From positions 53,010,001-53,074,000 of the forward strand of contig NC_043009.1 of the NCBI RefSeq assembly GCF_006345805.1: DNA of 64,000 nt, written 5' to 3'. A model generated the notes under the pieces. The model was not told the DNA's origin. It saw only the letters and a list, made by a program, of their open reading frames with translations, and did not search any database. Positions 1 through 64,000 of this stretch are shown here, one piece after another (the stretch's first letter is position 1; each line of letters starts with the position of its first letter). Both the position numbers and the translations under genes were made by a program. Source of the stretch: Octopus sinensis. Taxonomy: Eukaryota.

Positions 1-77
1 AGTGTCTTCTACTATAGCCTCGGGCCGACCAAAGCCTTGTGAGTGGATTTGTTGACGGAAACGGAAAGAAGCACGTC

Positions 78-150
<73 letters not shown>

Positions 151-320
151 TGTCTGTGTGTGTGTTTGTGTGTGTGTGTATTGTATACGTTGTGTGCTTG
201 TGTTTGTCCCCCAACATCGCTTGACAACTGATGCTGGTGTGCTTACGTCCCGTAACTTAGCGGTTCGGTAAAAGAGACCTATAGAATAAGTACTAGGCTT
301 AGAAAGAAAAAGTCCTGGGG
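1..320 (+). mobile_element. tRNA-derived SINE body with internal (AT)n/(GT)n, cut by window start and 3'-truncated
   Basis: Same two-part body (…gggccgaccaaagccttgtgagtggattt… / …gtttgtcccccaacatcgcttgacaac…gtcctggggtcgattt) as copies at 44348-44741 and 60745-63385. Confidence 0.85.
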
Positions 321-326
321 TCGATT

Positions 327-368
<42 letters not shown>

Positions 369-380
369 TATATTAGAAGG

Positions 381-431
381 AGCTTCTACAGGACTAGAAC
401 TGTTTCATTCAAGAGAAATCTTCAGGAAGCT
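381..431 (-). ncRNA. Type I hammerhead ribozyme (group E, copy 1)
   Basis: Reverse complement of 5499-5549: AGCTTC-CTGAAGA-tTTCtcttGAAt-GAAACAG-ttctagtc-CTGTA-GAAGCT. Confidence 0.75.
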
Positions 432-793
432 GTTAACAAGAATTGTATTGGCATTTATACATTTAGGCAGGTTTATAGGGGTGGTGGTGGGGACTTTTTT
501 GGGTAGGCATAGCGCAAAATATCATACTTGGGGAGTGGTCAAGGAGTCGTGGTAAATTAGATAAAAGAATAAATAAAAGAATAAAAAAATATATAAAAGA
601 ATAGAGTTTTAGGTAAATAAGGAGATTCTCACTTATACCTATACACATATGTATACATATATATACACACACACACACATATACATACACAAATACATAC
701 ACACACACACATATATATGTATATACACATACATACACATACATATATCTACACACATACATACATATATATATATATCTATATATATATATA

Positions 794-835
<42 letters not shown>

Positions 836-1655
836 TATACATGCATACACATATACACACACACATGTATATATACACACACGACCACGCATACATATAC
901 ACACAAAAAAAATATATATACATACACACACATACACATACACGCATACACACACATATCCACATACACACATGCACGCATAACACACAAGTCCCTATAT
1001 ACACACATACACACATATATACATATATATACATATATACATATATACATATGTGTACCTATACATACCTACACATACACACATATACATAAATAACAGA
1101 CCTATTCCCTATTTTAATTTTATTATCTTCATTTATTACTTTTGTTATCTTTGACCTGGTCACAAGCATCTGGCTATGACAGCAAGTCCACTTATCTTTC
1201 TACTTGAAAACAACACTCATTCACGCACGCACACTCATTAGCACGCACACTCACTCTTTCGTACACTCATACACATACACGCACGCACGCGTTTATATTC
1301 ATACATACATCCATCTACATACATTCACGTATATACACATACGTACGCGTACCTACAGATTCATGTCTACATTCTTAGAAGGCTAGTCTATACATATACA
1401 CCAATAAATATATATACACACATACATATACACCTACATACAAATACATACATATATATATATACAATACATATATAACACATTATATATATGTTATATA
1501 CATATACATACATACACATATACACGTACACATACATACATACATACATCCATACATACATATATACACATACACACACCCACACGTATACATATACATA
1601 CATATATATACGCGCATGCATACACATACAAATACATACACATACACATATACAT

Positions 1656-1700
<45 letters not shown>

Positions 1701-1999
1701 CATACATATACAAACATACATATACAAATATACACACACACATACATACACATATACACATACACGCACATACACATGTACATGCGTACCCATACACACA
1801 CACACACGCGCGCATCCATATATACACACAAGTACACACATGCGTAAAAGTATACATATATCTATGCTTACACATACACACACACACACGCTCCTCCTTA
1901 TATTCATACTTACATGCATACTCAAAAAATAAATAATAAATATTAAGTATATGTACGTGCAGTTACCTATTATACAGACGGATACATACGTATAAACTT

Positions 2000-2058
<59 letters not shown>

Positions 2059-2071
2059 TTATTATATAAGG

Positions 2072-2120
2072 AGCTTCTACAGGACTAGAACTGTTCATTC
2101 AAGAGAAATCTTCAGGAGCT
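2072..2120 (-). ncRNA. Hammerhead ribozyme (group E), defective-looking copy
   Basis: Same motif as 5499-5549 but GAAAC reads GAAC and stem I is 1 nt short. Confidence 0.55.
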
Positions 2121-2168
2121 TCTGAAGATTTCTCTTGAATGAAACAGTTCTAGTCCTGTAGAAGCTCC
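2115..2168 (+). ncRNA. Hammerhead ribozyme (group E), copy in hairpin
   Basis: CTGAAGA 2122-2128, GAAACAG 2141-2147, CTGTA 2156-2160; GGAGCTT can pair with AAGCTCC. Confidence 0.65.
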
Positions 2169-2249
2169 TTCTATATAATAAATTAATTTTACTCTGCTAT
2201 GTATTGAGCACCTTATTTACTGTGGTTAACCCCGAATCAACCCGGGACC

Positions 2250-2325
<76 letters not shown>

Positions 2326-2516
2326 ATACATACCTACACATATGTACATATACATACACACATACATAACTACGTACCTACATATACATAAACACACGAG
2401 CGTACACGTATATGTACATATACACATACACATACACACACATATATATACATACATACATATACATACACACATATATACATATATATATATATCTATA
2501 TATATTTTTTTATATA

Positions 2517-2548
<32 letters not shown>

Positions 2549-2572
2549 CATATACATACACACATATCACAT

Positions 2573-2652
<80 letters not shown>

Positions 2653-2922
2653 ATGTTGTTGTGTGTATGTTATATGTATGTATATATGTGTGTATGTGGT
2701 ATATATATATATAAAAAAATATATATAGATATATATATATATATGTATATATGTGTGTATGTATATGTATGTATGTATATATATGTGTGTGTATGTGTAT
2801 GTGTATATGTACATATACGTGTACGCTCGTGTGGTTTATGTATATGTAGGTACGTAGAGTTATGTATGTGTTTATGTTATGTACATATGTGTAGGTATGT
2901 ATATGTATGTGTGTATATATAT

Positions 2923-2972
<50 letters not shown>

Positions 2973-3365
2973 GGTGTGTGTTAAGTTTATATGTATGTAC
3001 CGTCTGTATAATAGGTAACTGCACGTACATATACTTAATATTTATTATTTATTTTTTGAGTATGCATGTATGAATAACTGCGCGTATATATATTTTATTA
3101 CTTATTTTTTGAGTATGCATGTAAGTATGAATATAAGGAGGAGCGTGTGTGTGTGTGTATGTGTAAGCATAGATATATGTATACTTTTACGCATGTGTGT
3201 ACTTATGTGTATATATGGTTGCGCGCGTGTGTGTGTGTGTGTATGGGTACGCATGTACATGTGTATGTGCGTGTATGTGTATATGTGTATGTATGTGTGT
3301 GTGTATATTTGTATATGTATGTTTGTATATGTATGTATGTGTATATATATGTTTGTATATGTATG

Positions 3366-3412
<47 letters not shown>

Positions 3413-3821
3413 ATGTATATGTATTTGTGTATGTGTATGTATTTGTATGTGTATGCATGCGCGTGTAAGCATAGATATATGTATACTTTTACGCATGTGT
3501 GTACTTATGTGTATATATGGATGCACGCGTGTGTGTGTGTGTATGGGTACGCATGTACATGTGTATGTGCGTGTATGTGTATATGTGTATGTATGTGTGT
3601 GTGTATATTTGTATATGTATGTTTGTATATGTATGTATGTGTATATATATAGATATATATATGTATGTATGTATATGTATATGTGTATGTGTATGTATTT
3701 GTATGTGTATGCATGCGCGTATATATATGTATGTATATGTATACGTGTGGGTGTGTGTATGTGTATATATGTATGTATGTGTGTGTGTGTATGTGTAAGC
3801 ACAGCTCTTTAACATCCTCCC

Positions 3822-4075
3822 TAAATGCCTGAGAGACTTACATGGTGTGGATGTGGGTTTCTTTAAAACTAAACTGGATCTCTTCTTGTTGGGAGTCCCA
3901 GATGAACCTACCTCACGACAGGAGACACGGATGCGGGCAGCAGCATCGAACTCCCTTGTTGATCAAGTGCCACGTATCAGAGGTGGATTCACAAACTAGT
4001 GTAGCTCATTCAGTGGTGGTGCCCCAGCATGGCCGCGGCCTTCGGGCTAAAACATTTTTAAGGATTTAAGGATTT
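3822..4075 (+). mobile_element. CR1-clade LINE 3' fragment with (AAGGATTT)n tail
   Basis: Translates as LFNILPKCLRDLHGVDVGFFKTKLDLFLLGVPDEP, matching the RT C-terminus of the LINE at 36870-40485; same ggtgccccagcatggcc 3' UTR motif. Confidence 0.85.
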
Positions 4076-4461
4076 ATATGTATACTTTTACGCATGTGTG
4101 TACTTATGTGTATATATGGATGCGCGCGTGTGTGTGTGTGTATGGGTACGCATGTACATGTGTATGTGCGTGTATGTGTATATGTGTATGTATGTGTGTG
4201 TGTATATTTGTATATGTATGTTTGTATATGTATGTATGTGTATAGATATATATATATATATATTATATATATATATATATGTATTATGTATGTATATGTG
4301 TATGTTATGTTTGTATTGTATGCATGCGCGTATATAGATGTATGTATATGTATACGTGTGGGTGTGTGTATGTGTATATATGTATGTATGTATGGATGTA
4401 TGTATGTATGCGTACGTGTATATGTGTATGTATGTATATGTATATATATATATATATGTGT

Positions 4462-4493
<32 letters not shown>

Positions 4494-5112
4494 GTATGTA
4501 TTTGTATGTAGGTGTATATGTATGTGTGTATATATATTTATTGGTGGTATTGTATAGACTAGCCTCTAAAATGTAGACATGAATCTGTAGGTACGCGTAC
4601 GTATTGTATATACGTGAATGTATGTAGATGTATGTATGTATGAATATAACGCGTGCGTGCGTGTATGTGTTATGAGTGTACGAATGAGTGAGTGTGCGTG
4701 CTAATGAGTGTGCGTGCGTGAATGAGTGCTTGTTTTCAAGTAGAAAGATAAGTGGACTTGCTGTCATAGCCAAGATGCTTGTGACCAGCGGTCAAAGATA
4801 ACAAAAGTAATAAATGAAGATATAAAATTAAAATTAGGGAATGGGTCTGTATTTGTATGTATATGTGTGTATGTGTAGGTTGTATAGTACACATATGTAT
4901 ATATGTATATATGTGTGTATGTGTATATATGTGTATATAGGGGCTTGTGTGTTATGCGTGTCTGTGTGTGTGTGGATATGTGTGTGTATGCGTGTATGTG
5001 TATGTGTGTGTATGTATATATATATTTTTTTGTGTGTATATGTATGCGTGGTCGTGTGTGTAGATATACATGTGTGTGTGATATGTGTATGCATGTATAT
5101 GTGTGTTATATA

Positions 5113-5149
<37 letters not shown>

Positions 5150-5498
5150 TATTATATGTATGTATGTGTGTAGATATATGTATGTGTATGTATGTGTATA
5201 TACATATATATGTGTGTGTGTGTATGTATGTGTGTATGTATATGTGTGTGTGTGTGTGTATATATGTATACATATGTGTATAGGTATAAGTGAGAATCTC
5301 CTTATTTACCTAAAACTCTATTCTTTTATATATTTTTTTATTCTTTTATTTATTCTTTTATCTAATTTACCACTGACTCCTTGACCACTCCCCCAAGTAT
5401 GATATTTTGCGCTATGCCTACCCCCAAAAAGTCCCCCACCACCACCACCCCTTTAAACCTGCCTAAATGTATAAATGCCAATACAATTCTTGTTAACT

Positions 5499-5549
5499 AG
5501 CTTCCTGAAGATTTCTCTTGAATGAAACAGTTCTAGTCCTGTAGAAGCT
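5499..5549 (+). ncRNA. Type I hammerhead ribozyme (group E, best copy)
   Basis: Stem I AGCTTC/GAAGCT; core CTGAAGA 5505-5511; stem II TTC-tctt-GAA closed by U.U; GAAA 5524-5527; stem III ACAG/CTGT; GUA triplet, predicted cut after 5543. Confidence 0.75.
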
Positions 5550-5624
5550 CCTTCTATATAATAAATTATGTTTACTCTGCTATGTATTGAGTACCTTATT
5601 TACTGAGGTTAACCCCGAATCAAC

Positions 5625-6252
5625 TTGATTTTCACTCTCGATAAATTCATCCCCTTTTTGTGTTCCCAGCACTCGGCATCTTAATTTAGGAGCCCTTAAT
5701 TGTATAACTACATGAATAATATTTTTCTATATGAATAATATTTTTGTCTTATGACTAATTCGTCTTTTGTGCTGGGCACCTAGTAGAAATAATATTACTA
5801 CCCTTCTTGTTTATATTCGCATATTACATGATGGATTTATTCGTAAAATTCTTCCCGGCATACCCTATACTGCCGTGTAAGTTTTGCGTCTGCCGCAGAG
5901 ATTTGAAAAGTTAAGATCTGCTATAGTCGGGATCAACACATGGTCCCACATCGCTGCAGACCTCGATTCAATTTAGGCGACTCGCTGACGAAGCTAGCCT
6001 TAGCAAACATATTCTGTGTTTTGTTAGAAAGAAGCAGAAACCGCGGTTCGAGTTGTTAAAGTTATCGGTAAACGTTTTTGATTTTCACTCTCGATAAATT
6101 CATCCCCTTTTTGTGTTCCCAGCACTCGGCATCTTAATTTAGGAGCCCTTAATTGTATAACTACATGAATAATATTTTTCTATATGAATATATTTTTTGT
6201 CTATGACTAATTCGTCTTTTGTGCTAGTAGTAAATATATTACTACCCTTCTT

Positions 6253-6253
<1 letters not shown>
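5625..6253 (+). mobile_element. 453-bp non-coding unit in ~1.4 head-to-tail copies with one hammerhead (retrozyme-like group D)
   Basis: ttgattttcactctcgataaattc… at 5625 and 6078; 3' end runs into (AT)n; HHR at 5976-6057. Confidence 0.7.
5976..6057 (+). ncRNA. Type I hammerhead ribozyme with extended stem II (group D)
   Basis: Stem I GGCGACTCG/CGAGTTGTT; CTGACGA 5985-5991; long stem II (GCT/AGC, TAGCAAA/TTTGTTA, CATA/TGTG); GAAA 6037-6040; palindromic stem III ACCGCGGT; GUU triplet, predicted cut after 6048. Confidence 0.7.
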
Positions 6254-6300
<47 letters not shown>

Positions 6301-6339
6301 TATATATATAATATATATAGTATATATAGTATATATATT

Positions 6340-6720
6340 ATCTATCTATATAAAACTGAAATGCGTTTTTACCGCTTGGATCGCTTTCAATGCCACTACA
6401 TCTCGTCCGATTCACTCCAAAATTTACAGGGACATGTAAAATGAGGTGACGATGCCCGTGGGCTACAATAGAAATCCGTATCTTAAAAGGTGTCGTTGCT
6501 AGGGGCCAAAAACCCACTTTGACAAGTCCACTCCCGTTCTTTTACGTATATGTCTTCCTCACTCACTCACACTATTTCCTCCATTTCCCTCTAACTCCCT
6601 TTCACTATCCCTTTATAAGTTCGTCAGACGGCGTTCTTTTATGTATCTGTCTGCATCCGTAGAGAGAATTATCATCGCCACCACCAACACACGAGCATGA
6701 GAACAAATATTATGAATCAG
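6340..6720 (+). mobile_element. Possible non-autonomous Helitron-like fragment
   Basis: Begins tctatctatataaaa after an (AT)n tract, like the 5' end of the element at 16178-16608; no 3' hairpin-CTAG found. Confidence 0.25.
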
Positions 6721-7344
6721 ATATTTCTTGCGTTCATTTATATGTGTGTGTGTTCTATATATAAATATGTATATATAATGTATATATACAAAGTGTATAT
6801 ATCTGTATTTATGTATATTAAACTTTTTAATACTTTTTGATAGTTATATATATTTTTAAACAAATTATAAATATAATTTAATAATTTTTATTTTAAATTT
6901 AAATAATTTAAATTTTTCAATTTTATATTTTCTATATTTTCTATATTATATTTTTATTTTTATGTTTTTGTTTTTGGCTTTTTACTGTTTCATTTGCCTA
7001 TTAGTGGTTTTATCTCTAATTTAATTTATACATATATATATATATAATTTGTATATATAATGCGTGCACACACACACACACACACACACAACACACACAT
7101 ATATATAATGTGTGCATTATGTGGTCGGTCGGTTCAGCTGAAAATATGCACACCTATGTTAAAAGTGCTGGCAAGTTTGCATGACAACTATTTTTTCCTC
7201 AAATGAAAGGCGTGACCTCTAGGACAAAATTCCTCATCTTATAAAATGTGGCCCCAGTACACCCGAATGAAATCGGATTATATTAACCAAAATGTGAAAA
7301 GGGGTCTAAATGGGGCTGGAAGGGGATTAAAATTTAAAGGAGCG

Positions 7345-7585
7345 GGTGTTTAGGAATTCTCTGTTACATCAAGCTAAAAAATTTGCGTCAATGTGTTGCC
7401 GTCCATGATGAAGAAGTTTTGAATGCTTGCCATGGTGAGTCTACTGTCGTGAGAAAGAATCAATTCAAAACTTGGTGTTTAGGGATTTTCTTTTACATCA
7501 AGTTCAAAATTTTACGCCAGCCGTCAAACTGTCAAAACGATGCTGTCCGTCGTTAACAAATGCCAGCCATGGTGACTCTACAATC
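7345..7585. repeat. Diverged ~128-bp tandem duplication
   Basis: ggtgtttagg…ttacatcaag…gccatggtga(g/c)tctac occurs twice (~7345 and ~7473). Confidence 0.6.
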
Positions 7586-7905
7586 CTCACATTCTATCCC
7601 TTCAAACTTTGGTGTCCAATATTTTATTATTTTTATTCAGCTCGCAAGTTCGTCTGTCTCTTTTAAATGTTAGTGTTTTGCTGTTTGCCTTGAAGCAGAC
7701 CTTTCCGTTGTTGCTGCCTGATATTTATGATTGATCTTTCTAAATATTTTATTTCTCAACTTATTCAAGATCTTTTGTTGTTTATAAATGGGAGAGAGAT
7801 AGATAAAGATAGAGAGTAAGAGTAAGCGAGGGAGAGTCCGAGAGAAAGGAAGAGTAAGAGAGTGGGGAAAGCGAGAGAGAAAGGAGAGAGAAACAAAGAG
7901 GGAGA

Positions 7906-8146
7906 ATCATCATCATCATCGTTTAACGTCCGTTTTCCGTGCTAGCACGGGTTGGACAGTTTGACCGGGGTCTGGGAAGCCAGGAGGCTGCACCAGGCTC
8001 CAGTCTGATCTGGCAGTGTTTCTACAGGTGGATGACCTTCCTAACGCCAACCACTCTGTGAGCGTAGCGGGTGCTTTTTTCGTGCCACCGGCACAGGTGC
8101 CAGGGGGGCTGGCAGCGGCCATGATCGGTTGGTGCTTTTTACGTCT
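7906..8146 (-). mobile_element. SINE / RTE-type retroposon 3' fragment with (GAT)n tail
   Basis: ggttggcgttaggaagg…cggacgttaaacgatgatgatgat on minus strand. Confidence 0.65.
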
Positions 8147-8269
8147 GTGTGTGTGTGTATATATACATGTGCTTGTGTTTTATATTTGGTAGGATGGTGT
8201 GAGCTTATGCGTGCACGTTTGTGTGTGTGTGTGTATGTCTGCGATTAGTATTTGTCAGGGTGTTGTGTG

Positions 8270-8420
8270 TGTGCATGTGTGGGGATGTATTTGCTCGCAT
8301 TGTATGTAAATTGATATAACGCATGCATTGTTCAATTAAATGGAGCCACTTGAAACGGTCGCATTGCATTAATACTTGACATCCTGTTATTTATTTGATT
8401 TTATTCAACCTCGAGCTGTG
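8270..8420 (+). mobile_element. Decayed PLE-tail fragment, homologous to 32040-32110 (minus)
   Basis: Shared gcattgttcaattaaatggag block followed by gaaacggtc. Confidence 0.4.
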
Positions 8421-8483
8421 CAGATAATACTAGACTGACTTGGTGCCTCACTTAAGTACCTAATTCAACTGAATCTTAATTAT

Positions 8484-8530
<47 letters not shown>

Positions 8531-8756
8531 GTTTATTGCGTGTTACTCAAGGATCCGGTGCATAATATCAGTTAAAGCATTTCAAAACTTTTGAAATATT
8601 TTAACTGTGGAAGGTTTACGTAATGGATGCATTTCCTATTAGATATTATACAAACCTGAAACGCGCATATTAAATTATTTCCAAATGTTATTTTTTAGTT
8701 TAACTTCATTACACACAAACAGACACACATGTATATATACACATACACATATAACA

Positions 8757-8820
8757 TATATGAGCAACTTACTCATTTTTAAATACATAGGTATGTAAAA
8801 GTGAGTAAGTTGCTCATATA
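8757..8820. repeat. ~64-bp near-perfect hairpin
   Basis: tatatgagcaacttactcatttt…aaaagtgagtaagttgctcatata with inner tacata/tatgta pairing. Confidence 0.8.
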
Positions 8821-8908
8821 TATATATAAATTAGGATATTTAAATATCGATCTTATCAAGTGGCCAGCATGGGAATAAAAACCTTCAAAGTTAATAATTA
8901 TTATTAAG

Positions 8909-9092
8909 ATTATAATTTAGGGTATCTAAGAGATACCGCCACGCTGGAAATAACAGCAAAAATCTGACTCTAAAGCCACATTAAGTGATCATATAACACC
9001 AGGAGAGAAGACAAAAAAACCAAATATGCTAGCAAAAAATTACTGGATTTGGCTGCTATTTCCAGCGTGGCGGTATCTATCAGATACCCTAA

Positions 9093-9100
<8 letters not shown>
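8909..9100. mobile_element. MITE with ~45-bp TIRs; partial second copy at ~17860-17965
   Basis: attataatttagggtatct…gataccgccacgctggaaata vs tatttccagcgtggcggtatc…agataccctaaattataat. Confidence 0.8.
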
Positions 9101-9164
<64 letters not shown>

Positions 9165-9539
9165 ACTGTTCGTTATGATATGTGGTTTGTTTGATGAATA
9201 TGTTTGAGATATTTATGAACATATGAAACTATTAGTGGCACTTAAAAACATGTATTGTGTCCTTTAGATAATATAAATACCCAAGCTATCTTCATATCAA
9301 TCTCATTTTATTGTGGAACTCAATCTGGCTGATTTCTATCAAAGGTACAAGATTTCATTAATTATAAGACAGTAAACAACTAGATTAGTATTTAATAAAA
9401 TGTCAACTTACCTGCACATGAAATCCATTTGTCCTCTTGGCGAGAGTTTATGCAAGGTGAGATTCGGATTTAATTTCGACAGACAATTCCGATATTCATG
9501 GAGAGCATTCCCCATACAACCATTGATCGATGGTATAAG

Positions 9540-10290
9540 TGGAGAAATAGTAACTGAAATGTATAATGAGTAAATAATTATTTAAGAAATTAGTTGTAAG
9601 TATTTATGCGTTTAGTTATGTAATGTGTGTCTATTTTGAGTCTGTTTGTGCATGAGTATGTGTGGCCAACGATTCGCTCTATTACTTTTAACATCTTAGC
9701 ATTTACAGAACACTGTAGCATTACAATTGTGTGGTAATATTTGCAATAACATGGGTTTAGGTTCGATTCTATTGTGCACCACATTGAATCTATTTCAGTT
9801 GATCAATAAGTTTTGGTTATAGATTTTTTAATCGAAAAGCAAAAACAATCTACTATCAGGAATTGTACACAGAAGCACGTATCCACCTCCACACATTTAT
9901 ACACTAGAGAAAATAAGCAAATTAAAAATAGGATATTTAATTGTTATCTGGAGTTTTGTAGACTGCGGTTATGTCATGCAACTTTGTCGTAAAGACGAGG
10001 AGTAGGGTTCTCAATGATTGTGCCAATTAACTCATTAGTGCTGTACTGTGAATTCGGCCTACAAGGTAGTCAGGAGGAATGCCGACATTCTCAGTCTGTC
10101 AACCAGTCAAGAGAACAAGGATGGCTCAAAATTCAACTGATCAGAATACCTGACGAGATGGCTTTGTTATGTACTTCAGATTATGTAATACATTTATCAA
10201 CAAATAACTAGCAATACAAAGCTATAAAGTGAAACAAGTGTAGTATGTTTCCTACAAAATCTACACACACATATACATACATATCTATCT
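9540..10290. repeat. Diverged dispersed repeat, paralogous to 26700-27480
   Basis: Collinear blocks: atagtaactgaaat, gtgtggtaatatttgcaataac, aatgattgtgccaattaa, gtcaaccagtcaa. Confidence 0.75.
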
Positions 10291-10399
10291 ATCTGGCAGA
10301 GTGTAGATATATGTTTATTTATATGATAGCAGGTACAAATTGCATTCCATAAATTTTCGGACATTTTCAGGAGAGGCATTTATTAATTCCAAAGAAGTA

Positions 10400-10566
10400 G
10401 AAAACTCTAAACCACTTCAATATAAGATCCTCTGACTTCAATGCACATATAGTTCTCCAGTAACTTCGTGAAGGCTCCATGGAATTCCTCTAATGTTAGG
10501 GTATCGAGGACTCTTGTCACAGTCTTCTTCACTTTCGAAATGATTGCCCTTGAGCTCTTCGTTCAG
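10400..10566 (-). mobile_element. mariner transposase C-terminal relic
   Basis: Translates VTRVLDTLTLEEFHGAFTKLLENYMCIEVRGSYIE, a typical mariner C-terminus. Confidence 0.7.
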
Positions 10567-10733
10567 CAAGATCTAGAGTGCAAGGAGAGTGAGGGACAGT
10601 TTTGATGCCAATCTAGTTAATCAGAACGCTCATCAGTGAGCAGCACAACATAGCAAACATAGGGGACAAACTTTGGTTTCTGATTTAGGCATCTCGTGGA
10701 GATAGAGTTAATCGATACGTAAGTCACCGAGTT

Positions 10734-10944
10734 TCATTTTGTAGCTAATCGCAAAAACGTATGATTCGAAACAGCAAGGGAAATGAAGGAGATATTTGGA
10801 AGTGATTTTATACCAGATGAAGAAATACTGTTGATTGATCTGCATGTGTGAGACATTATATTATACCCGTAGTTTTGCATTATTTTAGTAAACTTTTCTG
10901 GACACCTAAAGTCGGCCAGTTTTTCAATTCCCTCTGCCAAAAGT
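10734..10944 (-). CDS. Putative last coding exon of an uncharacterised Cys-rich secreted/cell-surface protein
   Basis: Acceptor tttttatctttcAG; 1 nt completes CC+A (Pro) from the previous exon; reads LLAEGIEKLADFRCPEKF…SSSGIKSLPNISFISLAV…ATK*. Confidence 0.6.
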
Positions 10945-11289
10945 CTGAAAAGATAAAAATATCATCTTGAAGGTTCATTTTAGTTTTCACAAAGCACAAA
11001 AACAATAGGTAACTACATACAATTTGATACCAGAAAATTAGCAATGGATATTTAATGGGTAAATAAGATTACATATTTACAATGGAATTATAAAATTTTC
11101 AGTTTATTCTCCAGATATCACTTCCGGTTTTCATTTTATAAAATATATCACAACTTTGAAAATTGGAAAATTCGATGAGGTATTAAATAAGAGGTGTAGA
11201 ATATGTTTTCAAATACCCCTCACAATCTTTATTTTCTACTTAATATATTTGGGAAAATGATAAATCAACTCTAATCTATCAAAAGCCAA

Positions 11290-11560
11290 ATGTATTTTAA
11301 TGAAAATTGTGTGCACTTTTTCGATAAGCTTTCTTATACGATTTTTCTCTGAATCCGTTTTCAGCTTCGATTTTTACATCAAAGGAAGCTGAAATCATTG
11401 ATATGCCTGTACTAAATGATTCTTATTCATTTTGGATATCACCTGGAAAATGACCGCTTTTAGTGAAGCTATGGTATTCTGAAGATGCCGAATAGTCTCC
11501 CTTTCAGTAGTACTCCAAATGCGATTAAAATCTGACGAGTTCAGAGGCTACAAGTTCAGA
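11290..11560 (-). mobile_element. Tc1/maT-type transposase C-terminal relic
   Basis: PLNSSDFNRIWSTTERE…NTIASLKAVIFQVISKMNKNHL resembles the C-terminus of the 30086-31374 transposase. Confidence 0.6.
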
Positions 11561-11922
11561 TATCGTATGTCAGGATATCGTAATGATATCCTGCCATTCA
11601 TTCTTGGATTATGTAGGCTTTGTGAAATGGTGCTGAGTATTATTGAAACACGTATGGCATTTCACTGCGTACTTCACCCTGGTTTTAACAATTGTCCTTA
11701 GTATCTTAACGTATTCACCAACATAACTTCTACCACCCTTACGATAAGACGTGTACATTTATATCTAACCTACTCCTGAACGCTCAACAAATGTAGAGAA
11801 CGTTTTTCCACGTTCAATGTAGAGACGTTTTTAACTATATATGTACGCTTCTCTTTCTGCGTGCATATTAAGCATCTATCTATCTGTCTGTCTGTCTATC
11901 TGTCTGTCTGTCTGTCTGTCTA

Positions 11923-11953
<31 letters not shown>

Positions 11954-12327
11954 GTCTGTCTGTGTGGGTTTATCGACATGTAGTCCGCATGTTTTCGCAG
12001 GCATATATGAACAAGATATTCGCAGTGACACGTACATCAATATCCACAACGTGGATATTAACATTACAATTGTAATATGAAAATTTTTTTTCAAAAGTAA
12101 CATGTTAATACTTAGCATATAGCATATTTATAACATTTAGCATTTTACAGCATATATTATAGCGTATAGCATATTTATCATACTGCTCAGGAGAGATGGA
12201 AATCAACCCAAGTGAGATCCGATTATAGGGCGTTGAGGTTTGAGTCTAATTGCATTAACACTTTTCCACGTCTATCAATCATCACTGAAGCATCATTAAA
12301 TAATCAAAACAAGTTTTCTCTACATAC

Positions 12328-12481
12328 GGACAATATTTCCTGTTGTATTCTTCTCTTGTAATTATATTTTGTGCCTGCTGCATAAATAAGTTAGTCCCTT
12401 TCTCGAGGAGCTGCTGAAATCCCGATGATGTATTTGTTACTCTAGTATTTTGTATTAAACACGGCATGCCATCAAGTATAT
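12328..12481 (-). CDS. Putative internal exon of the same host gene (154 nt)
   Basis: Acceptor ttatttcAG, donor CC|GTATGT; 2+150+2 nt; reads (D)ILDGMPCLIQNTRVTNTSSGFQQLLEKG…EEYNRKYC(P). Confidence 0.65.
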
Positions 12482-14511
12482 CTGAAATAAATTGAAGTAA
12501 AATGTGCTATAAATTACTATTTTATTTACAGTTTCTTTAAATCATCTGTCTGTTTATAAGTATATTTGTCTATGTACATGTGTGTATTATGTCAGTGTGT
12601 TAGTGTGTGTATATGTGTGTGTGTGTGTGTACGCAGTGAATATTTCACAAGTGTAATAGAGAATATAGTATTTCAGATAAGTAAGAATTGCTGTTATAAA
12701 GATAGAAGGAATGAGTGATGAGGTGGAGTAGTCTTTGCAACTTCCACTTTGCCAGTCTGTCGGAGAAGTAATTGTTTTTTAGGATTGTATCTATAGAGTT
12801 ATTTTTTTAATCTGACTGATATCAAAGAGCAACATCACTTATGATAGAGTTAACATGTATCAGGAATTCCATGCACAGAGAGAACGATGTGGGACATGTA
12901 ATTAATCCTCGCCAATACCAAAGCTGAGTGTGAATGTATTAGATAAGTTAGAGCCACTTCATAGGGAATTTCCAGTACAGACATATAGTTTAGCCCGAAG
13001 TTTCTTAATTTGGAAACGGTCGACAACTACTCTCGATGAATAACAATATTTCTTCCAACGATCAACAACATTATTTTCTAATCGTAATGGATGTTGTTCA
13101 GCGGAAAGTGCACTACTTGATACTAGTTAAGTAAAGAGTGCCAGACCAGGTGATCATTATTAACCGTCACTGTTACGTTTGAGATGTGGGCGCAAAGGTT
13201 AACAATTTTCTGGCTACGTGAGACATGTGAAGATGTATGTTTATGAGGAAAGATTCAATAATTCTCATAGGTTGTATCACTTGATAACGGGTCAAGAATA
13301 AAGAACATTGATTTCAGAAACAGTCAGTTTAGAATTAGAAGACTCCTGTCCAATTTGCTAATTTGACATGACAAGAAATTAAAGTTGCATAGACTGTTGG
13401 TCATTAATTTGGGAAGGAATAATTAAACGATTATGTGATGAATCGATGTGATTAAAATATGTGGATTAGGAGATTATGTGATTGTATATAATGGAATGTG
13501 AGTTGCAAGACATTTAGGTTAAAATTCCTGATATAGTTTCTTTGCTCTAAGCCACATCACTCGTGGACTTCGACTCGAACTCGAGAGTACAGTCGTAAGA
13601 AAGGCCGTTGGCTCACAATCAGCTCATCCATCCTTTGACGAGGTTTGTTTTTATTCCTGTCGGGTGAACACAATACTCACCTCACCAGGTACACCTGGTG
13701 GGGCAGTTAGTTTAGTCAACGACCACCCGAAGATGAAATAGGAAATTCCTGCTACTGGGATCAACTAACCTATTTATACCTGACCTCTTATATATATTGA
13801 TTGGCTCGACCATCTGCTGCAAAGTTTAGCTGTGGAAATCTCAGGAAGAAACTGAATTTTCATTACAGCATTGAATGAAGATAATACAGAGAACAGCACA
13901 GCTACAATCTCTGAGTAGGACTAACTTTGATATAATAAACATAATAGCAAGCTTGCTATGTTGTGTTGAGAAAATACAAAAAAATTACTGTTTTTAACTG
14001 ATCTGAAAATTTCAAGTTAATACACGTCCAGAAAAACCTGTCCTGGTTTAATTTATGCGTGCAGTTTGTGAAATGTTTCTAGGAGTACCAGCAGTTCGAA
14101 ATGCTCTTTTTTCAGTAAGTAAACTCACGTCCCATTGCTGTAGCATGTATTTCTATGAATCGTTAAAACGTGGATGTGATATACCTCGATATAGCAAATG
14201 CTTTTAAAGAGGTTAATCATTCTTGACTTTCTTAAACCCCTTATCCTCCTGGCTATTCACAAAACTCTCGAGCATCTAACTCATGAATTGTGCCGATTAG
14301 TATCTTTGTATATTTCTGGTATGCACCCATACAAAAATATATTCCACCATACGCCATACTTCTCTACCCGATTTTGTCTCGTTACTTTTCACAATTTTAT
14401 ATGCAGTCAAAATTATTGTTACCGGCATATTACCCAAATATATTACTTTCTACCGCGCTCGCAGAATTTGCATGCTTGATTATATATATATATATATATA
14501 ATATATTATTG

Positions 14512-14587
<76 letters not shown>

Positions 14588-14633
14588 TGTAATATATATA
14601 ATGTATGTATATATATATGTATATATGTATATA

Positions 14634-14670
<37 letters not shown>

Positions 14671-14673
<3 letters not shown>

Positions 14674-14691
14674 TCATACGATATAGTGTAT

Positions 14692-14728
<37 letters not shown>

Positions 14729-14824
14729 ATATGTATATATATATGTATATATATATGTGTATATATATATATATTATATTATATATATATATTATATATA
14801 AGTCATACGATATAGTGTATACGG

Positions 14825-14873
<49 letters not shown>

Positions 14874-14922
14874 AGTCATACGGTATAGTGTATATACAAT
14901 ATACACTATATCGTATGACTAG
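14671..14922. repeat. ~25-bp motif (aagtcatacgatatagtgtatacgg) x3 between (AT)n tracts plus one inverted copy
   Basis: Copies at ~14671, 14800, 14874; reverse complement atacactatatcgtatgact at ~14901-14920. Confidence 0.8.
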
Positions 14923-15022
14923 TATATAGTCTCTTGACTAATTTGCACGTTAGACCACTGGAAATGTAAATTTTGATTGAATATTTTAATTCTAATTAAA
15001 TTCCATTTCCCTTTGATATGAT

Positions 15023-15087
<65 letters not shown>

Positions 15088-15449
15088 CAAAATATGGGTG
15101 AGAGACATATCTTGCAAAACCTGAAACCTGCAGGTACCACATTATCCATTTTCCGGGTTTCATCTTTCAGATGTTCTCCCTGGAGGTAAGACGGTTTTTT
15201 TTTTTTTTTCTCTATTTTGTTGCACACGCGCATTTTTGCTAATACATACGCGGTGAAGCTACACATTAGCGTCGTATTTTTACGTTCGCTATTTCCAGTA
15301 AATATCGGTACTAGTTGTGCCATTTATTTACTAATTTGTGTATTTTTCCCTCATGGGCTACTTTTTACTGGAAGGCAATACTTTGTATTGCATTACTGAT
15401 ATTTTATATATATATATATAACATATATATTATATATATATATATATAC

Positions 15450-15490
<41 letters not shown>

Positions 15491-15517
15491 CACACATATA
15501 TATATATATATATATTA

Positions 15518-15594
<77 letters not shown>

Positions 15595-15943
15595 CGCACA
15601 CACACACACACATATATATATATATTGTGTGTGTGTGTGTGTGTGTGTGTTGTGTGTTTGTGTATGGTGTACATAAAAGTAAATATAATTTCTATATATA
15701 CTATTGGAATTTAAAGAAATACCCTTTGATTAAGGTGGCGTATTTAATAATATTTGTAATTATAAGGCAAAATATCAATTATGATTAATTATGAACAAAA
15801 AAAAAACAAAAGAAGTAGTGAAGAAGGTATACTGATGGTCATACTTTGGACGACAGCTGTGAAACAGGAAAGCTGTCCGTTTGTATTACTTGACTAACAA
15901 TGACGAGAGAAATAACCCTAACAAGAGGAAAACTAAATCTTAC

Positions 15944-16089
15944 CGTCTTCGTCTTCACACAGTTTCTCGCTGGCCTGGATCATATTCGAGATATTCACCC
16001 CAAGCATATCTGCGACTATGCTAACTTGATTACAACTTTTTAATTTGTCGAAGCAAGACTGTAATACCAGTTTGTCATTTGATCCCATT
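15944..16089 (-). CDS. Putative internal exon of the same host gene (146 nt)
   Basis: Acceptor atttctttttctAG, donor G|GTAAGA; 1+144+1 nt; reads MGSNDKLVLQSCFDKLKSCNQVSIVADMLGVNISNMIQASEKLCEDED. Confidence 0.7.
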
Positions 16090-16124
16090 CTAGAAAAAGA
16101 AATAAATTTAGAAGACAGATGTAC

Positions 16125-16177
<53 letters not shown>

Positions 16178-16178
<1 letters not shown>

Positions 16179-16608
16179 TAGCAGCATAGCCCGGCGTTTC
16201 CCGGGTATATAAGAGCCCCTAGTAGGCAACGACTAATCCCAATCTAGTCCTTTCCCTCTAGGGAACGAAGGCGCATGTGTAGGTTGCAATGTCTTCTCTT
16301 CACTCGAATACTTCTGTGTATACGATGTTCCTAGCTGTCCCTAGCTGTCGAGTTGTGCCCCCTAGACAGAAAATGTGTTGCATATAAAAAGCTTAGATTC
16401 TCGACCCCATGTCGAATTTATCAATTTTTTTTAGAACTGGGAGAATTTTTCAAAATTTTCGCTGCGTTAGTTTTGAATTATGACATTGGGCTATGTGTGT
16501 GTCAAGTTTCATCAGAATCGGTTGAAAACCGTGGTCAGGGTGAGGGTACAACCTGACAGACACACAGACAGACAAACTGCCGTTTATATATATATATATA
16601 TATATAGA
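16178..16608 (-). mobile_element. Non-autonomous Helitron
   Basis: 5' TC after host A, internal (TCTG)n-like tract, 3' CCCGG-n-CCGGG hairpin ~10 nt before terminal CTAG, followed by host T. Confidence 0.75.
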
Positions 16609-17039
16609 TAGATAGATAGATAGATACATACATACATACATACATACATACATACATACATACATACATACATACATGTGTGTGCGAGTGCTTTTTAAAT
16701 TCTATGTATGTTAAATGATATTTATCTCTCACTGGATGGAATACCTTATTTGTTGACCCTACCAACAAAGAAACAGTAAACTATATGCTACTGAACCTCC
16801 TAGAACAAGTCACGAATATCTAAGCCTTTTCCAAATTTAATTAGGGTGCCTCTGAAGAAAAAACAAACAATACCAAAGTAAGCTATCCCCAGAAACACTT
16901 TCCATTTTACAAGAATAAAAGCCAACCCAAAATAACGAGACTAAGATGTAAGAAATTCACAGTCGAACATAAAATATATTTGTATTCCTATCATCAGCTA
17001 CTCAAACAGATATTACAACGTTTTTTGTATGTGTACATT

Positions 17040-17715
17040 TTTAAAGACTTAACCGGTTTCACAGATTTCTTTGATTTTCAAAGGGTGAGATAAAAAGACG
17101 TGGAGCTATGTTGCAACTGTATTGATTTTCTTTGGATTTCAAAGATTCTCGTGTTTTTATTGAGAGGACACAGCTGAAATTAGAATCAGTTTTGGATACG
17201 TTTTGACTGGCCGGGTATGATCACGTGATTAGATTTAGAAACTTTTGTAAGTTTTCCGCTGTGTCCATTCTTGAATGTCAAGTGACGGTATCTTTGATGT
17301 CGTAAGTTAAAGCTGTCATGATTGAATGAATATGTCAATTGCCAATCCCCCAAAATGAAGACTGTCTGAATTTTATGTCAAATGTGGTAGAAGAAGACCA
17401 CGTGATTAGCCTTAGCAATTTTTTGTAGGTTCCCCGCTATGTCCATGCGTTAATAAAATGTTGCTATATGTTTTGCGCCGTAAATTTAAGCTGACACGGT
17501 TGAGTGAATATGTCTAGTTCCAGTTCCCGAAAGGGGCTCTCTAACTCTGTGAAATGATTAAAGTGGACAGGAGTTGTTTCTATGGAGCCCAGTGGTTGTA
17601 TAATTATGGTTTGTGTTTATGAACGCAGATACTATCAGAAGAAAGACAGTTGCAACATAGCTGTGTCAACTTTTGAGAATCAGAGAAATTTGTGAAACAG
17701 GTTAAGTCATTAAAA
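17040..17715. mobile_element. Decayed MITE-like element
   Basis: Imperfect inverted ends (gacttaaccggtttcacag…gctatgttgcaactgt vs acagttgcaacatagc…tgtgaaacaggttaagtc) and an internal direct repeat (cacgtgattag). Confidence 0.5.
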
Positions 17716-17816
17716 AATTGAAAATAAAAAATCTAAACGAATCCCAGTACATTTTAACTTCACTTTTCTATATTTCTACCCGTGTGGAATAAAATAACTT
17801 TACACACACACACACA

Positions 17817-17856
<40 letters not shown>

Positions 17857-18062
17857 TTATAATTATAATTTAGGGTATATAAGAGATACCTCCACGCTTA
17901 AAATAGCAGCCAAAACTTGACTCTAAAATCACATTAAATGTTCATACGGCACCAGGAGAGAAGACATTTGGTCTCCTAATTCTCCAGATCACGTGAGCAT
18001 ACGTGCATATATATGTATGTATACGTTCGTATATGTAAGTATTCGTATGTTATATATATATA

Positions 18063-18114
<52 letters not shown>

Positions 18115-18149
18115 TATAATATGTATATATGTATATATGTTACTATCTG

Positions 18150-18600
18150 TGTATATTCCACAGATGAGGCAAAGCATTTCTTATGCAAAGCCAGAAATCC
18201 GTGATTTGGAATTATCCAGTAATTTTTTGGCTAGTTTATCTTGTCCTTTTGTCTTCTCTCCTGGTGCTGATTGAACATTTGTTTTATATTCATGTTGGGT
18301 ATGGCTTGAGTCCTCATGATAGGGTAGATACCAACAGTTTGGGTAGGGCCATACATAGTTCAACAATGTTGTGATCTGAGAGTGCAGTTGGTGTCACCTT
18401 CACATTATGGATAAGGTCCACATTATTTGTGAAGCAGTTGTCCAATATGCTGTTTCCCCTGGTTGCTCCATGAACAGCATATTAATAATAGCTCTACATC
18501 ATTTGATTTCATACAATGACATCCCAGATAGGGTGTGGCCCTCTGATTATTTAACATGTGGGAAGTCGAAGTCACCTAGGAAGAATATGTTCATGTTCTG
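18150..18600 (-). mobile_element. CR1-clade LINE endonuclease fragment
   Basis: Homologous to 39240-39480 (GDFDFP…LDNCFTNNVDLIHNVKVTPTALSDHNI). Confidence 0.8.
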
Positions 18601-18644
18601 ATCTAGTTTTGTTAATACCTCTTCCATATACATAGACATACATA

Positions 18645-19500
18645 CAGGGGTTGGACAAAATAATAGAAACACCTACAAATTTCAAACAAATTTATTTTAA
18701 TACAGGGTAGGATCGCCTTTGACAGTAATTACAGCTTGAATTCTACGAGGTATGAACTCGTACAAAGTTTGAATTGTTTCCAAAAGAATTTTTGTCCATT
18801 CTTCAGCTAAAACAGTCTCTACTTCTTGTAGTGAGGATGGTGGAAGATATCGACTCCCTACTTGTTTTTCTAAAATGCACCATAAACGTTCAATAATATT
18901 GAGATCTGGGGACTGTGGTGGCCAGATAAGATGTTCAGCTTCACTAGAATCTTCCACGTGCCATTCAGTAATAACTTTAGCTGTGTGAATTGGTGCATTA
19001 TCACCCTGAAAGATTGCGTTTCTCTCCAGAAATAGTTCCGGAACCATAGGATGAATTTGGTCAGGTAAAATTCTTAAATAGTATTGACTATCAATTCTGC
19101 CATGAAAGGAAACCATTGGGCCGGCGGATTTTCAAGATATAGCCACCCAGATCATCACAGATCTTCCTACATGTTTAACAGTTGGAAGAAGGCAGTCAGG
19201 GTTAAATACTTCTTTGGCTGGTGGTCAAAAATAAGGTAAAAGATGACTCGTCCGAGAAAATAACATTCTTTCGCTGCTCTAGGGACCAATTCTGTAGGGT
19301 TTTACGCCACTCTAAACGCTTTGCAACGCTTGTTTTTGAAAGTAGTTGTTTTCTGATTCCAGCCCTCTCATGAAATCTGGCTGTGTACAGCTCTCAGCGA
19401 ACAGTTTTTTGGAAACTGGGTTCTCGAAGCGGTCATTAAGCTCTGCAGTAATTTTGGGAAATGTACTTTTGTTATAGTTTCTAATAATTTGCGTAAGAGT
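18645..19500 (-). mobile_element. Tc1-like transposon, 3' part with one TIR
   Basis: TA-CAGGGGTTGGACAAAATAAT terminus; FSDES, FQGDNAPIH, WPPQSPDLNIIE motifs. Confidence 0.9.
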
Positions 19501-19504
19501 CCGA

Positions 19505-19930
19505 CGATCCGAATCTCCGACATGTCATGTAATGTTATGGGTTTGGTCTGCCCCTCTGGCGAATCCGTGAGATGCCATGTCATGTTATGGATTGACCCTG
19601 TCCCTCTGGCGAAGCTCCGACATGTCATGTAATGCTATCGATTGGGTCTGCCTCTCTGGCGAATCCGTGACATGTCATGTAAAGTTATGGATTGACTCTA
19701 CCCCTCTGGCCAATCTCTGAAATGTCATGTAATGTTATTGGTTGGGTCTGCCCCTCTGGCGAATCCATGCCATGTCATGTAATGTTATGGATTAGTCCTG
19801 CCCCTCTGGCGAATCTCCGACATGTCATGTAATGTCATGGATTGAGTCTGCCTTTCTGGCGAATCCCTGACATGTCTTGTAATGTTATTGATTGGCCCTG
19901 CCCTGGCAAATCCCCCCGACATGTAATGTC
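19505..19930. repeat. 50-bp minisatellite (~8.5 units) with alternating A/B variants (100-bp higher-order repeat)
   Basis: gacatgtcatgtaatg-like block starts at 19519, 19569, 19619 … 19869, 19918; gaatctccga alternates with gaatccgtga. Confidence 0.9.
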
Positions 19931-20790
19931 TTTTTGGCATTGAACTTTGTGGAATTTCTGCCCACTTTTCATGCAACAATCGAAAGAATTCACCTGGCTC
20001 TATCTCGTATTCTCCAAAGATTTTCAATTCGGTTCATGTCTGGAGATTTTCTCGACCAAGGAAGCTTTTTCATCCTATTTTCCGTTAGCCGTTGTTGATT
20101 CCTTTTCGCTGTGGAAACTCATTTTTCGTTATGTTATTATGAGAATACATCGGAAGTAGTCCTTGCTTAAGTATTTCGATGTATTTTTCAGAAGTTATGG
20201 TTCCAATACATTCAATCAGCTCAGAACGACCATTGCTGGTGACAACTCTCCATACCGTTACAGAGATACCACCATGTTTATCAGTTGGTTGGAGTCGTTT
20301 CAAATCAAATTCTTGATTTAGAAGCCTCTAGACCCAACCACGTCCACTGTCTGAAAATAATGCAAATTCATCTGAGAAAACCACTCTATCCCAAAATGAA
20401 CTGGATTTTTCTGGCACATCCTCATTTCTTTCTTTTCATGATATTAATTGGTTGAAGGAGAGGTTTTCTTCAAGCTTATGCAAATATATAACATACGTTC
20501 TTGGACTAACTTCTAGCTGTTTTGTAATATCAGAAGCCTTTGAACGGGGGTTCGTTTTCCACAATTCTCTTCAAACAGTGAAGCTTCCTTTCCAAGGGCC
20601 CAGGTCAGTCAGGACGAGAATCTGTTGATTCTTTTCCTTGGCTTTTGAATTGCACTATAATTCTATTTACAGTAGCAAGAGGAATTTGAAGATTTTCGGC
20701 AGTTTTTCGTTAGTAAAAACCTGCCTCAGATTGCCCAATAATACAACCTCTTTGGAAATCTGACAGTTCTGCTGAACTTTTTGTACATGG
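19930..20790 (-). mobile_element. Second, different Tc1-like transposase pseudogene
   Basis: MPCTKSSAELSDFQRGCIIG N-terminus; FWDRVVFSDE; KHGGISVTVW; LHEKWAEIP. Confidence 0.85.
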
Positions 20791-20859
20791 CATGGTTACT
20801 CTTTGAAAATGTTTAATATGATGGCACCTGGAAAGAAAAAGAATAATTACATTTTATGT

Positions 20860-21050
20860 TTGTCTGTCTGTGTTTTCCCCCCACCATCGATTAACAACTG
20901 ATGATGGTGGATTTACATCCTCATAACGGTTCAGCAAAAAGGGACTGATAGAATAAGTACTAAGCTTACAAAGAATAAGTCGTGTGGTTGATTTGTTCGA
21001 CTAAAAAGCAATACTCAAATGACTGAAACAAGTAATAGAGTAAAAGAACA
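20860..21050 (+). mobile_element. SINE 3' half (diverged)
   Basis: gatagaataagtact…gatttgttcgactaaa…tgactgaaacaagtaa. Confidence 0.75.
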
Positions 21051-21199
21051 TATATACATAAGAGGTACTGAAAAGTTCCTAACTTTAAGGGTATCACGTA
21101 GAGTGTGGTTGGAGTCCCAACCTTCTGAGTTATTTTACAGGGATTAGAAAAATTGAAGGGCCACTGCAATAAGCATGTGAGTCTGAGAATGGAATATGC

Positions 21200-22330
21200 C
21201 CCAACTATGCGAACCTGTCTGTTGGCTATGTTGAGGCGCAAATATTCTCTAGTTTCACTGGTCCCACTCCCGAACTATATGGCCGTTATATTGACGACAG
21301 TATCGGTGCCACCTCACTCTCCCGCGAACGTCTAGACTCCTTCCTCTCTTTTGTCAAATCTTTCCATCCTGTCCTCCATTTGTCCTGCACTATCTCTGAC
21401 ACCTCTGTCTCCTTTCTTGACATTTCGGTCAGCATTCATCACTCCACTCTTACCACCTTCATCTACTACAAACACACAGACTCACACTCATACCTCAACT
21501 TCTCCTCCCCCGACCCCAAACACACCAAGCTTTCCATCCCCTATTCCCAATTCCTCCGTCTACGCAGGCTCTGTAGTGATGACCATGACTTTGGGACTCA
21601 GTCTCAACTCATGGCTCACCACTTCATCCTACGTGGATATCCCCTCACCACTATCCACACCGCCCTTGCCAGAGCACGTTCTGTGGACCGTGCATCTGCT
21701 CCCCCCCGAACCCGCCCTGCAATCTTTCGCCTCCCTTTTCCCCTCACCTACCACCCCACCCACTTACCTTCCCAACGCACCATTCTCAGAGCTTTCCAGT
21801 CCGACCCGTCCACTTCACACATCTTCCCTAACCGATCCCTCCCCTCCTTCAAACGAGCCCACAACCTACGAGACCTCTTGGTCCACAGCTTCTTCCCCAA
21901 CCCTACCTCCCAACCTGGCTCGTTCCCCTGCTCCCGCCCACGCTGCCGCACTTACCCTTACCTCTCCAACACCACCCTTCTCACCGGCACCCATCATCGA
22001 CCCTATCACATCACCGACTCTTTCACCTGCACCCACACCAATATCCTCTATTGCATCTCCTGTTCTTTCTGCCATTCTCTGTATACCGGACAAACAGGAC
22101 GCCGCTTGGCTGACCGGTTCGCGGAACACCTCCGAGACATCCGCCTCGGCAATGAGACCCCGGTCTCACGCCATTTCCGTTCTACTGGTCACTCTTTGCA
22201 ACACATCCGTGTTCGGATTGTCCTTGCACATAAGCCATGCTGACTCCCGTCTGCGCCCTGAACAGGGATTAATCTTCTCTCTTCGTTCTTTTACGCCGTT
22301 TGGGCTCAACTCTCCTCCACTCTTCATCTA
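21200..22330 (+). pseudogene. 5'-truncated Penelope-like element: RT C-half plus GIY-YIG endonuclease
   Basis: Open frame 21200-22243: PNYANL, RYIDD, FLD, YYKHTDSHSYL, CSRPRCRTC-like linker, ILYCISC…LYTGQTGRRLADRFAEH; frameshift near the end; C/T-rich 3' UTR to ~23090. Confidence 0.92.
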
Positions 22331-23089
22331 ACCTCCTCCCATTGCCTCTCTCCCCTCACTCCTACTTCCTCCCACCCAACTCTCCTCTCTTGCCTCGAAT
22401 CCTACTTCTCTCCTCTCTCTTACTCTCTTTCTCTCTTTCTCTCTTCTCTCTTACTTTTTCACTCTCTCTTTGTCTCTTCTCTCTTACTTTCTCACTCTCT
22501 CTTTCTCTCTTCTCTCTTACTTTTTCACTCTCTCTTTCTCTCTTCTCTCTAACTCTCTTTCTCATCTCTCTCTCCTCACATATCCACCTTCCCCTTCCCC
22601 CTTCATTGTCATACCTCCCCCATAAGCCCACCCCACCCCTACACATTCCTACTCCACCTTCCCTATCCTTCCCATCCCCCATCCTATCCCCTACACTCTC
22701 TCCAACCTACCCCACCCCTAACCCCACCCTCTGCTTACTCACATACCCCAACTCTACTCCAACCCTCAGCCGAACCCACACCCCACCCGTGCTTTCCCCA
22801 CTCTCGCCTCCCCACCCCCCAACAACATCACACTACACCATACTACATCATACAACATTACACATCACATCACAACACACCACCCCACACCAGCACTGAC
22901 CAATTCCCATCCCCACATTTTCACACCTACACATACATACACGCACACGCCCAGACCACCAGCCCTCTTTCACACCCACATACATACTCTCTTATACACA
23001 CACACATCTTCGTGTTGGGGGTCATCTTTACTTTGTTATCTCCCCTACTTCTTCGCTCTCCTGTGTGACCCTTCTGTCCGGGAGTCGCC

Positions 23090-23278
23090 ATGATAGATCG
23101 GTAGCCACTAAACACATTTTTTCTCTCCTTGTTTCTCTCCTTGTTTTTTTTATGTGTCCCTTTCTGTAGAAGAGCGTAGGCTCGAAATGTAAAAGACTTT
23201 TTCTATTCCTGAACGTTATACATCTGTTTGTTTTGTGCGCCACCTGTCTTCGTCTTTTGTTTTTTTCTCGTGAACTCT

Positions 23279-23283
<5 letters not shown>
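23090..23283 (+). mobile_element. PLE-type tail with minimal hammerhead-like motif (23160-23195)
   Basis: CTTT-CTGTAGA-A-GAGCgtagGCTC-GAAATGTA-AAAG; second copy at 56603-56812. Confidence 0.6.
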
Positions 23284-23332
<49 letters not shown>

Positions 23333-23336
23333 TATA

Positions 23337-23374
<38 letters not shown>

Positions 23375-23386
23375 TATATATATATA

Positions 23387-23721
23387 GTGAAGTGCATGGC
23401 TCAGTGGTTAGAGCGTCGAACTTATGACCATGAGGTTGTGGGTTTAGATCTCGGACCGGGCTGCGTGCTGTGTTCTTGAGCAAGACACTTTATTTCACGT
23501 TGCTCCAGTTCACTCAGCTGTAGAAATGAGTCGCGACGTCACTGGTGCCAAGCTGTATCGGCCCCTTTGCCTTTCCCTTGGATAACATGAGTGGTGTGGA
23601 GAGGGGAGGTCGGTATGCATGGGTGACTGCTGGTCTTCCATAAACAACTTTGCCCGGACTTATGCTGAACTTTTGTGATGCAATTCCATAGTCATTCATG
23701 ACTGAAGGGAGTCGTTACCCT

Positions 23722-23722
<1 letters not shown>
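23387..23722 (+). mobile_element. tRNA-derived SINE with CORE-like block
   Basis: A box TGGCTCAGTGG, degenerate B box, ttgagcaagacacttt…ccagttcactcagctg block. Confidence 0.85.
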
Positions 23723-23778
<56 letters not shown>

Positions 23779-23799
23779 TATATATATACATATATATAC

Positions 23800-25270
23800 A
23801 TATATAGAAGCTAACTTATGAAGAGCATCCAGCATGTAACTAACTCCATCCACTTGAATATTTAAGTAACAACAGATTTCCTTAGCAAACACCCTAACAA
23901 CTGACAATCGATTTTAGACACACAACTCTGGCTGGAGAGCAGGAGCAACAAGGTCCAGATCCCTCATTCCCACTATGCCAAACCCATGACCTCTAAATAC
24001 GTCTACATGAACGCAGCTCTTGCAGATAATATCAATTTCAGTATCCTAAAAGTGGACTTGTTAAATGTGATGATAAACGTATCATGCATGTGAGACCCAA
24101 CGGAATTAGAAAGACACAACACTTCCTATCCATCGTATCCAGTTGTCTAAGGACAGCCAAACAGATGGGATCAGAGTATACAAAGGATTCTAGGGTAAGT
24201 ACAAGACCATAATAAAGAATGATGTAAATGGGATCTCCCGGCTATACAGGAGTAAATTGTGGAATAGCAAAGAAAGAACCTAAAAGATAGATAAAGCCAA
24301 CTCATGGTATGACAACCGAGAATACCGGAATTTCATGTTCGTTTATGCTACCCCTGGAGGCGAATTAGCCTACCTTTTTAGGAAAATGTTAGATAAGATG
24401 AATCTACCAATTAAAGTTGTCAAAATATCAGGGACCCAAATAAAATCCTTGATCTGTAGAACACATCCATTTGAAAGAACCTCCTGAATGGATAGCAACT
24501 GTATAGTGTATAGGATAAACCCACAAATGAAGTGTAAGACTGGGAATATAGTTTATAGTATATGGTATACTAAGGGACGGTGCAGAAATAGAACAATGAC
24601 ATACGTTGAGGAGACAGCACGTAGCATAGGTGAGCAGATAAGTGAACACTGGTGGGAGCTCAAGGAGGAGAAAAACTCGTCAGTGCCCTACCAACATGCT
24701 CAGTTAGAACACAGAAGCTTGGTTAATAACATAGAAGTTAAGATATTATAGACTTATAGAACAGACACGACACTCAGACAGACTACAGAAGTCACACATA
24801 TAGCAGTAGGTAGATGGAGCCTCAACAGGAAATATGAATGGAATAATAGCATCCCCACTCCACAACCTGACGACTAAAGACAAAATGAGAAGATAAAAAT
24901 GGGACACATATACAAACAGTATAATACATAAACCCATATACTCACACACGACACACATACACATACTAAAGACAGAATGAGAAAGAAAAAATAAGTAAAA
25001 GACACAAGTGCAAACAGTGTAGTAATCAAATCCATATAGACGCACACAAAACATAGACAGACGCGCGCGCACAAACACACAATAATGCGTAGATAGGGAT
25101 ACATGCCACAGTAAGACAAAACAGAACAAGAGAAGACACGTGAGATAGAGTCGTTGAAGAGGCCAAGGGATGGGTGACGAAAGACCTTTGACAAAGAAAA
25201 ATAATGATAATAAAATAAAGACCAAATATATAGTGCGTGTGTTTAATTAACAAACGATAATCACCCCCAA
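23800..25270 (+). pseudogene. Decayed PLE (thumb, GIY-YIG, 3' UTR), same family as 45140-48020
   Basis: HYAKPMTSKY; CKTGNIVYSIWY…TYVEETARSIGEQISEH. Confidence 0.8.
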
Positions 25271-25833
25271 GTATAACAATATAATACAATATAATATATT
25301 ACCATATGATATATAATCAATATCTATAAAGCTGAAATGTGAAAAAGTTGTTTGATTTCCTGGTTATTTGTCTCATTTTGGGATGGGAACAGTTTAAGAG
25401 GTAGATGGGGTCGGATTGGCGCCAAAATTGACATAGGGGTAAAATGGGATAGGCAATGGTGTGAGCAGGATTGCAAGTCGCTCGAGGCTACCGTTTGGTT
25501 GCCATGGTGAGGAATATGGGAAAAATTGAGTTTTATGGGATAGACAGGTTGCGCTGTTTGAATAATGGTGGCTTTTCGTGTTGCTACAGGGGCTAGAGGC
25601 GGTTATCTTTAATGTAATCTATAAAATGAAGAAGGCGAATGTTGATACAAATTGGATTTTTACGTATCCATTACATAAACCTTCCTCATTTAAGCATTTC
25701 ATTACGTAAACATTTCGAAATGAATCTTTGATCAGAAACAATACAAGTAGTAATCAACATTTCTTTTGTTTCAGGTAATTGTTTCTGATTTAAACAAATT
25801 TTAAAATTTTGTTTGTTAACATGTTTGTTAACA

Positions 25834-26040
25834 TGGCAGAACTATAACCACGCCGGATAGAAGGTTTAGCAGTATTTCTTCCGACTTATCCTTCTGAGTT
25901 CAAATTCCGCTAGAGTAGAATTTGCCTTTCGTTCTCTCCAGGTCGAAAAAATAAATACTAGTTGAACTCTACGATCGATGTAAGCAACTTCTCTCCTTCC
26001 CGGAAATTGCTGGCATCGTGCTAAAATTTGAAACAAATAT
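25834..26040 (+). mobile_element. Diverged SINE with Nin-like domain
   Basis: ctgagttcaaattccgc…tttgcctttcgttctctccaggtcgaaaaaataaatactagtt, related to 52725-53030. Confidence 0.65.
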
Positions 26041-26267
26041 ATTGTTTTGCATGATTATCATTAAGAAGAAAACAAATGTCAGACGTTTTAGTATTCTAGC
26101 TATCCTCATATTAATCTTATTTCATTGTGTAACTTACTCTGCCTGACTTTCTGGCTGAATTATAAAGCAATGAACAATAAATTGAATAATGAGTATTTAA
26201 TAAAATGTCAAATTACTTGCACATCGCATCCATCTGACTTCTTATCGCGTCTGAATTCGTTTCTATT

Positions 26268-27480
26268 GAGACTGGGGCACTTAATTTCGCTGTACAATTC
26301 TGAAATTCACTTAAAGCTGTTTGCATACAACCATTGCTCAATGTTATCCACAGAAAAATAGTAACTGAAATATAGAATGAATAAGAAGTTATTTAAAGAA
26401 ATAGTTATAAATATTTATGCTTTTAATTATGTAATGTGTGTCTGTTTTGTTTTGAGTGAGCTTATGCGTGTGTATACTTGGCCAACGATTTTTTAATTGT
26501 GTTTTCAAAGTTTTACGCAACATTGCAATATTATACAGTATATGTGTGGTAATATTTGCAACAACGTGGGTTTAAGTTGGATACCATTGCGCAGCACCAC
26601 GTTGAATAAATATCTTCTATTAGACCACCAAGTTCTATTCATTCTTGGTGAGACTGGGATATTTAATTTCGCTATACAATTCTGAAATTCACTTAAAGCT
26701 GTTTGCATACAACCATTGCTCAATGTTATCCACAGAAAAATAGTAACTGAAATATAGAATGGATAAGAAGTTATTTAAAGAAATAGTTATAAATATTTAT
26801 GCGTTTAATTATGTAATGTGTGTCTTTTTTGAGCGAGCCTATGCGTGTGTATACTTGGCCACGATTTACATTATTGAGTTTTCAAACTCTTAGCATTTAC
26901 ACAAGATTACAAAATTATACAGTATATGTGTGGTAATATTTGCAATAACGTGGGTTTAAGTTGGATTCCATTGCGCAGCACCACATTGAATAAATGCCTT
27001 CTACTAGACCGCCAAGTTGATCAATAAACTGTAACAAAAATGTTGAATTGGAAGGCAGAAACAATCTGTAATCAGGAATTGTACACAGAAATATGTACCC
27101 ACCTCCATACATTTATTTACTTGAACGAACAAGCAATATAAAAATAAGAAAAGTTATCTGGGGTTCTGTACATTGCAGTTCTCTCGGGCAACTTTACTGT
27201 GGAAATGAATATTAGGTTTCCCAATGATTGTGCCAATTAAATCAATAGTACTGTAATGGGAATTCGGCTTACAGGGTAGTAAGGAGGAATACCGGCTACA
27301 TTCTCAGACTATCAACCAGTCAATAGAACCAGGATGTCTCAAAGTGCCTGATGAAATGGCTTGGTTATGTAATTGAGTTATGTAATACATCGAAGGACAA
27401 ATAAATTGACATTCAATACAAACATGCGTTGCATAATGTGAATAAAATCCACACACACATACATATATACATATCTATAT
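26268..27480. repeat. 382-bp tandem duplication continuing into the repeat shared with 9540-10290
   Basis: gagactggg…aattcacttaaagctg at 26268 and 26650. Confidence 0.85.
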
Positions 27481-27900
27481 CAAAGGACCACAGATAAATA
27501 CATGGAATTAAATAACTATATACATAAACAAAATATAATAAATTATATTAAATTAAATTAATACAAAAAAAGAAAGAAATGAGAAAGTAAGGATAAAAAC
27601 AAATTACTAAAATAAATAAAAGTAAGTTAAAAGAACATGATTAAACACGGGATGCTGATAATGTAAGTACCATACACATTCCCACACACACACTAATGAT
27701 AAACACAGAGATATACGAATGCGCAAATAAAGACACATGCAACAGGAATACAAAATGGCAGAAAGTTAGGAAGGAGAGACACAAAAACGAAAGAAGAAAG
27801 CAAAGTACTACTGATGAGGTCACAGAAGTGTGACGAAAAAGCTGTGGCTGAAATACAATATAAAATAAAGCTGAAGCAAGTTGCCTAAACTGGCAACATG
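27480..27900 (+). mobile_element. PLE 3' UTR fragment with minimal hammerhead-like motif (27808-27847)
   Basis: Homologous to 47400-47950; CTA-CTGATGA-G-GTCACAgaagTGTGAC-GAAA…TGG. Confidence 0.7.
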
Positions 27901-27963
27901 ACCATCCCCAAATACAACAAATACACACACACGCACGCACGCACACACACGCACACACACACA

Positions 27964-28002
<39 letters not shown>

Positions 28003-28270
28003 ATATATATATATATACGTATGTATGTATCACGGAGCTACGGAGAGGTACTTGTATAGCAAGTGATTTGATCCAAGATCGTGTGCTGAAACATAAGCAA
28101 TTGAAGCATTTATGAGCCATTTAAAAACACAGAAAACCCGTTAGATTCACTTCGGTCGCGGTTCCAAAGCGACGAAAATATTTTGACAAATTAAATTTAA
28201 ATGTTGAAGTGAATCTAACGGTTTTTGTGTGTTTTTAAATACCTTATAAGCTTATATATATAAGCTTATA

Positions 28271-28638
28271 AGCAAATTTTCAAGATTTGAAAGGTGAAAA
28301 GAAATTTTTTTAAATTGAGGAAGGGTAAAAAAGAAATTTACAATGTTTTTTTTTTCAAAAAAATAATAATAAACATATATAAAGATAAAAAAATAAGTAT
28401 ATCGATACATTGTAGAGTCTTTATGTTTTTTGAGTTCAATAATAGTCCTTGGAAAAAATTCCTTGGAGGATTAAGATCCATGTGATTAAACGTGGTGCTT
28501 AGTTTAAGGTGTTTGTTAAATGAATGCCAAAACAGGAAATGGGGTAGGAGTTTGAAAAAGACATTGCGAATTTCTTTTTTCCCCTTCCTCAATTTAAAAA
28601 AAAAATTATTTTCACCTTTCAAATCTTGAAAATTTGCT
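28271..28638. mobile_element. MITE with ~75-bp TIRs
   Basis: agcaaattttcaagatttgaaaggtgaaaa…aattgaggaaggg vs cccttcctcaattt…ttttcacctttcaaatcttgaaaatttgct. Confidence 0.85.
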
Positions 28639-28744
28639 TTGCAATGAAAACCGATTAGAGTTATTTAAAAAATTTTCCATACACCCATTTTTATTAAAAT
28701 TTACCTTCAATTAGCATTCTGCCTTTTTATAATTTTTCCTCTCC

Positions 28745-28776
<32 letters not shown>

Positions 28777-28777
<1 letters not shown>

Positions 28778-30065
28778 CAGATAATCCCATAAGTTCTGTC
28801 CGATTTTACCTTTTTTAAAACTGAATGAAATTTAATAGTATTTTAGAATGTCTAATGCGATTGAAAATTATTTTTTATGCATTTGTGTACATTTAAACTA
28901 ATTAAATATTATTTTACAGAATAATAGAACCAAACTTTCTTTGATTAAAACCCTTTCTAACATGGAAGTATCCAAAGAGCATTTGAGGCACATAATGCTT
29001 TACGAACCCCCAAAAGGAAACTCTGCAGCCGAAGCGATTCGAAACATACACTCAGTTTATGGGAAAGAATGCTTGAATGAAAGAACTTGCAGAAGATGGT
29101 TTGCAAAATTCAGAAGTGGAGATTTCAGCCTTGAAGATGAAGATCGAACAGGACGTCCAGTTGAGTTTGATGATAATCTCCTTGAGGCATTACTTGAAAA
29201 AAATCCTGCATTATCAGTTGAAGAATTGACAATAAAGCTTAGCTCAAACCATACAACTGTTCATCATCATCTTCAACAACTTGGAAAGGTTCCTAAACTT
29301 GGAAAATGGGTACCTAATGAATTGTCCGAAAGCAACCGCAAATACCGAGTTGAGATCTGCTCTTCTCTCCGTTCTCGCGAACTCATTTCACCCTTTTTGG
29401 ATAGACCTGTGACTAGTGACGAAAAATGGATCTTCTATCGAAATGTTAAACGTCGTAAACAGTGGCTAGTTAAAAGGGAAAAGCTCCAGCACAACCGAGA
29501 AGGGAACTTCATGGGAAAAAGGTTCTTCTCTCTATCTGGTGGGATTGCAAAGGAGTAATTCACTTTGAATTGTTACCACCTAATGCAACAATCAATGCTC
29601 AAGTCTACTGTCATCAATTAGAGCGTTTGAACCAAGCTTTGAAGAAAAAAAGACTCACTTTAGTGAATCGAAAAGGAGTGATGTTTCATCAGGACATTGC
29701 GCGACCCAACACTGCAAAGATCACATCACAGAAGATCGAAGAGCTTGGTTGGGAAAAAATTCCTCATCCACCTTATTCTCTCCGACCTTGCTCCTTCAGA
29801 CTACCATTTGTGTCGTAGTTTACAGAATCATTTGGGGGACATAACTTTCGCAAGCCAGGAGGAGGTCGAAACTGACATTTCACAGTTCTTCGCTTCGATG
29901 CCAAAAGAGTTTTACATTGATGGGATTAAAAAGCTTGTAAATAGATGGAAGGAAGTCATAGATAATCAGGGAAAGTACATTGATGGTTAAATTTCAATTA
30001 AATATAACATCTGATCACTTGTTTTCGCTATTCAAAATTCGGACAGAACTTATGGGATGACCTGA
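28777..30065 (+). mobile_element. Full-length mariner (DD34D) element with frameshifted transposase (~28962-29990)
   Basis: TIRs …cccataagttctgtccg / cggacagaacttatggg…, TA flanks; WVPNEL, TSDEKW, HQDIARP, DLAPSDYHL. Confidence 0.95.
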
Positions 30066-30085
30066 TATATATATTTATATATATA

Positions 30086-31374
30086 CATCGTGGGGAAGCA
30101 AAATTTACAATGAACGTTAAGTTGTTTTTGCTCAGCAGGCACTAAGTCATTTGGTGTGAAACCTATCATATATTGATGTCATAATAATACCTAACACTAT
30201 TATCCTTACCTTTTCAGAAACTTTTCCCATATGAGTAATCAAGAAAGCAAATGTCAAAGAGTGTGTGATTTGCTGAATGCACTCGTCACACCAAAGGAAA
30301 TTTCAAGAATAGTTGGAGTGTCCATAAAGACTGCTTATAATGTAAAGAATAGAATGACTATAAGCAAAACTATTACGAGGAATTCTGGAAGTGGAGGAAT
30401 CAACAAAAAACGTACCAAAGCTTTATTAAAGCTCTCAAATCCCAAATCCTAAAGGATCCAACCAAATCCATGAGAAAAATGGCGATTGAAATTGAGGTGG
30501 ACAAAAAGACCATTAGAAATGCAGTAAAATATGATTTGAGGTTAAAATTTTACACAAGAACACCAAAACACTTGTTGACAACAGCTATGAAGGAAAAGAG
30601 ATTGGAAAGGTGCAAGAAAATTATTACATGGTTCAAGAAAAAGTCCTCCATTGTAACGATCTTTTCAGATGAAAAGATATTCACTGTCGATGCTGTTCTG
30701 AACTGCAGAAATGACAGATTTATCGCAAAATCTATAGCTGAGGTTAAGGGGAAATTCAAAACAAAATATCCTGCTCAAGTTATGGCTGTTGGTGTTGTGG
30801 CTTCCGATAGAAAGAAAGTGCGTATAAAATTCTACAAAGCTGATGAAAAGATCAATGTTAATACTTACTACAAGACTCTGAGATACGAGGTATTGCCATG
30901 GCTTAAAGCAAACTACCCAGATGGTAATTATGTATGGATACAGGATGGTGCTCCAGCCCACACAGCTAGAAAAATACAAGATTTCTGCAAATCTAACTTT
31001 AGCAATTGTTTGGAGTCATGTTTATGGCCGCCTTCTAGCCCAGATCTAAACCCTATGAATTATGCTATTTGGGGGCGTTTTAGAACATGCTACCAATAGA
31101 ACATCACACAGCAATGTCGACTCTCTTAAAGATATTATTAAAGAAGAATGGGAGAAGTTGTCTCTCGAATATTTGAGGAACATTTGTGCAAGTTTCAGGA
31201 AGCGTGTGAAGGCATTTAGTGAGAAAGAAGAAGGACACATATAATAAAAGCATTTTCTATTATGTAATTTTTCTTGGGGCAAATAAATTCTCATGACTTT
31301 CAATAAACTAATTGGTCATACACTGTCTTTCAATTCATGCCTCAAAATATTGTAAATTTTGCTTCCCCACCCTA
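30086..31374 (+). mobile_element. Full-length maT-type (DD37D spacing) element, frameshifted; third Asp reads Asn
   Basis: TIRs gtggggaagcaaaatttacaat; FSDEK, QDGAPAH, SPDLNPMNY with 37 residues between D and N. Confidence 0.9.
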
Positions 31375-31382
31375 TATATATA

Positions 31383-31394
<12 letters not shown>

Positions 31395-31413
<19 letters not shown>

Positions 31414-31625
31414 AGTTAATCCAAACAAGAAAACACAGAACAAAAGAGAAAAAAAGGAGAAAAACAAGAGAAAAAACACAGCAACTCAGGACGTGGAACA
31501 ATTAAAGTATTATTGACGCTCAGGAAAGAAGGGAAGGAGGGTCTAACGTTTCGAGCGGAGCTCTTCGTCGGAAACAAGGAGAAGGAAAGATCCCAAGGAG
31601 GGAAGACAGAGGAGACAATATTTGA
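31395..31625 (-). mobile_element. Solo PLE-type tail with minimal hammerhead-like motif (31541-31575)
   Basis: GTTT-CCGACGA-A-GAGCtccGCTC-GAAACGTT-AGAC. Confidence 0.6.
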
Positions 31626-31723
31626 GCTGGTGGTGCTTAAGAGATCACATGTTGAAAGAACAGAATATGAAGGTAGTTGAAAAATGGTTTTATAATGCAA
31701 GAGAGTTCCAAAAAAAGGGAATG

Positions 31724-31762
<39 letters not shown>

Positions 31763-31784
31763 AAGATGGCAAGTGTGTTTGTGC

Positions 31785-31815
<31 letters not shown>

Positions 31816-31989
31816 CAAGATGACAAGTGTGTTTGTGCGTGCGTGTGTGTGTGTGTGTGTTTTTGGTGAATAAGGTAATGACAAAGCCAGCTGTGGTGAT
31901 GACTACTAGCTGTTTGTGTCAAGCTAGGTCAAAGCCAGGTCAAAAAAAAAAACAAAGGGCTATATGTGTCATGATATATATATATATAT

Positions 31990-33600
31990 ATATGCCAAAA
32001 TAAGCAACAAGGATATCCAGAGGTAATGCGGTATGATCGTTTAATGCAACTCCATTTAATTGAACAATGCAATCATTACATCAATTTAAAATGCAGAGCA
32101 ATCTTCAGCCGCACAAAACCATAGAATTTAATTAAATTAGAACAGATGGACACATTAGTATAATTATACCTAAAATCTTCAGGAAGTTAAGGAGATAGAC
32201 AAAGAACATGTACCTACAACAGCATAAAAGACTTAATTAATAAATTGCTATCCCTTTCTTAAAATGTTCCATCCTCTTAATTTTGGTATTTATATTGGTT
32301 TTATACAAATAGCCCTTCCAATTAAGTACTCCTAAGAAACTGTAATATCATTTATGGATTAACGCAAGTAACTTTTGAAATCTATATTATACCTCTTAAT
32401 TTAATATTAATATATGGTTAGCTTGTCCTTTTAACAAAAAATATCTTTTCAACTAATACCGGGTTTCAGCCCTGATTATAGTAAACAATTTTTAGCTCAC
32501 AAATTATAATACATTTTCTATAAATACTTGCTATTAGAGTTAATAAGGTATGAATATTTTATTATTTTATTAGTTTTTTTTTGTGATTAGACTGTTTTTA
32601 TTCCTTTTCCATGATTTTCTACCCTAACTGATCATTTTTGTTGTTATTGTTATTTTTATAGCAGCCTTAAATAAATCTAATCCTTGTACCCCTATTAATT
32701 CATACTCAGCTTATGTAAGGTAATACTGGTATCTCTACAACTTAAAATTAGTTCAATTTTAATTAAATCAGTATTTTACTTCAGTTGTCCCCTCTTATTA
32801 AATACCAGTAAATTCCAATTGATCAATCTCCTTAAAAACCATATAATAAGTTAATATTTTAGATAAGTAATAAGTATATAAATATTAATCTATTTATTTG
32901 CAATTTCCTTTTCCTCCCTCAGTTGTGGTAAAAATTCGGTATTTACTCAAAATATTCAAAGAAGTGGTATCCTTTTGTTAAAATTTTCATTCTTAATAAT
33001 CTTCTTGATTACGCAACCTTATACAGTATGACAATATTATTTGAAATGATCTTTAGAAATGATTTGATTTTTCTCTTTCTTAAATGGCTCTACCCTCCTG
33101 ATCTTAGTATTTATAAGAAACTTTATATAAATAAACTTTCCAAAAAAGTACCACTAAAAAACTATAAATATCATGTAGGGAGTAACAATAACTTCTGAAA
33201 TCAATAATATAACCCTTAATTTAAAAAAAAGATTAATTTAAAACAGAATTGTTCCATAACTTAGATATTCCTTTACCCGATACCAAACATCAGTCTTTTA
33301 TAGATATTAGCTAAATAAGTAAATATAATTTTTAGTCTAATATATTTTGAATTATTATATTTTTTCTAAAAAATCTTCTCTATTGGTGAACAAGCTACAT
33401 ATACCTAATCATAGTATTAGTAATTAAGCCATTTTGTTCCTTTTCTATGGTGTTCTGCCCTTGATTATTTTATTTTATAATAAGCCTTTATTTATTTATT
33501 TATAAAATTTTTATAGAACATATTCTAATTTACCTATTGAATCAACTGTAATTAGTTAGAGTGAACAATTATTACTTTAATATATCTTATTAGTTAAATT
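31990..33600 (-). pseudogene. Highly decayed AT-rich coding relic, probably a PLE
   Basis: Stop-ridden fragments HRKGTKWLNY, GII…KVTCVN, KRMEHFKKG resemble PLE thumb/GIY-YIG; downstream tail has CTGAAGA and matches 8270-8420. Confidence 0.4.
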
Positions 33601-33710
33601 GTAATAGGTTGTAGATATATATAGCTGTGTGTATGTGTATGTGTATATGTATATATATATATATATATTATATATATATATATATATGTATATGTATGTG
33701 TGTGTATCCA

Positions 33711-33742
<32 letters not shown>

Positions 33743-33849
33743 GTAGTAACAGAAAAGAGGAATTTCTATTATCCCCACGTGGTGAGTTGTAATGTATATA
33801 AGAAATTAAAAAAGGAAAATACGCACACTTACATAGTTTTAATATAATT

Positions 33850-34860
33850 TTTGATATATCGACCGGTTTCGCTATCGCTATTCATGATATTATGTTTTAC
33901 TTATTTGAATATATATTTTTTCTTAAGAAGAAATTTTGTCCATGTTGTATGTGATGAAATTCACGAGTGAAGGACTTCACAAGTGGATAAATAAAGGGAG
34001 GTAATTGGTTTTCGTTATTATTGTTATTGTTGTGGGTAAGGGAGATAACTGTTCAGCTTTCGGTAATGGGAGGGGAATATATATATGTGCAGATAGAGAC
34101 AAGTTTCAAGAACCTTGTTTAGTGAGGGGATTTATGTACAGTGATTTAATCGTGAATTGAAATATGTAAAAAGATAAAAGTTGGTTATGCGTGCATATTA
34201 AGACGTATTTTGTATTTTTCAATGAAAAAAAGTTTCTTTATTTAAATGTTCTAGTTGAGAGATTGTGTCTTTGTACTGGTAGAAAGGGAAGGCTGAGAAA
34301 TTTGGCTTCATGTCATCTTCACATTTTTCTATATGTTCATTGAGAAGAATTTGTCTGTATTGCGGGAAATGGATTTGCTCTTTATGTAGAGTGGTTCTCT
34401 TTCTCAAGGTCATACTCGTTTGTCCAATATAGTTGTGTCCGCAACCCGAGCAGGTTATTACACAAATGAACCGGTGTGTGACCAGCAGCTTTCCTCATGT
34501 CTCCGGAAATTATACCTACATTGTTATGGATGAATTCACCTTCTCTGGGAAGTTAACAACCTTTTTAAAAGCTTTTTATAAAACTGTGCATCATTAGAAA
34601 GCATTTTAAGTCTGCTTATGATTTGACTTTAAATTTCATAGAACTCACTCCTAATACTTCATGAGGTTAATCAAACTCTCTAGGATGTCTGGAAAACATA
34701 TATGTGATTTAGCTGATGAATACTGGACATTTGTATTTGCTGCAATATTTGCAGCTTCAAATAAAATTGCTCTTAGTATGAAACAATTGTACTAAACTAC
34801 TAATCCATTCTTGTTGCTTTTTTCTTGGTTATAACCACCCCACATTATTTTATGGTTAAT
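33850..34860 (-). pseudogene. PLE GIY-YIG relic with tail
   Basis: VITCSGCGHNYIGQTSMTLRKRTTLHKEQI…EHIEKC, similar to ORF 62053-62583; tail GAAACCGGTC motif at 33854-33890. Confidence 0.8.
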
Positions 34861-34865
34861 ACCAT

Positions 34866-35105
34866 AAAGAATTTGGTGCATCTAAGTTAAGTACCATATT
34901 CATTTGAATTCATTGGAATTCACTTGAATCTTATTGTTTTTGCTGAAAGTATATATTATATAATATATATAATTATATATATATATATAATATATATATC
35001 TATATATATATATATATATATACTTTCAGCAAAAACAATTAGATTCAAGTGAATTCCAATGAATTCAAATGAATATGGTACTTAACTTAGATGCACCAGA
35101 TTCTT

Positions 35106-35107
<2 letters not shown>
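34866..35107. repeat. ~88-bp inverted duplication flanking an (AT)n tract
   Basis: 34866-34953 is the reverse complement of 35020-35107. Confidence 0.9.
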
Positions 35108-35179
<72 letters not shown>

Positions 35180-36256
35180 ATTCATATGTCGTTAAGGTAT
35201 GTCATATATAATATTATTAACATTTTCAATTATTTATGATCTATTTACAGTTAGTTTTACTCATTCGGTTTTCAATCAACCAACCGTAACCGAGACAAAG
35301 AAATTCAAATTTGTTAACCAATTAGATTTAGCTTATGATTAAAAATAATCGCTCACCAATCCCCGATAGATTAAAACCACTAAAATATTAATATATAACG
35401 AATAATAAGGCTCATATAGCTTATCTTTTATCTCTTAATATATGAACTTTATTACGCAATATTCTGGGAAATTATATTATAAATATGTTGTAATATGTAT
35501 GTATATTTTCGTTATGATGAAAAGAAAAAATTCATATAGGTATTGGTGTATATTTGTACGTATGTATATATATGCATGTGCATGTATTTGTTGCCCACAC
35601 GCATGTACTTATATGTATGCAGGGATATAATGTAATAACTCTATATTAACTGTATGATATATGAATATATTGACTGTGATTTTAAAATTAATAAGATTAC
35701 ATCTTTTCATCCATATCGGTTTTGATATTATTATAGTATACTATATATTTGAATTTCTTTATACTATGTATTGTGAAGTGAAGATACCAGAATCTAATAG
35801 TATTATTAATACGATATTCTATATATATATATTATATATATAATATATTATAATATATATAAGATTATATATTATATCATTATATATAGATATATATATA
35901 TATACATACATACATACATACATATATATATGTATATATATATAATATATATATACCTACATACCTACATACATACTACATACATCATATATATATATAT
36001 AAATATATATATCTATATATATATATATATATACATACATACATACCTACATACATTATATATATATATATATATATATATACATACATACATAACATAC
36101 ATACATACATCCATATATATTATTATATATCATAACTACATACATACATACATACATATATAATATATATATATATAATATATATAGTATACTAATATAT
36201 ATATATATATATATACGTATATATATATATATACATCTATATATATATATACATAT

Positions 36257-36290
<34 letters not shown>

Positions 36291-36365
36291 CATATCTATA
36301 TATATATATACATATATATATATATAATAAGATACATATATATATATATACATATATATATATAC

Positions 36366-36397
<32 letters not shown>

Positions 36398-36821
36398 CAT
36401 ATTATATATCTAATACCTATATATATATATATCTATATACATATATATACATATATAAATCATATATATATATACATATATATATATAACATAGATATAT
36501 ATACATCTATACATATATATACATATATATATATATATAATATATAAGATATATATACAAATATATAATATATACATTATATATTATATATATATAATCA
36601 TATATATATATACATAAGATAATTATATATGACTATTATATATATATACATATATATATAGATACATATATACATACATATATATATATATACATATATA
36701 TATTATATAATACATATATATATTATATACATATATATATATATTATACATATATATATATATAATACCTATATATATAATATACATATATATCTATAAT
36801 CAAATATATTATATATATATC

Positions 36822-36868
<47 letters not shown>

Positions 36869-36869
36869 G

Positions 36870-39800
36870 ATTGATTATTGATTGATTCTAGTTTCAGCTT
36901 ATGAGCTGGTGGCCATGCTGGGGCACCGCCATTTGGTGTTGCTACTTGGTTTCACTTCATGGAGGCTTTCTAGCAACTGCTATTTTGTGCATGAGAGAGT
37001 TCGATGCAGCTGCCCTCATCTGCCCCTCCTGCCGTGAAGTTGGTTCATCTGGGACACCTGACAGGAAGAGATCCAGCTTCATTTTAAAGACATCTGTATC
37101 CACCCCATGCAGGTCTCTCAGGTTCTTCGGGAGGATATTGAAGAGCTGTGGGCCTCGGAAGCCCAGGGCTATCACAGAATCTTGTCCTACATCTTGATGG
37201 CAGGTTTGGAGTCCTAGCCACCACGCAGTGGCGCCCAGTTCTGGCATTTGCGTAACTCTCGATGCCAAGTTCAGGACACTTCCCTCCAGGATCTGCCAGA
37301 TGTATATTATGGCATATCTTTCCCGCCTACGCTCCAGAGATATAATTTTTAATCTCTTGAGTCTTTCCCAGTAGCTTACATTCTGCATAGAGCTATCTTC
37401 TTTGTGTAGCTTCTTTGGATCGCCTCAAGTTTCTGTGATCAACTTGACACTGGATGGTGCTACATAGCTGAGAGCAATAGCAAAGTGGCTTAGGACAAGT
37501 GTCTTCCAGAGGACCATCATGGTTTTTTGTTCTCTTGTTCTAAGGTTCTAAGAATCCATCCAGCCAGCCGTCTACATTTCATTGTCAGTTTAGCAACATG
37601 TACATAAAGGTCGCGTCATCACTCTGTGAATACCCAGGTCACGCACTGATTGTGCCTCTGGGATTGCAATCCCTCCGGGTCCAGTGTGTATCATTGGGTA
37701 TTGCATTCAGTTTTTGCATGCTGATAGTATAAAGCTTGAAACTTTCCAGCATTGAACTGCATGCTATTCTTTTCAGCCCACTTGTATATTTCGTCCAGCT
37801 CACATTGCAGTTGTTTAGTGTCCTCAGGGTTCTGTATTGCCTGTGAAACTTTTGTTCATCTGCATAACTTGTGATCGTGGCTCACTGCGTGGCTGAGGGC
37901 ATGTCTGAGAGGCCATTATGACAGTAGTGGTCCCAGAACAGTGCCCTGCGGAACAACGCCTCACTATTTGTGTGTAATGGAGGTGGCCCCATTGGCTACT
38001 ACCACCTGACTTCTATCCTTCAGAAAGTCATGAAGCCATTCTCCCAGTTTTCCACTATGTTGAGATCACGCAGTTTGTGACATTCATTCCATGATCGACT
38101 TTATCAAAGGCCTTTGCAAAGTCGAGATATATCACTTCCACATTTGAGTGTTGAGCAGCAGCCGTTTCAGTCAGCACCCATCATATTGTTGTAGGAGCTG
38201 AGTTAAACAGCTTCTCCCTGGTCGGAAACCATGTTGGGTGTCGGGCAGCAAGTCATTCTCTTCAAGGAAGGTGATCAGCTTCCTTCTGACTATTCGTTCC
38301 ATGACCTTGCTGATGTTTGAGGTCAGAGAGATAGGTCTATAGTTCTTGGCTTCCGCTCTGCTACCTCCTTTATGAATGGGGCATATTTACCTTCCTTCAG
38401 TTTTCCTGGAAGTTTGCCAGCTGCAAGGAAGCTCTGAAAGAGGAACTGCAGTGGTCTTGCTAGGACTCTCTTACAATGCTTTTAGGAGGATTGCCGGAAT
38501 CCATCGGGCCAGTAGCTGAGTCTGTTTTCATTTCATCTATAGCCTTGGTTACACAACCTCGTCCTTTATATCGATGTAATCTATCGTCGCCGCCCTGATT
38601 TTAATATCTGCAGTGGTAAAAAAGTCAGTTGATTGGTGATTTGGAGATGCCCAAGGGTGGAGTGAAAACACTCTTGAATTGCTCATTCAGTATTTCACTT
38701 ACCCTCATTGGTTTTCCTGTAAGTGTGCCATCCTTTTCGAGGAGTGGCCCTATTGCTACAGTGCACTGTAGCTGTTTCTTTGCATACCTGTAGAAAGCTC
38801 TGGGGTTAGATTTTATGTTTTCTATAGCCCAGGCTTCTTTGTCTGCTCTTTCTTTTCATGGTAGAGTTTGCAGACATTTTTCGATTTCAACAGTTTTATT
38901 TTTAGGCGGGACTTTTCACTGCTTTCAATCTGTTTGTTTAGGCGATTTGAAAATTTCGTACGCCGTCTCATTAAAATTTTCCTCTCTCTGGGGATTTTGT
39001 TCTTGTGTACAGTGGCCTTTCTCTCTGGGACACATTTGTAGCATATGGCTTGCATTACAGACATGAATTGTTGAAGTTTCACGTCGATGTCTGGCGAGAG
39101 AGACATTTAGGCCAGTTTTGTTTGAGGATCTCTTTCTCAATTTGTTCCAGTTTTGCCTTATGGTAGTTCAAGCTGGAAAGATTTGAGGGTTTTCTTGTAG
39201 GCTGCATGTCCGTGCTCTCTTGGCCCGTACATGGTCAGCTCTATCATGTTGTGATCCGAGAGTAGTGTCGGTGTCACTTTCACATTATGGATGAGATCCA
39301 TGTCATTTGTGAAGCAGAGATCCAGTGTGTTACCTGCCCTGGTTGGTTGGAGTATTACCTGCTCCATGTACAGGGTGTTGATGAGGTTCAGGAGGGACCC
39401 GCCTGTCCTCGTTCACATCTGTCATTCCTGGGGAGAAAGGCCCTCGGGCCATCTGACATTGGCAGATTGAAGTCTCCATAAGAAGCACCCTATGTGTTGT
39501 TCTAATGTGGTTTAGAATTTCTTCTATTTTTATAAGGCATCTTCAAACTTGCCCACATGGCTTGGGGCATCTGGAGGCGATATGTAGCACACACAACTAC
39601 ATCAAGTTGCCTAATATGTACAATTAGTGTGTCACACACCGAGTTTGAGTATGACAAGAGGACCTGGGGTGTGAGGTCCTCACGGATGTACATAGCAACA
39701 CCTCCATGACTCCTTTCTTTCCTGTCGGTCCGTAGTACAGCATACTGTGGTAATGTGTAACTCCGCATCTGCTATGTCCGGTTTCAGGTGCGTTTCTGTA

Positions 39801-40485
39801 AGTGCTATGCATAAGGCTGATTGCATGCAACAAAGTCTCTCAGGAAGGGATCTTTGTCCTGTTACTGAGTGTTTGCAGTCCTCTGATGTTCAGTAGGAGT
39901 ATCGAGGTGAGGTGTAACGTTGTTGCCGGCGGTGTCCATCCTGTGTCGGTTTGCTGTGGTGGTCTGGTATATAGTGGGTAGTCCCACCTGCGGGCTTGGT
40001 TTGATGAAGCCAGGTCAGCTGCTGTACATCTTTTGTGCCATGCACAAAAAGATTGTTGCTCAGCAGCTGCTCTTTCGACAACATCAGTTGGCTGTTTGGG
40101 GCGCGCACACACATCTGCGTACCTCCGCTTTGGGGCAGGTGGTGCGTGGTCCATCCATTTTCTTGTGTGTGATGGTTTGTCCATCTGCCTCAGTGTCTCT
40201 GTGGCAGGGTCCCCGATGTGCAAAGCGGCAGCCTGCACCTTCCTTTCCATGCACAGGAACCCTCTCAGGTAGAAACTACATACCCGTGTGCGCTGTTTGG
40301 TTCCATCCTTTGGCGTTCCACTTCTATTTCTGGTTGTTTTCACTCTTGTGGTTCCTGCTTGAGCTTTTCTTTTTTCCTTTAGCTCTTCCAGTCCTCTTTT
40401 AGTTCTTCTTTCCTCCCTCTACCTCTTCAACCGGTTCTCGTCCTCCATGGCCCTTGCTGCCGGTTTGGAGAACTTGCACCTGGGT
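36870..40485 (-). mobile_element. 5'-truncated CR1-clade LINE: ORF1 C-terminus (CCCH fingers), APE endonuclease, RT, 3' UTR with (CAAT)n-like tail
   Basis: LLNIRGL, RTDRKERSHGGVAMYIRE, GDFNLP, QPTRAGNTLDLCF, SDHN, KNYRPISL, YLDFAKAFD-like, VPQGTVLGPLL, SLERRRERY; many frameshifts. Confidence 0.93.
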
Positions 40486-40584
40486 TCACTCCCGGGCAGG
40501 TTTCTCATTCAAACTCCTCCCGGGCGTCCACCAGGTGGGGTGACTTCTTTCATCGGGTGACTTCTTTCTATACATATATATATA

Positions 40585-40673
<89 letters not shown>

Positions 40674-40893
40674 TATTATATATATATACATGATATATAT
40701 TACATATATATATATATATATATACTATATATATAAATATATATATATATATATCTATATACATATATACTATATTACATATATATACATATTATATATA
40801 CATATATATACATATCATATATATATACATATATATATTATAATATATATATACATATATATACATATATATTATACATATATATCATAATAT

Positions 40894-40950
<57 letters not shown>

Positions 40951-42004
40951 TTATGCGTGTAACTTGTTTCATGTATATATTTTTGACTGTACTTTATAAT
41001 CTCTGACGAGGCCTACGGATATATATATATATATGCACCTCATTTTCCATTGCCTACCACCTCAATACACTTGACTTATATAGGTACAATGAGTTACTAA
41101 ACAGCTGTAAGTGATTTTAATAACTACTTGTATTCTTATCTTATATCTTATATGCATTGAATTTTATACTGTATATATGTATATTATTATGGTTGTCGTT
41201 TTGATAAATAAATAAGTCGACATTTTAATATCCTAAAGCTGATGAACCAACTAATATGCTTCTCTTCATTTCTTATTTGTATATATATATATATATATAT
41301 ATATAATGACGGTCTTCTTTCAGTTTCCGTCTACCAAATTCACTCACAACGCTTTGGTCAGCTCGACGCCTCGACGCTAATCGTTGAAAAGAATTTCATT
41401 AACAAATAATTCTCACGTACTCTCTGCACGCTAATGTTAGCTATTCAGGCACTGCAAGTCACTGTGTCGGTCATGGAGACACCATTTTATTGTTGTTTAA
41501 TCTCGATACTATTATTAAGATATGCAATTCATGGGAAAGAATACAACGTGGTGCTAAACTAAAATCAATTTTTAAAAAATGAAAAAAGTAAAACACAATT
41601 CAAAAGACTTGAAAATGAATGTGTATTAGCGAAGACAGAGAAAATATTATGGGAATAATTTTTACATATATCAAAAGAAAATACGAAGGGAAATCAGAAA
41701 GTAGAGCGATTTTTAGTTGCATTATTCGTTGATTTACCCACCTGTATACGTGTGTGAATCTAAACATTAATGCAGAAAAGCTGTATTACTTTCTGACTCA
41801 CGTTAGTATATTTAGTAAGTCCCAGTTCAAATGATTGCAAGTAGAAAATGTGTAAAATAATAATTTAAAACTGGAACTTTATATTGTTAACGTTTTGCTC
41901 CATAATTGCACAACGCTTAAGGTTTGCGATTATAAAGGATTAATAAAAAATAACTAACTACATTAATTAATTATTTATAAGTATAATATTTTTTCTTTTT
42001 GCGT

Positions 42005-42224
42005 CCTTTTTAAAGCCCAGTCAGGCTCATGGGCCCGGTCTCCTTAGCTGGACGGGACGCCAGTCCATCGCAGCGTTACTCATTTTTTTCCAGCTGAGTG
42101 GACTGGAACAACGTGAAATGAAGAGTTTTACTCGAGAACACAACGCGTCGGCCGGTCCAGGAATCGAAATCCCAATCTTACAATCATGATGCTGACACCT
42201 TAACCACTAAGCCACGAGCCTCTA
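42005..42224 (-). mobile_element. tRNA-derived SINE with CORE-like block
   Basis: gtggcttagtggttaagg…tttcgattcctggaccgg…ttcacgttgttccagtccactcagctg. Confidence 0.8.
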
Positions 42225-42659
42225 CATAAGCGTAATATAGAAAAAATAAAAATATATAACGTCTTACCAACAAATATGTACTGAGGCAAAACTCTGTTCA
42301 TTTTCGATGGTCTTAGTTTGAGGAAAAAGCAAACAGCTTTGGTTGTGGCTAGGAAAGAGTGTATACTGTTGTGAAGATAAAGAGCTTATATGTAGCAACA
42401 GTATATATGTGAACAGTATTGAATTAAATTTATACCTTTACCTGTTCTGTATTGGTTAAAACCTGATTGGCTGCCTTTACTGAGTTTTCTTTAAGAGACA
42501 ACAGCATCGCATTTGTTCAATACACTTAGAAACCCGTTTTTCGACAATGCACAAAATTGAGAGGTGCAGCGCACATACATACATAATACATACATAATTA
42601 CATACATACGTATATGTTATATAATCAATACATGAACACCAAAAGACGCCCTATATAAT

Positions 42660-42730
<71 letters not shown>

Positions 42731-42853
42731 GAGGGTACTACTATTCGTAGATACCAACACGCTAAGAGGGACCAATGTGGTCAAAACTACTAAAAATAAA
42801 CAAAATTTTACCGAATGCAAAACTTCAAAACACATCATTTTAAAAAGAATTCA

Positions 42854-42917
42854 GTTACATATCACATGTGATTTCGCATTTAATGCAGAATATGCATTTC
42901 ATGTTCGTCAGTGCAAC
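42854..42917 (-). ncRNA. Type I hammerhead ribozyme (group A, copy 1)
   Basis: GTTGCA-CTGACGA-aCATgaaATGCAtattcTGCATtaaATGc-GAA-ATCACATGTGAT-A-TGTAAC; AUA triplet, cut between 42860 and 42859. Confidence 0.85.
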
Positions 42918-43347
42918 AAACTCAAGAAATATAAGAAAAAACATAACATTACAAACTCGATAGCCAACCGTAGAATTCGTCGTAGCTTGTACGAATGTTT
43001 ATCCTTACATATCTATGAAAATGGCTGGCTTTTTCGCAATGCATTTCGGTAACAAATTGCCTAGTCGGAATAAAAATTCAGTATTGAACTATTCCGGTGA
43101 AAAATATAATTAACAATTGAGGATAAAATCTTTAAAAGAATTATCAGTAGTCAGCGTGAGAAACCTCGTAAGAGAAAAAATCCGTAAATTCTTCCTCTTT
43201 GAAAATATTCATTTATATTATATTGAGGGTACTACTATTCGTAGATACCAACACGCTAAGAGGACCAATGCGGTCAAAACTACTAAAAATAAACAAAATT
43301 TTACCGAATGCAAAACTTCAAAACACATCATTTTAAAAAAGAATTCA

Positions 43348-43411
43348 GTTACATATCACATGTGATTTCGCATTTAATGCAGAATATGCATTTCATGTTC
43401 GTCAGTGCAAC
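43348..43411 (-). ncRNA. Type I hammerhead ribozyme (group A, copy 2)
   Basis: Identical to copy 1; cut between 43354 and 43353, 494 nt from copy 1. Confidence 0.85.
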
Positions 43412-44010
43412 AAACTCAAGAAATATAAGAAAAAACATAACATTACAAACTCGATAGCCACCGTAGAATTCGTCGTAGCTTGTACGAATTTTATCCTTAC
43501 ATATCTATGAAAATGGCTGGCTTTTTCGCAATGCATTTCGGTAACAATTGCCTAGTCGGAATAAAAATTCAGTATTGAACTATTCCGGTGAAAAATATAA
43601 ATTAACAATTGAGGATAAAATCTTTAAAAGAAATTTTCAGTAGTCAGCGTGAAAAACCTCGTAAGAGAAAAAATCCGTAAATTCTTCCTCTTTGAAAATA
43701 TTCATTTATATTATATTGAGGGTATTACTATTCGTAGAGGGACCAATGTGGTCAAAACTACTAAAAATAAACTGACTATTGATAATTTCTTTTAAACATT
43801 TTATCCTCAATTGTTAATTTATATTTTTCACCGGAATAGTTCAATACTGAATTTTTATTCCGACTAGGCAATTTGTTACCGAAATGCATTGCGAAAAAGC
43901 CAGCCATTTTCATAGATATGTAAGGATAAACATTCGTACAAGCTACGACGAATTCTACGGTTGGCTATCGAGTTTGTAATGTTATGTTTTTTCTTATATT
44001 TCTTGAGTTT

Positions 44011-44074
44011 GTTGCACTGACGAACATGAAATGCATATTCTGCATTAAATGCGAAATCACATGTGATATGTAAC
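44011..44074 (+). ncRNA. Type I hammerhead ribozyme (group A, copy 3, inverted)
   Basis: Identical motif on plus strand; cut after 44068. Confidence 0.85.
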
Positions 44075-44347
44075 TGAATTCTTTTTTAAAATGATGTGTT
44101 TTGAAGTTTTGCATTCGGTAAAATTTTGTTTACTTTTAGTAGTTTTGACCACATTGGTCCCTCTTAGCGTGTTGGTATCTACGAATAGTAGTACCCTCAA
44201 TATAATATAAATGAATATTTTCAAAGAGGAAGAATTTACGGATTTTTTCTCTTACGAGGTTTTTCACGCTGACTACTAATAATTTCTTTTAAAGATTTTA
44301 TCCTCAATTGTTAATATATATATATATATATATATAATATATATATA

Positions 44348-44741
44348 CTCTTTACTATTTTACTTGTTTCAGTCGTTTGGCTGTGGCCTTGCTGGGGCAC
44401 CGCCTTTAGTCGAGCAAATCGACCCCAGGACTTATTCTTTGTAAGCCTAGTACTTATTCTATCGGTCTCTTTTGAAGAACCGCTAAGTTACGGGCACGTA
44501 AACACGCCAGCACCGGCTGTAAAGCGATGTTGGTGGGGGGGGGGACAAACACATATACACACATACACATATATATGTACATATATACGACGGGCTTCTT
44601 TCAGTTTCCGTCTACCAAATCCACTCACAAGGATTTGGTCGGCCCGAGGCTATAGTATAAGACACTTGCCCAAGGTGCCACGTAGTGGGACTGAACACGG
44701 AACCATGTGGTTGGTAAGAAAGCTACTTACCACCCAGCCAC
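44348..44741 (-). mobile_element. Essentially full-length tRNA-derived SINE with CR1-like 3' tail
   Basis: tRNA-like head (gtggctgggtggtaag…ggttccgtgttcagtccc), body as 1-320, tail ggcggtgccccagcaaggccacagcc…ctgaaac. Confidence 0.88.
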
Positions 44742-45139
44742 TTCTACAATAACTACATTTACCTACTCCTACAATAACGGAAAAATGCATTCACCCACTG
44801 AACCAAGAACTATTTAAATGTGGTTACTGGTCAATTGCTTTTACAAATAGATGGAAGTGATCATTTTAGAATTTCTTGAAAAATTTCTTGTTAAGGATAG
44901 CATGAAGTTAAGAAGTTCGCTTCTGAACCACGTTCTTTTGGGTTCACTGCACGGCACCGCACCTTAAGCGAGTGTCTTTGGGCCGATTGATGCCGTTGCC
45001 AGGAGAGTGAAATTTTTGTAGTCGGAGTGTGTGTGGAACGGGTAAATTTCGGCGTAGATATGCTTCTTAGCTAGCTGATCCTTTGATTTAATAATTACTC
45101 AACGAGTAGTACTCCTTATTCCTTATAAATGTTCTTCTT

Positions 45140-47521
45140 GCATATGAATATATCTTACATCAATTATTCAAATACAAGAAAAATTATAATGAAATAAAAA
45201 TATTGTTATATTTCGAAATGGTAATTTTGCTAGTTTAGCCAATAAAAACACACGCACAAAATATTTGGTGTTATTTTGCTTCAGTGTTATTTATTTTTTA
45301 CATTAATCTTAATCTTATTTCGGCCAGAGTTCTTTCGTCACACTCCTGTGACCGCATTAGTGGTCTTTTGTTTTCTTCTTTCTTATTTGTGTCTCTCTTT
45401 ACTAACCGTCAGCCATTTTGTATTTCTATTGTATATCTTCATTTGCGCATGCCTATATCTCTATGTGCGTCTATGTTTATTTAGTGTGTGTGGGGATGCC
45501 TGTAATATTTGTATCTTCTGTTTATATACGTTCATGTAATTTGTTTTTGTTGTTTTTGTTTATTCTTATTTTGTTCATGTGTTTACATCTACTTATTATT
45601 ATCATTACGTATGCTTGTATGTATGTATGTATAACAACAATACTAGTAATATTAATAATAATAGTAAATAAAAAATCTTTTAAATTAAACAAAAAAAATC
45701 TTATATAGTTATTTATTTCTATTTGTTTATTTATCTGTGTATTTTATTTATTATGTTTTCGGTTTTGTTTATATTGTAACCAGTTTATGGGGATCCTCTA
45801 CCGTCATATGTTGTGGTGTGTGCTAGTGTTCCATTCCAGTTTCCTATTCAGGCTAGGTTTATCTTCTATTATGTGTATAGCTTCTGTAATTTGTCTGATT
45901 GTTGCATCTGTTCTATGTGCGGACAATATTTTTATTTCTATGTTGTTGATTGTTCCCCCGTATTCCTGTTCGGCGTGTTGGTACAGAATCGATGAGCTTT
46001 TACTTTCCTTAAGTCCTCTCCAATGAACATTTACCCGCTCTCCTATGCTTCTTGCCGTTTTCCCTACGCATGTCGTTGTCTTGTTACTGCATCGTCCCTC
46101 TATACATCTTATACTATAGATTACATTTCTGGCTTTACAGTAAGTTTGTGGGCTAAATCTACATACAGTACAGTACTTATCTGTACAGGGGGTTCTACTA
46201 AAAGGGTAGGTTCTACCGATTATAGATTTGATAGGGTTGCCTGGCTTTTCAACAACCTTTATTATTAATCCTTAGCTTAAGTTTGTCTAGGGTCCTTCTA
46301 AAGCGGTACGCCAGTTCACCTCCAGGAGTGGTGTCAACGAACATGACACTCTGGTATTTATGGCTATCATACCAAGAGTTGGCCTTCCCTATTTTTTTTT
46401 GTCCTTTCTATAGTGTTCCATGACTTGTTCCTATAGAGTGGGCAAATCCCATTCCTATCATTACATAATATATTATCAAATTTCTTCATGGCTCCTTTGT
46501 ATACTCTGATCCTTTCTTTATGGCTGTAACCTGAGAACTGCATGCGGTGAATGAAATATTGTATTTGTCTCTTTAACTCTGTAGGTTTGAACATGCGTGA
46601 TACATTTCTCATTATTCTGACGAGGTCTGCCATCAAAATATTGAATTTGGCATTGTCTGCAATGGCTGAGTTCCGGTGGATCAAGTATTTTGAGGCCATA
46701 GGTTTGGCATAGTACGAATGAAGGATTTGGGTTTTATTATTCACAGTTTCTAGCCAGAGTTCTGTGTCTAGTACTGGTAGTCTATGGTTGGGGTGTTTAG
46801 TGGGGTAGTCTAGTGTGACCTTAATACTCTGGTGGATGGAGTTAGCTATTTGCTGGATGCTCTCCATAGTATTAGTTTCTATTACTATATCAATAGTACT
46901 CTCTTGTGGGATTAAGCTAAGGATTAAGGTTGTTGAAAAGCCAGGCAACCCAATCAAATCTATAATCGGTAGAACCTACCCTTTTAGTAGAACCCCCTGT
47001 ACAGATAAGTACTGTACTGTATGTAGATTTAGCCCACAAACTTACTGTAAAGCCAGAAATGTAGTCTATAGTATAAGATGTATAGAGGGATGATGCAGTA
47101 ACAAGACAACGACATACGTAGGGGAAACGGCAAGAAGCATAGGAAAGCGGGTAAATGTTCATTGGAGAGGACTTAAGGAAGGTAAAAGCTCATCGATTCT
47201 GTACCAACACGCCGAACAGGAATACGGGGGAACAATCAACAACATAGAAATAAAAATATTGTCCGCACATAGAACAGATGCAACAATCAGACAAATTACA
47301 GAAGCTATACACATAATAGAAGATAAACCTAGCCTGAATAGGAAACTGGAATGGAACACTAGCACACACCACAACATATGACGGTAGAGGATTCCCATAA
47401 ACTGGTTACAATATAAACAAAACCGAAAACATAATAAATAAAATTCACAGATAAATAAACAAGTAGAAATAAATAACTATATAAGTTTTTTTTTGTTTAA
47501 TTTAAAAGATTTTTTATTTAC

Positions 47522-47552
<31 letters not shown>

Positions 47553-48020
47553 ACTAGTATTGTTGTTATACATACATACATACAAGCATACGTAATGATA
47601 ATAATAATAAGTGGATGTAAACACATGAACAAAATAAGAATAAACAAAAACAACAACAAAAACAAATTACATGAACGTATATAAACAGAAGATACAAATA
47701 TTACAGGCATCCCCCCACATACACACACTAAATAAACATAGACGCACATAGAGATATAAGCATGCGCAAATGAAGACATACAATAAAAATACAAAATGGC
47801 TGACGGTTAGTAAAGAGAGACACAAATAAGAAAGAAGAAAACAAAAGATCACTAATGCGGTCACAGGAGTGTGACGAAAGAACTCTGGCCGAAATAAGAT
47901 TAAGATTAATGTAAAAAATAAATAACACTGAAGCAAAATAACACCAAATATTTTGTGCGTGTGTTTTTATTGGCTAAACTGGCAAAATGACCATTCCGAA
48001 ATATAACAATATCTGTTTCA
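45140..48020. mobile_element. Two 5'-truncated copies of one PLE joined head-to-head (~1.1-kb inverted arms)
   Basis: Minus copy 46912->45140 (thumb ORF 46367-46957, GIY-YIG, UTR); plus copy 46913->48020 starting at KLRIKVVEKPG; HHR-like motifs at 45324-45363 (-) and 47849-47888 (+). Confidence 0.9.
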
Positions 48021-49032
48021 ACACACGACTTCACATCAAAAATCTTGCACAACAAATATAGAATTAAAAATAATACAAATTATAATATAAAAATATATAA
48101 TATAATAAAAGAAATATTCATTTAAGGATTGACTACATTTTACTTTGATAAAGAAATAAGCTACCTGATTTAGGCTTACAATTTTATATGTAAGGCGGTG
48201 AAACTGGGTCACTAACATTGTTTTTTTTTTCTAGCTTTGAATTAACAAGTTTAATATTTCATGAGGTTATTCATTTATTCAGGTAATTCACCTATTCAAG
48301 GAATGTTCTTTTTTCTTCGTTTCTTACAAGCAAAGCTATTCGACTACAAGGAATGCTTTGTCGAAACAAAATGAAGTTCAAACAATACATGTAGTAATGT
48401 ATATTAATAAATATTGTTTTCACAATAAGTTTTAGGATTTTGCACAAAGTTTTCAGAAGAATCATTCTTGCAGCAGAAAACAATATTATTATTGCTTTTC
48501 TAAAAAAAAAGTTACTAAAATACTGACAAAAGATATATGCCATAAATATATTAGATCAACATAATTAAGCAACAGACAGCTAGATGAATTATTTGAATTC
48601 ATTTTATTCAATTTATAAGACAAAAGATCACCAACCAAAGTTACTGCTGTTGATATCAAATTACAGTATTGTTTCTACCCGAGGAATTAGTAGTTTGTAA
48701 CACATTGCCTTCTATGCATTAAGTCTTCACGTTCAGTGTTTTAGTCACCTTCCTACAAAAAGATACCACGAAGAGGTACCAGAGAAAGCTTTCTCCTTAG
48801 ACAATAGTCACACTATATAATTGATAAGTTATTTCGTTGATGTCTTGCAATGATAATTAAACTTACAAGAATATGTCTAGTTAAGTTGACCGCTTGTTTC
48901 ACTTCCAAAAAAGAAGTCACTTACCATGTTGTATGAGCTGGAATAAACCCTATTACTCTTTATCTTCAACATAAGTTGTTTCTCAGTACTGTGTACAAAG
49001 TGTATACAAAAATTTCTAGTAAAAGAGGTTTC

Positions 49033-49452
49033 GGATCTTTTCAGTTTGAACGGCAGTTTTTTCCTAGCGGTGTCATATGAAAGTGTCACCCATAATTATG
49101 ACCCTGGTATCGATCTATTGCATTTCAATCTATTTTAGGGTTAGGGTTAGGGTTAGGGGTGGGGGGAAGGGTATCTTTTTTCTTCACAAATGTAAATAAA
49201 CCCAATCTGTTTCTTAAACGAAGGACATATTCATACGGCACAGAATGTTTTTTACCTCAATACGTCAGTGATTGGTTGAAATTGCAGAAATTGAAGAAAA
49301 AAACAACAAATATCTTACAAACTATAGAATTTTCTCAATAAAGCCAAGAGAAAAAGATGTTTTATAAACACATTCTACCAGTATACGAAGTTTAAAATTT
49401 TTTAGTTACCTAGAAATTATTTTAAAAACTGCCATTCAAACCGAAAATATCC
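49033..49452. mobile_element. MITE with GGATC-type TIRs, 8-bp TSD and internal (TTAGGG)n; possibly Merlin superfamily
   Basis: TSD GAGGTTTC at 49025-49032 and 49453-49460; ~28-bp TIRs. Confidence 0.85.
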
Positions 49453-49504
49453 GAGGTTTCTCTGTGTGGTCTACTCAATTGTACTCTGAATCTAGGCTTA
49501 TTTC

Positions 49505-49775
49505 ATGACTCACAATCCGTAAGGTCGTGGGTTCCTTGCTGTGCGTTGTGTCCTTGAGCAAGACACTTTATTTCACATTACTCCAGTTCACTCAGTTGGC
49601 AGAAATGATTAGTACCTGTATTTCAAAGGACCAGTCTTGTCACATTCTGTGTTACGCTGAATCTCCTTGAGAACTACGTTAAGGGTATATGTGAAGTGCT
49701 CAACTACTTGCACGTTAGGCCACTTGCACTAGCAGGGTGTTCCATTGATCGGATCAACTGGAACCCTCGTCAGTA
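49505..49775 (+). mobile_element. SINE: CORE-like 5' half plus the 3' half of the 52164-52546 type
   Basis: ttgagcaagacactttatttcac then tacctgtatttcaaagg…gagaactacgttaaggg…ttgatcggatcaac. Confidence 0.75.
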
Positions 49776-49789
49776 TTGTGTCAGCTACA

Positions 49790-50100
49790 AGAACGCAGAA
49801 ACTAAACTGAGTTGTTGGTCCACAGAACTCTGGTAGATATGAACGAGATTACAGAAGTAATTGAACTCCCGGATGCGAGAAAACTAAATGTAACAGTGGA
49901 GGGGCGACCCCTCACTTGCTACGGGTGTGGACAGAAGGGGCATATGAAAAAGAAGTGTCTCCAAAGCCCAACTGAACCAAGCAACGAGGAAGAAATCCTG
50001 TCGGAACACGAGGATGTAGCAGAAGCAGAAAATTTAAGTGAAGCAGAAACAACAGAGACCAAGGGAGAGTTCACTCAAGTGACCAGAATGTGAAATAAGG
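49790..50100 (+). pseudogene. gag-like ORF1 relic with CX2CX4HX4C knuckle (non-LTR element)
   Basis: VTVEGRPLTCYGCGQKGHMKKKC. Confidence 0.8.
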
Positions 50101-50867
50101 GCGACTCGTATCCGAAAGCTTCCAAAAGGAAGAGGAAAAAGAATTAAAAAAATATCGGAGATAGAAAGTGACACATCTCAACAAAGCAACAAAAGGACTC
50201 CCAGCGTGCAGAAAAAGGAAGAAGAGCAGACCACGGATTGGAAGGTAGAATATTTTCTATTATACAAGTCAAATGAAGTGACTGAGAGAACACTATTGAT
50301 AGAATTAAAGACGTAATAGGAGTAACGTTACATGCATCCGAAGATAAATATATCTTAGGAGACATAAAGAGATTTAGTTTCTTGAAAAAAATATCACGGA
50401 GATACCATTCGTATAACGCCAGAGAGGGTGAAGTATAAATATTTGTCCCAGTAGTAAGATATGAAGATATATACTTGGTTATGATAACATGAGTTACAGA
50501 CTAATAATTAATTGAATTGTAAAGAACAGTAAACGCAATTTCTTGAGGGTGGGGCTCAAGCAAGGACGTACATCCTCATTTTGTATATTTATCATTTTCA
50601 TTCATCGTTATAGGTTTTATATCCCCACTTGTACTGTCTAGTCTGTCCTTCTATCGTCCTCTCTGTGTTTCGGGCACTTGTGCCTAATACAGAAAAAGAA
50701 CGCGTTTTGGTAGTCACGTGTTGAATTGTTATCGTTCCAGATAGGTTATCTTTTGTTGAAGGTCCTCCCTAGCGGGGTTGCAGACTGTTGGAAATGTTAA
50801 ACCGCTGTTGTATTGTTTGCTTTTGTTTTGTTTTCTCCCCTAGGGAGGCGAGAATAGCAGTGAGTAA

Positions 50868-52020
50868 TGGAAGTGTTGCAAACACGGAGCGGGAGCTGCG
50901 CTTCAGTAACAGGTTGAGACAATGTCGCAGCTAATATGAACCAACTTGAAGTCAAGGAAGCACATGTCCACTTTGAAATAGTAAGAAGCAGCAAGAAATT
51001 AATCCAAAGAGAGAGGTCAAGATTAAAATTGACCCAGCCGGAAGATATAGCAAGAAATAAAAAGGAAAAAAATGGCGGTTTATAGAACCCTATAACGAAC
51101 AAGCAAGAAGATAGAAATGACTAGCGAGGAAGCAACAGAAAAGTGCTTGAAAGATATAAGAAGGAATATTGAATTTTACTGCAGGGGATGAAAGTTTTGG
51201 CACAGTGGAGGTGCGCTTCTCTACTGTGGAGGAGGTAGTAAAGTGCTCCACTGTAACATTGAAAACAGAAGAATGAGCACTCCTGCTAACATATCTCGGT
51301 AAACGAGTGGCGAGAGTGAGGATTGGCAGGGTGTCCTCTGAGATTAACGAGATGTGTCTGCTTGCAATTATCTTAATAAAAACAAAGAAGGATCCAGAAG
51401 TGCTACGGTTAAGCCGCACCAAACAACTGAACTGATGGGGATATGGCCTGGAAGTCATAATCCAGGCCACCTCACTGGACTTACAGGAAATTACCGAAGA
51501 GACAGAGTTACCAGAAGATGTGGAGCTGCGAGTGGTGGTGGAAGGAAGACCACTCACCTGCTACCGCTGCGGAAAGAAGGGCCACATAAAGGCGAATTGT
51601 TCCCTTCTTAACAACCAGGCACCAGCAGAGGAGATATAAAAAGAAAATAATACAGACTAGAAATTAAAGGAAAATACGGAAGAAGCAAATGTAGAGAGCA
51701 AAGATGGAGTAAAAGAAGTACAAAATAGAAAGAGGAAGAACATTCAAAAACCTTCACTCTGAAGAACGCAAAAAAGAAGAAGAAAAAGAAGGAAGTAACA
51801 TACAAACCACACACTGTATATCACATTACGGCAAACACACAAGAACATCCCAGACGGCCCAGAATCTCCAGTTAAGTATACACATGCATGCACAGACAGC
51901 ACAGCATCTCCAATCAAGTATACACAAGCACACACAGACGGCCCGGAATCTTCAGGTAGGCATACACAAGCAAACACAGACAGCACGGAGTCTCTAGTTG
52001 AATACACACAATCAGACATA
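50868..52020 (+). pseudogene. Second gag-like ORF1 relic with CCHC knuckle and 42-bp in-frame repeats
   Basis: FGTVEVRFSTVEEV, VVVEGRPLTCYRCGKKGHIKANC; four 42-bp units at 51851-52015. Confidence 0.75.
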
Positions 52021-52163
52021 CAAGCATTACAGAATAATTATAAACATAGGGCATATCTAACGGACTACTGGACGAGCGCTAAAATTGTCGGTAATAAGAA
52101 TTGCAGAGGAGGACAATATACTCGCACCAGGCATGGATTGTATATTAATAGACATAAAAAATT

Positions 52164-52546
52164 GGAGGCGCAATGGCCCAGTGGTTAGGGCAGCGGACTC
52201 GCGGTCATAGGATCGCGGTTTCGATTCCCAGACCGGGCGTTGTGAGTGTTTATTGAGCGAAAACACCTAAAAGCTCCACGAGGCTCCGGCAGGGGATGGT
52301 GGTGATCCCTGCTGTACTCTTTCACCACAACCTTCTCTCACTCTTACTTCCTGTTTCTGTTGTACCTGTATTTCAAGGGGCCGGCCTTGTCACTCTCTGT
52401 GTCACGCTGAATATCCCCGAGAACTACGTTAAGGGTGCACGTGTCTGTGGAGTGCTCAGCCACTTACATGTTAATTTCACGAGCAGGCTGTTCCGTTGAT
52501 TCGGATCAACCGTAACCCTGATCGTCGTAACCGACGGAGTGCTTCC
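52164..52546 (+). mobile_element. Full-length young tRNA-derived SINE with 14-bp TSD
   Basis: A box TGGCCCAGTGG, B box GGTTTCGATTCC; TSD AGACATAAAAAATT at 52150-52163 and 52547-52560. Confidence 0.95.
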
Positions 52547-52724
52547 AGACATAAAAAATTACGAAAAATTAAAGGCAAGCTTTGATGATGATTTTAACCT
52601 ACTAGGACGGGAGGTAAGGTATGATTATCAGCCAACTGTGATGGAATTTGAACAATTGACACCATACTTTACATATTAAGATAAATTAATTTGATAAATG
52701 TTGGTATAAAAAAAATAGAAAAAA

Positions 52725-53030
52725 TATAGTTATATATATTTTTTTATTACCTACAAGGGGCTAAACATAGAGGGGACAAATAAGGACAGACAAACGGATT
52801 AAGTCGATTACATCGACCCAGTGCGTAACTGGTACTTAATTTATCGACCCCGAAAGGATGAAAGGCAAAGTCAACCTCGGCGGAATTTGAACTCAGAACG
52901 TAACGGCGATCGAAAAACCTATTTCTTTACTACCCACAAGGGGCTAAAAACAGAAGGGACAAACAAGGAAAGACAAACGGATTAAGTCGATTATATCGAC
53001 CCCAGTGCGTAACTGGTACTTGATTTAACC
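52725..53030 (-). mobile_element. SINE with Nin-like domain, partly duplicated
   Basis: ctgagttcaaattccgccgaggttgactttgcctttcatcctttcggggtcgataaattaagtaccag; 3' part repeated at ~52930-53030. Confidence 0.75.
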
Positions 53031-53059
53031 TCTGCTGCGTAATTTATATATTCAATGTG

Positions 53060-54155
53060 TGTCAAGGATATAAAAGTGGCGACAAGATATTCGAAGTTTG
53101 TGTCGGACGTTTAGATTCTTTTTTGGTACGAAAGCAAAGAAAAAAACCCATTAACATGGAAGATTGGTTGGCACGCGGGGTGCAGATGCAACAACAACAA
53201 CAACACCAGCAGTTACAACAGCTACAACGACAGCAACAACAACAATATCAACAGTTACTGAAAATAATGCTTAAGAAGTCTAAAAATACTTCAGGTTCGT
53301 TCTTGTCAGACAGCGTAGCAAATTCAATTGGAGAATTTATTTATAACCCAGTATAAGGTACTACTTTTTCTATATATTTTAGAAGATGCGAAGAAATATT
53401 TAAAGAAGAATGTAAAAAACTGGAACGACGAGAAGAAGGTTCGACTAGTTTTAAGAAAGTTATCCCCTGCCGAACAAGAAAAATACTGTAACCAAGTGAG
53501 ATTCGTTTCGATGAAACAGTTAATTTGTTATCGAGAATTTTCAGTGAATGAAGTTCCCTGTTCAATACTCGTTGGCAATATTTAAATTTACCGTAAATCC
53601 TCGAGTATAGTCCGCCCTTGAGTATAATACGCAGGGGATTTTTAAGGGGCTGTACCTCTGAAAAGCCTAAACCTTGTGTATAATACCCCTTCTCTAACTT
53701 GAGTCAAAGAGGTCTATCTAACGTCCTTGGTTTGTAAAACTGTATACGGTAACGTCCTTTATTATTATTGTATATATAACATAATACAAACATGTAGCAT
53801 TTTTGTGCATTTTGTTTGCAGAAAATAAAGAAATAACAGTAATAAAGTTTAATAAATGTTGCTCACTGCAATTTAAGGAGGATTCTTTTATGACTTCATT
53901 GCTTTCAGGTTTAGCTTAAGGTATTTTCACGCCCGACATCACAAAATGCGTCTGAATAAACATAGCCAGACAGCAAATAGAGACTCGGACATTGCTTAGA
54001 AAATAACTTTTATTTTTAACCTCGTATATAGTACGCACTAAGGATTTTGACATTTAAATTTTGGGGAAAACTGCGGATTATACACGAGGATTTACGGTAG
54101 TTAAAAAAGATGAAGATTTCGTCACCTATGCTGGGGTCATTAATAGAGAGTGTTT
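53060..54155 (+). pseudogene. Ty3/Gypsy gag relic interrupted by a MITE
   Basis: FSIYFRRCEEIFKEECKNWNDEKKVRLVLRKLSPAEQEKY; resumes after the MITE as KKDEDFVTYAGVINREC. Confidence 0.75.
53591..54097. mobile_element. pogo/Tigger-like MITE with TA TSD
   Basis: TA-CCGTAAATCCTCGAGTATAGTCCGC … GCGGATTATACACGAGGATTTACGG-TA. Confidence 0.9.
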
Positions 54156-54852
54156 TGGTAGTGTTTTGGTATATATATAAGTACAAACACACACACAGAT
54201 GAACATAAACACACATACACTTGTATCATTGCATATATAATCATACGTGTATATATAGAAAAAAAGGGGAAGGGAGAATTAAGTAGATGAAGAATGAAGT
54301 AATAAAATTTTTGATGATCATTTTAGGAAGAGAGAGAGAGAGAGAGAAAGAGAAAGAGAGGAAGAAGATAGATTGATAGAGACATACATGCATACACATC
54401 TACATATGTTGAGGCATACACTTCCAGAAAAGCTTTCGTCAACACTATACGCTATACATTATCGTTAATTGCCTTGATACGAAGTTTTACTGTGAATTGG
54501 GAAATTGTAAATTTTATGTTCACGACTTGTTTTTTCACTTATTATTTTAACGTTATGCCAAGTAAAACGACTAACCTGTCAAACCGGGTCTTTATTAACC
54601 AGAAATGAAAAGGAAATCGCCCTTTTCTTCTCATATAAATCGTCATACACAACGTTAAATTTTGTTTGAATGAACGTCATAATTGTCGTCACATTTCTAC
54701 AGTAAGCATTACAATATGGCTTAGGTTTTCGCCTCTATCAGACCTTTGTATACATCAGTTTTAAGGTCTCACCAGTATTGCATCACCTGTTTTTGATTAC
54801 TGCATGTCTCCTTGTGATGGCCTCTTTCCAGTGAATTTGGAAGAGAACACAC

Positions 54853-55299
54853 GGATCATTTTGGTTTGAACGGCAGTTTTTAACACAATTTGTAGGTAAC
54901 TAAAAAATGTTAAACTTCGTATACTGGTAGAATGTGTTTATAAAACATCTTTTTCTCTTGGCTTTATTGAGAAAATTCTATAATTTGTAAGATATTTGTT
55001 GTTTTTTTCTCTTCAATTTCTGCAATTTCAACCAATCATTGACGTCTATTAAGGTAAAAAAAAATTCTGTGCCGTATGAATATGTCCCTTGTTTAAGAAA
55101 CAGATTGGGTTTATTTACATTTGTGAAGAAAAAAAAGATACCCTTCCCCCCACCCCTAACCATAACCTTAACCCTAATCCTAACTAACCCTAACCCTAAA
55201 ACAGATTGAAATGCAATAGATCGATACTAGGGTCATAATTATGGGTGACAATTTCATATGACACCGCTAGAAAAACTGCCGTGCAAACCGAAAAGATCC
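54853..55299. mobile_element. Second copy (opposite orientation) of the TTAGGG-containing MITE
   Basis: TSD GAACACAC at 54845-54852 and 55300-55307; internal ccctaa repeats. Confidence 0.85.
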
Positions 55300-55559
55300 G
55301 AACACACTTTTATTATTATTAACACAGTAAATTATTATCACCTATTATTAATACGGTAAATCCGGGATTAATTTGTAATATTCTGTCGGGAAAAAAATAC
55401 AGTGTTATTGTTTTGCATGCAAGAATGGAAATGAGAAGATAACTGTGACGTAGGAGTGATGTAGAAGGGTGGAAGAATGTATACCAGGTGAGTTGAGAAG
55501 GTGCGGCCACAAACAACACGGTCTGAAAGTTGAAAACAATTACATAAAAGTAAGAGGAG

Positions 55560-56215
55560 TGAGAAGGTATGAGGAGGAGGAGGAGGAGGCTAAGAAGAGG
55601 AAATAATTGAGAGGAGGAAGAGGGTAAAGGGAGGAGTAACGGATTAAGGATCTTGTCACTTCTTCACTTCTCATCTGAAATATTTTTTATATAATTAATG
55701 CGATTTCTATATATATAATCTGTTTCGATAATCGGTTTCGTATAAGGAGGAGGAGAGTAAGAAGAGGAAGTGGGTAGACGGGGGATAGGTTAAGGGGAGG
55801 GAGAGGTTAAGAAGAGGGAGAGAATAAGAGGAGATTTAACGGATTAAGCTTCTATTCCTCACTCCGCTTCAGTTACGTGAAAAGTTTTATACATAATCTC
55901 AACCGTTGCGATTTTTATACATATTCTGTTTCATAATCGGTTTCAAATGAGGAGGGAGAGAGTAAGAGAAAGGAGAGGGTAAAGGGAGGAGGATTAATGG
56001 ATTAAGCATCTAGTCACTTCTTCACTTCTCAGCTGAAATATTTTTTACATAATCAATGCGATTTCTATATATAATCTGTTTCATAATCGGTTTCGTATAA
56101 GGAGGAGGAGAGTAAGAAGAGGATGTGGGTAGGAGGGGGGATAGGTTAAGGTGGAGGGAGAGGTTAAGAGGAGGATTAACGGATTAAGCACATATTCTCT
56201 CACTTCATTTCTCTT
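55560..56215. repeat. Tandem repeat of ~360-bp A/B dimer with GA-rich spacers
   Basis: ggattaag and ctgtttc(g)ataatcggtttc blocks recur 3-4 times; 55640-55800 nearly matches 56000-56160. Confidence 0.8.
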
Positions 56216-56602
56216 GTCTTAAAATTTTAATACTCAATCTCCTGGATTTTTGGAACGATGGTGCGGTTACATTCTAGCCTTAGCCACCGGCTTCTGGGTA
56301 GACACACACCAGGTGGGAAGCTTAATGTGAATTCAGATCGATTCATTGACACCGCTCTTGCTTTATTTGCATCCGTAAATTAGCGTTTCAGTAAAAGAAA
56401 CAGACAGAATAAGTACCGCGCTTACCCCTCCCCCCCAAAAAGTACTAGGTTCCATTTGTTCGACTAAATCCATCAAGTCAGTACCTCAGCATGGTTGCTG
56501 TCCAATGACTGAAATGAGTAAAAAATAAACGATGGAATAATGTATTCTATGCACTCGCAAACGTATCTCTACATTTCATTAACAATATATATATGATATA
56601 TA

Positions 56603-56812
56603 TGATAGATCGTTAGCTACTACACACTTCTTTTCTCCCCTTTTTTCTCTCCTTGTTTCTCTCCTTGTTTTTTTTCTGTGTACCTTTCTGTAGAAGAGCG
56701 TAGGCTCGAAACGTAAAATACTTTTTCTATTCCTGAGCGCTATACTAATACATCTGTTTGTTTGTACACCACCTGCCTTCCTCTTTTGTTTATTTTCGTA
56801 AACTTTCCCTTT
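56603..56812 (+). mobile_element. Solo PLE-type tail (copy of 23090-23283) with HHR-like motif 56684-56719
   Basis: CTGTAGA-A-GAGCgtagGCTC-GAAACGTA; flanked by (AT)n. Confidence 0.6.
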
Positions 56813-56829
56813 ATATATATATATATATT

Positions 56830-57034
56830 TAACAATTCATGATGTGTTCAGAATCAGTTCTGCTGAGGATCATAAGACGTAAGTTAAATGTGAAATCACG
56901 GTGATACAGAACTAAATTCATTTTTTAAATATCTTGCTTTGAAGAACTGCATTTAGGTATGATTAGTGTAATTTTGGTAGTAATTACTTTGTCCCCCTTA
57001 GTGTGAGGCATTTATGTGTATTAATGCCCTCTAT

Positions 57035-57045
<11 letters not shown>
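56830..57045 (+). mobile_element. Retrozyme-like element, subfamily C (partial unit)
   Basis: 3' part is the reverse-complement homologue of the GAGGG end of groups A and B; ends ccctctatac at (AT)n; carries an HHR. Confidence 0.75.
56856..56913 (+). ncRNA. Type I hammerhead ribozyme (subfamily C)
   Basis: AGTTCTG-CTGAGGA-tCATaaGACgtaaGTTaaATGt-GAA-ATCACgGTGAT-A-CAGAACT; 7-bp stem I; AUA triplet, cut after 56906. Confidence 0.8.
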
Positions 57046-57107
<62 letters not shown>

Positions 57108-57204
57108 AAATATTATTCGAGACAAAACCACTATTTTGCAAAACAAACAAGGAAAGACTTAATCAATACATAAATTTTAATAAATAGTCAAAAAAACCGC
57201 CACT

Positions 57205-57264
<60 letters not shown>

Positions 57265-57269
57265 ATATA

Positions 57270-57908
57270 GAGGGCATTATACATACATGCCAGAGGGCAT
57301 TATACATACATGCCACACGCTAAGAGGGACAATTAGTCATTTCTACCAAAAATATTACTAATCCCACCGAATGCAATTTTTCAAAGTAAGACATTTAAAA
57401 AATATAGACCTGTATCACAGTGATTTCATACTTACGTATTCATCAGCAGGCCTGAATGTATCATAAATAAACGACCCTGCCCCGCTTAAGCCGATCAGCT
57501 AACTGATCAACATCAACGAAGCACATGGGTGAGTTTACATATATTACATCCTGTAAATGGCATACTTTTACGAATTGCATTTCGGGAAAGGAAAAGTTTT
57601 TTCGGAATAAAAATTTAGCAATTAAGGACAACTACTTAATAAGGAAAACTTAACAAGAATTGTCAGGTAGATAGCGTGAAAACCTCATAAGAGAATAAAT
57701 TTCGAAAATAATTATTTCTTATTGAACATATTAATTTATATATAGAGGGCATTATACATACATGCCAGAGGGCATTATACATACATGCCACACGCTAAGA
57801 GGGACAATTAGTCATTTCTACCAAAATTTATTCTCTTATGAGGTTTTCACGCTATCTACCTGACAATTTCTTGTTAAGTTTTCCTTATTAAGTAGTTGTC
57901 CTTAATTG
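57270..57908 (-). mobile_element. Retrozyme-like element, subfamily B: 475-bp unit, partial tandem copy and short inverted segment
   Basis: gagggcattatac at 57270 and 57745; 57826-57908 is the inverse of ~57620-57700; conserved blocks shared with group A. Confidence 0.8.
57407..57452 (-). ncRNA. Type I hammerhead ribozyme (subfamily B), all core nucleotides intact
   Basis: GGCCTG-CTGATGA-ATACgtaaGTAT-GAA-ATCACtGTGAT-A-CAGGTC; GNRA loop on stem II; cut between 57413 and 57412. Confidence 0.9.
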
Positions 57909-57914
57909 TGATAC

Positions 57915-60330
57915 ATTATTTACATTCGACGGAAAATTGTCCTCATCTTGTTTGTTGTTAACACAACGTTTCGGCTTCTTCAGGTGTTTTGGAGAAATTT
58001 CGTACCTGGGTTCTCATTCCTAAGGTTTTTTCGATGTTATTCTTATTGTTCAGGTCACTGTTTGGAATCTAACTCGGAATCTTGGGGTTAGTAGCCCGCG
58101 CTCTTATCCACTGCGCCATATGCCCGTGGGTAATTATGGAGTGAATTTTAGGGCTTATAAATCTAATATTTTCCCATCTGCTGCTCATATCTGCACTCAG
58201 TCTGCTTAGGAGATTGTTGTGTCCTAGCATATGTGCTGCTTCTTTTAGTTTTTGTATTTCCCCCTGGTGTTCTCTGTCTATTATTTTAACTTCATCCCAC
58301 AGGGGGAGGTGGTCTCCATTTTTCCATACATGATCAGCTATACCCGATTTGTAAATATCTACTGGTGTCACAGCTTTGTGATGTTCGTCTACTCTTATTT
58401 TGAGAGGGCGGCATGTTTCGCCTTTGTATAACCTGCCACAGCTACATGGGATGGGTACACGCAGTTTTTGGTCATATTCTCTTCTAATGGTGGTTTTACT
58501 CGAAGGAGATATTTGCAAAGTGTTGTATTACTCTTGAATACTGTCCTGATGTCATGTGGGCCGCATATATTTCGTATCTTTTCGGAGAGGCCTTTCACAT
58601 AGGGTAGACAGACTATGGACAGTGTATTGGCATCATCCTCTCTCTTCTTCATAATTGGAGTGGATAGTATACTTTTGGGGTAGTTGTTGCTTAACAGATT
58701 GTTATTGAGCTTGATCATTTCTTCGTGGTGTATATCACGATTGCTACTTATATTCTTTGCACGATGTTTTAGGCACTGAGCAATCCCTCTCTTTACACTA
58801 TATGGATAGTGGGAATTGAATTTGAGGTATCGTCCAGTAAAGGTCGGCTTGCGGTATACGGATGTCCTGAATCCATACTTGGTGTGTGTTATTAATACGT
58901 TCAGGAATGCCAGCTGATTGTCTGTTTCCTTTTCCATTGTGAACTGTATGGATGGCTTTATTGAGTTCACATGATTTAACAGCACTTGGACATCTTCCTG
59001 GTAGGGCCATAGTATAAATGTGTCATCAACATATCGTAGCCGTAGTGTTGGTTTTAGTGGTGTTGGGGCTAAAGCCAAATTATCAAAGTATTCCATGTAT
59101 ATATTGGCTATTACCGATGATAATGGCGAACCCATAGCTAAACCCTCTTGTTATCGATATATATCAGTGTCCATACTGAAGTAGGTAGTTTCTACACAGA
59201 AGGTCAACATTTCCATCAAGTTTCTTTTTGGTATACTAGTGCGTTCTTTTAGATGGGCGTCTGTCACTAGTTTTTCTTGTATCACCGATAGTGCTTCACC
59301 AATTGGGACTTTGGTGAACATGCTTATCACATCTAGACTCACCATCTGGTTGGATTCAATGGGGGTATCCTTGATCAATTCTGTGAAGTGGGTGGAATTC
59401 TTCACGTACGATGTTGACTTTCCTGCTAATGGACTGATTATATCCAGAAGGAAACGGCTCAGTGGATGACATGCTGAACCTCTACAGCTCACTATAGGTC
59501 TTAATGGAATACCATCCTTGTGAATCTTAGGGAGACCGTACATGTGTGGTAGTTTACTGTGGTGTTGAGTCAATTGTGTAAAGTGATCCTTGTTCTTGAT
59601 GTGTTACAACTTTCTCTCTGTAGCTACCATCACTTTTAAGACTTTTAAGACTTTTTTTAAGAATTTTTCCGAGTAATCAGACTTGTTCATCACCACTGCA
59701 GCATTTCTCTTGTCTGCTGTAAGTATTATGTTGGAATTGTCACTCTGTAGTCTTTTGATAGCGAACTTTTCTTCCTTAGTGATGTTTGGTTTAGGAAGTT
59801 TTGCTTTTTCTAGTACCTGTCTCACATTCCACCTTAGTTCATCTCCCTGAGCTTTTGGTATCTTTATGGCTATCTCTTCAATAGGGACTATTATATCCAA
59901 GTATGGAATACGCTTGATGGTTGTCGCAAATTTGAGACCTTTGTTCAGTACTGCTTCTTCAGAGCTTTCTAGATGTCGGCTACTTACATTAATTACTGCT
60001 TTCACAGGTGGGTGACGGATTTCAGTCTTCATTCTCTGACCTTTGAGTTTCATCAACTTCTTAATCTGGCGTGTCTTCACCATTTCAAATTCTTTCATGT
60101 ACGACTTTTCCAGATCTTGTTGGATTCTCTTTCTATCATCATCTCTGGTTATTTTCCTAAATAATGAAGATAAACTCTCTTTGATTTCGTTATTTAGTTG
60201 ATATTTTTTCCAACAGTTGTAATGGATCCTCTCACGGACGAGGGCATGTCCCGCCTTTTCCACACAGTATATAGCCACAACACACCGTAGGTAATCCCAA
60301 ACAAGCCTACTTACCTCCATTTTCACTTTT
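57915..60330 (-). pseudogene. Near full-length Penelope-like element (Penelope/Poseidon type), frameshifted
   Basis: VINVS…VLNKGLKFA, ADK…VVMNKSDY, YGLPKIHKDGIPLRPIVS, SLDVISMFT, MGSPLS, RYVDD, YRKPT, IPCSCGRLYKGETCRPLKIRVDEH; tail motif 57960-57988. Confidence 0.93.
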
Positions 60331-60607
60331 AATCTTTAACTTAGCCCCCATCTTATTTTCAGGATCACAATCATTTAATACTACATATATAAACATACTA
60401 GCGGATACATGTATGTGTGTATAAATGTGTGTACAGGTATTTTATGTATGCATGTATTTGTATGTGGGTATATGTAAATACATATATATGTGTGTATGTG
60501 TGTGTGTGTGTATGTGTATATACACATATATATGTCGTATGTATGTATGTGTGCGTGCATTTGTATATACAATTATATATGAATGAGTGTGTACATACAT
60601 ACATACA

Positions 60608-60684
<77 letters not shown>

Positions 60685-60744
60685 TATATATTATATATGT
60701 ATGTACGTATGTATGTATGTATGCATGTATAAATATATATACAT

Positions 60745-60909
60745 AGGCCTAGAAATGGCTGAGTGTTAAGTAGCTTGCTTACGAACCACATGGTTCCGGG
60801 TTCAGTCCCACTGCGTGGCACCTTGGGCAAGTGTCTTCTACTATAGCTCGGTCCGACCAAAGCCTTGTGAGTTGATTTGGTAGACAGAAACTGAAAGACG
60901 GCCGTCGTA

Positions 60910-60910
<1 letters not shown>
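60745..60910 (+). mobile_element. SINE 5' half (continues at 63180-63385)
   Basis: tRNA-like head atggctgagtgttaag…ggttcagtccc, ends gtcgtatat(AT)n. Confidence 0.85.
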
Positions 60911-60987
<77 letters not shown>

Positions 60988-61029
60988 ATATTATAGGATT
61001 AGCTCGTATACGAGTAGGTATTATTTGTA

Positions 61030-63045
61030 AAAAATGAAGTTCGAAAATGCTGCTATATTATACAAATTTTTAATTTATATATACATTATAACATGTTTCG
61101 GTTTTGAAATGAACCTTATCAAAAAAAGTTATATATAAAAAAAGATAGTTCATGCTATCAAATATAAAAAATTCATTTATAATACACAATAGAGTCAGAC
61201 ATCAAAAAGTTCATATAGTGTGAAGTGAGTTCGTTCATGCTATATTTTAAAGTGTCTGATGCAGTGGTTCATAGTGGTGATATGCATTCAATATAAAAAA
61301 TAGATCAAAGTGGTGATATGCAGTCAATATAAAAAATTGATGTTCCTGAAAGAGCGAGGAATTCATTTTAGATTTTACCTTTGAGCAACTGTGATGACTT
61401 ATGGTCGGTGTTCGCTGGATGATTCTGGCAAACCTTGTGAATTGTTCGGGTTTTATAACACCTGTTAGGTGGTCAGTCCAGCGTAACGTGACGTCATCAA
61501 CGTTTTGACCAATCGCTTCGTTAGGTGGCTTAGTCAAGCAGAACGAGACGTCATCAACATTCTGACCAATCGCGACCTATAGCTGTATTAGAACTGCCTC
61601 TTGTCTGTATCCTGTTTTGACCAATCGTTTCGTTAGGTGGCTTAGTCAAGCAGAACGGGACGTCATCAAAATTCTGACCAATCATGACCTATAGCTGTAT
61701 TAGATCTGCCCCTTGTCTGTTTCCTGTTGGGTGACTTGTCAAGCAGAAAGGGACGTCATCAATATTCTGACTAGTCCCGGCCTATAGTTGTATTAGATCT
61801 GCCCCTTGTCTGTATCCTGTCCAGTCGAACAGAACTAGACGTCATTAACGTGTTGACCAATCAGAATCGGGTCTGACCCTTAGCTGTATCGTATGTGGCC
61901 AGTTCATCAGGGTTAGATTTGTTCGAAGAGATCTTTATATAATTTTTTTTCCTTTTTTTCCTAAGGCATATTTCCGTCAATGTGAGTGACTGTTTAAGGT
62001 AGCGGCCGTGGTGGAATTTTGTTTCTCCTTTTCGGAGGACCTATCTTTTGTTTTAATATTCCTGGCCCAGGGTGTTTAAACTTGGTCTAAATTTTTTTAT
62101 GAAATACAGTTCTTTATTTTGGCGTTGCGTGAAGGTTGCGTTGTCACTGAATTTATAGAGCGGGTAAGTTGTAAATTTCGGATTTACATTTCCAGCACAT
62201 CTATCTATGTGTCCGCTGACCGGTATTTTCCGGTAATCAGGGTTTCTAATTTGTGATTTATGCACCGCCATCCTGTTACGTAAGCTATTTTTTGTATGGC
62301 CTATATACTGCCTATTGCAGCCTGCGCATGTTATGACGTAAATTAAGTTTTTTGATGCGCAGGTGAAGTTTGCTCTAATGGTGAACTGGTGGCCTTGTTC
62401 CAGTATAAATTCTGATCCTTCTATCAAGATGACGCAGATTCCGCAGTTGGGCCTCCCACATTTTCTAACTGCTGGTTTTGTGGTTGATGTTGAGTGCAGT
62501 TTAGCTTGGGTTAAAATCCTTTTCAAGGATTTTGGTTGCCGTTTACTTTTAATGATGGTGTGTGTTTCGAGGATCCGGTTCATCTTTGGGTCTCCCTTTA
62601 GTAGGGCTGTGCTTTGTAGTATGGTGCTGAAGGCCTCATTGTTGAGTGGGTTGTGTGTAGAGATGTAGGGAAGGGTTTTTAATTGTTCTTTCTTTTTTGG
62701 TTTTGTTTGTCTCAGGTCTTCTACACTTAATTTGAGTGCCCTTTGGATTGCACTGTCTATTAGGGGCTGTGGATAGTTTCTATTTGTGAGTGTTGTTTTA
62801 AGTTCCTGGAGACGTGTGTGTCGGGTGTTTGTGTCTGATATTATGGTGCAGATCCTTCTAGCTAAACAAAAAGGGACATTTATTCTTGTGTGTCGTGGGT
62901 GGCATGAATTAAAGGGTAGGTATTGTTTGGAGTCTGTCGGTTTATAGTAGATATCTGTCTCTATTTTTTTGCCGGTTTTCTTAATGAGGAGTCTAAAAAT
63001 GGCAATTCTCTTTCGTTGTGATCCATCGTGAATTGTATATTGTCA
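61030..63045 (-). pseudogene. 5'-truncated PLE (Cys-linker, Neptune-like): thumb, GIY-YIG, repeat-containing 3' UTR
   Basis: LPFLD, YYKPTDSKQYLPFNSCHPRHT, CGRPNCGIC, NLIYVITCAGCNRQYIGHT. Confidence 0.9.
61490..61870. promoter_or_regulatory. Tandem repeats containing (G)ACGTCAT plus CCAAT motifs inside the PLE 3' UTR
   Basis: acgtcatcaa-N6-gaccaatc or a close variant occurs five times; function is inferred only. Confidence 0.35.
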
Positions 63046-63060
63046 TTTATTGTCATATAT

Positions 63061-63154
<94 letters not shown>

Positions 63155-63179
63155 AAAATATATGTATGTATGTGTATGC

Positions 63180-63383
63180 ATATTTTTGCGTGTCTGTGTT
63201 TGTCCCCCACATCGCTTGACAACCGATGCTGGAGTGTTTACGTCCCCGTAACTTAGTGGTTCTGCAAAAGAACCGATAGAATAGGTACTAGGCTTACAAA
63301 GAATAAGTCCTGGGGTCGATTTGCTCGACTAAAGGTGGTGCTCCAGTATGGCCACAGTCAAATGACTGAAACAAGTAAAAGAG

Positions 63384-63385
<2 letters not shown>
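63180..63385 (+). mobile_element. SINE 3' half with CR1-like tail
   Basis: gtttgtcccccacatcgcttgacaacc…ggtggtgctccagtatggccacagtcaaatgactgaaac. Confidence 0.85.
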
Positions 63386-63415
<30 letters not shown>

Positions 63416-63442
63416 TTTTTATATAAAAATATATATATAAAG

Positions 63443-63524
<82 letters not shown>

Positions 63525-63556
63525 GTATAAATAAATATATAAATATATATATATAT

Positions 63557-64000
63557 ATCGGGTTGGCAACTAAGTTCCTGCCGTTTTTTAAAATTTAAAT
63601 CTTTTAAAAGGCTTAATAAAAAATAACAACTAATTAATCAACAATGTATTCACCCTTGTTGTTTACAACTTCTTCCTAACGTTCAACAGAATGTTCAGTA
63701 CCTCGTTGGTAGAAATCACCCAATTTCATCTCGTAAAATTGATCTAGCTCTCAATTCTGCGTCAGTATTGAACGAAACTCAGCGCATAGAACGAAAGAGG
63801 TGGAAATCCGTTGGTGCCAAATTAGGAGAGTACGTCGGGTGTTGCAGCACTTCCCAACCATGCGTTTGAGTGGCTTCTTTGGTCATATTGGTGATATGAG
63901 GGCGGGCGTTGTCGTACAGCAGAAGAACTCCATGCTGCCGATTAGGTCTTTTCTCTTGAATAGCCGTGTTGAGTCCTTCCATCTGTTGAACATAGAGTTC
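63557..64000 (-). mobile_element. mariner element 3' part (runs off window)
   Basis: YDNARPH…WEVLQHPTYSPNLAPTDFHLF; terminal sequence at ~63557 next to (AT)n. Confidence 0.9.

What the first reader, a model, noticed from the sequence alone, without database searches (positions are those of the whole stretch)
42731..44315. Tandem 494-bp non-coding units, each with a hammerhead ribozyme: retrozyme-like system
Seen: two full head-to-tail units (starts 42731, 43225, 43718) plus an inverted 1.1-unit copy. Each full unit holds an identical 64-nt type I HHR with 6-bp stem I, CUGACGA and GAAA core, AUA triplet and a fully palindromic stem III (ATCACATGTGAT). Established: metazoan non-LTR retrozymes (de la Peña group) are tandem non-coding repeats with one type I HHR per unit; they give unit-length circular RNAs and are thought to use PLE proteins, and palindromic stem III supports dimeric cleavage. 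Inference: a minus-strand transcript would release a 494-nt monomer (43353->42860) that could circularise. This is longer than the few-hundred-nt units I recall for described families. I cannot check whether this family is already catalogued.
Basis: partly seen in the sequence, partly recalled or inferred. Interest (0 to 1): 0.95.

Follow-up and report, generated by a model that had tools for sequence, protein, structure and literature searches.

The report
Octopus-type hammerhead retrozyme repeat array
This is a short non-coding mobile repeat carrying a self-cleaving hammerhead RNA motif, copied into a (TA)n microsatellite by the machinery of Penelope-like retrotransposons; it is a new example of a known class, not a new kind of system.

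Summary
Units of 494 and 493 bp plus a 55-bp partial third unit lie head to tail on the minus strand (42731-43772). They meet a 1.1-unit copy on the plus strand (43772-44315) head to head, and both outer ends run into (TA)n. Each copy carries an identical 64-nt type I hammerhead motif, and the predicted monomer 43353->42860 is 494 nt as stated.

The motif is not chance. Two diverged relatives in the same window (56830-57031 and 57270-57908) keep the catalytic core and stem III, while stem I changes by compensatory substitutions. Rfam's hammerhead models do not reach threshold: family 2 scores 17.6 bits and family 1 has no hit. Position 10.1/11.1 is an A.C mismatch.

Stem III is stable only as a duplex between two ribozymes, so cleavage would need a dimer. 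The sense monomer is strongly self-paired (z = -4.3).

The tandem and inverted 5'-truncated arms, the (TA)n targets and at least three Penelope-like ORF remnants nearby match published Penelope-like element insertion behaviour.

Published retrozyme units span 51-972 bp, so 494 bp is not unusual.

Verdict: a non-LTR retrozyme, a new member of a known kind. Cleavage and circular RNA are untested.

The parts
42662..42730 (.). Left (TA)n flank. It abuts the 3' end of the minus-strand array.
   Evidence: TRF 42662-42728 (AT)34; junction ...GTACCCTCAA|ATATATAT read; flank check.
42731..43224 (-). Unit 1 (494 bp), the full repeat unit. Its sense strand, the one carrying the hammerhead, is the minus strand.
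43225..43717 (-). Unit 2 (493 bp). It differs from unit 1 by 3 substitutions and 7 single-base indels, none inside the hammerhead.
43718..43772 (-). Partial unit 3 (55 bp, corresponding to sense positions 424-494, with a 16-nt internal deletion). This is the 5'-truncated start of the minus-strand arm.
43772..44315 (+). Inverted arm of about 1.1 units, with sense on the plus strand (sense positions 71-494, then 1-121). It meets the other arm head to head at 43772. Its 3' end, ...ATCCTCAATTGTTAAT, runs into (TA)n.
   Evidence: (I1-I6); the junction is asymmetric, so this is not a fold-back copy.
44316..44347 (.). Right (TA)n flank.
   Evidence: TRF 44314-44347.
42854..42917 (-). Type I hammerhead motif, copy 1. 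Predicted cleavage is 3' of A at 42860.
   Evidence: Descriptor scan; own covariance model 71.5 bits, though this copy was a training sequence; no Rfam hit.
43348..43411 (-). Type I hammerhead motif, copy 2. Predicted cleavage is 3' of A at 43354.
44011..44074 (+). Type I hammerhead motif, copy 3, in the inverted arm. Predicted cleavage is 3' of A at 44068.
42731..42755 (-). 3'-terminal hairpin plus CUC (GGUAUCUACGAAUAGUAGUACC-CUC), the proposed site where reverse transcription starts. Internal copies lie at 43225-43249 (-) and 44174-44198 (+).
   Evidence: Conserved with compensatory changes in families 2 and 3 (GGCAU...AUGCC-CUC).
57270..57908 (-). Sister family 2. It comprises a 475-bp unit (57270-57744), an 82-bp partial unit (57745-57826) and an 85-bp inverted arm (57824-57908, sense on plus). 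The hammerhead is at 57406-57453 (-). The left end lies in (TA)n; the right end abuts the 3' end of a Penelope-like element.
   Evidence: sub-threshold Rfam hit to Hammerhead_HH9, 17.6 bits, E = 0.018.
56830..57031 (+). Sister family 3, a 5'-truncated monomer of about 200 bp. The hammerhead is at 56856-56913 (+). The 3' end GCCCTC is followed by (TA)n.

Best explanation
The array is one insertion of a non-autonomous, non-coding retroelement of the metazoan non-LTR retrozyme type. It was mobilised in trans by the reverse transcriptase/GIY-YIG endonuclease of a Penelope-like element (PLE), in what looks like an octopus genome.

Shown from the sequence:
- The units are about 494 bp and have no credible ORF.
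- Each unit has one type I hammerhead motif about 129 nt upstream of a conserved 3' hairpin-CUC end.
- Two 5'-truncated multi-unit arms diverge from a central junction, and each arm ends 3' in (TA)n.

Inferred mechanism:
1. The PLE protein nicks both strands of a (TA)n microsatellite. It primes cDNA synthesis on each strand at internal CCUC(A)AU sites of a retrozyme RNA.
2. That RNA was longer than one unit, either an uncleaved multimer or a circle copied by rolling-circle reverse transcription. This follows because both arms run uninterrupted across the hammerhead cleavage sites and across unit boundaries.
3. The two cDNAs were joined head to head at 43772.
4. Transcripts of the array would pair neighbouring hammerheads through the palindromic stem III (AUCACAUGUGAU) into a double hammerhead and cleave after AUA.
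5. This would release 494-nt monomers with 5'-OH and 2',3'-cyclic phosphate ends, which a host RtcB-type tRNA ligase could circularise.
For: Anatomy.

The hammerhead is real rather than chance:
- 7 strict descriptor hits against 0.01 expected in shuffles.
- Three diverged families keep CUGANGA, GAAA and AUCAC-N-GUGAU-A.
- 5 of 7 stem I pairs and 2 of 4 proximal stem II pairs change on both sides. 93% of cells are paired, against 19-47% when the partners are slid.
- Family 2 aligns in register to Rfam Hammerhead_HH9 (17.6 bits, E = 0.018).

Dimer requirement: the stem III hairpin alone is 0.0 kcal/mol and the duplex is -15.8. The cofold minimum-energy structure is the double hammerhead (-35.8 kcal/mol, against about -20 for two monomers).

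Sense-strand RNA structure: -122.4 kcal/mol, z = -4.33, against z = -1.78 for the antisense strand.

Non-coding: the longest ORF is 107 aa, lies antisense, and has no homologue.

PLE link:
- RT and GIY-YIG remnants lie at 58100-60326 (-), 21380-22243 (+) and 62053-62583 (-).
- 8 of 9 element 3' ends in the window abut (TA)n, which covers only 5.1% of the window.
- The tandem plus inverted 5'-truncated architecture and the (TA)n bias are published PLE hallmarks (PMC8557442).
- A purified PLE protein cleaves and extends both DNA strands and starts reverse transcription internally at a stem-loop on multi-copy RNA (PMC11167929).
- Retrozymes have been shown to be relatives of PLE pseudo-LTRs (bioRxiv 10.64898/2026.07.22.740005).

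The central junction is asymmetric (sense position 424 meets position 71), which argues against a DNA fold-back duplication.
Against: - No Rfam hammerhead hit for family 1 or family 3 even at E <= 10 on about 80 nt.
- Position 10.1/11.1 is A.C in family 1 and U.U in family 3, instead of the highly conserved G-C, so catalytic competence is uncertain.
- The monomeric hammerhead fold is not the minimum-energy structure (-8.0 against -10.0 kcal/mol).
- No expression data are available.
- No further copies were found in about 105 kb of other octopod sequence. The host genome itself could not be searched, so copy number is unknown.
- No autonomous PLE with a matching hammerhead and 3' module was found. 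The neighbouring PLE carries a different minimal hammerhead.
- In vitro, hammerhead cleavage was not needed for PLE insertion (PMC11167929). The ribozyme's role in the life cycle is therefore not established.
Confidence: 0.72

Rival explanations
1. The units are pseudo-LTR fragments of an autonomous Penelope-like element: a heavily 5'-truncated or ORF-deleted copy, not a separate non-autonomous lineage.
For: PLE pseudo-LTRs carry hammerheads, and PLEs insert as partial tandems with inverted truncated copies in (TA)n (PMC8557442, PMC4209133). Retrozymes group with pseudo-LTRs in phylogenies (bioRxiv 10.64898/2026.07.22.740005). PLE ORF remnants are present in the window.
Against: The repeat period is 494 bp with no ORF sequence between units. 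Three independent loci of three diverged families (42731-44315, 57270-57908, 56830-57031) all lack an ORF. The family 2 unit is not repeated upstream of the adjacent PLE ORF. That PLE has its own, different 3' UTR and minimal hammerhead, which are conserved in Octopus sinensis.
Confidence: 0.15
2. It is a dead relic. The element was once retrotransposed, but its hammerhead no longer cleaves because of the A.C mismatch at 10.1/11.1, and the array is now an inert repeat with no RNA product.
For: The 10.1/11.1 pair is non-canonical and there is no Rfam hit. The hammerhead fold is not the monomer minimum-energy structure. PLE hammerheads often cleave poorly in vitro (PMC4209133).
Against: The copies are about 98% identical with no change inside the 64-nt motif, so the insertion looks young. 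All invariant core nucleotides are intact. The sense RNA is much more structured than shuffles. Families with A-U, A.C and U.U at 10.1/11.1 all keep the rest of the motif.
Confidence: 0.1
3. The tandem/inverted arrangement is an assembly artefact or a DNA-level fold-back duplication, not a product of retrotransposition.
For: Complex PLE tandem/inverted structures are known to trouble assemblies (PMC8557442). Most differences between units are single-base indels in homopolymer runs, which could be long-read errors.
Against: The junction at 43772 is asymmetric (sense position 424 against 71), with a 16-nt deletion on one side only. The same architecture recurs independently in family 2 (57270-57908). 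Each arm ends at a defined CCUC-type motif in (TA)n.
Confidence: 0.03

Closest known systems
Metazoan non-LTR retrozymes (Cervera & de la Pena 2020, PMC7229834), for example the ~350-390 bp repeats of the mussel Mytilus galloprovincialis, and the coral and axolotl families
   Same: Tandem, AT-rich, non-coding units with one type I hammerhead per unit. The RNA is highly self-paired. They co-occur with PLEs. In some families (axolotl) the ribozyme works as a dimer.
   Different: There is no detectable sequence homology. The unit is somewhat longer (494 bp) but inside the published 51-972 bp range. Stem II is long and interrupted, with an A.C mismatch at 10.1/11.1. Stem III is a 12-nt perfect palindrome. 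The array is short (2.1 + 1.1 units). Expression and circular RNA are not shown here.
Hammerheads in the pseudo-LTRs of Penelope-like elements (Cervera & de la Pena 2014, PMC4209133; Craig et al. 2021, PMC8557442)
   Same: A palindromic helix III implies dimeric action. Helix II is longer than usual. The insertions are tandem plus inverted and 5'-truncated. There is a (TA)n or AT-rich target preference.
   Different: No RT-EN ORF lies between the repeats. Stem III here is a 4-5 bp stem rather than the 0-2 bp of the minimal hammerheads. G10.1-C11.1 and the unpaired nucleotide after A9 that typify PLE minimal hammerheads are absent.
Poseidon PLE of Anolis carolinensis (PAc), reconstituted in vitro (Frangieh et al. 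2024, PMC11167929)
   Same: The hammerhead is followed about 90-130 nt downstream by a stem-loop where reverse transcription starts internally. Both target strands are cleaved and extended. Targets are AT-rich. The template is multi-copy RNA. There are two alternative reverse-transcription start sites.
   Different: Here the start sites are inferred only from genomic junctions. They lie about 120 nt apart, not 30-40 nt. The element encodes no protein.
Plant LTR retrozymes (Cervera et al. 2016, PMC4918200)
   Same: Non-autonomous, hammerhead-bearing elements proposed to cycle through a circular RNA.
   Different: The plant elements have type III hammerheads in true LTRs, with a primer-binding site, a polypurine tract and 4-bp target-site duplications, and they depend on Ty3/Gypsy elements. 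None of that applies here.

Membership tests
Hammerhead ribozyme, type I | Conserved core: C3 U4 G5 A6 N7 G8 A9, G12 A13 A14, A15.1-U16.1, and H17 not G | tested here: met
   CUGACGA ... GAAA ... U-A^ is present in all three copies, and CUGAUGA / CUGAGGA in the sister families.
Hammerhead ribozyme, type I | Three helices around the core, with stem I open and stems II and III closed by loops, supported by covariation | tested here: met
   Stem I is 6-7 bp. 5 of 7 stem I pairs and 2 of 4 proximal stem II pairs change on both sides across the three families. 93% of cells are paired against 19-47% when slid. Only three distinct sequences were available, so the statistics are thin.
Hammerhead ribozyme, type I | G10.1-C11.1 closing pair of stem II (typical and highly conserved, but not absolute) | tested here: not met
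   A.C in family 1, A-U in family 2 and U.U in family 3.
Hammerhead ribozyme, type I | Match to the curated covariance models of the Rfam hammerhead clan CL00010 | tested here: not met
   No hit for family 1 at gathering threshold or at E <= 10, and none for family 3. Family 2 gives only 17.6 bits against a gathering score of 52, to RF02275.
Hammerhead ribozyme, type I | Mg2+-dependent self-cleavage 3' of H17 | not testable with these tools
   Needs in vitro transcription of monomer and dimer constructs.
Metazoan non-LTR retrozyme | Tandem repeats of a short unit (tens to about 1000 bp) with one type I hammerhead per unit | tested here: met
   Period 493-494 bp, 2.1 + 1.1 copies, one motif per unit.
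Metazoan non-LTR retrozyme | Non-coding, low GC (<50%), and no LTR, primer-binding site or polypurine tract | tested here: met
   GC is 31.6%. The longest ORF is 107 aa, antisense, with no homologue. There are no terminal repeats other than the unit itself.
Metazoan non-LTR retrozyme | Highly self-paired unit RNA | tested here: met
   Sense monomer -122.4 kcal/mol, z = -4.33.
Metazoan non-LTR retrozyme | Co-occurrence with autonomous Penelope-like elements | tested here: met
   At least three RT/GIY-YIG remnants are in the window. One is 83.5% identical in DNA to an Octopus sinensis copy. Whether any intact PLE exists in the genome was not testable.
Metazoan non-LTR retrozyme | Multi-copy, dispersed family in the genome | tested here: inconclusive
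   There are three related loci of three sub-families within 64 kb. None was found in about 105 kb of other octopod loci. The host genome was not searchable.
Metazoan non-LTR retrozyme | Expression as unit-length linear and circular RNA | not testable with these tools
   Needs RNA-seq, Northern blot or RNase R treatment.
Autonomous Penelope-like element (pseudo-LTR-ORF-pseudo-LTR) | An RT + GIY-YIG ORF between the repeated units | tested here: not met
   The units are directly adjacent, with no RT or EN similarity in 42650-44400.
Autonomous Penelope-like element (pseudo-LTR-ORF-pseudo-LTR) | Partial tandem plus inverted 5'-truncated copy, with an AT-rich or microsatellite target | tested here: met
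   compare PMC8557442.

The most novel reading that the evidence does not exclude
The locus may be a natural record of a single twin-primed PLE integration. In that reading both strands of a (TA)n target were extended from a circular or multimeric retrozyme RNA. Synthesis began at two sequence-defined internal start sites, both just 3' of a CCUC(A)AU motif and about 120 nt apart. The second site, TCCTYAATTG, is shared by families 1 and 2. If the template was the 494-nt circle, this would be genomic evidence for rolling-circle reverse transcription by a PLE enzyme. It would also mean that a hammerhead lacking the G10.1-C11.1 pair is functional in a cephalopod, a group in which I found no described retrozymes in the searched literature.
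Probability: 0.3. Interest if true: 0.55.

Novelty: new member of a known kind. Interest (0 to 1): 0.35.

Why it matters
The locus adds an apparently cephalopod family to the retrozyme/PLE-hammerhead class. I found no paper linking retrozymes or hammerheads to octopus in the searched library.

The locus is unusually legible:
- Two divergent multi-unit arms, with defined 3' ends in (TA)n and an asymmetric head-to-head junction, are what the recent in vitro model of PLE integration predicts (both strands cleaved and extended, internal start of reverse transcription).
- Three diverged sister families within 64 kb give a small natural mutagenesis series for the ribozyme stems and for the 3' hairpin-CUC end.

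It also shows that Rfam's hammerhead models miss this type of motif, so annotation pipelines will probably leave such repeats unclassified. It does not reveal a new mechanism.

Tried and rejected
- **Rfam.** I ran gathering mode on the whole window, then E <= 10 on 1.8-kb, 650-nt and 65-81-nt slices. The only hammerhead-clan hit was a sub-threshold Hammerhead_HH9 match to family 2. No other ribozyme class hit either strand, so there is no evidence for a viroid-like or deltavirus-like replicon with ribozymes in both polarities.
- **Pattern scan** CTGANGA-N(10-40)-GAAATCAC-N(1-2)-GTGATA. It matched 101 stretches in metagenome contigs and 7 viral contigs. None of the metagenome matches had stem I longer than 4 bp, so I treat them as chance; the viral matches were not inspected.
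- **Spurious-ORF search.** I searched the 107-aa antisense ORF of the unit to fish out other copies, and nothing scored.
- **Other octopod loci.** I fetched six loci around homologues of the neighbouring PLE RT (about 105 kb, from Octopus sinensis and an ENA assembly). They contain no family 1-3 homologue by blastn, by the descriptor or by my own covariance model.
- **Own covariance model R1.** Apart from its training copies it picked up 34706-34798, which the descriptor had already found, and 52400-52446. The latter lacks G8 and GAAA, so I rejected it.
- **The neighbouring PLE as parent.** I rejected the idea that the PLE at 58100-60326 is the parent of family 2. The unit is not repeated upstream of its ORF, and its own 3' UTR and minimal hammerhead, conserved in O. 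sinensis, are unrelated.
- **Looking up the window's own PLE ORF** to identify the source record: not on record.
- **Chance motif:** rejected by shuffles and covariation.
Full report
**1. The observation**

- Tandem Repeats Finder reports 42717-43738 with period 493, 2.1 copies and 97% matches.
- blastn of the first unit against the window and the repeat finder give the following:
  - unit 1 at 42731-43224 (494 bp);
  - unit 2 at 43225-43717 (493 bp, 98.0% identical: 3 substitutions and 7 single-base indels);
  - a 55-bp start of a third unit at 43718-43772, with a 16-nt internal deletion;
  - an inverted copy from 43772 to about 44315-44321, about 1.1 units long and 98% identical, with 272 nt identical to unit 1.
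- The array is bounded on both sides by (TA)n, at 42662-42730 and 44316-44347.
- GC content is 31.6%.

**2. The hammerhead motif**

On the strand opposite units 1 and 2, and on the plus strand of the inverted copy, the RNA reads:

GUUGCA | CUGACGA | A-CAU-GAA-AUGCA-UAUUC-UGCAU-UAA-AUG-C | GAAA | UCACAUGUGAU | A^ | UGUAAC

- A descriptor scan finds it three times, with H17 at 42860 and 43354 (minus strand) and 44068 (plus strand). The monomer 43353->42860 is therefore exactly 494 nt.
- All invariant core positions are present, the cleavage triplet is AUA, stem I is 6 bp, and the open stem is stem I, which makes it type I.
- The window holds 9 descriptor hits against 0.45 expected from 100 dinucleotide-preserving shuffles. 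With stem I >= 6 bp and stem III >= 4 bp it holds 7 against 0.01.

Two caveats:
- Rfam gives no hammerhead hit for this array. I tried gathering threshold, E <= 10 on 1.8 kb, and E <= 10 on an 81-nt slice.
- The pair closing stem II next to the core (10.1/11.1) is an A.C mismatch rather than the usual G-C.

**3. Relatives in the same window**

The blastn search also found two diverged relatives (72-81% identity in blocks).
- Family 2 (57270-57908) has a 475-bp unit, an 82-bp partial second unit and an 85-bp inverted arm. Its hammerhead on the minus strand is AGGCCUG | CUGAUGA | AUAC-GUAA-GUAU | GAAA | UCACUGUGAU | A^ | CAGGUCU.
- Family 3 (56830-57031, plus strand) is a 5'-truncated monomer of about 200 bp. 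Its hammerhead is AGUUCUG | CUGAGGA | U-CAU-AA-GAC-GUAA-GUU-AA-AUG-U | GAAA | UCACGGUGAU | A^ | CAGAACU.

The full-length alignment shows homology in three places: a 5' block, the hammerhead, and most strongly the ~130 nt from the hammerhead to the 3' end.

On the hammerhead alignment:
- 93% of cells pair;
- 7 of 15 pairs change on both sides while keeping pairing (5 of 7 in stem I, 2 of 4 in proximal stem II);
- sliding the partners by 1-3 columns drops pairing to 19-47% with almost no double changes.

There are only three distinct sequences, so this is suggestive rather than statistically strong. The pattern is still what a constrained three-way junction gives. Family 2 aligns in the correct register to Rfam Hammerhead_HH9 at 17.6 bits (E = 0.018 on a 65-nt search; gathering score 52). 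Family 3 gives no Rfam hit. I conclude that the motif is a genuine, evolutionarily maintained hammerhead-type motif that the curated models miss.

**4. Dimer requirement and RNA structure**

- Stem III alone does not fold as a hairpin (0.0 kcal/mol), but two copies form a 12-bp duplex (-15.8 kcal/mol).
- The cofold minimum-energy structure of two ribozyme RNAs is the classical double hammerhead in all three families: -35.8, -31.1 and -32.9 kcal/mol.
- The monomeric hammerhead fold is not the minimum-energy structure (for family 1, -8.0 against -10.0).

This matches published behaviour of metazoan type I and PLE hammerheads, which act as dimers in tandem transcripts (PMC4209133, PMC7229834).

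The 494-nt sense monomer folds at -122.4 kcal/mol (z = -4.33 against shuffles). The antisense strand gives -88 kcal/mol (z = -1.78). This fits the highly self-paired retrozyme RNAs described in PMC7229834.

The unit has no credible coding capacity. Its longest ORF is 107 aa, lies antisense and has no homologue.

**5. Context: Penelope-like elements and (TA)n**

The window contains at least three PLE coding remnants.
- One lies on the minus strand from 60326 to about 58100. It has an RT with YVDD and a frameshifted GIY-YIG domain.
- One is an EN domain at 21380-22243 (+).
- One is a CX4CX2C-GIY-YIG domain at 62053-62583 (-).

The best named homologue of the first RT is an Octopus sinensis protein (71% identity). 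Its DNA is 83.5% identical over 1.7 kb to an O. sinensis locus. The window is therefore most likely octopod; this is an inference.

That PLE ends at about 57909-57912, within a few bases of the 3' end of the family 2 inverted arm (57908). Its own 3' UTR carries a different, minimal hammerhead that is intact in O. sinensis and deleted in stem II here. It is therefore a neighbour and a possible mobiliser, but not the parent by sequence. The family 2 unit is not repeated upstream of its ORF.

Eight of nine 3' ends of hammerhead elements and PLE tails in the window are followed directly by (TA)n, which covers only 5.1% of the window.

**6. Insertion architecture and mechanism**

In sense orientation the left arm runs from 43772 down to 42731 and ends ...GGUAUCUACGAAUAGUAGUACC-CUC-AA | (UA)n. 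The right arm runs from 43772 up to 44315 and ends ...AUCCUCAAUUGUUAAU | (AU)n. Four features follow.
- The two arms are head to head. Both are 5'-truncated at the junction, at sense position 424 against position 71, which is asymmetric and so not a fold-back duplication. Each 3' end lies in the microsatellite.
- Both arms are longer than one unit. They pass uninterrupted through the hammerhead cleavage sites and the unit boundary. The template was therefore an uncleaved multimer or a circle.
- The main 3' end is a hairpin followed by CUC. It is conserved with compensatory changes in families 2 and 3 (GGCAU...AUGCC-CUC).
- The second 3' end follows a similar CCUCAAU motif. The family 2 inverted arm ends at the near-identical TCCTTAATTG.

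All of this matches what is published for PLEs:
- partial tandems with an adjacent inverted 5'-truncated copy, and a (TA)n insertion bias that hides target-site duplications (PMC8557442);
- in vitro, cleavage and extension of both target strands, internal initiation of reverse transcription at a stem-loop downstream of the hammerhead, AT-rich targets and multi-copy RNA templates (PMC11167929).

The mechanism I propose is twin target-primed reverse transcription by a PLE enzyme acting in trans on retrozyme RNA. The anatomy is shown. The enzymology is inferred from those papers.

**7. Comparison with known systems and novelty**

The element meets every testable defining feature of metazoan non-LTR retrozymes: short tandem non-coding AT-rich units, one type I hammerhead each, a self-paired RNA, and co-occurrence with PLEs. 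It fails the defining feature of an autonomous PLE, an ORF between the repeats.

The 2020 description gave ~170-400 nt (PMC7229834), and a 2026 survey reports consensus lengths of 51-972 bp and shows that retrozymes are relatives of PLE pseudo-LTRs (bioRxiv 10.64898/2026.07.22.740005).

I found no paper connecting retrozymes or hammerheads with octopus or cephalopods in the searched library. A 2026 Octopus vulgaris repeat annotation lists PLEs but no retrozymes (PMC13282606). I could not check Repbase or Dfam.

I therefore class this as a new member of a known kind. The points of modest interest are the non-canonical 10.1/11.1 position, the long interrupted stem II, and the clean genomic record of a two-armed integration.

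**8. What remains open**

Catalysis, transcription, circularisation, genome-wide copy number and the autonomous partner are all untested. The tests are listed under the next steps.

Noticed in passing
window 5625-6255 (+), hammerhead-like motif 5976-6057: This is a fourth, unrelated hammerhead-bearing tandem element with a 453-bp period (5625-5749 and 6078-6202 are 98% identical). Its motif is GGCGACUCG|CUGACGA|long stem II|GAAA|CCGCGGU|U|CGAGUUGUU, with a palindromic stem III (ACCGCGGU). Its 3' end is a hairpin followed by CCTTCTTGTTTA, running into (TA)n at 6256.
   Followed up: partly
window 5499-5549 (+) and 381-431 (-); degenerate copy near 2075-2106: A hammerhead-like motif, AGCUUC|CUGAAGA|UUUCUCUUGAAU|GAAA|CAGUUCUAGUCCUGU|A|GAAGCU, occurs in inverted copies next to (TA)n. 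It lies inside a larger inverted, microsatellite-rich structure (for example 549-769 against 5153-5373, 99% complementary).
   Followed up: partly
window 34706-34798 (+); inverted arms 34859-34982 / 34990-35113: Another hammerhead-like motif, UUUAG|CUGAUGA|AUACU...AGUAU|GAAA|CAAUUGU|A|CUAAA, scores 22.4 bits (E = 0.006) with my model R1. Downstream, two inverted arms face each other across a (TA)n tract. A GIY-YIG-like reading frame appears by eye on the minus strand around 34300-34520.
   Followed up: partly
window 58125-58053 (-) and 57988-57960 (-); L002 about 10830-10985: The 3' UTR of the Penelope-like element next to family 2 contains a tRNA-like stretch (by eye; ARAGORN finds nothing). 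The stretch is conserved in the Octopus sinensis copy. It is followed by a minimal hammerhead, GACAC|CUGAUGA|...|GAAA|CGU|U|GUGUU, with palindromic ACGU. That hammerhead is intact in O. sinensis, but the window copy has lost stem II (CUGAAGA-AGCC-GAAACGUUGUGUU).
   Followed up: partly
window 57908/57909: The 3' end of the family 2 inverted arm and the 3' end of the neighbouring Penelope-like element abut tail to tail within a few bases, with no (TA)n between them. This could mean the retrozyme inserted at the PLE's own end (PLE proteins are reported to nick their own termini), or the reverse order of events.
   Followed up: partly
window 23110-23282 (+) and 56632-56812 (+): There are two copies of the 3' tail of another PLE, whose EN domain lies at 21380-22243. 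Each ends ...CTCTCCC or ...CTTTCCCT directly before (TA)n. The tail holds CUGUAGAAGAGCGUAGGCUCGAAA(C/U)GU, which looks like a hammerhead core with U in place of A6, so it is either a variant or a relic.
   Followed up: no
window 61464-61820 and 60908-60995: The 3' region of the third PLE remnant (GIY-YIG domain at 62053-62583, minus strand) carries 57/93/112-bp tandem repeats. It ends at a small hairpin (CTCGTATACGAG) just before a (TA)n tract.
   Followed up: no
window 55154-55199: A short interstitial telomere-like (CCCTAA)n tract of about 8 copies.
   Followed up: no
window 18697-19116 (-), 28941-29558 (+), 30470-31099 (+): Remnants of Tc1/mariner-type DDE transposases (Pfam DDE_3 hits for the first and third). 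The window as a whole is a mosaic of transposons and microsatellites, with no obvious host gene.
   Followed up: no
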